64,000 nucleotides of DNA. Source: Epiperipatus broadwayi (lineage: Eukaryota; Animalia; Onychophora). The position numbers and the translations under genes were made by a program. The notes beneath the pieces are model-generated. The model was given only the letters and a program-made list of their open reading frames with translations. It made no database searches and was not told where the DNA came from. The first letter of the stretch is position 1, and each line of letters starts with the position of its first letter. The stretch lies in contig JAQFVV010000004.1 in NCBI GenBank assembly GCA_028023455.1, positions 19,964,001 through 20,028,000 of the forward strand. Reading direction: 5' to 3'. This document shows positions 1 to 64,000 of the stretch, in pieces.

Positions 1-1208
1 TTCTTAAATACATCTCTTTTTTTTCTATTCAATTATCATTTTGTGCTCTTTAAAATATTTTTTAATGGGCTGGTTTTATTGGTATATGTCCATAGTTGCA
101 TCTTTTAGCTTTCAGCATTTTCAGTTTGTTTTGTAAAAAATAAATTTTCTCATAGTATTGTACTATGGCTTTGGAAAGCCATTTTAATACTTTACTAATT
201 ACAGATATTTTTAGTTGTATGCTATTCCCAGTATATATGTATTTACTAAAAACATATAATTGGTTTGCCTTTTAATATTACCTTTTATTTCCTACTTAAG
301 GTTTTCTTATTAATAAAAATTGGGTAATTATTTTTCATGAAAGTTTGTTCTACATAAGATTCTATTCAAGTTATTAATTTCCAAACAAATTTTTTTTTGC
401 TCTGTTCCAAAGTGAAGGTATAACTCTAATTATGAATTTCTTTTATAATTTGATATATATGCTAAATATTTACCTGTATATGTGGTTATTATGAAACAAA
501 ATAAGTTATTCATAGCAGGCCAATGTAGGAAATCAACACAAATCCAATACTGAGTAGAGAAGCAAAGTTATAAGAAATTATTTAGATTAACATCATATTT
601 AAGCAAAATTTCACATCTTTATGATCTATCTAAAATTCATACAAACAAAATGTTTGTTAATCTCTTAGTGGTTAAATTTCCAATATTTATTTTAAAATTA
701 ATTTTTATTTTGTTTTGTATATCAATAAATTGTTTTACATTTATTAGAAATATAAGTTCACAAATGAAAAACATCCTTAAAATTTTTTTCTACTTTGCAA
801 ATATAGAGGAAAAAAAAATAAAGCAAAATATTTAATTACACATTGCCAATAAAAACAACAACAAAATAACAAAATATTTATTAATTTAACTTCATTTCTA
901 AAATTGCAAAAAAAAATTGTTATGCCATCATAAAGCAACATAATTCTGTTCTAAAATCTAAAATCATCTTTATAATTATTAAAATATCACAAAATCCCCT
1001 ATAATAGTCTTTGTAAAGTTAGGGACAATTGTAATTTTTTTTGTTAGTAAAGATTTTTTTTGATTTGTTTTATTAAAAATAAAATATTTTCTAATAAACT
1101 TTAAGTGTAAACCATGAATATCTTTGTTTTTAAATAAATACTATGCAAATTTTGAAAAAAAAACCTAACTATTTAAAAAAGCTACTGAAATTATGCAATT
1201 TATATTTT

Positions 1209-1601
1209 AAAACAGGCAAAACATTCAGTAGTGTCACTCAGTGCAAGCCAATATAAGCTAATGAGTGTGAATTGAAAATATTGTGTTTTCAATTTTATTC
1301 ACATAGTTTTGTAGTTAAATAGAGATAAAAGGTGGCTGCTGGAGAGTTGCATTAGATCCTAAGATCTAGGTGCAGTGCTCTCAGATCCAAGATTCCTCAT
1401 TAATGAAGGCCACAAGCCAGAAACTAGTCTGGGGATATTGGATGAGTAGGCACTAGATAGGGATTTTGTGCACAAGCCTTCTGGCATCCATTAGTTACAC
1501 CGGCTTGCACTGAGTGGCACTATTGCATGGAGAGTTTTGCTTGTTTTAATAACAGTTATGAGCAAGAATAAGAAATGGTGATCATGTGATGTTTAGTGGT
1601 T
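1209..1601 (+). mobile_element. Non-autonomous PLE-like element, family A
   Basis: Short inverted arm (1209-1241) then direct copy with a mutated hammerhead (1395-1434) and tail ending GATCATGTGATGTTTAGTGGTT. 13-bp direct repeat caatttatatttt at 1196-1208 and 1602-1614. Confidence 0.85.
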
Positions 1602-1889
1602 CAATTTATATTTTCATAAAAATTGCAATATAAAAGTGCTTGCAAGTCATCACAAAGCTTGAGAGCAAAATATATCCCAACCATTAGCATTGTTGGTCCA
1701 TTGTCTTATTTCCCTGTAAACTAATAAAACAATATATATTTTAGTTCCAGTTTGTCATTAAATGAGCACCAAACAAATAAAATAGCAGTATAGATAAAAT
1801 CCACTAAGTTGGAATTATTGAGTTAAGTCCTATTATTAGTTTTAGAAATTCACCATGTCAAAACATGTTAAAAATTTTTTAAAATTCTT

Positions 1890-2450
1890 CATTCTTTGGC
1901 ATTCAAGACACAATCCTTTGACAGAAATTCTAAGCACTTTGTGGAATTAACGAATAATATGAAAATTGAAAAAAATGATATATTAGTAAGATTTGATGTA
2001 AAAAGCTTTTTCACAAATGTAATTTGTGATGAAATATTACTTATTTCAATAAAATATATATATATTTTCATACAAGCAAAAAATCTTTTTAACTAATAAT
2101 ATAATGGAATTCTTGATATTTTGCATAATAACAATACACTTTTATACATATTAGGAATAGCAGAGAAATTAAAAAAATATACAATCAATATAATATTAGA
2201 GCAGCTTTTCAAAGCCATAGAGCATTACAAGAAGTCCTAACTCTTACAAAAGCTAAATTAGAAATGGCTAAAAAACAAAAAGTGCATTTCTGAAATACCA
2301 TGTGAATATGGAAAAACATACATGGCTGAAAACAGATGATCTATTGAAAAACAATTAAAAGATGACAATGTCATGATTAAAGTGGAAATAACAAATGTAT
2401 ATAAAATAGCAAACCATATATATTAAAATATTAATTTTGATGCCTGTATT
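1890..2450 (+). mobile_element. Decayed Penelope-like element ORF relic (RT start and GIY-YIG start)
   Basis: ORF 1896-2096 reads RNSKHFVE...KIEKNDILVRFDVKSFFTNV, the PLE RT motif SFDVxSLFTNV. Downstream IPCEYGKTYMAENR*SIEKQLK (~2295-2360) resembles the GIY-YIG motif YxIPCxCGKxYIGETxRxL. Confidence 0.75.
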
Positions 2451-2479
2451 CCTTCAAAATATATGTAAAATTAAACTTG

Positions 2480-3480
2480 ATATATATATAATGCACTAAT
2501 ATATAATTCCACTTTTTCTTTTAGAACTACTTTCGACTATATTCCTTTTAGTCTTTACCAACTATATTACGATATAATGTTGAATAATCAAAATGAGACA
2601 TTTTATAACTCCGATAATTTCATTTACTTCTCCCACAATTCTATTATTTTAATGTTTGATTATTAACGATTCATTAATACTTGACGATTTCTCAAAATTA
2701 ATATAGCTTCTTTTATTTTTTGTTTATTGTGGCAAATAGACCTCAACAGCTGCTTAGACTTATTCTTAAAAAAAGTGTCAGTTGGCACTCATAACCTCTT
2801 GTCGCTTAAAAATGCTTTCTTCTCTGTCATCAGGTTAGCCACCTTTATGACATTTGCTCTGTGGCTCACCAGATGTGAACATGTTTTTGTTTAAACAGAT
2901 CTCAACATCTGCCAAACTTTCTGTGGCATAGTAGGCAAAATCAAGGACAGAGACAAATTATTAGGACCTGAAGAACTTTTTTGAAATACCTGGTCAAGAA
3001 TAGGCTTCAATATAGAATAGAAAGTTAGCCTAATATGCAAGGCTGCCTAGATTAACTTTTAACTAAATGATGTAGGTCTCGATCTACCTTTCTCTCCAAG
3101 ATCAAATGTATATATGTGTATATAAATAAATCTTTATAACCTTAATAAATAAAAAAAAACCCGTTATATTTATTTATAATATAACCTGTAGATATAAGTT
3201 TAAATTTGATTATAAAAACATAAAAAATATACAAATTGAAAGTTGCCACAATAAACTAAAAATAAAAAAAGTTATAGTATTAATGAACCATCAATCATCA
3301 AACATTAAAATAACAGAATTGTGGGAGAACTGAATGAATTATGGGAGTTATAAAATAATGTCTCATTTTCATTATTCAACGTTATATTGTTATATAGTTG
3401 ACAAAGACTAAAAGGAATATAGTCAAAAGTATTTCTAACAGAATAAGTTGAATTATATAAATATAACTGCATTAAATATA
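2480..3480. mobile_element. Fold-back element with ~200-bp arms and variant hammerhead motif, next to the PLE ORF relic
   Basis: ~2480-2680 is the reverse complement of ~3280-3480 (aattgtgggaga, aatgtctcatttt, aaagactaaaaggaatatagtc), with TA runs at both ends. Confidence 0.75.
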
Positions 3481-3999
3481 TATCAAATTGAATTTTATAT
3501 ATATATCAGTGAAGATATGTTTGATTGTAAAAAATACAATAATATTGTCCAGAAAAGAAATTTAAAAGGAAAATGGTTTAGGTAATAATGGCAAATAATT
3601 CCATAAGTTTAACCTAGTGTAATAATAATTCATAATGTTTGGAAACATTTTATTAACTTTGTCTTAAAAAATGAAGAAATCATAAGACTATCATAAATAA
3701 GTATATTAAATTTCTACTGTCTCTTGCCTTTTATAGAATAGTCTAATTGGTTAAGACAATCATTTTAAATATCTAAAGTTCCCAGATTTGATTTCCATGC
3801 TAGTACAGTTGTTAATCAGACCAGCAACATGCAAAGAATGAAGAAAAAAAATACCATGCAAAATGTTATATGGTAGACTAATCTAATAGTTGGATATATT
3901 TAAAAAGTTTAAATGTTTGAATTTTTTTAAAGATATTTAACAATTAATTCTACATGACGGAATTAATCCATCATATAATTATTACAAAAAAATCAAGTC

Positions 4000-4660
4000 A
4001 GATGTCACATGACTTAATTCAATAAGCTTGTATTTACAAATGTTATATAAAGAGCTTGCAAATAAGCTCTTAACAAGCTTTGCAGGATATCTCTAACCCC
4101 AGACCGGTTTCTGCTACTGCTTTCCTCAGTGAGGTGCAAGGATATTCAAGCATTAGACTAAAAATATCAGGACAAGCCCAGCACTTTATCTAATGTATAA
4201 CTATTAAGTAGAAAATTTGAAAATTTCAGACATCCATATGTCTTCAAATCCAGCTATCTAACTTAAATAGCCATATGAGACTGAACTAAGATCAGATACA
4301 TCATATATTAATAGCTTTAGCAATAAAAAATCACTAAAGACATCATAGCAAAAAATAAAATTACAAAAAATATATGGTGTATCTGAACTTAGTTTAGTCC
4401 CATATGGCTATTTAAATTAGATAGCTGGATTGGAAGACAAATGGATGTCTGAAAATTTCAGATTTTCTACTTAATAGTTATACATTAGATAAAGTGCTGG
4501 GATTGTCATGGTATTTTTAATCTAATCTTGAATATCCTAGCACCTCACTGAGGATGCCAGTAGGAGAAACCGGTCTGAGGTTGAGGAAATTCTACAAAGC
4601 TTGTTAATAGTTTGTTTTGTGAGCTCTATCATATAATTATAAATGTAAATATAAGATTTT
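4000..4660. mobile_element. Family B fold-back element with two oppositely oriented hammerhead motifs
   Basis: Arms of roughly 280 bp (~4026-4308 and ~4371-4655). Hammerhead motifs at 4097-4134 (-) and 4543-4580 (+). Confidence 0.85.
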
Positions 4661-5092
4661 AATTTGCTAAGAGATTTTTGTTAAGTTCATTTGCTACTCT
4701 GTTCTGATAGTATAGTAGTTTTCTTTATGTAACTAGTTCTTGATAATTATGATATTGAAGTCATACAAAATTATTAAAAGTGAAAAAATGAAATTGCATC
4801 TTGAAATTTATTTTTTACAAAATATTTAGCTAGTAAAGAATATTTGTTTACAGTTAAAAAAAACAAACTAAGATTTTCTTCATTAATTTAAACCAATGGT
4901 GCACAACCTACTTTTATTCTATGAGATGCCTAAAACTTTTTTGATTAATTTAGAAATATAATGAAATATAACTATTTTAGTACATTCTCATAATAGGTAC
5001 ATATAATTTTATTTCGTTTATTTTAGTCATTTTCCAGTAACGTATATGACCATAATGTTGTCAAAAACTTATAAACACTTAATCGAATTATT

Positions 5093-5255
5093 CATAACTT
5101 AAAATAATAAACAACTAGTTTGTATGCAATTTAATCTAATATTATCAATGGATTTTCGTTCACATCTTGAGAAAGTTCATTTGTGAATGAAAATCGATTT
5201 ATGATATTAAATTAAATTGCATCTTTAAACCAGTTGTCTATTATTTTAAGTTATG
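5093..5255 (+). mobile_element. Small fold-back element with variant hammerhead motif
   Basis: ataacttaaaataata...tgcaatttaat and attaaattgca...tattattttaagttat are inverted arms. Motif at 5167-5200. Confidence 0.65.
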
Positions 5256-6029
5256 TGTAATTCGATAAAGTGTATATAATTTTATATATATAATAAAAAA
5301 TTTAATGAAAAGAGATTTTTAACAAATTTAACAGTCAATATAAACTTATTCTTCTGGAGATATATTTGGGATTATAATAAAAATCATGAGCTGTAAATCT
5401 TTTTTTTAAATATACACCTATGTCTTGAGAATTCCATGACTCTTTGAGAGGTCATAACCACAGAGTGTGCCATATTGGTTTAAATTATATACATATATTT
5501 TAAAAAGTTAGCTTGGTTAATATAGAATTTATACTGATTAAAATGAAGAATATATGTATGGATGAAAGAACTTTGATTGTATCATTTCTCAGTCCATTAT
5601 ATTTAAATGAATATCATACAAAATAAATTTAAAAGAAATCACTATAGTAGTTGTTCTGATAAAGTATTGTTCTCTAAATAATAAGAGCTAACATAAAACA
5701 TGGTAAAATACATAGATGAAATATTGTATTTCTTCATCAATTTTTATTTTCTCTTCACTTTTTGCAAATTGTGGGCTCATTTCTATTTCAGTAATATTAT
5801 GTATGGTTTTTATATTCTTTTGTTTGTTTTAACTTCTGAAATTTCACTGAAATTTATTTTCATTTCTTTTGTTTTAATCTATCTATGCTTAAATAATGTT
5901 CAGAATATTTTATAATCTAAGCTTTAAAATAACCAATATCCTTTTTTCCCAACATAAAACACTACACACTGTTACATGGACACAAACAACAAAAGCTCTT
6001 TATATAGTTATTTTTCATGTTATTACAGA

Positions 6030-8260
6030 GCAGATAAATTCGATAAAAGGTATGAACAAAATGGGATAATGGCCATTATTTGATGAAGAAAATATATATT
6101 TAGACATAAAAAGGTAAAGAGAAAATAATGACATAGACTAAAAGATTGATTCAGCATGACAGAAAGTTTGACATCAACTTGTTGAGATAAAAGTAAAAAA
6201 TATTTTTTCCGATAAAGAAGAGAGAAGACATTAGAAGAACATTTGGTTAACAAATCACAAGAAAATATATATATTAAAAAATTAAGAATGGCATACAAAG
6301 TTCTAGGATAGAAAAGATATTATGATAAGAAGAACTTGGAATAATGAAATATATTATGAAGAAAATAGGACAAAAAAAGCACTTCAACAATGGATTTGAT
6401 CAAAGAATATAAATGTGAAGAAATTTATAAGACTTTAAATAGTAAAATCTAAAAAAATTATTCAGAACAAAAAGAAGAAATGTGTTCAATAAAATATATT
6501 GAAGTTGAGCAAAATTGGATTCTGGAGATCAACAAAAGTGTGCAAGTTATGAAGGACTTAAAAAAACAATCTAGGATAAAAATCATTATGATTAGAATAA
6601 AAGAATGGATTGTATATTATAAATAATAATTAAATAAAAAAGAGATGACATGATGAATTGTAAAAGACAAAAATAGGATAATGAATTTATTACTGGGAGG
6701 AAGATGTTATTGAGAACATACAGTATGGAAGAAATGAAAAAATACCTGAATCAGGAGGTATTAATTTGTAGCTGATAAAATATGATGAAAAAAAATTGTT
6801 AATTTGATTATTAGATTGATAAACTTTATTTTTACAAAGAGAAATATATCTTGAAAGATACCTTAGGATTATATATCAGCAATTTTTAAGAATGGAGACA
6901 AAATTAAAGGTGAGAATTATGAAGAACTTCATGTTATCAACATTTTAATGAAGATATTAGAAAGAATTATAAGAAACTACTTGAGAAAAAGATTAAACAC
7001 CTGAAGAACAGTGTACTTTGACAAAATAGTTTTGTATAGATAGTATATTTACTATTAGTAGATAATATAGGAGAGTGAAGCTAAACATAAAAAGATATGA
7101 TTTTTATTGACTTGAATAAAGTTTATGACATGTTCTTTAGAAGTTGTAGTGGAAATCAATAAAAATATTCATGACTGAAACTTCATAATTACATGATATA
7201 AATAAAATAGATATTAAGTAGAAGTAAGTCTGGAGGTGTTAGAGGAAGTTAATAGAAAAAATAATTATTGCAGGAGTATTATGCATTATCAACTCTATTC
7301 AAAGTATATTTTATGGATTTGATAAAATAGACAAAGAGGTGTCAAAAATAGTCATGATATTATGAGTGATAGATATTTATTTAATTTATTATTTGCAGAT
7401 GATCAAATATGATTATAACACAAGATATAAATAATATTGAACACATTATAAGAAAACATATGGAGGAATACTTCAAATGAGGATTAAATACCAATTTTGG
7501 AAAAGACAGAAACATTGCTAACAGAAGGAAATGATATATTGATAAATAATGGATTTTTTTAAAAAAAACTAAACAGATTCCAATATTAATTATTGAAAAC
7601 AAAGTATTATCAAAAGATAGATCTGTAGAAGAATTGATAAAATGAAGCAAGCAATAGGAATGCTTAACTCAGTTTTATAGAGTAGTAATATACTGATGAA
7701 AGCAACAATTCTTACATATAACACCCTGGAATAGAGTGCATTATTGTATAGGTCACAATCATGAAATAAATATAAAAGAAAATGAACAGATATTTTTATA
7801 ACAGGCAAAACTCTCCATACAGTAGTGCCACTCAGTGCAAGCCAGAGTAATCAAAGGATGCAAGAAAGTTTGTGCATAAAATCCCTATCAAATGCCTACT
7901 CATCCAAAATCTCCAGCTTGAGAAAGCATAAGAAATGTGATCATGTGATCTTTAGTGGTTTAACAGATATTTATAGCAGCAGAAATGGATTATTGGGGAT
8001 TATCAAGATCAAAGTTGGACAAAAAGACAGCTAAAGAGAAAGAGAGAAATGGTTGGAGTGAAAAAAAGACTAAAATGATATAATCACATCAGTATACCAG
8101 ATTGATGAATGATAGTGAAGCAGAAAGAAGAGAAAAGACAAGAAGATGAAGAAATTGATGGAAAGAAGACTTAAAAAATAGCATAAAAATGGTTGATGAA
8201 ATAGGAGATAATAAAATATATGAAGGAAAATATGGAAGACTTTTGGTTAAGGACATTTAC
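6030..8260 (+). mobile_element. Heavily decayed RTE-like LINE (APE to RT), interrupted by the family A insertion at 7801-7961
   Basis: Broken motifs read EEQC (~7007), FIDLNKVYD (~7103), FADDQ (~7393) and, after the insertion, AAEMDYW (~7975). Many stops and frameshifts. Confidence 0.7.
7801..7961 (+). mobile_element. Family A copy inserted in the decayed RTE
   Basis: Inverted segment acaggcaaaactctcc... is joined directly to the tail. Flanks aacagatatttttata (7785-7800) and aacagatatttata (7962-7975) differ only in T-run length. Confidence 0.8.
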
Positions 8261-8640
8261 AGCAGTGAGAAAATTTTGAAAAAGGTACACATTTCATATA
8301 TATATATATACACCCAGATATCTTCTGCATTTTTATGTACATTCATAAATTACCTACAAAACGGAATAAAATAAAACCATGAGATAAATACTAAATACAC
8401 ATTGATCTTAGCAAATTTTCAGTAAATTTTTTATGTGATCTTATTTTTCCTTCATTTCTCAGTCAGAAATTAAGTTTTATAGTACTACACACAAAACAAA
8501 TGTTAACAAAAAATTAAAATATTAAAGATTTGATTAAAAAAACTTTATATAACAATAAACAACAAAAATACAATAGATAATTCTGCTTTACTAAGTCTTT
8601 ATACTATAGTAATTTGAAAAGTCAATAAATTTTTTATCTA

Positions 8641-8951
8641 ATAAACATCACATGACCACCACTTCTTATGCTTGTGTATAGCTGTTATAAAACAGGCAAA
8701 ACCCACTATACGTATTGCCACACACAGCAAGCTAGAGTAATCAGTGGATTCCAGAAGGCTGCATTAGATCCTAGTGCAGTGCTCTCAGATCCAAGGCTCC
8801 TTACTGATGAAGGCCACAAGCCAAAAACTAGTCTGGGGATAGTGGATGAGTAGGCACTAGATAGGGGTTTTATGCACAAGCCTTCTGGAATCCATTGATT
8901 ACTCTAGCTTCCTGTGTGTGGCAATACGTATAATGAATTTTGCCTGTTTTT
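8641..8951 (-). mobile_element. Family A copy
   Basis: Tail (reverse complement) at 8641-8687, about 70-bp inverted arms, and a hammerhead with GAAA>AAAA at 8799-8838. Flanks taaattttttatcta (8626-8640) and taaatttattatcta (8952-8966), one mismatch. Confidence 0.85.
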
Positions 8952-10881
8952 TAAATTTATTATCTAGTAATAAAATTAAAATTTATAACTTCTTACACTT
9001 ATGCTGCACACTTTTTTTTTACTCATGAAGTTAAAAAATATTTCATCTTTGAATCAACATTTTGTAATATCTTGAGAAAATTCTTTAATATGGCTCAATT
9101 ATTTAACACAGAGATCTTTCTGTAGTTTATTATAATAAAAAATAATTATTACATTCACAAACAACTATTAAAGGTTTAAGTCATTGTATCACCAAGTATA
9201 ACAATATAATAAATCTAAAAAAATTAAATTTATTTATTACCATATCAAAAAGATGAATCAGTCATAGGTTTTATAGTATCTACTTAATAATAGATTTTTG
9301 TATATATTGTTAGGCAAATAAAAAAATATAGAAAGAATGGATAGTCACTGAAAATGAAGTACCTGATTGTGCCATAAGTTTAATTTGAACCTCCTTTATC
9401 CTAAACACAGATACGTTATTTTTAAAAAAGAATATGAAATTGCTAATGAAAGTAATTGATAAGTATTTGCTTGAAATGTTCAAATAGATTCAGATAGCTT
9501 TTCACAAAGATTGTTTTTAAACATTATTTTAGATTATTTATTAGATAAAAAAAGTCAGTCACTTCTAAGTGAATTAATGTAAGATTATGATGGCCTTTTT
9601 ATTGCAGAAGTTTATATTCAATTCATATGATACTATCTTATTTCCTGCTAAGATGACAATTTCAATACGGTATTTTGGTGGACTTGGAGATAAGACCTTA
9701 CTTTTTGGAAAAGTTTATGATAAATAAAGTCTTTAATGAAATTAAGAGTATTAGCAGCATAGATAAACTTTATATTTTCTATTTTTGGAAAGTAGGTAAA
9801 AAGAGAAATCTAACCAAATTTTTAGAAATATCTTGAAAAGTTGGCTGGATGTATTCTTTATTACTTTTACATTCCTTACTAAATACTGTGTCCCCATTTG
9901 GTGAAAAAGTGCTCATTTTATATTTGATTTGCAATTAAATATTCCTATGAGAAATATTTCTGACATACTACATTTATTCCTTTCCAGTGATTTCCAGTTC
10001 TATAAAGTGTGTTTGCTATGAAAATATTTAAATTATGCAAACTTTATTTTTATCAAATAAAGTCAGTTTTTAAAAAGGTTATTTCCCATATAGAGTTAAA
10101 AATCTTTTTCATTACAAAATGGATAATGTATGATATAATACAAAAGATTAAGAAAAAATGTTAATATTTATACAATGTGCTTTGAAGAATTAATGATCTC
10201 TATGCATGCTCCAATCTTTCTTCTTTATTTCAAAACCAGTCTGATAGTTATTTCATCAAAAAGAAAGCAAATATCACCAATAGCCTCTATATAGATAACA
10301 TTATGATTGCTTTTTATATCAATAAATCTCAAAAAGGCAATCTGGCCATGATTATCCCCAAGAAGACAATATGTCTAGAATTGTTTTTTAAGCCGTGATA
10401 TATAAGATGTTATAATCACTACTGCTTTAATATCCTAGAAAGAATTGTGTTAAGAAACAGCAAACAATGGCAGTGTTACTAGCAGTGACTGTTGTCGTCA
10501 CTGGGGTGCTTCAATCTATCTTTAACTGGAGAAGCAAATGATAAATGAAGATTAGTTAGCATCATACATATTTAATTACACTTTTATTCTAAATAAAAGA
10601 AATGCCTTTTTATGGATAAACAATTTGGAATGAATATTATAATAAAAGTTGCAAAATAACCCACATACATTAAAAATATTCTTGTTAAAAACAAATTTAT
10701 TTTATCTTTTTCAAATGTCTTTACTCATATGTCTGATGGAGTGAAAATAAATATATCTCAAAATATATTGCACATGTAAAAATAAAAAAGAAGTTGCATT
10801 AATTAATCCATGTGTTTATGTTTAATTAAAACAACTGATTAATAAAAACTTGAATTAGAATTAAAGTTTATATCTAATCTA

Positions 10882-11071
10882 TTAAAACAGGCAAAACTCT
10901 CTATACATATTGCCACTCAATGCAAGCCAGAGTAATCAATGGATGCCAGAAGGGTTGTGCATAAAATCCCCATCTAGTGTCTACTCAGCCATTATCCCCA
11001 GACTAGTTTCTAGAGTTTTGCCTGTTTTAATAATAGTTATAAGCAAGAATAAGAAATGGTGATCATGTGAT
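10882..11071 (+). mobile_element. Family A copy
   Basis: Inverted segment ends inside the hammerhead (ccccagactagtttct), then agagttttgcctgtttt plus tail. 16-bp direct repeat gtttatatctaatcta at 10866-10881 and 11072-11087. Confidence 0.87.
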
Positions 11072-14000
11072 GTTTATATCTAATCTAAAAATAATATAAT
11101 AATGTCAAGTCTAATAAATGAATATTAATAATCATTAATGTATTTATCTGAAGTGGTGGGTATTAATGTTGTGAGTGCTAAAAGTTTAACACTTGTACAT
11201 AAAGTTGTAATAATTTAACATAGTGCTAAAATAAACTTAATGCTGACACATTCAGAAAAAAAAGTACTAACAAATGACTTCAAATATAGTTTTTATTAAT
11301 GATTTTCTTTTCTAATTCAGATAGTATTTTATTTGTTTAAATTAAAAACAAATTGATTAAATTGGAATGACATCTCAAAAAACTGCCAATGTACAAATTT
11401 TGTCCACAAACATAGAAAAATATTTAAAAAATAAACAATCATTCAACACACTCTCAAATGATACATCTCCATTAATAATATACACTAGAAAAAAGTTTCT
11501 ATACAGATTTAAAAATAAATTTAATACATTTACTACAATATAACATAATATCATTTGTCAAAATAAAATAATTAAGAATATATATACTTTCAACCTTTCT
11601 CTTTGAGAAATGATTAAGAACACAGGAGTTATATCAATAAATAAATAAATAAAAATATATAGAAGTTATACTTTTACAGTTTTTTTAAATCGATGTATAT
11701 TTCACCTTACTATTACAAAAACCAATATAAAAATATATTTGAGTTTACAAAAGAAAATAGATATTAAATAACTTCAAGCTGAGCTGATAAAATGATAATA
11801 AATAAACAATAATAAAACATTTGACCAGAAAATGATATATTTTAAATAATCACACAATTATTCATCTTCATACACATATGAAATATTGCACCTAAAATTC
11901 TTGTGCTTAGCCCATTGCTAGATTTAGCAATTAGGCTGCAATGTAGGGTCTCGTTTAAGCCTTAGTATTAATACTCCTAATTTTTGGGGGAAGGTTAACT
12001 TATTTTAAATTTTTTATTACATAAAATCTGATCATTAGATAAAATTCTGAATCCAAAACATGATTTAATCATTAAAGCTAATAATTGCTTTATTATCATG
12101 CATTCGTTTTCCTTGTTTTATTTCTTTCTTTATATTACAAATTAAAGTCTATTATAAAATGGCAAATTTGCTACTGAAAGTTGCTAAAACTATATATACT
12201 TTACTTATATTAATAATACACATTATTTTAGATGTAGATAAAATTTTATAAAGGCACCTTATGAAGGAATAGTAAATGCCTTAGTAAATAAACAAATTAC
12301 ACAATTTTTTTTATAGTAAACTACTTTTTTGGGGATGCTGAAAATGGAAGAAGGTTTTAGCTGCCATTGGAAATTTTCCCAAAATATATTAGAAAAATGG
12401 TATACAAAAATTTCAATGAATATTTATCATCATAACAAGATTGCAGTAATTCTATTTTATACAGACTTACACTTATTACTAAGATAACATAACATAAAGT
12501 ATAAATCCAGCAGTGTTAGAGTTAATAATAGAAGATCAAAAATAAAAGTGAAAAATTAAACACTAATGTATAAATAAGTAAACCAAATATGTTAAAAATT
12601 AATTAATAAATTTCTTATTAAACAAACTTTTATTAATTTAAATTTTGTTTCATGAGGAATTTATTACTATATATATATGTCAAATTATTATTAGTAATTT
12701 TAGTTAAGAGATCTAAAAATTACTACTTAAAAACATCAATGATATTTTTTTGTCCTAAACCATGTTATCTAAAAAAAAAAATCATTTAATATATATATCA
12801 GCAATAAGTAATATTAAAATTGGCAAAATAATATTTTACTAAAGGAACTATCTACATTAAGCTTTTATCCTTTTCCAAAATTACCAAAAATTCTATATTT
12901 AGCTATATATATATATTCCATCTGTAACAAGAAATTAAATTTTATTTATTAATAAAACCATATTAATTTTCAGTTAATTAGCATGAATCGATTTTTTTTA
13001 TTTCAATAAATTAATTTGAAATCAATTATACTTCAATTAAAATATGAATTAAACATAAAGAATTTTTTTTTTTTTTTAGAATATTTTACCATTTTCTTTA
13101 AATGAATTTTTCCTTTAAAGATGGAAATGCAACCATATTCATATAAACGAACATCTAGTAGAGATTTGGTATACATTATTTGCCTTTAGAATATCAACAA
13201 TTTTGCAAATACTACCATCAATAATACATATATGAGGCATTAAAACATAAAAATGTTTTATTGATATCTTCATTATCTCATCTAAAATCTATATGATACC
13301 GTATCTAGAGTTTCTAAAGATTTATTTTCAGGAAATAATGTATTTATTGATTTATTTTATATGCAATAATTTGAATGAACAGAAATAAAAAAAAATACGT
13401 GATAATTAAAAAGATAATTTTATAAATTATAATTTATATATATTTATGAACAACAATGTTAAATTATTATCTGAATATTTTTGGCAACTCTAAGAATGCT
13501 GTAAATTTTGCTTTATAAACTCCCATTGTGATTTGAATCCATAAATGAATGTACGATGAAAATGAAAAGATGCGTTTTCATAGAGAGAGAGATGTCACTA
13601 GGATAGAACATTATTTCTAGGCTATTGATTAAAAGTATCTTCTATATTATTGAGTACCTTTATGCTATATAGAAAGAAATTCGTTATTTTATATTTGAAA
13701 AGCTGTAGTTTATTATGTTAGTGTTAAACAGAAGTTAACTATCATTTACAATTATCAAATATTATCATTTAAATATAATTCCTTATAGTATAATAATTTT
13801 CAAGGGACGAAATTCATTAAAATTATTATTTATACATACATATTCACACACGCAAATATAAATCTATTAAGAGAACAATCAAGTCCAAGAATAGGTTTAC
13901 ATTATCATATTTGATAAGCCATGATTATTAGAATGCGCGCGCACACACCCACACACATATATAAAAACCTTTGAATGCTTGTCAAAATATCTTACGCTTA

Positions 14001-14599
14001 AGAATATTTTAGAAATATCTTGATTTATGAAATTCTGGCACTGCCATTTGGAAAATTAGAGCAATCAAAGATACAAGATCATTTTAAAATATTACTTTAA
14101 AAAAAAAAAAGGTTTTCATATAAACATTGCTACTTGATATGTAGATAAATTAAATGTAAACATAGTTTTTATGCTAAATTGATTCTTTTTCCTTTTAAAA
14201 TTTATAATCATTTTTTATTTTGATAAAAATAAACTTTCAATAAAATAAATAAAAATGCTTATATGAAATAAAAAATTATTTGTTGCAACTTATTTATAAA
14301 TTATGATTATCCTATTAAAATAATCTTCGGAATTTCAACATATAATAACGGAACATTTTTTGATTAGAATAACCGACCTCCATTCAAAAATGAAAATAAA
14401 TAATATTTGCTATAGAATTATATTATATGCCTATAAAGAGAAACAATGACAATAAAGAGGACACCTTTTTTTCGTTGACTTTAATCAAATCTTCTGTTAT
14501 AAACTATATAATATTTCCGAAGTAAAAACAGTGCTACTACTAATTTACTTATAGCATGCCTTATTGTCAATGCATATGTATTACCATCGTTTTCAAACA

Positions 14600-15060
14600 T
14601 TATTGCCAGTTTCTCCGATCTCTAACTTCTCTTTTCCACATCATACATAACACATTTACTTATTTCATCCATTCTTCACACCTGTAGTTTCTTTCTAGGT
14701 CGTGTACGCTCACTTGGAATCCAAATTAAGTTTTCAATTATCCATCTATTATCATCCTTTCTAGCAATGCAGCCATTGCAGCTCTACTTTAGTATCTTAA
14801 TTATTTCAATGATATTAATAGTATCTATTTGTCGTCTTACCCATGTATTTCATTTTTGATCTCTTTTTATTCCTCCTGACATATACTTCTCCATTCTTTG
14901 TTGAGTGGTGTAGTCTCTGTATTGTTCTTTTATTAAGTGTCGGAAGTCTTAAGATTCATAAGTAAGCACTAGAAAACATATTTATTAAAAAACTTACATG
15001 TTTTCTTTTAATTTTAAGTTATGTCTACCAAAAGCACTCCATTCAAGTCTAATTTTACAA
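14600..15060 (-). mobile_element. 5'-truncated decayed copy of the 38272-41222 RTE 3' end
   Basis: ccatctattatcatc..tctagcaat, cttacccat, gatctct and taccaaaagcactcca match 38478-38800 collinearly. Confidence 0.8.
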
Positions 15061-15532
15061 TTAATTTCATCCATTATATCAAAATTTAATTTTTTAAAAA
15101 TCTTTTCTTTTTTTATAATGAGGTTATATTACATTCAGCACCTAAGGAGAATGTTGAACACAACTGTTTCATTAAAAATAGTTAGTTCTTTGCTGTGAGG
15201 TCATAAAATACTTGGGTATTAGAAATGACAGGTAGAACTTCAATCCAGGGACTTTTAGCTCTTGAATCTGCCATTCAACTATTGTGTTAAACCAGATGGG
15301 GTGACAATTCGATTCAATTGAACAAACATTTTTTATTTCAGTTAGAAATCGGATTAATTACTATAGCAGTGATAACAGATTTATCATTATTATTTTTTCA
15401 TAAATAATTGTTCTGTTTTTTCAGTTTTCTAACTAATAAATAAGATATAGCTTTCTTATATGCTACAGTTAATAAATTGATGGGTTAATTCAGCACAAAT
15501 ATTTAATTGCAAAACCTCCGACAACGAATTAA

Positions 15533-15632
15533 TTTTTTTTTCCATGCGTCATAGCATCAGCAGGGAAGCGAACCCGCTAATCCGGGACAACTGTTTGTAA
15601 GACAGCTGTACTCTCAACCACCAATGCTCGAC
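15533..15632 (-). mobile_element. tRNA-Gly-derived SINE copy with A-tail
   Basis: Reverse complement reads GTCGAGCATTGGTGGTTGAGAG...GGGTTCGCTTCCCTGCTGATGCTATGACGCATGGAAAAAAAA. Confidence 0.72.
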
Positions 15633-17959
15633 AACTAATTAATTTTGATTCTCAATATACATTAATATCGATAAATAGAAAAATGATAGATTTACAATAG
15701 ATATATTGTAAATATACATTTCTTTTTTAAAATTCATCTTTAGCAGTGAAAAGATTTACTTATTTATCATATATACCTGGCATTTAACTACTGGAGTAAT
15801 AAAACTGAACATATCAATTTCATTCAATTGACCAAATTGACATTTTTTTTATTTTCAGCAGCTGCAAATTGAGGTTGAAACTTTTTATTTATCAGTTTAT
15901 CATTTTCGCTGCTAGGCTAACAGTTGAGAAAATATATTCTTTTAGTTTTTAAAAGCAATTATGTTTTGAAAAATATTACTTTATTTATACTGTTTGACTG
16001 TGTGACTTTAACTGATATTATGTAATGTAACTGATTGCTATAAAAAAATATTTGCTTTAAAAATAAATGGAATCTAGAATAATTATTAAATATATATTGT
16101 CAAATCTAATATTAATATAAAAGCAATTACTTTTTATACTTTTATCCATACAAAAGCTTCAAGACTAATTTAGAAGTTTAAGCTGACAAAGAATATGTGT
16201 GTATACATCTTTATATAACAGATCACTTATACACATAATTCTATATTAACTAGATGGGATAAAAGCTTTGTTTACAAAAGCTATTTGGAAAAGTGAATAA
16301 TCTTTAAATATTATAAAAATAATGAAGTGATTTATTGCGTGGGAGTCCATAAGAATTCCATGCACCGGAAGTGATGAACCAGAGCCACTCTACTGGACTA
16401 AATCATGCAGAGCAACGTTACATGTAATAATAAGCTGACATTATATATGTGGCATTTATATAGAGGTACATGTATATGCGAAACATCAATTATGACATAT
16501 ATTTTATATTGTGAAATAAAAGAAGCACAAAGAATCCATTTTATAAGTAATTGTTCAACTTGTACAGTATTATTATTATCAGCCAATTCTGGATTAGTTT
16601 AATCATATTAATACATTCTTCAATGGTCTTTGGTTGAATTATGATCCACCAACTGAGAGATGTTATTTGTAGCATATTTCAATAAAATGCTATTATTTTT
16701 AAAAATTCTTGAAGCATAATTAATTCAAATAGCAAAATAGAAATAATTTACCATTAAAAAACATTACTGATAAGTCATAATTAATAATCATAAATAATAT
16801 CTAATGATGTTAGAGATATGCATTAAAGTAATAAGTCAAACTGAAACATCTACATACTTTATAGGTTGAAATAAAACACACATAAAGAGTTCACACTTGA
16901 GATAAACATTGGAATCTAATGTGTAAACGAAACAATATCTCTCGGTTGATAGAAACTATAATCCTAATATCAATGAAGAATCTGTTTATATGTCAAAATC
17001 AAACTGTTATTGAACTCACTCCTATGAAGATGTGGATTCATTGTGATTATTTAATTTAATATAAAATATAGTTGCTACAATTGGATTTTACATTACTTTT
17101 AAGACATATCTTTTTTTATTTCATAAGCATATTAAGTTCAAATAATATATCTCCATGCAGCAAACAAAAAAGTTAAAAACTTTTTTATTTATTGGATTCT
17201 TTATGTCTGCTCCAGATTATTAAACTTTATATTGACTTATGATGTTTAAATAATATAGAGGAGACTCCAACATGGTAATAAATTATTGGTCACATTAATT
17301 CATATTCAAGATAAAAAAACTCATGATAAAATTCTATAATTAAGTACACTGTGTTATTTAATTTCATGATAAAGCCTAATGTTGTAATTCTAATTATGTA
17401 CACATTGAATATGTCTGAATTTAGTATTACTTGGATAAAATTTGATTGGACTGAAAGAGGCCATAAATTTGGAGTATGTACTGGAACAAATATGATATTT
17501 GAGTTGAAAAAATGCAAATTTAATATTATATATATCACTTATACATGCAAGATTATATTAATTTTTATTAATATTTTCTATAGAGATAAAAACTATATCT
17601 ATTTAAGTAATTTATTTTACCTTTACTAAATATGAGAATGTACTAGTAAAAATATGAAAAAATAATAAGGATTCTATAAAATTTTTGCTAGATTTCATAA
17701 AACAAACAAAAATATTTATGTTAATGAGGAGACTCAAATTTAAAATTCAAAAACTTAAATCATCTTTTTTTAAAAAAAAAAAAAAATCCAAACCATAAGT
17801 GAAATTACAACAGATTAAAAAAAAACAACAAAATTTGGTGAGACAATGACTAATGTATAAGGATAGCAGCAAATATTATATATCTTATTGCTTTTGCACT
17901 TATTTTGTATTTAAATAATCAAATTCACTAAACATTGTTTAATATTGTAAAGTTAATTA

Positions 17960-18040
17960 GTCAAGTGTTGGTGGCCGAGTGGTAGCACAGCTGCCGTACA
18001 AGCAGTTGTCCCGGGTTTGCTTCCTGGCTGATGCTTTGAT
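17960..18040 (+). mobile_element. tRNA-Gly-derived SINE copy
   Basis: GTCAAGTGTTGGTGGCCGAGTGGTAGCACAGCTGCCGTACAAGCAGTTGTCCCGGGTTTGCTTCCTGGCTGATGCTTTGAT aligns with the other three copies. Confidence 0.72.
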
Positions 18041-19690
18041 ACAAAATGTTAATTATTTTAAAAATAATATTAACTTCATTTTTAATAGAATAAATTCTAC
18101 TAATCTAATCTATGCTCACTTATCCAAGAGATCATGTGCCAGATTAAATACAATAATCCCATTTAAATGATCAAATTGAAAATTGTTTTTATTTGGATGA
18201 GAATTGATAATAATTATTATGCATTTTATATATTGGATAAAAATGATTAGTAATTGATTAATTTTCACATATATTGATTTTCTATAAAGATGACTATTAA
18301 TGAGAAAGTTTTTGTAAATACTTCAAGGCAATGATATTTACCAAAATTATTTAAAAAGTCACCAAGCAGAAATAAAATGGGCCAAAATCAAACAAACTAT
18401 AAGTTCATGATTTTAGAAGCTATTTATATTTCCACTTATTTTTATTAGCTAAACTCATTCTTCACTAGTATCCAGGATATGTTTTATTAAATACTGTTGA
18501 AATTTATTTATAAGAGTAAAGTTTGTAATCTGAGTTATTGAATTCATTTAAAAATATAAAGTTAATAAAGGTCAGATATTGTCTTTTTATAAATAAATAT
18601 TATTTATTATTTGTAAGTAAATACTATTATTTCTTTATTCAATAATTTTCCAAACGGACTCTCAAGTTATTAGAGAACATTACTATTATAAAATTATATC
18701 TTCACACATCTTTAAAATGCTTGGAAAAGATAAAAAATTGTTAGAACATGATTAATTAATTAATATGACTACTCAACATAAAATTATATGATCAAAATCT
18801 TTATAAGATACCTTATATTTTTCAAAATAAGAATTTATATCAAAGTAAAAAAAGAAACAAACTTTAAAGCAGCAGTATTTATAAAATAACTAGAATCCTA
18901 TATCTAACAGACATAAGTCTAATTAAGTTTGCAATAAAACTGTCCTTAGAGCTGTAATGGCTTCTATTCTTAATTATACAATTTAATGTGTAACAGTAAA
19001 CCATAGATATTTTTCCTATACACTATCAAGATAAGTTTGTTCATTTGAAAAATCATAGTTTCAATTCTCTTTGAAATATATATAATAGTTTATTTCTTTA
19101 AAATTTCTTTATTTGAAAATTTATCAGAGCATTTGTGATGAGAGCTAAAACAATCTTTGTTTAAAATGACAGGCAAGGATAAATAAGAACAATATAAAAA
19201 TATATAAATTATGTGCACTTTCATATATATGACTTCTGCAGTTAAATTCTCTTAGAAACAAAAATAAACAAACATATTGAATAACACGAGCAATCATTTA
19301 TTTTACTATAGCTCACTTTTATATTTTTTTTAAAGCAATGGTTCTCAGAATTTTTTTTTTCAAGGCAGTAGCATAGCTAAAAATTTTGGCCTCCTATGCA
19401 AAATTGCAAAGCAAGTCCCTTTATAATATTTATAACATATACTTTAATACTTTTTTGAATATACATATATATACCAAAATACCCCTAAACCTATAGGTTC
19501 ATATATACAGAGATTCAGTTTATTCATGATAATTATATCACTGATTCAACTGCATAGGACACAGATTATGTAATAGCAAAGAAATTATCATCAAAACATA
19601 AATAAATACAATCCATTATGTTGTTTTTTCACATAAATTTATAAGTAAATAATATAAAATATTATTACATAACAGTGTTACTATATATAT

Positions 19691-20236
19691 AAACATTAAA
19701 AACATAAAGCTAAACTACAATAAATAATCAAAATTATCCCAAATCCAGAACTCAACCAGACTAGCCAAGAAAATAAATACTAAAACAGTACCAATGGTTT
19801 TACTGCTACAAGCAGACTTCTCAAGTTGTAACTATAAAATAAGAACATATTTATACTAAAAATTACCCACAATTCCACTTATCTCCCATACACCCTTAAT
19901 ATTAAAAGAACTTTTAAATAAGTTAATTGCTTTAGAATTGTAAATTCTTAATAATAAAGATTCTTTAATTCTTCTTTTTATTTCATTTCTCTTAGTCTGT
20001 ATTATTAAGAATTTATGATTCTGAAGCAGTTAACTTATTTAAAAGTTCTTTTAATATTAAGTATGTATGAGAGGTAAGTGGAATTGTAGGTAATGTTTAG
20101 TATAAATATGTTATTATTTTGTAGTTCTTTACACTTGTGAAGTCTGCTTGTAGCAGTGAAACTATTGGTAGTATGTTTTAGAGTTTATTTTTTTGACTAG
20201 TCTGTTTGAGTTCTGAATTTGAGGTAAATCTGATTA
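19691..20236 (-). mobile_element. Fold-back element with variant hammerhead motif, flanked by (TA)n
   Basis: Arms ~19725-19955 and ~20000-20236, with extra tail-like sequence 19691-19725 on the left arm only. Motifs at 19789-19824 (-) and 20135-20170 (+). Confidence 0.8.
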
Positions 20237-21803
20237 TATATATATAATGACACAAAAAAGCTTTTACTAGCATTAATTTTCTGCCTTCATCAATGTAAAA
20301 ATAATGTTTTAATCCTTAATATAACATTATAAACATAGCAAAATCTATCAATTTATACAAAAATTAATCAGGAAGAGTAAAGAAATCCAAATTCACACAA
20401 ATATAATAATGAAAATTGAAAAATATTATATATATATATTATATAATTAAAATATATGTACATATAATCTATATTATTTATACATACTGTATATATTTCA
20501 ACTTGTATTTATTATTTTTGTAAATATTTGTATTGCTTTGTTATAATTTTATTATTTTTTCTGAATAACTTTTGTATAAGATGTTATATCTTTTTATATA
20601 TGTAATGGTATATCAGGGTTAAAGCAGATTACATTTACATTGATTGAGTGCATAAAATTATTTACTGAAATTTTTTTTTTTTGAATTATTATAAATATAT
20701 ATATGGTAATAATGTTATATAATATTTTATATTATTTACTTATAGAATCATACATATAAAGTAGTTCCATAAAACTATTAATAAAACACATAGTTTTAAA
20801 GTTGTGCTTTGTTATGAAAAATGTCTAAGAATGATAGCCTAACCAAAAACAGGATGTCAACTGTATATGTAAAGTGATGATTTTAAAACAAAGTCAGTTT
20901 CAGATACATTTTAAAATAATAGGAAAAATATTTGCTTAATGCTTTTATTATTTCCTAAATCATAAAAAAATAAAGTATTTAGTCAATGTTTACCAGAAGG
21001 TTTATGATGATGATATAATTGGACTTTTTCTAATTAAGTATTGAATGCCTTTAGAAACATTTAACTTTGTTTAACCTGTGTGTTACTACTAACAGATGAA
21101 TGTTATTGTAATATGCAAATAAAGTTAAATTTTTCTAAAGACCTTCAATACTTAATAGATGATGGAAATAGTTCAATATATAAATAGAACTATTTAGTCA
21201 ATGTTTTGTTTAAATAATCTAATATGAACAAACCTAATATAATTCAAATTTCATATAAAGATCTATTAATGATAATATGTTAAAATAGTGGGCAATTAAA
21301 AATCCATTCATTTATAAAAGTTTTAGAAAACATGTTATTCGAAAAATCATTGACTTTTGTAGATATCAAATTTCTGTGGTGCTCTCAACAACATATAATT
21401 GGTCCTTTGACAGAAATAATAAGTTATGTTGATCAGATGAAAAACATTTTCTATATATTAATGATTATTCAATAACTTAAGATCAAATTTAATCATATCC
21501 AGTGATCAATTAAGAAAATTTTTGATATCAAGTTTTTTGATAATGACAAAAAAATATTAAGTGCTGTATTAGTATTTCTATGATCTACATGACTATTAAA
21601 ATATAAGGCAACTTTCCAAAACAAACATTATTTTGTTCAGCAGTTCCATGACTATTTATGGAAGCAGTATTAAAATATTTGTCAAAATATTAAAATTTAT
21701 AAGATGATCACAAGAACTATCATGGGATCCAATACGATCTAAGTAAATTGTGAATTCATAACTGCACAATCAGACCTGTTTGCTGCATAATAATACATTT
21801 AAA

Positions 21804-21910
21804 GTCTTGCATTGGTGGTGAAGAGGTCAGCGTGACTGCCTTGCACTTGCAGGCAGTTGCCCGGGTTGCGGGTTCGCGTCCCAGCCGATGCTATGACACT
21901 TAAAAAAAAA
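21804..21910 (+). mobile_element. tRNA-Gly-derived SINE copy with A-tail
   Basis: B box GGTTCGCGTCC, same head as 30978, ends CCGATGCTATGAC-ACTTAAAAAAAAA. Confidence 0.75.
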
Positions 21911-23828
21911 TACATTTAAGTACTTACGTTGAGAATCATGCAAGAAAAATAATAATCAGCAAGATGCATTAATGTCTTTTCTAACTATAACATTTTTAAG
22001 TTTTGATTTTAAATGTGAACTATACGTTTATATTTGATATGTATAAATTTATTGTATATAGTAAAATGAACTCTTTTTTTTTATACGTCAAATAAAAATA
22101 AAAATACCAATTCTCTTTTTTGCACGTTTTCAAGCAATTTTCTTTTATTTCCTTCTAATTGTTTCAGATAATTATGCAACTTTAATAAGAGAATCTGTTT
22201 TATCATTAATATAAATGGCAGCCCATTTGGCCGCAGCCCAAACAGTTAAAAGAAAGCAATATTACTTAAAAAATGCAAAAGAGAATTAGTGTTATTGTAA
22301 TAAATTGAGCAATAGAGAGATAGTAAAAACTCTGAATCATGAGTAGTTTATAAACATTTGCCTTATTTTATTAAACTTTACCTTTAGTTAAAAATATTTT
22401 ATTGAATGTTTAAAGAAATCGATATTTTTTGGTGAAATTACAATACGTCAGCAATAAATTTCCTGTAAAAATACAATAATGAACTTATACTGTTTTAGCA
22501 AGAATAATCTAAAAATGTATTAAACTATCTTATTTTAAAAAAATAATTTAGATATATAGTAACTCATTAAATTTGATTTTGTATTGTTCTTTTTTGAAGA
22601 GTTTTTTATTAATATATATATATCACTTGATAACAGCTAAAGCTTAACAAATCATAGCTTAGACAATCAGCTGGCAAAGCAACTTCTATAGATAAAGGAT
22701 GGAGAAGTTATCTCGGAAATCAAAACTTTGGCTGTTATCATGTGATTTATGTTTAGAAACTACCTAAACATTGGCAATTTATGGACTAGTATATATATAT
22801 ATCATATGATTATCATCCAATATAATTCTAGCATGTTAAATAAATACTTTTTTACATTTGTTGAAAATTGATTTTAAAAATTAAAGAAAAAAAAATTGCC
22901 TTTAAAATAACGCTTTTGAAACTTTTCATTTTAGCACATTTCAAACAATTTAAATAATAAAAAACTATCTGGAGAAGATTTATTCAATTAAAGAAAAAAC
23001 ATTCATATAAATAAATAATTATTATTTACATATATAATTATTAAATATTTGATCCTGATTTAGTTTGTGCTCATGGCCATTTTGAAATCTAAAAACCATT
23101 GCTGACACATTGTATAAAAAGTACTGTACTAATTCATATTTTAGAAATTATAAGCTAATAAAAATAATATGCTTTATTTTATTAGGGATTTTTTTTTAAA
23201 ATTTACCTTCATAAAATATTTGAAATATGAAGGCACAAAGCGCCAGAATTTGTAGGAAGGGGAATGGATGGTTTGGTCAATACGATCTAAAAGTTGTAGA
23301 AGTCTGATTAAACCAAGCTTATAATTTCCAAATACTAAAAGATTATACTATATGCCCATATGAAATAAAGCATATTATTTGTACTAGCTTATAATTTCTA
23401 AAATATGAATTTAAAGTACTTTTATTCAATATTTATATCATTTATCGGTTGGATGTGTCAGCAGTGGTTTTGGCTGGTCTTTAGATTTCAAAATGGCTGC
23501 GATCGCAAACTAAATTGGTACCAAATATTCTTACCTACATTTATCTTTGAATCATTTAATGTCATACACACACACTTGGAAATATTAAATAAACAAAGGA
23601 AATAAATTACCCTTCCTCAAGCTATGAATTAAAAACACTCTAAATGTTGAAAAATCCACTTGTTCTTGAAGCTCTGATGTTTATTAGTATATCTTTGTTA
23701 ACATTGTTGATAATTTACAGTGAAATTAATACACAGGGTGCTTTTAAGTCTTAGCCTGAGGGAAAGTGATTTACTCCTTTTATTTACATATATAAATAAT
23801 TCCAGTGCTTACTACTACCTGAAATAAA

Positions 23829-23950
23829 TATCAAATCACTTCAAACATTAAGAAATTTTCAGCTACATCCTCTGTGAATAAATGTATTAGAGTCTGCATT
23901 TACAGAGAGCATGGCTGAAAATTTTTTAATGTTTGAGATGATTTGATATA
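23829..23950. repeat. Short fold-back repeat (~55-bp arms)
   Basis: tatcaaatcacttcaaacattaagaaattttcagc pairs with gctgaaaattttttaatgtttgagatgatttgata. Ends in (TA)n. Confidence 0.7.
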
Positions 23951-25376
23951 TATATATATTAGCATTTGTATTTTTATATATATCATTGTGAATATATTTA
24001 GAAATATTATTTTAATATTTGCATATAAAAATCACTTATATAATTGAACATTATTATCATTTAAATATTGTTTACTTTTAATTCTTTTCCAGATTATATG
24101 CATCATAAATATAAAGCACAAATGGTAAAATATAAAGTATATAAATATGAAGATATATTCTCATCAATATATATAAGCATGCACACACAGAAAGATCTGT
24201 ATGTAGGAATAGACTTGTATGTACATATATGTGTAATTAATTTTGCATTTGTTTCTTCAGTTTTAAATTGCTTGTTTTGTTTTTTATTAATTCTAGAATT
24301 TAAAAAATTTACTTGAGTCTGATTTTTACATCATAAAATAATAATATTCACTTAAATGTTTTAAAATAAAAACAGGATAGCAAGCACTGACAAACTTAGC
24401 ATGATCAAGTTTTATTGCTACATTATAATACTCTATTGCCTAATTACCTTAACATGTCTTTCAGAGTGAAAACTTAACTTAAATTTAATATTTACTATAC
24501 TTTTTAATTTTATTTAATAAATCTAAACATATATATTAAATATGAAAGTTTTAAATTTTTTATTTTAAAATATACTTTTTTCAATTGTAAAATGATTAAA
24601 AAAATATGAATATTAATTATATATGTCTGTATGTTATTTTTGTAAACTTTCTCTGGAAGTTTAATAAAATTAAAAGTATTTTTAATACACATACTGTGCG
24701 CACTAATGCATAGTTCACATTCAGCTTGTGTTTAAAAATAAAATAATTATCGGTAAAATAACTTCAAGCATGTAATTAAAAATAAATAAATAAAGATGAA
24801 ATCAGTCATTCCTTATATTTTCAGGACATTTTAAGTAATGTTCTAAATCAGGTTATCTGCATATGTCAGAAAAGTAAACTTTTTGGTCTATATTTTTTTA
24901 TCATCACCGGTATCACAAATTGTGATAGTTTCAATGGTATAACTTTTTTATTAAAAAATAAATAAAATAATAGTAACTAATAATAATTAAATATATAAGT
25001 GAAAAACAACAACAAAAAAATGTTTAAATTACATGAATTTGATTTGAAGAGCATATTGCATTGTTATTGACACTTTGCAAAATGAAGACTTAGAGATGCA
25101 TGCAAGAGTTTTTGGTCAAATAATGAGAAAATTCAGCATAAAGCTAATTTCTGCACTATAAAGGCCAAATCTAATAAATACTGGAAGTAATTACAAGACA
25201 GTATATACCAAAAATAATTCCAGCCAAATGAAGTTTTCAGTATGCTTCATATAAAAAGATTACAAAGTCTTAACATTCAAACTCTGTCACTTTGGGGCAG
25301 TTCAATGTATTTCCTATTACTTCTCAGGCAGAAATAGGAATTATTACTGTAGTGACATTATTCAAGGGGGATTAAG

Positions 25377-25827
25377 TCATACACTTGTAACATTCTGCCA
25401 CATTTCACGTGAGTTCTCACTAAAATAGTCACTGTCATGACGTTCATCTTTTCGCATATTAGCTGCTGGTAGAATAGAAGGGCGTGGTGTATCAATTATT
25501 TTTGTTGGAGTAATATAATAACCTTGTGATAAATCTCCAGTGAGACTTCCACTCCTTGCAGTCAAATCCTTAAAACTCTGAGTAATTTGATCACTGGAAG
25601 AATCTCTTCCTAATTTCAAATTTGGTTTTTGTGAAAATGATAAAGTGGATGATCTTTCAGGAAGTTGCATCTCCAATGAATCAGTTCGTTCTATGGCTAC
25701 ACTCGAAGCAGGAGCATCCAAGCTAGGTGAAATCAGGGTAGGATTATTAGCTAAAATTTCCACAATTTCCCTGGCTGAAGGCCGCCGCTGCGGATTGTAG
25801 GACCAACACAACAACAGCAGAGTTTCT
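25377..25827 (-). CDS. VKR: Receptor tyrosine kinase last coding exon (subdomain XI and C-terminal tail), putative Venus kinase receptor
   Basis: TTTTCAG|A GAA ACT CTG CTG TTG TTG TGT TGG completes the TT|A Leu codon of the previous exon. Encodes ETLLLLCWSYNPQRRPSAREIVEILANNPTLISPSLDAPASSV...WQNVTSV with TGA at 25379-25377. Confidence 0.9.
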
Positions 25828-26746
25828 CTGAAAATATAATAATTATAAAAATATAATTATTTTTGATAAATTTAGTGTTTTTTATTAAATAACTAGGAAA
25901 ATCAATTATTAGTATGTAAGTTTAATTGTTTGCAAAAATAAATAAATATAAATAATATAAAAGCAGGTGTTCCTTCTTAGTGTTTTAAAAACAATGAATT
26001 AGTGTTGTTTAATCAGTGTTGATTCCTGGCTTCCCCAAAAATGACTTGTTATCTAAGTTTTAAGTTTTACATTCATTATACAATAAAAAAATGTATGATT
26101 TGAATCCACTAATACTTTTATTGATCATCCTTCTCTTTTTTTACCTTTAACATATTTTAGCACTTATAACTTTTTTAATAAATTTCTTTCTCTTTTTTTG
26201 CTTGTTTAATTTTAAAATAATAGATCTGAATAAATAATTTCAATCAGTTCTTTAGATTTTTATATAAAATTTCATTTTTATTCAGATTAAAATATTCACT
26301 TTTTTTATAGTACTGTTAAAAATCGCTTTTAACATTTTAGTTTCAAAAGCATCAATATTTTTTCTATTTTTCCATTCAAAAATGCTAAAAATATTATAGA
26401 GCACTTCTAATATATATATATTAAATGCATTTCTTTAAATATAATCTTTTTAAAGGTCTTCATTACAACACTGATAGATGCAGTCAGAAATGAATATTTT
26501 TCTATTCGATCTCTTGGAGTTGACAAGCAACCAATAAGGCAAATTTTATCTATAATACTTGGGATTGCATTTCACTCAATAATTTTCTACATATTCATAT
26601 TTAGCCAATGAACCATATTTTCATTAACATTTATAAAACAATGAGAAAATTGAAAAATCCTATATTTTATTTACAATATTTTTTTTTTTATTGAAATGTG
26701 AAAGTTGTAATAATATAGTTGCATGAAATAAGCAGTTCTAATATAA

Positions 26747-27536
26747 TAATAACATGAAAGGCTGAAACCTTTGACAGATGAGGCTTAAAAATGCTTATAT
26801 GACAACCAATCAGATGTAATAATGACTGCACAAGGGAACTCTTAATTCAAAACATGAGGCAGAGATTTTATGAGAAAAAGATGGTTTCCACCTTCTTCTC
26901 TACTTAAATTTTATATATAAATAAGCCAGACTCAAGCATTTTGAACTAAGAGCATGAAGCTTTAAACACCTTCACATTTAATTCACTAAATATTATATAT
27001 AAATAAACAAAATCTCTGCCTTGTGTTTTGAATTGAAAGTTCTCTTGTGCAATCATTATTATATCTGATTGGCTGTCATATAAGCATTTTTAAGGCACAT
27101 CTGTCAAAGGTTTCAGCCTTTCATGTTAATATTATATCATCTGCTTGTGCTTAATAAATTAATATATTTACATTTGTTAAGATCATTTCATTAGATTTGA
27201 AAATTACTTTGTAGTAAATTGAAAGATTTCACATTGTTCATTTATATATAATATTTAGTGAATTAAATGTGAAGGTGTTTAAAGCTTCACGCTCTTAGTT
27301 CAAAATGCTTGAGTCTGGCTTATTTATATATAAATTTAAGTAGAGAAGAAGATGGAAACCATCTTTTTCTCATAAAATCTCTGCTTTTGTGTTTTGAATT
27401 CAGAGTTCCCTTGTGAAGTCATTATTACATCTGATTGGCTGTCATATAAGCATTTTTAAGGTGAATCAGTCAAAGGTTTCAGCCTTTCATGTTATTATTA
27501 TATCATCTGTTTGTGCTTAATAAATTAATATATTTA
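26747..27536 (+). mobile_element. Family C compound insertion: one inverted unit and two tailed direct units
   Basis: 26747-27006 is the reverse complement of 27238-27500. 27010-27173 is a shorter direct copy. 14-bp direct repeat cagttctaatataa at 26733-26746 and 27537-27550. Confidence 0.85.
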
Positions 27537-28364
27537 CAGTTCTAATATAAGTAATATAAATTAATGACAGGCAAGTCAGATTATGAAAATATATTACTGC
27601 CATGTCCATGGGAAGACAATCTCAGCTGTGTATATGAAAATGAAGAATACACATACAATTTGAATATATATATATATATATTATAACCTACACTCCCAAC
27701 ACTGCTCATATACATTACATGAACAAAATGCCCAGGTGCCAGTTTTATTAATGAATAGAACAATATAACAAAATATACAATACAAAATTATTATTGTTAT
27801 TTAAATGTTTTTATTGTGAATATACTATTGTTTGCTGTTATTAAAGATGAAAATGAAATGAAACATAATGCAGAGTCATACATGCATACACATGTACTAC
27901 AACCTAAATATTGAACTATCTTAACTAAATATAATTGAAACTGCTATTAACTGTTGACAAAAGGATAAGAATTAATGAATAAAGGATTTTGAAACCATTC
28001 AAATAATACTACAATAATATAAAATAACTTTGCATCTTTCCAACAAGATGTATCAATTCCATTAATAAACAACCCCCCCTTCCTTACATTAAATACCTCA
28101 TTAACCACAATAATACTAATAAATACTTATAAAGTGGTCAATAAACTGCATAAGCAATCCATATTTAAGCTTTAAACAATCTCCAGCAAAAATTTTAAAA
28201 TTCCAAGGTTATTTCATTTTTTTTATACAATATAACTATTTAATTAAGATATAAAGTATCTTAAACCCTTGTGCCCATTCAGATGGTCACAATATATATA
28301 TATATTCTGAAAAGCTTGTTAAGAGCTATTGGCAAGCTCATTAGATAATATATATATATATATT

Positions 28365-29172
28365 GATACAAAGAAATTTAAATAAGCCTCTTTTAACAGG
28401 TAAATATAACCTATTCTGAATGCAGTTTAATAAATAGTCAATTATAACATTACAAACTGCAATTATAATTTTTAAATTGCACCCAAAGTATTATTTAAAT
28501 AATTACATTTTCTATTACAAGATATTCCATATTCTTTTAAATTCATATAAATAGAGATACAATAAAAGACAAATGACCCCCAAGATGCATTTCATGCTGA
28601 ACCAGCACTCATCAGTTGTCCAGGTCACTATCACTCATATATATATATATATATCATATCTTTATTATATGAAAAATATTTATCTGTATTAAATAATTAC
28701 ATTTTGAATTACAAGTATCAAATTAACTCAACACACATCTTTGATACTATCCAGTTTAGATAAATATAGTAACGACTCTTATTAATCATTAACTAAACTA
28801 GAGATTATCTCTAGCACAGATATAAACTTTAAAATTCAATTAAAGATTGATATATCTGATTTTTAATAATTAAATATGTGTACTAATGCTCAAGGCTAAA
28901 AAGGTTTGTAAGTAATCATTAAAAGCCAGTCAACATTAGACAATCCCAGTATCAGTAACAATAAACAATTTCAAACTGTTGTCATGGCAACCTCCTTTTA
29001 ACAATAAAGGTGGAATCCCACCTTTATTAATAGTCTAATATACTTATGTAGACTCTAAAGGTTGCAACTTGACCACTGAGATTGAAATTATTGATAAAAA
29101 GAAGTTTAAATAAACCTCTTAAAACAGGTAAATATAAACTATTCCGAATGCAGACTAATAAATAGTCAATTA
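28365..29172 (+). repeat. Dispersed ~80-bp direct repeat pair
   Basis: ttgata.aaagaa.tttaaataa.cctctt..aacaggtaaatataa...gaatgcag..taataaatagtcaattat occurs at ~28365-28445 and ~29092-29172. Confidence 0.75.
28574..28627 (-). ncRNA. Minimal type-I hammerhead ribozyme, intact core
   Basis: Minus strand: TGACC TGGA CAA CTGATGA GTGCTG GTT CAGCAT GAAA TGCA TC/TTG GG GGTCA. Stem II is 6 bp, stem III is the palindrome ATGCAT, stem I is bipartite. Predicted cut between 28584 and 28583. Activity not tested. Confidence 0.8.
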
Positions 29173-29379
29173 TCCCACTTGCACTAATCTGTAGAATTTT
29201 TTTAATTTCATTTTATGGTTGTCAATATTAAATAAACAAAAAATAACCTTATGTTTCATTTGTTAATTGTATTAAGATTGAAAATTAACAGTTTACTATT
29301 TGTTGATTATAACATGTTTTTAATCTGAGCAAGGCAAGCCACATTAAACCATCTCATGGGCCATACATATGACCCACAG

Positions 29380-30180
29380 TTTTCCAACTCCTATTATATA
29401 TAGAAGATATGTTGATGATGTATTTGTATATGGTCCAAAAACATGAATAGAAAATATGTTAAGTGTGTGAATGAGAATTCAGATTTACAGTGGACAATTG
29501 AGTATAAAATGAGACATTGTTTAAAATATTTAGATGTATGTATATCTAGAAATATTAATAAATTTGATTACAAAATGATTGTAAAGCTAAATGTAAGGGG
29601 ATTTATACATCCTTATGTTATGCATTCCCTTAAAGTATAAGTTTTCAGAATTTTTTAATAATTTTTATCTATTTCCTATTTAGAATTACAGTTTAAAACT
29701 GACTAGTAAATTTCTTAGTTTATTGCACTAATTTTTATTTATGTAAATTAGAGGTAGATAAGCAGAATATTGAGATTTATATTAAAGTTTTAATAAACAT
29801 GGGCTGTAAGGAAATTTTATTATTAGACATTTAAAATTATTTTATTAAAAAAAGGCAAATTAAAGCTTGATGAAATTAAAATTAATAAGAAATGAATTTC
29901 TTTGGCTTATGTTCCTAATTTATATTCAAAATTAAGAAAGTTTATTTTGAAAGATTTTAATATCAGATTTCCTTTGTCTTTAAATGTATTAATAAATGAT
30001 GATAAGAATAAAATAAAGCAGGCTGATAAACATCAAATTTTATCTTCAATTGAATACGAGGGGTCTAGTTGTTCTTCCATTTTGAGAAAAATTCTGACAT
30101 GATTGTAATCTCAGAAAATTAACATTGTATATAATGAATCAAATGATACTACACTGCTAATTTTAACAACATTATAAGTC
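29380..30180 (+). mobile_element. Decayed Penelope-like RT and linker relic
   Basis: YRRYVDDVF (~29400), QWTIEYK...LKYLDVCI (ORF 29443) and LAYVPNLYSKLRK...NIRF (ORF 29902) follow the PLE RT/thumb/linker order. Confidence 0.7.
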
Positions 30181-30977
30181 AAAAATTTAATAGTGTGTAA
30201 TTGAGTATGCTCTAGAATTTTGTCATTAAACTATGTTTTTTTTTCCATAATTGTTTGCTATGGTTTTGGTATACTGTGTTGAAAGTACATTCAGCTATTA
30301 ATATTTTTTAAAAAAATAATTACTTTACCATATTGATATTCATGTCCTTTATCACACACATATATACATAAACAATGAAATTAACAACTTTTCAAATCCC
30401 ATAATTGTCTAGCAAACATAAAATAGGCATTTGTTTTTATAGAGTTGGCAAATCTGAAAAGTGATTTTATTCAGGGTGAACTTTAAAACAATCCCAGATG
30501 GAAACAGTCTTCTTTAATTCTGCTAAATTTTAAACTTCACAATATAGTCTTCATTTCTATCACTTTAGAATCTTTGTAAATTAATAATAACAATAATGAG
30601 CATGTAAAAATTAATAAATACAGCATTTCAAACTAAGGGTAAACAATGGAATAATTAACTTTCCAAACACTGTTAATTCCAACATCTAGCAAAGGTAAAG
30701 TGTGTATAGTGAATTTTTAATGGAAACTAATGAATATAAGTTTTGTAAGCTATATGAAAATACATTATAAAAGAAGGTAAAGTGTTTTTTTTTTTTATAA
30801 TTTTCTTGTCAAATGTACATCAAATTTATTTTATTGTTAATTTTTAAAAAGAATAACATATAAACTGCTCTATAATAAATAATTAAAGTATTAAAATTTG
30901 AAAGTTATTTTTAAAATTAAAACTAAGAAACAATATAATAATTCCATCATCAGCAATAATCCACTTAACATTATTCT

Positions 30978-31059
30978 GTCAAACGTTGATGGCCTAGTGG
31001 TTAGCGTAGCTGCCTTCCAAGCAGCTAGCCTGGGTTGCTTCCTGGTCAACACATTTGAC
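30978..31059 (+). mobile_element. tRNA-Gly(TCC)-derived SINE or tRNA pseudogene
   Basis: ACGTTGATGGCCTAGTGGTTAGCGTAGCTGCCTTCCAAGCAGCTAGCCTGGGTTGCTTCCTGGTCAACAC has an A box (TGGCCTAGTGG) and a TCC anticodon arm. The T-loop lacks the C of TTCG and the acceptor stem is mismatched, so it is not a functional tRNA. Confidence 0.75.
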
Positions 31060-32672
31060 ATATGAAAAAAAACATTACTCTATTCTGGAGGCATATCTGC
31101 AAGCATGAGTACTCAGAAACAAACCTGGGGATCTGGTTAATACTGCCAGCTGATATCCATTTATCACTAATATTTATATAGATGGATTTAGAATAGAATG
31201 ATATAGAATGAATTACAGCAAATAATGTAAATATTAAAAGGTAGCAGTCGTGAGATGGCTTTTTGGGTATATATTTTAATGTAGATGAGAAAGTAGTTTG
31301 ATACTTGATTTGCAATAATTTTAAATATTTTTTAAATATCATTTAAAACTTAAATAGCACTAATGATTTTAAAAAAAACTTAAACCTTAGTAAAATATAA
31401 TTTCCATATTTAGTTAAAAACTACATTTGTTAAATATAAGTTGAAGTTAAATAAATACAATTGTTTCATATAAGTTTAATTCTAGTCTATCAAACCACAA
31501 CATACTATAATTTACTATTCTTATATCTGGTACTATATGAAATGCACAATTTGTTCGATATTGAATATATATATACTTTTAATATACGATGAAAATTATA
31601 TATATTATTATTTTTGTAAATATCAAATGTAGTTTCTATATATGTATAAATTGTTATCTATAAAAAATAATCAAAATTTAAAATAAATGTAATTGTATAC
31701 TTAAGGCTATAACTAACGATAATGTAAAATTATGAATAATTAAAAGTTTAATGCAGTAATTAGAAAACATCTCTAATTAAAGGATTAAAATTGCAATTTT
31801 AAGACAACTGTAACAAAATAAGCAAACGCAAATATAAAATTCCTTTGCCAGATAACAAATTATTTAATATCCCCAATGGCGTTGTACGTTAGAAAATTAT
31901 GAATATTAAAAGACCTGTCAGAATAGACTGTCAAGGAATTCATGAAATATCATCTCAAAGAGACTGATCTCTGTAGACCAAAAAATAGATCTATGATACA
32001 AATACAGATCATGTAAATATTTTATAATTTTTGCAGATGTTTGGGTACAGAGTAATTATTATATATAATACCTTAATATATATTTATGAGTTATTAACCA
32101 TTGTATATAAGTAATTATCGAAACTCAAGATATTGTTGTATATTGATGTCTGTTCTTTTAACTACTGTATAATAAATGTTATTGTTAATTATTCTTAGTT
32201 GTTGAACTACATTTATTATATTTTCTTTTAATTTATATTCAGCTGATAGCTTGTTCAAATTAGTCTAAATCTTCTTGGAAATCCAACTTGTAATAAGCAG
32301 CTATAATAGGCATAGTCAACAGACAATCTTCTGATGGAATTATAGATTGCAAATTGATATGGTACTTCAGTCAAAACTGAGTTTGTTTTAATAATAAATT
32401 GGTGTAATCTTGGCAGAAATTTAGATTAAATAATTTTTAGATTATATTATTCACTTGAAGATGGCCAATAAAAACATAAATATGTGCATTGTGTAAACTA
32501 TAAAGTAATTATTGATAAGTTCAGAAATTATATTTTCCCCTTTCAGGCCCATATAATTTTTTCAGTTGGAGAGCTGACTTTAAAGACATGCAGATGTCTA
32601 AAAGTTTAGATCTTCTTCTTGAAAATTATCTTTTAGATAAATGCTTAGCTTGAGTTGGTTTTTGGAATCTAA

Positions 32673-32729
32673 TGTCCCAACTCCTCACTGAAGAGACCCA
32701 TAGGTCGAAACCGGTCTGGGGATGGGGAC
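32673..32729 (+). ncRNA. Minimal type-I hammerhead ribozyme, intact core
   Basis: GTCCCAACTCCTCA CTGAAGA GACC CATA GGTC GAAA CCGG TC/TGGGGATGGGGAC. Stem II is 4 bp with a tetraloop, stem III is the palindrome ACCGGT. GUC cut predicted after 32716. Confidence 0.85.
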
Positions 32730-32775
32730 AATCTAAGATAAAGATTATTTGAATGCCTTCTCTTGTAGTAGCATT

Positions 32776-33193
<418 letters not shown>

Positions 33194-34569
33194 GCTTGTT
33201 TAGAGTGTTAGCATGCTCTTAAGTTTACATATTGATGAGTATATATATATATTGTACACAAAATTATGTCATATAAGGTTACATACTTACTTTAATCAGT
33301 GTATAATATATTCATTATACAGGAAACATAGTTGCAATATTGAGGAATAGTTGCTTATTATCAGTTGGACTTCCAAGAAGAATTAACCTCTGATAAATGG
33401 GATACCAGCTGAATATGCATTTTAAGAAAATGTAACTCAATAAATGAGAACAGTTAACAATAACATTTATTAAACAGTAGTTAAGAGAACAAATATCAAT
33501 GTAAAACAACTTTATGAGATCAGACAACTATTTACATTGTAGCCAGACATGTTGAAGTTTCAAGCCAAGAAAGCACATATAATGTGCATGTATGATAATG
33601 TGTGTAATAAATTCTAATGAAGTTTACTTCTCTTTGGTTCAGTAATAAAGTGGCAGATTTTAGAGTTTAAGATACATAAATTATGACCTAAAGACTTTGT
33701 TTCTTCCTGTACTCAAATTTCATTTGATTATTTATTTATTAATTTCCCATTTCATTCTAATATTATTTGAAAATGTTATTACTATTATAATTGCTGCTAA
33801 TATTTTTACAATATCTATTAGTACTGCAATAATAATAAATGGCATTAATATTAAATAACTATAAATATTATTCTGAAAATTTATATTTCATTGTATTATA
33901 TATATGGTAAATGGGTTGTGCTATTAATTAACATATTAAATGTTAAAAAATGAAGACATTTAATTAAATAATTAAACTAAACTAATCTAACTAATAATCA
34001 GAGACTGTAACATTTGTTATAAAATATAATATTTAATAACAAAACTTATAAAACAACTTGATGTAATATTTAAAATAGCACAACTTTCTGTAAACAATTA
34101 TTAACAATGAATAATATTTCAGTAGTGTAATTTTCATTACATTACTCTCATGCAAGGTAGGAACTGTTTTTTATCCACTTTTAACATCCATTTTTACTAC
34201 ATTACTCTCAAGCAATATAGGAACTTTTTTCTACACTCTAAACACCTTGGGTATAAAAAATGAATATAAACAGTCCCTGCCTTGTGTGAGAATGATGTAG
34301 TGAAAGTTTTACTACAGAAATATTATTCATTAAATGGATAATCTCTAATCTAATGAATAATTAATAAAAATGATTAATTATCAACAATATTTTAAATTTA
34401 ATATCTGTATCTATTTTGTCCTATTTTATCACATTTTATCTGAGATTTAAAATTTAGAATAATTTCAATATTTAATATTAATTATTTAACACTAATTATT
34501 TAATTAATTATTAATTATTTAATTAATGTTAATTATTTAACATTAATATTTATCATTAATGAAGATAAT

Positions 34570-34791
34570 AAACAAGGCAAAACTCTCCATACAGTAGTGC
34601 CACCCTGTGCCAACCAGAGTAATCAATCAATGCCAGAAGGCTTGTGCATAAAATCCCTATCTAGTGCCTACTCATCCAATATCCCCAGACTAGTTTCTGG
34701 CTTGTGGCCTTCATCAGTGAGGAGAGTTTTGCCTTGTTTATTAACAATTATGTGCTAGTATAAGAGATAGTGATCATGTGATGTTTAGAGT
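34570..34791 (+). mobile_element. Family A copy in kinase intron
   Basis: Inverted segment holds a complete hammerhead motif on the minus strand (34683-34722), followed by a short direct arm and tail. 14-bp direct repeat ttaatgaagataat at 34556-34569 and 34792-34805. Confidence 0.88.
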
Positions 34792-37512
34792 TTAATGAAG
34801 ATAATGGCATATACTTTTTTCATCAAATAAATTAAGCATAAATACATAAAATTACATTTGTTATAATATTACATAATAACAATAGAATAAAACATTTTGT
34901 TATCTTAAATCTTCTCTTCTTCTCCCAGAAAGAAAAATAGCATGAAATACATTATAATTTTCCCTTCAGTTTAGAATTATTTAATACAGGAATTCAATGG
35001 TGGCCATATGATTTTATTGGTTTCAAACTTATTTGATATAGAAGGGAGTTACAATTTTTAGGAGATCAAAATAAATGAATGTAAAAATAATAAATTATTT
35101 ATTTTGATATTTATTATTTCAATATTTATTAATAAAAGCAAGATCATAATTATTGTCATTGTAATTATACTGTCCATAATTGCATTTACTTATAATCATG
35201 TAACTACAAAAAAAAAAAAAAACAAGTTTATCCAAAAATTTAATCTAAAATTTAGTGAGATATTTATTGGTACAATTTTAATAGTGGGAATGTGTAAGAT
35301 GTATTCAAAATTTTTATCAATTATTCAGGATTTATTTATTGATTTAGTAAATGTTATTTAGGAAAAAAAATAGTTCACTTCTACATATACTGTGATTTTT
35401 TTTTAAATAAAAATGAATAAATCCCATTTGATCAAAAATTGTCTTATACATATTTTTAAAATGCAAGCTGGATTATGAACTTTCAAATGTTGGAGTTGCT
35501 CATTTTTGATTTAAAACATCAAAAATTAAAAAATTATCAAATTATTTATTTTCATTATTTCTTTTTTTAACCTTAAATAATATATATCATTGTAAAGCTT
35601 CCATGTTTAATTATTTAATTTTTTTATAACATATAGAGGTGATTCCAATCAAATGAAGAATCTCTGAGTAAAATAATATTTTTTCAAATTATTGGAAAAA
35701 AAAAATACTTTTCTTAAAGAAACAAAAAGCAATTTTTCCTGTGCTCTATTTATACAATGAAGACATTCAGATGAGATTTGATAAATATTAGATTTAAATT
35801 ATCAATAAAAATCACAACTCCAAATTATTAAGGTTGTATTTTGTATGATTTAAAACAGTAATAGAATGATGGATTCTAGAACTTAAGGTCAATGGATTGT
35901 AGCTTATTTTTATCATTTCTGGTATTTAAACTCTAATGAACTCTCAAGCAATAACTCATTCATTTATATATTAAAGGTGGCAAATTTACTAAGCTTAAAG
36001 TTTTTTTCTTGAAATACACTTTATAAAAAATTATTTCTCCAAATAAACTTTTTTCTGTCATCATCCTCTTCTTTTTATTTTTAAAATATTTTCAAGCAAT
36101 GTTTTGATTAACCTTTAAATTGTCTCTTTCTAAAATCATTTTAACTATAACTTTTTATAATTTTTTGTGTGTGTGCCCAAGTATAAGATTTCTAGGAATA
36201 GCATTTTATGGGTTAATCTAAATCCACTACTAAGAGATTATGAACTGGACAAGCATTAAATTGAAAAATAATTATTACTGTTTAAATGGGAGAGAGAAGT
36301 GTAGACAACACAATCAATTAGACAAACTTTAATGGAACATATGTATAATAGTGCATTCAATTAGAAACTGACTTATATTAATGGTATTCACGGACCCACT
36401 GTTCCATGAAATAAATTCAATCCCTAACTTTAATATATTATTACAGACTATTTAATTATTACTATATAGTCTTAGTGTATTCATAAAATGGAGGAAATCT
36501 GGGGTAATTATATTAGTTACATAAAGTGCTTTCAATGCTAACATAGGGAGGAGTCTCTAGAATTGTCAGAGATAAACATCTCCTAGGCAAAAAGTATGAT
36601 TATTTAAGGTATTTTGTTCCTTGATTTTTATTGTTTTTTTTAGTCAATGATCAATTACACGATCTGACTTATTTGCCAGAATCATGCAATCACTTCTACA
36701 AAATTTATACATGTCTACCTAATAAAGGATAATCTAGCTCTGCTAATATGGAATTAACATTTCAAGTTAATTACTTACGTACTGTGTTTCAGTGTATTTT
36801 TATCTACTACATATAAGTACAACTACCACATATATGTTTATTATACACCTTCATCCATGTGATTACACCTTTGCTTATATGAATTCATTAAGCCCTATTA
36901 TACATAGATCATATCTCACATACATATGTAAATATTTCTTATGTATATACAATTGTATATTGTACAGATATTACAGAATACTTTATAAAATCTTTGCAAA
37001 TAGTGATTTGCTTAAAAACTCACCAAGTAGAGCAAGTAAATAAAGCTCTATTATGTGAATATAACAAATTGCATGATTGACATAAATTAAACATTGCTTA
37101 TTCCATATAGCATAAAATTTAACCACTTATTAAAGCAAGCTACTGTCCTATTTCTTTTCAATTTTACACTTATTCATGACAGTAATAAAATTATAAATGC
37201 TGCCCGAAACTTCCTACTTTTAGCAGAGATATCATATAAATATTTAGCTCAATTTAAATAAATATATTTCATAAAAATATATATAGTAATCAGAGCAAAC
37301 ACTTGTTTTTTTTACATCCATTTGCATTCATACAAAAGATATATATTTATTATATCATTTATTGTTTTTTTCCCCACATCGTAAGTGTTAAACAATGTTT
37401 ATACTCACAGACAAAATAATTATTATTAGATTTCTTACAACATAAAGCTTTTATTGGCTAAACCTTAATAGCTCTTTAGTATAGTAACTTACAAATAATT
37501 ATATATACTTAC

Positions 37513-37720
37513 AATTGTGGGTTACAAGCTTCAGGTACTTGTAAGGTATTCCCTGTCTTAACATAATCTAAAACTTGATTATTAGAAAGCCCTCGGTAAG
37601 GAAAACTTCCAAAGGTAACAATTTCATATACTAATACTCCATAACTCCATACATCAGAAGCTGGAGTATAGATACCTTCTTCTAGACTTTCAGGTGCCAT
37701 CCACCGAACAGGTAACATAC
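37513..37720 (-). CDS. VKR: Receptor tyrosine kinase internal exon (subdomains VIII-X), putative Venus kinase receptor
   Basis: TTTGTAG|GT ATG TTA CCT GTT CGG TGG...CCA CAA TT|GTAAGT. 208 bp, phase 1 in, phase 2 out. Encodes [70 protein letters not shown]. Confidence 0.92.
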
Positions 37721-38271
37721 CTACAAATACATTGTACATAATAAATCAATAATGGCAGTCATTAATTTTTTTAAATACAGTGGGGAAAAAATCAAAATAC
37801 AAATAAAATAATGATTGTGCAAATTTTAAAATTACTTTGCTTTAGACAATTTTGAATAGAACTAACAATATGCTACCTGCAACTGACAATTAATTCATCA
37901 TCTAGTCAAAAGTAAGAATTGAAATGTTTTAAATTCTATTATGCTTAAGTGGAAAATTCAATTACATGTTTTCATTTACTTTTTTGTATGATTATATGCT
38001 TTAGATCTAATTACGTAATAATGTTAATAAAATACAAAGTATTTTTGACTATTTCTAATATAATTGATATGTTGAAATAAATTATAATTTCCGATTAAAA
38101 ATTAAAGTTGCAAATACAGAAAATTTACCACACACATAAAACAGCACCTATTACAATAGAAAACACAATCAAGTTACAGCAGTCAGCAAATGTTGAGTAA
38201 TATTGGAATATGCTGATGACAATGATAAAGACTCAAATGATATTTTAGAGAGTGAATATTATTTTCATCCT

Positions 38272-41222
38272 TCATCATCATCATCATCATCATTATCAAC
38301 CATTATCAATCCACTGCAGGATGAAGGTCTCTCCAAGTTTAATCCATCTTCTCCGATCTTTAGCTTCTCTTCTCCACATCACCCCTACACATTTTCTTAT
38401 TTCATCCATCCATCTTACATGTGGTCTCCTTCTGGGTCTTTTACAATCTCTTGGAATCCAGTTTAAAATTTCAATTGTCCATCTATTATCATCTCTTCTA
38501 GCAATATGTCCAGCCCAACTCCACTTCAATCTTTTAATTTTTTCAATGAGGTCAGTAACACTTGTTTGTTCTCTTACCCATACATTGCGTTTTCGATCTC
38601 TTCTTGTTACTCCCAACATACACCTCTCAATACTTCTTTGAGTGGTCTGAAATCTCTGTATTGATCTTCTATTAAGTGTCCAAGTCTCAGATCCATAAGT
38701 AAGAACTGGTAAAACACATTTGTTAAAAACCTTTCTTTTCAAACACATAGGCATATTTCCTTTTAGTATCAAGTTATTTCTACCAAAAGCACTCCAACCA
38801 AGTTTAATTCTATGATTAATTTCCTCTATTATGTTTCCATCTGTATTAATAATCTGACCAAGGTATTTGTAACTCTTAACTTCTTCTAATTCATCATAAT
38901 CAATCTTTATTTTCATATTTGGAGCAAATCGATTAAACATTACTTTAGTCTTTTTAACATTTATCTTTAGTTCTACTTTCCTACTTTCATCTGATAACTC
39001 CTGCAACATTTCCTGCAGCTCGGAAGCATTATTTGCAAAAACAACTACATCATCTGCGAAATCTAAATGACTTAAATAATCTCCATTTACTTTCACTCCT
39101 TTAGTTTCCCATTTTAATCCACAAAATACTTCTTGCAGCACTGCTGTAAAAAGTTTTGGAGATATGGAGTCACCTTGTCTTACACCTTTCTCAATGTTGA
39201 CTTTCCCAGTATCATTATGTAATCTAATTGTTGCTGTTGCATTTTTATAAATATTCTTTAAAATATGACAATATCCTGGATCTATACCTTGATGATCCAA
39301 TGCTTTAATCACTGAAGAAATGTGTATAGAATCAAATGCTTTTTCATAATCTACAAATCCAAAACATAATGACAACTCATATTCATTTGTCCTTTCTATG
39401 ACTTCCCTCAATACCTGGATATGATCTATTGTACTAAAACCACTTTTAAATCCAGCTTGTTCTCTTGGTTGGTGGAAATCCAAGGTTCTCTGTAGATGAG
39501 TTGTAATTATCTTGGTAAAAATTTTATATAAAACTGATAAAAGGCTGATAGGTCTGTAATTTCTAATATCTTCTTTATCACCTTTTTTAAATATTAATAT
39601 TATTACTGCATTCTTCCAATCATCCGGTACATCTTTATCATTTAGACATTTGGTATATAACTTTGCTAATATTTTTTCTGTTTCTTCACCTGCTTCTTTT
39701 AATATATCAATTATAATTCCATCATTACCTGAAGCCTTTCCTTTTTTCATACATTTAATTGCATTTCTCACTTCTTCATTTAAAATTCTGGGCAATTCGG
39801 AAGATGTAATAGATATAGGAGGTACTTGTTCTTTATTACTATATAATTCTTGATAAAAATCTTCTACCAATTTCATAATGTCATCCCTCTTTTTAGTAAT
39901 AATTCCATATTTTTTCTTATTGCAGATATAAATTTCCTACCAATACCAAAACGTTGTTTTACATTCTTAAGACTTTTATTTTCTTCTACAGCTTTTCTTG
40001 CTAGTTCACAGTTATACTTTCTTATATCATTTTCAACTCTTTTCCGCACCATTTTATAAAATTCGAGATATTCAATTCTTTTTAATGCATCATTCTTGCA
40101 TATCTTCATATTCCTTCTTTTCTTCATAAGTTCTCTAGTCTCAGTAGAAATTTTATTAGTCAATTGCTGCTTTTTTCTACCAGCTATCTTTGTTGCAGTT
40201 TTTAAAAGTGTATCAGTTATTTTCATATTAATTTCATTCAAATCTGAATCATGTTCAAAATCTACTTATACTTGAAACCGATTTGTAAGTTCTAATTTAA
40301 ATTCATTAGAATGTTTCTGAAGATTAGGAATATCAACTGTAAATGTAATTTTTCTTAATAATTTTTGTCTCTCTAGTTTTACATTAACATGTATCTTACC
40401 CCTTACTAATCGATGATCACTTCCTGTGTTAAATTTATTAAGAACATTACAATCTTGAAATATGTATTTCCTGTTAGTCAAAATATAATCCAATTCTGCT
40501 GTACTTTCATTTGGATGCTTCCATGTCCATTTCCTTCTAACATTTTTCTCAAAAAAAGAATTCATAATATAAAGTTTTTCCTTCTCTGCAAACTCCACAA
40601 GTCTATGTCCTCTCTCATTTCTATTACCATAACCAAAATTACCTACAACACTTTCATCTTTCATTTGTTTACCAATTCTAGCATTAAAATCTCCCATAAC
40701 AATTTTAAAATGTTGTTTACTCTGATCAAAAGCCTTTTGTACATCCATATAAAAATCTTCTACTACTTCATCACTGTGAGAACTTGTTGGGGCATAAACC
40801 TGAATTATCTGCATTTGATATCAGCTATTAAGTTGTATAACTAATCTTGCCACTCTGTCTGATACACCATCAATCTCCACAATATTGTTCTTCCACTTTT
40901 TATTTATAATGAATCCTACTCCACTTGTATTTCCAATATTTGTGCCTTTATAATAGAGCATATGTCCACTTTTTAAATCAATTATCTCTTCACCTTTTCT
41001 TCTAACTTCACAAAGTCCAATAATATCCCATTTAATATAAGAGAGTTCTTCTAATTCTTGCAATCTTCCTTCACTTGAAAGTGATCTGCAGTTGTAAGTA
41101 CCTAAATGAAAAGTCATCATCAAATGGCAGCCTGGGTCCGCCTCCAGGATATTCTTAGCACCCTCCGCCTTCGGCCACCAACCGCTGCCTTGGTTGGTGA
41201 CTTTACAGCCTCCTTTACATGC
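38272..41222 (-). mobile_element. Near-full-length RTE-clade non-LTR retrotransposon in the kinase intron
   Basis: AP endonuclease motifs (TYNCRSL, LCEVRR, VYAPTS, GDFNAR, LDYIL, SDHRLV) are followed by RT motifs (NYRPISLL, QAGF, FVDYEKAFDS, GVRQGDSISPKLF, FADD, YKYLG). The 3' end is a (TGA)n tail at 38272-38292. A GC-rich 5' UTR spans about 41124-41222. Confidence 0.95.
38296..41123 (-). pseudogene. RTE APE-RT ORF broken by two in-frame stops and one frameshift
   Basis: ORF-track pieces 40821-41123, 40266-40814 and 39873-40241 share one frame (LNS*YQMQII; NRFQV*VDF). A frameshift in the A-run near 39905-39915 joins them to 38296-39876 (KKYGIITKKRDDIMKLVEDFY). Confidence 0.9.
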
Positions 41223-42420
41223 TCATATATTTATTTACTAAACAGTGAAGAAGCCCATTCTTAATAAATATAATAAATTATATACTTGGTACATAATTGA
41301 TTTTAATTATTTTATTAGGATGGATTAATTTGAAATATTAACATAATTCAGTTAAATATTATTATGTTATTAATATAATTAAATGATTTTATTGAGAAAA
41401 TGTTACTTTCGACTTTTATTATTCACATACGTAGGATAGTAATAAGATTTATATGAAGGTTATATTTTTTGATATGTGCAGCTTCATATATTTTACAGAT
41501 TTACATTTAAAATAATGTAATAATTATGCATATTACCAATATATGTAATCACTAGAGGAGGCATTTTTAAAAGATATTGTGGTAATTATGATTATATTAG
41601 TTGTGTGTATATTATATTTTATATTCATTAGTAATAATCTGGAACATTTAGGATTAGGGCAAAAAATAGATATTACTTAAATTTTGGTACTTTAACAGGT
41701 CCCAAAGTTCAGTCACCAAAAATAATCAAGAAGTTACTTTGAGGTATTATTCAATAAATTTTGTATATACTCAAAAGATAAGAAGTGTGAAATCTGAAGT
41801 AGCAGACAAGAAAGAATGGAGATAGAAAAAATCTCATTTTACATGCATTATTCATAAATTTAGACACAATGCAAAATATTGCATATATTGTAGAAAATGG
41901 CTAAAAAATTAATAGGAGCTCCAAAATTTCAATTATATCATATTAAAGTGTCAATTTTCATTAATGTGTACTAAAAGTGACTAGATATCATAATCATGAT
42001 GAACATCCAGATTACTTTATAAGCCAACTACTTGCATCCTGTCTTTTTTTTTTAAAAAAAAAAACTTGTCAACTTTAATTTTGAAAATCAAATATTTTTT
42101 GTAAAAAACAAAAGCACAAAATTGCTTATCTTTGATAAAAACATCTATTTTAAAAAAAAAAATACCGTAATTTTTAAATATCATTACTGCAGTTATTACT
42201 AAATTTTTCACCCTAGGCTTTTACAGTGCCAGCTCTGAACATAGACAATTACAAATGATGATATCTGGCTGAGAATCAGCATATTACTAGTAGTCAGTGG
42301 TTTAATCAACCTTATTGCCACATCATTATCTAGAAAAAAATGTGAATTTATCACTGAACATAAAATAACACAATTACTATAACCCTGAAGCTCAACTATA
42401 GACTAAGTTTAGTAACTCCT

Positions 42421-42600
42421 TGCTATCATATATATATAATGCTTATAACACTTCTTTCATATATACTTCAATGCAAACAAATTTTCTTAAAAACTTCTTT
42501 ATTTTCTTTACAGTTTCGACTGTCCAGCAGTCTTCATCAGAGCTTGTTTGCATTGAAGTGTATATGAAAGAAGTGTTATAAGCAATATATATATATGATT
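42421..42600 (-). mobile_element. Small fold-back element containing a hammerhead motif
   Basis: About 55-bp inverted arms (42427-42480 and 42544-42598) enclose CTGATGA A GACTG CTGGA CAGTC GAAA CTG TA on the minus strand. Confidence 0.8.
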
Positions 42601-43467
42601 ATAAGAAGATATGCAAAGAAAGTGAAAGAGAAGAATAAGAGAATATACTTCTGATAAGAAGAGAACTCCTTGCTATTAAAGGCATATTATGATCATTGTT
42701 ATCTAAATGCTTTCTGTAGAAATTTATGATTCCACAACTGTTGACAAAATGCCTGCTGATATCTTACCTTAAACATTGCTTCCAATCATTGGAAAACATT
42801 ATTGCATTTTAAAACATATAGTATATAAACCTATGTTTAACCTCTATTAGAATCTTCTAGGCATTTGAATTTTTATGTGTGCCATAATAATACTGAACAC
42901 TGTTTAATTGCTCTAATGTCAATTGCAAAGCCAGTTCGTCTTATATCAGTTGTAGCTCTTATGATTAAATGCTAACTTTAATGTTCTGCACAACTAATTA
43001 TTAACAAGCTAATTTTCATGTTAGTTATCATTTTTAAGTGCAGCAACTATTATGTCAAACAGTATAGTATGCAATAGAATAAGATATTTAAAGAACAGCA
43101 ACCAAATCAAAGCATAATAATTATATAATTGACTATCTTTTTCCAAATAATTCTCTATTTTGGTATTTTATATGTTGAGCAAATTAGTCATATTAGATAG
43201 AGTAACTTGAAATTAAAGATGCAAATCAAAATATGACTGATTAAATTGTTGCCTATGGTTGTATATCATGTTATATCTTGTATTATGATTTCAAAAGCTA
43301 AAAAAACTACTTGTAAAACTTAAGGTGTTTTTACAATTTTTATGAGTTTTGAAAAAATAAACAAAAAAAAAATAATTATATATAAATATTGAGTATTCTG
43401 TAATTTAGAAAAATATACTAAAGGTATATAAAAATAATTTAAAAAAAAAATCTCAATAAGGAAATTA

Positions 43468-43653
<186 letters not shown>

Positions 43654-44564
43654 TTAATAAACAATTGTAAATCAAATTTAAATAATTGAAGAAATGATGA
43701 TTGGGTTCAAGCTATATTCGAAAACAGTAAAACATCATTCCCACATCAAGTGATAAATCATGCTTATTAATGATCACTATACAACATTTAAAGAATTAGT
43801 TTATATATATATTCTTAGGTTTTGAGAAAGAAGAAACTCTAAAGGAAAGTACTTGTTATTATACCGAAATATCAGAAACTATATGAAAGTTCCCGGAAAT
43901 AATCCTATGAATTCATTATTTTTCTATGAGAATATAAGAATTAATATATATATATACACATACAATTTGATTTACAAGTGTCAAACCTTCTTTACACACA
44001 AGTTTGAAACTAACAATTTTAAATAAATACATTAATGATCATTAATCATTTATAAGACTAGAGCTTATCATATTAAGTTTAATAGATCTGTTTTTATTTT
44101 AAGTGAATATAATGAAGAAAAATGTGAGATTAGAGAATAGTAGCAAAAATATTTACTAATTTAAGTAGATTATACAGTGTTACATATTTTTATTCTTTCT
44201 TTTTTTTAAAAAAAAACAACCACCATAAAATGACATTATTAATTAGGAGACAGCAGTATATGTGAATGTGTATGCACGTTTGTTCTCATATTAATTAGAT
44301 ATTTATTTCATTCGTAGTCTGTATTGCTAATTTATTATTGATGAACTTACTATGTATTACATTTCTCTTTTTTCTTTTGGTTTAATATTATTTGTCAATT
44401 TCATTAATGACTTTGTTGTTAGTATTCATAGGTTTCTGGACTTGTAAAAAAAAGTTGATACTATGAATTATACATTGTTTATTCAACCATGCAATTAGTC
44501 TGATTATGCAATTCAGGTCATTTGTTTTAATATTGAGATCAAGAGTATCACATGTTAAAACATT

Positions 44565-44930
44565 AAAACATCACATGATCACTTTTTCTTATACTTACAT
44601 CTACTGTTAAAACAGTAGCAACTTTTTTACACACAGTTGCGCCATCTAGGGTAAGCTCTCATAATCAAAATGATGCTAGAAGATTGTGCACCATAATCTC
44701 TGTCCAGTGCCTTCCTATTCAATATCCTTGGACTACTTTCTAGGTTATAACTTTCATCAGTAAGAAGCCTTAGATCTGGGAACAGTGCACCTGAATTTTA
44801 TAGTCTGAGGGTATTGGAAAGGCACTGAATAGGGAATTATGATGCCCAATCTTCTAGCATCTGTTGATTACTAGAGCTTGCACTAGATGACACTATTGTG
44901 TGAAAAAAATTGCTACTGTTTTAACAGATG
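44565..44930 (-). mobile_element. Diverged family A relative (AAAACAGTAGCAA subfamily)
   Basis: Reverse-complement tail aaacatcacatgatcac, inverted arms, and a degenerate hammerhead CTGATGA AAGTTATAACCTA GAAA GTAG TC at 44726-44765 (-). Confidence 0.75.
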
Positions 44931-45574
44931 GTATATGAGAATGACATCTCATATAGTTTGTTCCAATAGTGTGTAAAAAGATCCATACTCATATATCAAA
45001 TACACTTCTTTCAAAAGTTGTGCTATAACTTAGTGGATATTGAAGAAAAACGCCATCTCACATGTTGGATTTAATTAAGTGGTGATTGATCCATACAAGT
45101 CTGATCGATTCTATTACAACATATATATACACTCAGACAATAATAGTACTTTAAATTGTTACAAATTTAAAAAAAAATCCATATAAGAAAATATTGTATC
45201 AGGCCATGAATTGTCAATGGTAGATGTGATAAAATGATAGTTCAAGAAATGACAGAGACATAAAAAATATTTTTCTATGACACTGATTCAGGAATCACAG
45301 AAAGCAGATGGTGGATGTAAAAAAGTGATAACTGTATAAACGATAGATCAAGAGTTCAGCATGAAAGAGAAATTGACATCAAAATTAAGTAAGCATTGCA
45401 TTTACACATACTTATGATATAAATCAACATATTAATACAAATAGAGATTGATTAAGAATTTTAAAAATTCATTTAAAAAAATCATAAATCACAATGAATT
45501 TACATTTTGAAGCAAGTGTGTGGCATTAAATGCTAACTACTAAGATGAATGTGGAATTTTATAATATATATATA

Positions 45575-45800
45575 AATCAAAACACATTAGAATAACTCTA
45601 CAAAATTAAAAATGCCTACATGAAATTAAAAAAATAATTTCTTTGCTATAGCCAGCTTACAACATCTTCTGCCATCTTGAATAGCTATTGGTTGACTTTA
45701 ACGAGATTTAAATATTAACATTGTATTGCTACTCAAGATGGCAGAAGATGCTGTAAGCTGGCATTTTTAATTTTGTAGAGTTATCATAGTGTATTTTGGT
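45575..45800. repeat. Fold-back repeat
   Basis: ataactctacaaaattaaaaatgcc pairs with ggcatttttaattttgtagagttat, and ccagcttacaacatcttctgccatcttga pairs with tcaagatggcagaagatgctgtaagctgg. Confidence 0.75.
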
Positions 45801-46531
45801 TTATTATATTTGTATTATTTGATATTATATATATGAACCTTAAAGTGGAATCTGAGTGATTGACTTGAGAATGATTGATGGATTTAAACTACAAAGTAGA
45901 TATAGTATTTATTTATTATAATCATTTTAGAGGATTTTGATGCATTGAAAGTAACACATAAGCCAAAAAATATTATAATCATATTAAATTAGTGGATAAC
46001 ACTCTTTTATTTAATATTGAAGATATTATCAACAAATTGAAGAGAATATATATACATATTAAACAATTACAGGAGTTCTGATTATAGCTTTTAAAAATGT
46101 ATTTTATAGATTCTTTTCATTTGAAAACAGATACTTTGCTTAGTGAAGTTTGAAATCTTAAAAAATAAAAAGGTTGCAGGTCTTGATAGATCACCATATT
46201 TAAATTTCATTAAGTTTTCCATAAGTACCTGCATCTTTTTCATTTATACGATTTTAAAAAGTTGTTTTAACTTTATCAAGCAAGATATCTCCAAATAACA
46301 ATGAATCTATAAGATGAATATATTTATAAAAGTATTTAATCATAACTCTTATATAATTATTTAAAACACAAGAAAAATATTCCATTCAGTTGTTCATAAT
46401 ATCAACAATATTATATAAAAAATATTATTTATTGATTATATGATTATAATATTATTAGACCTCTATGCTACTTTCAATGCATCTAAAGAAAATCTAAAGC
46501 GATCCTAATAAATAAAGATTATATATACTTT

Positions 46532-47130
46532 TTAGATTACAATAGTCAAATATGTTTAAAAATACATATATACAAGCAACAAAGATTACAAATTATAAAA
46601 TTATTATCTAAAAGCCTTTTTTGGCAAATTGTTTTTTTTTTGTCCTTTTCAATATGTCTCCACGATTTAAAGCACATACAGCGACATCTATATCAATACA
46701 TGAGAGAAGATAGATAAACAAATGGATATTTGACATGATCTATTATGTGATTTCCCCCCCCCTCAATTCTACTACAAAATTACTCTGTTATATATATTGA
46801 ATGGATATATATCCACATATATTAATTAATTAACTATCCATTCTTTATCCATTAACCACTTATTATTTAACTTAATGGATGTTTTGTATATATTCATACA
46901 GTTGTTTTTATTATACATGATGTAGTTTGTTTCATATATTTTACGTCTATTAACATTTTTAATATAATCAAGAACACTTATATTATCAATACAATTTATT
47001 TTATGTCCATACTGCAAATAATGAACATATAACGCAGATCTATCATCTTTCCTAGCAATAGCATCATTGTGTTCTTTAGCTCTTTCTCCCAATTGCTTTG
47101 ACGTCTGGCCATAGTAAATCATATTACAAA
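46532..47130 (-). mobile_element. Penelope-like GIY-YIG endonuclease fragment with 3' flank
   Basis: ORF 46826-47167 from residue ~14: CNMIYYGQTSKQLGERAKEHNDAIARKDDRSALYVHYLQYGHKI...VL...RRKIYETNYI...MN...SIKLNNKW, the PLE GIY-YIG pattern. Confidence 0.85.
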
Positions 47131-47799
47131 AATTAAATCCATCAGTCATTCTCAAATCAATCATCAACTTTTATTTTAAAAATTTTCTTATTTTTTAAAA
47201 GTAAAATTCTTATTTCAGTACTTAACATTTAATTAAGTCACAATACAATTATTGCAGACAACCAATGAAGACTGAATCCAAGAACAAACTCCTATCAAAC
47301 ATGAAGTTCTGTCAGTATATTTAGAAAGAGTCTTGTTTTTTAATGCAACTACCATTTTGACCTTTGAATGTTCTAATCTATGATCTGCTAATATGCAACT
47401 TAAATCACTCATGAGACATGAATGTTATTTAAAGTCACATTACACTTGACTCCTAAATAATCCAATAAATGCTATTTTGGTTGATACAAGTTTCTTTATA
47501 ATGATTTTTTTATCTAAATAAAATAGTCATGAAGTAATTCATGTGATGTCAAAATCAGACCATTTAAGTTCACAGAGCCAATTTTATTATTTTACATACC
47601 TTGGGGTATAATTTATTAGTCCCAACAATACTTGCATTAAATTATCTAATAAAAACCAGACTTTTATAGCATTATCTGACAATAAATGAAATCTATTGAG
47701 TTTTTTTTTGAATTTAACATTGAAGCATAAACATGAATTGAATAAGGACAGTTATTATTTTGCTAACTAATTTGTTTTATTGAAATACATTTAGAAATT

Positions 47800-48800
47800 T
47801 CAAGAATAGAAAATACCAAATTAGATCTCACAATAAATATTAAAAGCTATAGGGAATCTTATGATTGTAAACAAGCTAAGAAAGTAAGATAATTTATTGT
47901 TAGAGGAAAAAGAATGATAGAATCAAAAGTTTTTTTTAATATTTGCAGCAGTAAACATAGTTAAATATGTATTGTTTTAGGATTGTTAATCAAAAACAGT
48001 TTTATAAATATCACTCAGGTGATAGACTGTCTATTAAAAAGGCTATCTTGATCTCTAGAAGTGACCACTTATCATTGCATTAACCCATGCAAAGCAAACA
48101 GTGTAAATGGTTTATTGCTTAGGCTTTTACAAAATGTTTGGACAACAAAAATTACAAAGTGAAACCATAATCCTTAGATCATGAACTCAGGAGTTTGCTA
48201 TTTTATCACTGCTCTAACCCATACAAAACAATATTTTCAGTGATTTTACTAAATTTATTGCTTCCAGTTATAGATAAATGGTTTCCAGAAATTCAAAGTG
48301 ATTTTAGAAAAACAAGAAATACTATAGACATATGCTTTGTTACCAGAATATGAGAAAACAGTGTCAACTATCTTGACCTAATCAAGGTGACTGACTCAGT
48401 TAATTATAGTTTATGGCAATATTTGAAATTTATTAAAATTTATCCATATATACATTTTACAATGATGGAATGAGAATTATTATTGCTGCTATTGAAAAAT
48501 CTGAGGCATATAAGATGAAAACTGGTTTTAAGCAAAAATATATACCAGCTCCAAGTTTGTTCTTTATTTTTATGATGGTATTTTTGAAATTGCTCATAAA
48601 GAGCTTCAGAAAACAGATATCAAGATAAAGTATAAGTTTGATTGTAGAATTTTTAATTTAAATTGATCAAAAGCAAAAACTTTATTCTTTTGACTTCTGA
48701 ATTTATAGTAGCTGTTTACTATGCTATTCTTAAACATTTAAAAGATGATCTAGTTTCAAAAATAACTTTATTAATGAAAAATAATTGATTATCTAAGAAT
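47800..48800 (+). mobile_element. Decayed LINE reverse transcriptase fragment (RTE-like)
   Basis: PEIQSDFRKTRNTID (~48285), LDLIKVTDSVNYSLW (~48371), TGFKQKYIPAPSLF (~48520) are degenerate versions of QxGFR, DLxKAFDSV and GVKQGCxLAPxLF. Confidence 0.7.
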
Positions 48801-48989
48801 ATGTGAATACATTGTCTTTCTTAGTAAGAAGTTCTAACATCCTAATTGAGAATCTGTGATGGATCTAAAGTTTAATCCCCTGGAGAATCTCTAATGGAAA
48901 TGCTAGTATCAAATTTTGTGTGTGATTGTTTATGTCTTAGGTGATTTTTGGTATTTGAAAGAGATTACATGTCTCATTATAAAGGAATT

Positions 48990-49330
48990 TTGAAGACAGG
49001 ATAAGGTCTTTACTTTTTAACTTATTAAGGTGATCGATAAATATGACATCCTGATACTCCAGATTGTATGAACTAAAAACAATGAAAGTCTAATGAAAGG
49101 AAATTGTCTACTTTGTAAGGAGTCTTTCAATGATAGAATTTTGTAAAAGTCAATGCTCGAACTTTGCGATATTAGTAATCTAATGCCTACCAGCCAAGGG
49201 CATGATTTAATAATATGGTCAAAAGTATCCTCTTGAGTCTTGCAGAGCGGGCATATTGGATCAATATTATTTAGATATCTCTTGAAGTGTAAAAAGTGAT
49301 TAGTATGCATGGCATTTTGATTTACCTTAA
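48990..49330 (-). mobile_element. Non-LTR retrotransposon 3' fragment with CCHC zinc knuckle (L1/Tx1-like zf-RVT)
   Basis: ORF 49017-49310 contains DPICPLCKTQEDTFDHIIKSCP...IWSIR, the C-x2-C...H-x4-C pattern typical of LINE ORF2 C-termini. Confidence 0.65.
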
Positions 49331-51759
49331 TTAAGAAAGTAAGAAATTTGGATTCTATAAAAGATGATCTATAGAATGTTTAAATGCAATCTTTCATTGT
49401 AAATCTTGCTTTGTCATTAATCACTTAATATAACTTTAATAAATGACCTTTAAGCCCACTTAAAATATTTTTATTTTATTTTGAATCTGCAATTAGGTTT
49501 TAAATGACCTGTTTTTCCACAACAATAGCAAATACAAAGATTCTTTGTTAACTTTTTGCTTATCACTCATTTATACTCATTTCTGAAGAATCACTCTCAC
49601 ATTTCTGAAAGTTTTCCTATGGTCTACCATGTTTCATAAGCTAATGATCATTTAATAGTGATCTTGTACATTAATTCCTTTTTTCTTAGCTATATTTCTA
49701 TAACTTTTACATTTCTTATTCCCCATAGTAATTGATTCACCAACATTTCATTGATAAAATTCTTAAATTTGAAATTCTTTGCTAACATTTGTAGGACCAA
49801 ATCAAATTCATGTCTGTTTTCATTTTGTGACTGTATCCTCCCTTGAAAACAATGACACTGTAAATTTTGATGTTATGGTATATTTAGTTTCATCAGCAAT
49901 TCATCATAGAATATTTCTTCAGGCATCTTAGGATCATATAAATAGTTTGCCACATTCAAGACATCTTTATTGCACATCCATAACAGCATTGTTACCTTAA
50001 GTTTAACATCTGTTATTCCATTCATAACCATGTACTTTTCAACATGTACTTTTCAATATGATTTATATATATATTTGCCATTGACTTGGATTTTGTATAT
50101 ATTGTTCTGCATTTTCAATTCATTACACTACTAAATTTAATATCATGTTTTATAAGTTAGATAGTTGATCTGTGTCAAATAATATTTCCAGGCTCAAATA
50201 ATATCCAGGCTCTATGGGTAAAATCCTCTGTCAACTATGCCAAATAATATATCCAGGGCCATGCAGTTGGTTGGCAGCTGGATAATTATATTATTTAAAT
50301 AAGAAAACAACAAAACTTAGATAAAATTTCAAGAATTTATTTACTCTGAATAATAATAGTGATATTAGTATAATATTAGTAATTCAACTTGCTATTTGCT
50401 AGTTGAGAGTAAGATCAATCAGACCTCTCTTAAGTTCATATCTCCCTAAAGATTAACATCTATAAAATCTCTTTAACTCACTAGCTATATAACTCTATAT
50501 TTCTGTAAGCATCTTACTGCTCACACACATTAATTCAGATTCTTGACTAGAGAATTTCCAAAACAATTTCACTTTACTAGTTTATCTTTCCTTCTTCTTC
50601 TCTGGTACTTAATTCTTCTACAGATTTTTTATTCAACTTTTCTAATTTGCATAAAGTAACTTTTCTTTATATACAAATTAGTCTGTTGCATTCTCCAGTA
50701 ATTAGTTTCTTTTTCTGCATAATCGATTATTTAATTTATTTCTGAAGTCTTCTAGCATATCTACATTAAATGCCTGTACACACACATTTTTATTCTTAAT
50801 AAAATATATATGTGTTTACACAGCAGAAAGGCAAACATATTAATGCAGTAAAGCAGACCTCACTAACACTAACACCCCATTTCATTTTATCAATATTAGC
50901 CATATTAGATTCTTCTAATATCAAGATTCTATCCAAATGTGACATTAGTTAAAAGAAAAATCAGAGAACCACCAGAATTCTTAAGACAATAAACTGTATC
51001 AATAAATGTGATGGTATTATTTAAATTATCCCCATTTAAGAAAATGTCGTATAGACCGTTAAATAAAACAATTATTAATTTTATATCAAATTATTCATTT
51101 TTATCATTTCCTTTCACATTATATAAGGTTTTTTGATTGGACAGATGTTTAAGTTTGTTCTATATGTAGTTTGTAGTTCCCCAATAATGTTTATTAAAAT
51201 AATATTCATTACCGAAATGAAGATGAAATATCAGCTGAAACAACAACATACAAGTATTGTTAATTACACATGAATAAACCCAGAAAATATGTTTTATATT
51301 ATTTACCCATAAAAGTTAAATGTCTTTAAAAAAATCCAAACTTAATTTATAATTTTCTTAATACATTCAATTAATAAAAATAGTCTGATGTATAACTATA
51401 AGTAAAACGTTACCACTACAGACTTTCAGATAAACAATATGTGTCTACTATATTAATATTTTGAAAAATAATCACCAGTCCACCAAGTTAAAAAAACCAA
51501 AACAATACCAAGGTATTAAACCAATTAATTGATTTTAATTATGATAAATATATGAATATAAATTAATATTAAAATAAATAAATAATAAATTCAAAAGAGA
51601 TTTAAAAAATTTTAAAAAAAGCTAAAAATTATTTAATCATAATAATGTATATACAGTATTATATATTTTATGACATTGAAAGAAAGATAAACCATCTGCT
51701 CAGTGACATAAGACTGTAATGTCTCATGCACCAATGATATCACATCAGTAGATTTTTTT

Positions 51760-52010
51760 TCTCTCCATTAATAATGGTACATAGTGCAAACTTGAAAATC
51801 AAGAGATGCTAGAAGGTTGGGCCTCGTAATCCCTATACAGTATCTCAGACTAGTTTCAGCTTATGGCTTTCATAAGTGAAGATAATCTGGGAACATATCT
51901 ATTGATTTCTAAAGTTTTCACAAGGTGGCACTATTGTGAAGAAAAAATGTTGCTATAGTTTTAACAATTTGCATAAACATAAGGAAAAGGTGATTATGTA
52001 ATATTTTAAT
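51760..52010 (+). mobile_element. Diverged family A relative
   Basis: Inverted segment with CTTCA CTTATGA A AGC CATAA GCT GAAA CTAG TC TGAGA at 51843-51881 (-), then a direct arm and a decayed tail. Confidence 0.65.
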
Positions 52011-52768
52011 GATTTGATTACATTATGTTTTTTGTCATTATAGTCAGAACAATGTAATACCCTACCAATTCACACAGAATTCTACTCATTTATTGATTAA
52101 GCTGATTGTCTACGAATCAGTATGTCTGAAAGAAAACTTCTAAAGCTGCTGATTTCTGAATAAAATTTCCAAAAAAACTCCAGGTGCTAAAAGGATCTTA
52201 AATGTAATATTAGAACTTATAAACAAACCTATTAGTATTATATTTGCTCTTTTCTATATCAGAGCATGTAAAAAAAATCCAAAACAATCTATTATTATTA
52301 CATACAATAATTATTAATTAAAGTAACAAATACTAATAGAATCAGTGATTAGTTTAATTAATATTAAAACAATTTTAAGTATAATAAAAAATGTAAATAA
52401 TAAAAATTGTATGGTTTACAAATATTTACATGTATATAAATTATAAATAATGTAATAAAATGTAAATAATTTTATTTTAATTTAAAATTTTAATTATATA
52501 ATAAACAACACAAAAATAAAAATATATTTAAGACAGTTTAAACAAATTCTCAAAGTGAAAAATTAAAAAGGAAAAACCATTTAAATAACTAGGAAGTAAA
52601 GAATATAATGTATATATTAATTTAAAAATAAAAATTATATTCAATATTGAAATTTGTAAAAACAGTTAAAAATAATTGCTGTATATACTTTTTTTAAAAA
52701 AATCTCCATAGTAAAAAAAAATGCATTTAAAAAAAGAAAGAGAATTGTAATACATTATAAATTCATTA

Positions 52769-53590
52769 AACCAGACAAAACTCTCCATACAGTATTGTCA
52801 CTGAGTGCAAACCAGAGTAGTCAATGGATTCCAGAAGGCTTGTGCATAAAATCCCCAGACTAGTTTCTGGCTTGTGGCGTTCGTCAGTGACGAGTCTTGG
52901 ATCTGAAAGTACTGCTCCTAGATCTTAGGATCTAATGCAACCCTCCACCAGCCACCTTTTATCTCTACCTAACTACAAAACTATGAGTCTTAAATTAAAA
53001 ACACAGTAATATTTTCAATCCAAGCTCATTAGCTTATATAGTCATATATTTCTGAACTCAATTCAGTACCTATACAATTTGGTGTCTTTGGTTCTTTAAT
53101 AACCATAGCCACCACTATCCTATTAGGCAGGATCATGTGATGTTTATTAACTTAAAACTAATCCTGCCTAATAGGATAGTGGTGGGTATGGTTATTAAAG
53201 AACCAAAAACACAAAATGTATAGGTACTGAACTGAGTTCAGACCTATATGACTATATAAGCTAATGAGCTTGGATTGAAAATATTACTGTGTTTTCAATT
53301 TAAGATTCATAGTTTTATAGTTAAGTAGAGATAAAAAGTGGCTGCTGCAGGGTTGCATTAGATCCTAAGATCTAGGTGCAGTGCTCTCAGATAGAAAGCT
53401 CCTCACTGATGAAGGCTACAAGCCAGAAACTAGTCTGGGGATATTGGATGAGTAGGAACTAGATGGGGATTTTATGCACAAGCCTTTTGGCATCCATTGA
53501 TTATTCTGGCTTGCACTCAGTGGCAATACTGTATGGAGAGTTTTGCCTGTTTTAATAACAGTTATAAGCAAGCATAAGAAATGGTGATAG
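52769..53590. mobile_element. Head-to-head inverted dimer of near-full-length family A units
   Basis: 52769-53134 is the reverse complement of about 53160-53552. Hammerhead motifs at 52853-52892 (-) and 53401-53440 (+). Tail follows the right unit. Confidence 0.88.
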
Positions 53591-56500
53591 TGATTATAAG
53601 TTCATGTCAGTGATGATAACTTAAGTTATCAATATAGATTACAAATAGAATAAATATTTAATTAACATAACTACTATTGCCATCTAATCAATAATATTTT
53701 TTAATCCTAAAAAATATTTAATACATTTAATTTATCTTCATAGTAACACTATGCAATATATTAGTATCGTGATACTTACATTAGTAAATATTTTTGCTAT
53801 TGTTGTCTAATCTTATGTTTTCTTCATTACCTTAATTGATTTATATAGAAAAATTACTATCTAATAAGTATAATCACATTGGAATGTCCAGACAAAGGAA
53901 CAAAGCTGTCATTACTACATATAAATTATGACAGGTTTAAATTCAGGTTTAGAAAGTATCATTATGAATATGATTCTGTTATTCATTAAAATGATACTTT
54001 TTTATGCAAAGTGAAATTAAATTGTCAATATAAGAATATAGTTCTCATCTAAAAAACAGTCACATTAAGAGATGGAATAACATAGTTATCTACCTTCTTT
54101 ATAGAGACAATCTGTACATTATTTATTAGTCTTGCAATAGACTCAATCTAGTAACTCATATTTTATGATTATGGAGCCACATTTCACTAAATCTTCCAGT
54201 AGCCACCAGAGGCAAAAAAATATCTGAGTGCAGAGAAAAAATTTTTTTCACTCCATTCAGTTTTATTAGCTTATACTTATTAGTTCTTTTCTTTTTTAAA
54301 ATTTCTGTTTAGACATCAGAAGTACTAAAATTTATAAATAAGTGATGTGTTGATAATAAGTAGCTTAAAGTGTAGGATTGACATTTGTGATAAAAACATT
54401 TGACATTATAATTTTTTTAAAGTGAATTTTTTTATTCAATAGTATTAGAAAAAAAAAAACTTACTAATAACAAAATCCTTTCTACATGACTGAGTAGGAT
54501 TTCAAAATGGAGAGCTGATTTTTAGTAGCATTTAATAATATTTTTATTTTCCTTTTGCTTCAAGTCTTCAGAAATCAAACTTTTTTGATTTAAGATATTT
54601 CAAACACTGATTCTTTCCAAATGAACATTATTAAAAATAGAATTATGTATCTAACAGCAAATATAAATCAAAGTTTTGAAAAACAGTTGTCACTAAGTTG
54701 AGAGCTTATTATGCTTGCTAAAAGCAAAGGTGGTTAAATTTTTTTAATGATGATATAAACAGATAGAAAATAAAAACAAAACAAAAAAAATCAAAATTCA
54801 ATGAGTAGATTTATTGAAATTTCATATACCTAAATAAAAACTTAAATGCATGTTGAAATTAGTTAACAATAAAAATAGAAAATTCATAATGCAATTCAAA
54901 GATTCTTTTTTATAAAATTAAAAGCCATATTTATTAGAGACTGGAATTATAAGAGCCCTTTCCATGATTGGAAAATAATATCTAATCTTTAAAATCACTT
55001 TCATTTCATAACAGAGAGAATCTAACATTTTTTTCCAAAACAAATAAAACTTGAATTTTATCTAATATAATATTCTAATACTAGTCTTACAAATAACACT
55101 TAATAAAACTGAGATTTGGATTTAGAATATCAGCAATTAAAATATCTTGCAAACACTGTTTGTGAAATAGTTTTAACAATCTATAAATAATCAATACTAT
55201 GATAATAATATTTCACTCCTATTTAAAAAGAATGTTTATTCAGGAGCACTGGTCTGTCTAGCAAAACTCGAAGAGGAAAGGAAAATAATATGATTTAAAA
55301 GTTGTCATTTATTTTAATCAGTGTGTTATTATAAACAGTTGAATATATTAGGAACAGTTAAAATAAAGTTAATTTTTTCTAAAAACGTCTAACAATTCAA
55401 TTAGATGATGAAAATAGTCATAACCTAATATATAACTACAAGCAAAATACCATCATCACAAACATATTATAGTTGTTCCTATAATAATATGAAATTTAAA
55501 ATATTGGATCTATTATGTTTATCTCTATGCATATGACAAGCCCTAAAACAATGATTTTTGAATGAGAAACTCCATGTGCATATCTAAAAACTATTTTGAC
55601 TAGTAATACCATGTGCATTTTTTGAAAGATGCACTGCTTTGCTATATTATTCAATAGAATATATAATAATATAATATATAATAATATATTTTAAAGTTGA
55701 CCATAAATTTTCTATCCAAATTCATTATAGTAATTTTATGAAAATAGAATAATAAAAAATAGATATTTCAGAGCGATTGCAAAAGATTATATATATATAT
55801 TTTTAAGAAAATATAAAAGCTATTAACATCAACTAGTAATTATTTTAGTTTTATAAAATTATTATCATATATCTGGATCCAATCATATGCAAATAAATTT
55901 TATTCATGAAAATATTTAGGTATGTGCACTCAATAGATGAGTTAGAGGTAAAAAATACCCGGATCTTCATGCATATTGGCAATTTAATATTTTTCATATT
56001 TTTTAACACATAAAATTTTTATTAACAATAACAACACGATCAGTTTTAATTTTACATACTTTATTTTAGCCTTTCTATCAAAACGAATCATCTTTATAGT
56101 TATTTTAGTCTTTCCATTAAAATGAGTCATCTTTATAGTTAAAAGATGTTAAAAAAATATTTCACTAATTATTTTGATGATGTTGGCAAAAATTTATTTA
56201 ATAGCGATTTTTAAATTATAAGTTCATTTAATTCTTTCATTGTAGTTTTTAGGCAAAATCATATTTACATTTTTAACTAATTACAATTTCAATTTAGATA
56301 GAGATATATAAATAATCTTACTAAAAAACCACATTTTAAAATAATGCCTTAAAGCCTGTGTTTATAATTCTGTAAAATTATTGTTGTTAAAATAAAAGTT
56401 TTAATTAAATTTTTTAGATTACATGAATGAAATGAGTTTTCAATCTACATATTAAAAATGTAATTCAAACAAACACATGCTAACACCATTTAAAATATTA

Positions 56501-57449
56501 ACGTTTGGATTAAATTGCCAAAACTTTAATACGAGCAATAATGTGATTTAATATCAAAGTTTCACTGATATTTGAAATGTTTGCCTTTTAAACATTGCAT
56601 CAAAATACAGAGATAAAAATTTCAATTCCAAAATTAAAATTTGATATGATTCTGATATCCATGTGTAGTTATAGGTAAAGACAACAAAATTAAACACCTT
56701 GTATAATAAATATGCAACATTTTATTCCTAAAAAAGAAAAAGTCAATAAATGTAAAACATCATAACTAAAATTCGGATTTCACTTTTAAAAGGAAAAATC
56801 GAATAATTATCAACTTACAACATAATTAGTTATATATACCTATAAAAAACTAACTAATATTCAAAAATAAATTTTGTCTTTTAAAATGAGTGTATCAATC
56901 ATTAACTGAAACCAATTTAGGAACACAGATACTACTGAGATCTCTTTTCAGTTTTAAAAGCATATTGAAAACATTAAAGAAAATCAATAGCTACTTATGA
57001 TAACTTGTCAGTTAACATGTTTCCTGTCAGTCCTTCTGGCTGGTGTGACTATTGATTTTTACTCCTCTAAAATATTTAGTTACTGATGGAGTGCTAGACC
57101 TTTGTAGCTATGCTAGAATGGTGAAATGGTTTCAAAATCTTAAGGGGATTTGAAAGTTTTAACCAACAGATATAATAATGTATGAATAAAACTGATTACT
57201 GAATGAATACAATAAAACTGGTATTCTTAATCAGAAATATCATAAAGTACTTAGGAGGAGAAAAAGTTTTTCTTTATTGCTATTTAGCATGTCTTGATTT
57301 TATTTAATGCTTTGATTGTGGCTTTTGGAATTGAAGGAAAAAAATGTTTTTTACAGATGGAAAAAATTCCATCAAATTAAATAATTAAATTATTTAATAA
57401 ATATAATACATTTAAACTTTGACCTTAATCATAGATTAATGTTAATCCA

Positions 57450-59550
57450 CTATTATGATAAACAATTCTCCAAATTTAATACAGTTTCTTCAATATGTGG
57501 ATTCTCTTTCTACATTACTTAAACAAATTTTTTCATCAATACATCTTATATATAACCATTTTCTAAAATATTTTACAATTTTTTGGAATCCAGTTTCAAA
57601 TTTCAGATATCCATCTATTATAATCTCTTCTAATGTTGTTTTCAATCTAACTTGGTTTCTCAATTCTCTCATAAGGTTCTCTTTTAAAGTGCTTAGTATT
57701 TTTACCCATTATGCTTCCATCTGTATTAATAATTTGACTCATATGTTTGTAATTGTTAATTTTTAATTGATTACTAGAAAACATCATTTTTTTCATTTTT
57801 TAAAAACTATTGAGCATTTCTTTAGTTCTTTTAGCATCTCATTTTAATCTTATTTTCTTGATTTTATCTGATAGCTATTATAATATTTTCTAAAACTCTG
57901 AAGCATTCTTTTCAAAAGTCACTGTATGATTTGAAAAGTCTAGAGGATTTAATTAATCTTCATTTATTTTTATTTTATTTAATTTTCCACTTTGAATTAC
58001 CTAATATAAATTTTTACCAATGTTACATTCTTTTTGTTACCATATAGTTTAATCACTGCTATTGGGTTTTGATAAAAATTTGATAAAATTTGTCAATATT
58101 CCCAGACTATCTTTTGATTTTACTAAGATTTAATCTTCAGAAATGATTAAGTATCAAATATTTTTTCATAATCTACAATTTTGGAGCATAATAAAAAATT
58201 CAAACTCTTTGGTTCTTTTTATAGCGTCTCTTAATATTTACTTGTGCTCTATTTGGTTAAACCATTTTTAAATTGTTTGTTTGGTTGATTTGAATTGAAA
58301 CAAGTTGTAATAATATTAGAAAAGATTTTGTACAGAACTAATAGAAAAGTGACAGGTCTATAATTTCTAATATTTCATTTCATATTTCTTAAATATCAAT
58401 ATTCTACTGCATTTGGCATATTTTAATTATTTGAATAATTGATAAATAGCATGGTCAACAATTTTTTTTATTTCTTCATCCAATTCTTTAAAATCTATGC
58501 ATCATTGTCATCACCTTCATTCTTCATAAGATAATTGGAATATCATAACCATAATAAGTACTTTGTTGCTGTTTTTGTTTCTTTCATTTCAATATTATCA
58601 TATTTTTTAATATCATATATATTTTCTTCCTAGTACCAAACAACTTTTTTCTCATATCAAAATGTTGTTAACTATTATCACAGTTATATTTAATTATATC
58701 ATTATTAATTATTTTTCACATTATTTTTACATAATTTCAAATAAACAATTCTTTTAAACATGCCATTTACATATTTCTTTTACGTTGCTTTGCATCAGTT
58801 GGAAATTTTACTGGCAAATTACTGCATTTATCTATAACCTAATGTGAGAACATTGGAGTATCAGTTATGTTATTCACTTTTAATCAAGTAAGAACTATTT
58901 TACAAGTTTGTTTACATTTAAAAGTGATTTTTATGTTTTACATTAACTTCTCTATAAAATTTATTTCTGAAGGTTAGATATATCAGCTCCCTGTATTGAA
59001 TCTATTAAGCAAATTACAATTTCAAAATTCTCTATGACTATTTTAATTTTGCTCCCCCCTCTCCCAGAAAAACAAATTCATAGTATAATTTTTTTATTTA
59101 TTTTTCAAATTTCATATATCTATGATATTTTTAATTCTGTCTCATATTCAATTTTATATATAGGATTTTCATCTTCCATTCAACTTCCAAATCTAGCATT
59201 AAAATCTTTTAAGACAACTTTAAAATGTTTTGTCTAATCAAAAGCATTCTGTATTTTATATGACTCTATAAGAATTTATTGAGGCATAAATCTGAATTAT
59301 CTGCATTTGATATCTTTTACACTAAATTGGATAGCTAATTTTCCTATTTTATCTAAACACCATCTTTTTAGGCTGTTAATTTTAAGTTCTATTTATGATA
59401 AATCTCATTCCATCTGTGCATTGACATATTTACTTTCAAATTAAATGGCTTTTCATATTTCTTTCAATTTCACAAACTCTCGTTTATAATATTAGACATT
59501 TTTTCCAACTTGTGTAATTTTTTTTTATTTGAACAAGTGTCTATAATTGA
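57450..59550 (-). mobile_element. Decayed long copy of the same RTE family as 38272-41222
   Basis: The reverse complement of 59280-59316 encodes YQMQIIQIYAS (cf. YQMQIIQVYAP at 40820). NIRNYRPVTFLLVLYKIFS lies near 58320-58375 and RT C-terminal homology in ORF 57490-57672. Confidence 0.75.
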
Positions 59551-59621
59551 TGGCAGCCTATGACCAATACCATGAGAGTCTTGGTACCTTCTGCTCTTTG
59601 TTGGCTGATAATTTTAAAATA

Positions 59622-59708
59622 TGCAAGAAATAATAACCATAATTTATTCCTGCAAGAAATGATAACCATAATTTATTCATGCAAGAAATGATAACCATAA
59701 TTTATTTT
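59622..59708. repeat. 29-bp tandem repeat, 3 copies
   Basis: Unit tgcaagaaat(a/g)ataaccataatttatt(cc/ca/tt) starts at 59622, 59651 and 59680. Confidence 0.9.
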
Positions 59709-60997
59709 TGTCTATTATGATTTCAAATATAAAACGGAATTCATACATATATTCAGACATCAATTCATCCTTCCTCAAGAACATCATATTGATGTCTCAG
59801 ATAAAAATTGTCAGGTAACTGAGAAGAAAGATAATGGTGGTGTTTTTTTTTTTAAATTTAAAGTCAGAGTAATAGAAATTTAATTTATCACACTAGATAA
59901 TGTCTGAAATTGAGCAGTTCATCCCTATTTACTTACCAACATAAAATAATCTAATGGTAACAACAGTTGTAATGATACAAATTTATGGAGCGAACATTAT
60001 GATTTTCTATACTCAGTTCTTTTAAGGTCTCCTTTCAATTAATAGCAAATTTCTTTAATGCATAATATTATATATTTAAAAAATAAATAACAAAAAAAAA
60101 CCCCTCTTTGATTAAAAATTTAATTTTTAATATTTTCATGCTAATTGCATTTATATATTAAAAAACGTATATGTTCAAACTTTATTTACTTTGCATAAAA
60201 TTCATCAATGATAAAATAACTAATTGTCTAATTTATTTTTATCTTGATATTATAGCACATTTAATATTAAAGAATTCATTTAAATAATAACTTATTCTAA
60301 TTAAATCACAATACTTTACTGAATATTAATTTTTCCTATTTGTAATTTAAATTTGCATACACTTTTTTTATTTGCATAATGAAGTGATTCCTTTTTTCTT
60401 TATAATCTAAAATTGAATGAATTTTCATTGAAGTTCACCATAATAATGTCTGATGAACTTCACTGAAAGTGCACTCAGCTTTAGGTTATAAAGATGAAAG
60501 AAATCACTTCACTATGTAGAAGAACAAATGCAAATTTGAAATACTTTACTGAATAAAAGTGTGTTTAATTGTATAGAAACACTTTGTCATATTAGCATTT
60601 TATATTTGATTTCAAGTAGCTTTACAAATGAAAATGCATTCTAGTTTAATACTGATTAAAGTGCAAGAAATATTCAAGAAAAAGTTGATACCCATTTCAT
60701 AAGAATGTGAAAAAAAAAAGGCTTAAGAGATATATTAGTGATTATCTGCATTGTTCAATGTTCAAGACTGTCAGCATTAAGATGTTGAATGACTCTATTT
60801 ATTAAAAATGGGGAAAATAAATCTGAACTGTAGTCAAATATCAGCACTTAATGAGAGAACCAATAGATATTATAAAGGATTATAGTCAAAATATATGCAA
60901 CATAGTGGAACAAATGACTGCAAGGTGACTATATATATATATCAAAATAAACACTAATCAGTCATAAATTATACATGGGGAAGATTTATAGAAACTA

Positions 60998-62900
60998 CAG
61001 GCAGTCACCTAGTTACAAACTTAATTCCTGATGTGTGTTTGGAATTGAAATTGTTTCTAACATCAAAAAGGGTTTTCAAAATACAGTATTTATTTTTTAT
61101 TGATTAGTATCTGGAGTTTTGTTTACAAATTTATCAAGAGTTAATTGAAATGTATTCTTTTTCTTCTCTTGATAAAGAATTCTGTAACATTCTGTGTCTT
61201 TTTCTATTGCCCTTCATACATGAGATATACACTCTCCATTGGGATCACATTCTTCCATGATGGTCAAAAATTTGTCAAGATGCATGAAGGCTTCATTCAT
61301 ATTCTTGATTGTCAAACTCTTAACAATAAGTTCATTATCAGGTTCTTCTTCATTTTGTATTTCATTCATCTCTTGTAGTTTAATCAAGTCTTCATTTGAC
61401 AGAGGTTCTGAGTGAGATTGCATTAACTCATCAATATCTTCATCAGTGACATCTAAATTTAATTCATTCATTATATTGACTATTTCAGTTGTGATATCTT
61501 CAGGAGTTTCTTCAATGTCCATAGAAGCATTCATCATTTGTGGATATATTTTTTTCCAACAACCTTTCATTGTTGACTCTCTTATTTCAGCCCATGCATC
61601 CCCAATAATATTTATTGCATTCCATATATTATAACTTTTCCAAAAATCTCTTAGTGTAGGTCCACCTTTCTTGTCAATTGCCTTGATTGCTTGAGTCATT
61701 AATCTTCTCATATAATACTGCTTAAAAGTAGCTATCACAGTTTGGTCCATAGGTTGTATTTCACTTGTGGTATTGGGAGGGATAAACACAACATTAACTT
61801 CTGGATATAAATTTTGCAGGGATTTTGGATGTCCAGGAGAATTGTCTAAGAGCAATAGTGTTTTAAATGGTAAATTATTCTCACTACAATATTGCCTAAC
61901 AGAAGGCACAAAATGATGTGAGAACCAATCTTGAAAAAGCTGTGCAGTAGCCCAGGCTTTAGGATTTGATTTCCTAATGACTGGAAGCATTCTTTTATCT
62001 TTTCCTTTCAATGCTCTAGGATTTTCTGTCTGATAAATTAGCATTGGCTAAAATTTAAAATTACCTCCAAGAAGGAATGTTAATCTGTTTTTAGAAGGTT
62101 TATGCCCAGGTATAACTGATTCTTCCTTTGCTAAATATATATGTGCAGGCATCTTTTTCCAAAATAATCCTGTCTCATCTACATTGAAAACTAGGCATGG
62201 AAAATAAGCTCCATCTTTAATGATATTAGAGAAAGTGGAAATAAATTCACTGGCAGCTTTCTTATCTGCACTGGCACCTTCCCCAGTACATTTAATATTA
62301 TGTAAAGAATATCTCATTTTAAATTTGTGAAACCAGCCATTGCTTGCTACAAATTCAACAGCAGAGTCTTCTTTTAATTCTTTCTTCCAATCTTCATGCA
62401 AACTAAGAGCCTTAGCTTGAATAATTGATAAACTCACTGGGATGCCTTTTTGATGTTGATCTTCAATCCATAAAGCCAAAGATTTCTCCATTTCATCCAT
62501 TACTCTGCCATGTCTTTTTGAAACAATCTTTGAAGAAATATTTCCACAATTTTTAACATATTCCTTAATTTTGTTCTTGTTTTTCACAATTGTATATATT
62601 GTTGATCAGTTTAAATTACCTGAACATGCAATTGAAGCAAAAGATTCACCATTTTCAGAATGTCTAATTATATCCATTTTTGTCTCGATTGTTTGGGGTT
62701 TATGAGACCTTGATTTCTTTTTAGTTGTATCAACACTGCTGTTTTTTCATTTCTCACTCATGTTTTTAATTAATAAGAATGAAAAAAATTCACCAAAACA
62801 GAAATATATGCAGTGAATGTGTAGCGTAATCATGCACAAACTACTTTTAAAAATAAACACTAATCAAGACAGTCTGTGACGATGCTAAAAATAAAAGTAA
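60998..62900 (-). mobile_element. pogo/Tigger-type DNA transposon relic
   Basis: Contains the transposase pseudogene below. TA-CAGGCAGTCACCTAGTTACAAAC at 60996-61020 resembles a Tigger-like terminus. I did not find a matching TIR at the other end, so the right boundary is approximate. Confidence 0.75.
61110..62761 (-). pseudogene. Tigger/pogo transposase pseudogene (N-terminal HTH, CENP-B HTH, DDE_1)
   Basis: One frame from ATG 62761: MSEK*KN...TIETKMDIIRHSENGES...LN*STIYTIV, then SLALWIEDQ...ASNGWFHKFKMR...FNVDETGLFWKKMP...KNRLT...GGNFKF*PMLIYQTENPRALK...LLLDNSPGHP...PPNTTSEIQPMDQ. The C-terminal LYQEKK...QLTLDKF motif lies in a shifted frame near 61130-61190. Confidence 0.92.
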
Positions 62901-64000
62901 TCAATGTCAGAGAGATGGGAAGATTTACTGTATTTTAAATAGGTTTTTATTGTTCTCTAAAATATACTTTTAATTATTTTTCTAAATTCCAAAGTTTATC
63001 TTTCTTTAGAAAAAAATCAATTACGAATGTAAGTAAATAGTTTTTTTATATGCGCATAGATAAAGATCTAAAATCCAAAGTGATTACGTAACAGTGAAAT
63101 GTTCTGGCAGCTTCCAGTTCATATGGTGAACAATGTGTATACTGTCATTCAGCTCTGACAAAATTTGTTACATGACTATACCTTAAAATGGACTGATTAT
63201 TTACAACCAACTCCCCTTCCATAATGAAATCAACTGGATTTATTGAGTATCATTACTTATTGACCTATTTCTAATATTGGAAGATATATCTATTCACATT
63301 GATCTGTGATGCTGAATAATCAATCAAATCAAGATAAGATGGAATTTGGCTAGTCCATTAGTTGAAGATAAGTTGAAGCATAATATAAATATTATGGATT
63401 ATTATTGTAATTTGAGTAATGCATTTAATTGCTACTGTCACATGAGCAGGTTATTTAATTGTTCTTCTTTTTATTTTTTTTCTTTTCTGCCCAATATTTC
63501 AAATTAATATATGTGTCATTATTGACAGTTGAATGTATTTGGAATATTTAAATAAAGTTAAAGTTTTCTAAAGACATTCAATATTTATCATAGATAGATG
63601 GAAATAGTCCAATATATAAATACAAGAATAAATAAAGTTTAAATTTTTATAAAAACATTTAGCAATTTCAATTTGATGATAAAAATAATAATTAAAACTT
63701 ATTTAAAATGTATATCCGAGTTCGAAAATTATAGAAGAATTAATAAAAGAAGTAATAAAAATAAAGTAAAACTTATCTTTCAAAAGTAACCTTTATGGGA
63801 AAGTTACAACTGTTCTTATGATTCTAAATGGGCAGGGACTACATACTGTCTACCTGCCCATGTGTATCACAGAGAATACAGTGCTTTACATATTAAGAAG
63901 TCAACAATGAGTATTATATAGCATTCAAAAATTCTGAATTCCAAGACTCCGATACAATGCAACTAAGGCACCATGTTGTTTGCATTAGTGGAACATCCAG

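Follow-up and report, generated by a model that had tools for sequence, protein, structure and literature searches.

A truncated hammerhead-bearing repeat in the sense strand of a tyrosine-kinase intron of the velvet worm Epiperipatus broadwayi

The window analysed here is a 64,000-nt stretch of the onychophoran Epiperipatus broadwayi genome (GenBank assembly GCA_028023455.1, contig JAQFVV010000004.1, positions 19,964,001 to 20,028,000 of the forward strand) with a GC content of 25.5%. Part of a tyrosine-kinase gene was located on its minus strand:

37513-37739, minus strand: stretch of a tyrosine-kinase domain exon, with subdomains VIII-X (Pfam PF07714, E 2e-23)
25828-37512, minus strand: phase 2 intron, running from a GTAAGT donor (37512) to the last base of a TTTTCAG acceptor (25828)
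25377-25827, minus strand: following coding exon, encoding kinase subdomain XI and a C-terminal tail up to the stop codon (open reading frame and frame continuity)

The GT-AG intron is 11,685 nt long, and the reading frame across the 37512/25828 junction continues into the subdomain XI motif (..CWSYNPQRRPS). The two exons were searched one by one, and the exon at 25377-25827 by itself gave no Pfam hit. The initial annotation had placed a hammerhead ribozyme in the sense strand of this intron of about 11.7 kb, and the donor, the acceptor, the frame continuity and the PF07714 match all agree with it; judged from these sequence features, the hammerhead at 28574-28627 lies, in sense orientation, within an intron of a predicted receptor-type tyrosine-kinase gene. 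The same intron contains, antisense to the gene, a tRNA-Gly(TCC)-like sequence at 30983-31053 (plus strand), which scores 29.7 bits against an Rfam cut-off of 29 and is also called by ARAGORN. It could be a tRNA pseudogene or the head of a SINE.

The hammerhead motif is described below together with the repeat family to which it belongs, named family H here, a hammerhead-bearing family that includes the interval 28877-28504. Its elements, read along the minus strand from 28627 to 28574, are the following:

28574-28627, minus strand: type I hammerhead motif (direct sequence read; pair counts in 89 family H copies; family pattern, 5,780 versus 0)
28627-28623 with 28578-28574, minus strand: distal helix I, UGACC paired with GGUCA, then an internal loop
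within 28574-28627, minus strand: proximal helix I, CAA/UUG (direct read)
28615-28609, minus strand: hammerhead core CUGAUGA (direct read)
within 28574-28627, minus strand: helix II, GUGCUG/CAGCAU, 6 bp, loop GUU, closing pair G10.1-U11.1
28593-28591, minus strand: G12 A13 A14
28590 with 28585, minus strand: helix III, A15.1 with U16.1, 1 bp, palindromic loop UGCA
28583-28584, minus strand: predicted scissile bond, 3' of C17 (28584), triplet AUC

All core nucleotides (C3 U4 G5 A6 N7 G8 A9, G12 A13 A14, A15.1-U16.1 and H17) are present, at 28615-28609, 28593-28590 and 28585-28584, and a type I hammerhead motif with a complete core and all three helices is confirmed. The core nucleotides, the 6-bp helix II with its G-U closing pair, the AUGCAU palindrome, the AUC triplet and the helix I segments had all been correctly read in the initial annotation, as had the predicted cleavage position at 28584/28583. 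This bond lies 8,928 nt downstream of the intron donor and 2,755 nt upstream of the acceptor.

The motif had also been called intact. This holds for the core but not for the helices, since the 54-nt motif differs from the family consensus by two changes, C11.1 to U and the loss of one helix I C. The first replaces the G10.1-C11.1 pair of the family H consensus by G-U. The second shortens the proximal helix I from CCAA/UUGG to CAA/UUG, so that helix I, which is open (type I), has 3+5 bp where the family consensus has 4+5. The earlier reading had missed these departures from the family consensus, and also that the motif sits inside a mobile-element insertion.

The fold of the motif region is thermodynamically unremarkable (minimum free energy -14.1 kcal/mol, z = -0.75); the hammerhead fold without helix III, at -10.7 kcal/mol, lies 3.4 kcal/mol above this minimum. 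The predicted dimer fold was uninformative, showing a trivial helix II swap. An Rfam hammerhead search had been proposed as a check, and here the outcome was negative: the hammerhead covariance models gave no match at gathering score or at E<=10 in the window, in a 600-nt region or in a consensus tandem copy from elsewhere, and Hammerhead_1 does not score the H ribozyme, either in the 28574-28627 copy or in the consensus copy. The sole Rfam hit overlapping the motif, SNORD113 at E 5, was judged meaningless. Rfam hammerhead models, as tested on these two copies, therefore miss a family with at least 5,780 motifs, and annotation based on such models will not flag them.

Other hammerhead-like motifs are present in the window, in which a relaxed core pattern gives 35 matches against 7.45 expected (0 of 100 shuffles as high). 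A second hammerhead family is found at 34688-34717 (minus), 44731-44760 (minus), 52858-52887 (minus) and 53406-53435 (plus), with the core CUGAUGA (CUGACGA at 52858), a 3-bp helix II closed by an A.A pair, the loop III CUAG and a helix I of CCUCA/UGGGG; its core-intact member at 34688-34717 is another sense-strand motif within the kinase intron. A third family, at 32688-32716 (plus), 4102-4129 (minus) and 4548-4575 (plus), has an ACCGGU palindrome and a GUC triplet. Its member at 32688-32716, with the loop CCGG, is core-intact, has a 4-bp helix II (GACC/GGUC) and lies antisense in the kinase intron.

Homologous copies that conserve the core, on whose existence the initial annotation had made its reading depend, were found elsewhere in the genome. 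In the 5.6-Gb assembly the pattern CTGATGAG-N10-20-GAAATGCATC has 5,780 matches, and the reversed control has 0. A 201-nt query around the motif returned 1,409 first-look candidates, with scored copies at 82-90% identity, and the second, non-ribozyme part of the unit returned 1,232. BLAST against fetched loci set the limits of similarity at 28877-28528. Hammerheads in tandem H units are spaced by 400, 406 and 413 nt, giving a family unit of about 400-413 nt.

Across 89 distinct copies, the drawn structure pairs in 92% of cells; shifting the partners by 1-3 columns lowers this to 31-46%. There are 15 cells with changes on both sides of a pair, where shuffles give 7.8 +/- 2.5 and reach this level in 1 of 500, a weak signal given that the copies are related to one another. 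Most of these cells reflect a single switch in distal helix I, from C-G to U-A, present in 7 copies. On these alignments, the helices are supported as a trait of family H. A literature search for the exact H ribozyme sequence found nothing relevant.

The copy in the kinase intron interrupts a second tandem repeat, named family F here:

28504-28877, minus strand: solitary, 5'-truncated H copy, 374 bp (BLAST limits against 19+29 genomic copies; alignments)
28495-28521, minus strand: copy of the family H 3'-terminal motif (..CTTGTAAT..AAAATGTAATT) directly after the unit, a 27-nt direct repeat at 93% with 28689-28715
28878-29173, minus strand: upstream part of repeat F (354-bp tandem unit, no hammerhead core)
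28361-28503, minus strand: downstream part of repeat F, its last 85 nt repeating 29089-29173 and marking the F tandem unit

The H copy has a GC content of 23.5% and no open frame longer than 65 aa, and its sister copies extend at least 25-30 bases further upstream. Other H insertions end at the same terminal motif as the one at 28495-28521, the last 9 nt of which overlap the resumed repeat F as junction microhomology. Relative to the usual insertion, the copy lacks the linker, most of the partial second unit and any inverted arm. A target-site duplication is not claimed, the best candidate at 28504-28877 being an ambiguous 5-bp AT-rich match. It differs by 5.1% from the consensus of 51 related copies, the median of which is 7.5%, in a sample partly picked by similarity to this very copy.

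Family F has more than 3,000 first-look candidates in the genome, without the hammerhead core pattern. Paralogous F arrays run uninterrupted across the H insertion point, and H is therefore the later insertion. A recurrent H-into-F junction was considered and rejected: a single locus, L088, can be aligned beyond the 3' junction, and that alignment is gapped, AT-rich and of low quality. Just beyond the F copy, a 34-nt imperfect palindrome lies between two (TA)n runs (28292-28359); one of its arms resembles the region 5' of the H hammerhead core plus a TA run (71%), without a hammerhead core.

For the layout of H insertions, 29 loci were chosen by the non-ribozyme flank of the unit. Most of these contain head-to-head arrays, and in about 17-19 of the 29 the array ends at one fixed unit position (28684-28697 in the window, motif ..AAAATGTAATT). 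The typical dispersed insertion comprises about 1.45 units with only one hammerhead, and its ends do not lie at the cleavage site. Taken over the family, H copies show a partial tandem, an inverted arm, a fixed 3' tail and variable 5' truncation, and are spread over many contigs. This matches the footprint of a Penelope-type insertion, of which the copy at 28504-28877 shows the tail motif and the 5' truncation only. The sequence features of retrozymes (short tandem units, non-coding, low GC) are likewise found in family H, with 28504-28877 as a single truncated unit.

A partial-tandem organisation and an internal start of reverse transcription (the 'tail') have been shown for a Penelope-like element (PMC11167929), and a preprint derives animal retrozymes from Penelope-like elements (10.64898/2026.07.22.740005). 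Because its insertions have the Penelope-like partial-tandem, head-to-head layout and a fixed tail, H is placed among the animal non-LTR retrozymes. The best explanation of the sequence data is that H would be a non-autonomous, non-coding retroelement, a non-LTR retrozyme of the type that Penelope-like elements mobilise, and the Penelope/retrozyme architecture proposed in the initial annotation holds.

A six-frame search of the genome for GIY-YIG domains gave more than 10,000 candidates. In three Penelope-like elements examined, YVDD and GIY-YIG motifs are present in tandem open frames of 875-901 aa. The 901- and 875-aa frames were identified by these motifs in translation and by the six-frame search, which scores their GIY-YIG domain above the cut-off, while Pfam hmmscan of the same two frames returned nothing. 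The three elements resemble neither H nor the window in sequence and contain no hammerhead with a canonical core; H thus shares neither a hammerhead nor a terminal sequence with these RT/GIY-YIG elements. Across about 250 kb of loci, no Penelope coding fragment lay beside an H copy, and no autonomous partner of H was found among the three elements compared.

Two observations were made on these elements themselves. The frames at L089:401-3103 (plus) and L091:333-2957 (plus) are extremely K/N/I-rich, and composition filters probably hide such Penelope-like frames from routine annotation. Between the open frames of the tandem elements lies a minimal hammerhead-like motif (L089:3403-3445, plus; L091:3261-3303, plus; L090, minus, about 3810-3851). 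Its core is UUGAAAA, with U3-A8 replacing C3-G8; A9 is followed by an additional A, and helix III is ACGU. The 6-bp helix II pairs in both of two 66%-identical lineages (GACUAU/AUAGUC versus GAUUGU/ACAAUC).

The two changes in the ribozyme appear to have different histories. The helix I deletion variant occurs 3 times genome-wide, and because it is so rare the deletion probably took place after insertion. The change of C11.1 to U falls at the only CpG of the H unit (C11.1-G12), for which exact 32-mers were counted genome-wide in three states:

CG state, consensus: 1,927
TG state, U11.1 as in the 28574-28627 copy: 1,088
CA state, G12 to A, a dead core: 520

Deamination in place is expected to give TG and CA equally. 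Non-CpG rates in H are about equal (C-to-T 0.096, G-to-A 0.110), and the flank-selected sample has 16 TG against 8 CA by row count. With equal non-CpG rates, the excess of TG suggests that elements with U11.1 kept transposing and that elements with A12 did not. The U11.1 of the 28574-28627 copy may then have been inherited, and a G-U pair at this position need not kill the ribozyme. Among hammerheads, G10.1-C11.1 is otherwise highly conserved (PMC4209133). The TG/CA imbalance would provide a cheap, sequence-only sign that the ribozyme (G12) is needed for spread and that G-U at 10.1-11.1 is tolerated.

The full core is kept in 12 of 38 flank-selected H copies, about the expectation from some 8% divergence over 13 fixed positions, and the ribozyme columns are 85-91% identical to the consensus, compared with 88-90% in the flanks. 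Sister copies thus appear to lose the core at a neutral rate, with no sign of selection once inserted.

A life cycle for the element can be proposed from published work. The hammerhead would cut multimeric transcripts of tandem units into unit-length RNA, which tRNA ligase can circularise and which a Penelope-type reverse transcriptase would copy. One H copy would have landed in the sense strand of the kinase intron, inside the older repeat F. With one hammerhead and a 1-bp helix III, this copy would need a second hammerhead with the AUGCAU palindrome, and none with the UGCA palindrome (GAAATGCAT-type) was found in the window. Cleavage by a single Penelope hammerhead motif was undetectable, and constructs with two or three motifs had low activity (PMC4209133), in agreement with the poor monomer cleavage stated in the initial annotation; amphibian retrozyme hammerheads must likewise act as dimers (PMC7229834). 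Cleavage of the kinase pre-mRNA would be slow or absent in the interval before the 3' splice site, 2.8 kb downstream, has been transcribed, because the intron offers no partner, the 10.1-11.1 pair is G-U and helix I carries a private deletion.

It is thus considered quite probable that the 28504-28877 copy is a tolerated relic that cleaves the pre-mRNA little or not at all and plays no role for the kinase gene. The initial annotation had left this as one of two alternatives; it is favoured by the solitary, 5'-truncated and mildly decayed state of the copy, by the neutral loss of the core in its sisters and by the lack of a same-palindrome partner in the window. Some activity is nevertheless possible, since no core nucleotide is missing and the two long helices can still form; a partner could also come in trans from abundant H transcripts made elsewhere.

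In the rival reading, the hammerhead would work in the nascent transcript, either by itself or paired with other H RNAs in trans via the AUGCAU palindrome, so that the intron would be cut before splicing and the kinase mRNA lowered or tuned, or the intron turned over faster, as with the intronic CPEB3 ribozyme. The motif does have a complete core in the sense strand, but as a solitary copy with a 1-bp helix III it has no cis partner. Pairing through the six-base palindrome would give an intermolecular helix III of -6.1 kcal/mol; against this, helix I is weakened by its private deletion, and in vitro such motifs show no activity as monomers and little as dimers (PMC4209133). The counts (1,088 versus 520) suggest that U11.1 variants can propagate, whereas inserted sister copies decay neutrally. 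An intronic self-cleaving ribozyme can reportedly compete with splicing (PMC10919898), and the kinase intron holds a second sense-strand, core-intact hammerhead, of another family, at 34688-34717; yet about 42-44% of the retrozyme copies of Xenopus overlap introns, a commonplace though under-represented position. An active hammerhead is therefore judged unlikely. A broader version, in which the sense-strand, core-intact retrozyme hammerheads (28584-28615 and 34688-34717) cut the nascent pre-mRNA by pairing in trans with abundant retrozyme RNAs of the same palindrome, is thought very unlikely; if true, the output of the host gene would depend on retrozyme expression.

Alternatively, H could be a satellite or a segmentally duplicated tandem repeat, with the 28504-28877 copy having arrived by duplication at the DNA level. 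Tandem units do occur, but copies are scattered over many contigs, with a common fixed 3' end, variable 5' truncation and head-to-head inverted arms. The copy at 28504-28877 has no clear target-site duplication and its junctions are AT-rich and ambiguous, but it breaks an F unit that is continuous in paralogues. Its flanks are not common to other H loci, except for short AT-rich look-alikes and the gapped 82% match about 40 nt past the 3' junction in L088. DNA-level duplication is accordingly held to be highly improbable. A chance match to the hammerhead consensus in an AT-rich intron is a negligible prospect, for although a loose core pattern is not rare in the window (9 matches versus 2.7 expected, 5 of 100 shuffles as high), the thousands of homologous copies with the same helices, the genome-wide pattern count and the pairing test rule it out.

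The motif, probably a relic of a retrozyme insertion, is not specific to the kinase gene. It is an ordinary example of its kind and matters little by itself. Newt satellite 2 and Schistosoma Sm-alpha carry type I hammerheads with an unstable helix III that are active as double hammerheads in multimeric tandem-repeat transcripts. H resembles them in being type I with an unstable helix III and differs in sequence, unit and host.

The self-cleaving HH9 and HH10 ribozymes of amniote introns (PMC2933863) and the intronic CPEB3 ribozyme (PMC10919898) share with the 28574-28627 motif a sense-strand position within an intron of a protein-coding gene. Those ribozymes are reported to be single-copy, conserved at orthologous sites and built on stable helices, whereas H has thousands of copies and decays neutrally.

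H resembles the minimal hammerheads of Penelope elements (PMC4209133) in several respects: a 6-bp helix II, a short proximal helix I (4 bp in the H consensus), palindromic helix III positions, G10.1-C11.1 in the H consensus and a predicted ability to work only as a dimer. Unlike these, H has no extra nucleotide between A9 and G10.1, has a 4-nt loop III and lies in a non-coding unit rather than in the flanking repeat of an RT/GIY-YIG element. The Penelope-like elements read in this genome also differ from H, in their UUGAAAA core and ACGU helix III variant.

The metazoan non-LTR retrozymes (PMC7229834; 10.64898/2026.07.22.740005) are likewise similar to H, having a type I hammerhead in a short (150-450 bp), AT-rich, non-coding unit, tandem and dispersed monomer units, thousands of copies, a 1-bp helix III with a small palindromic loop and a Penelope-like insertion layout. 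They also differ from the material described here. Most dispersed H insertions comprise about 1.45 units with one hammerhead and end at a fixed internal position, and the copy at 28504-28877 is solitary and truncated, and so would be unable to release a circle.
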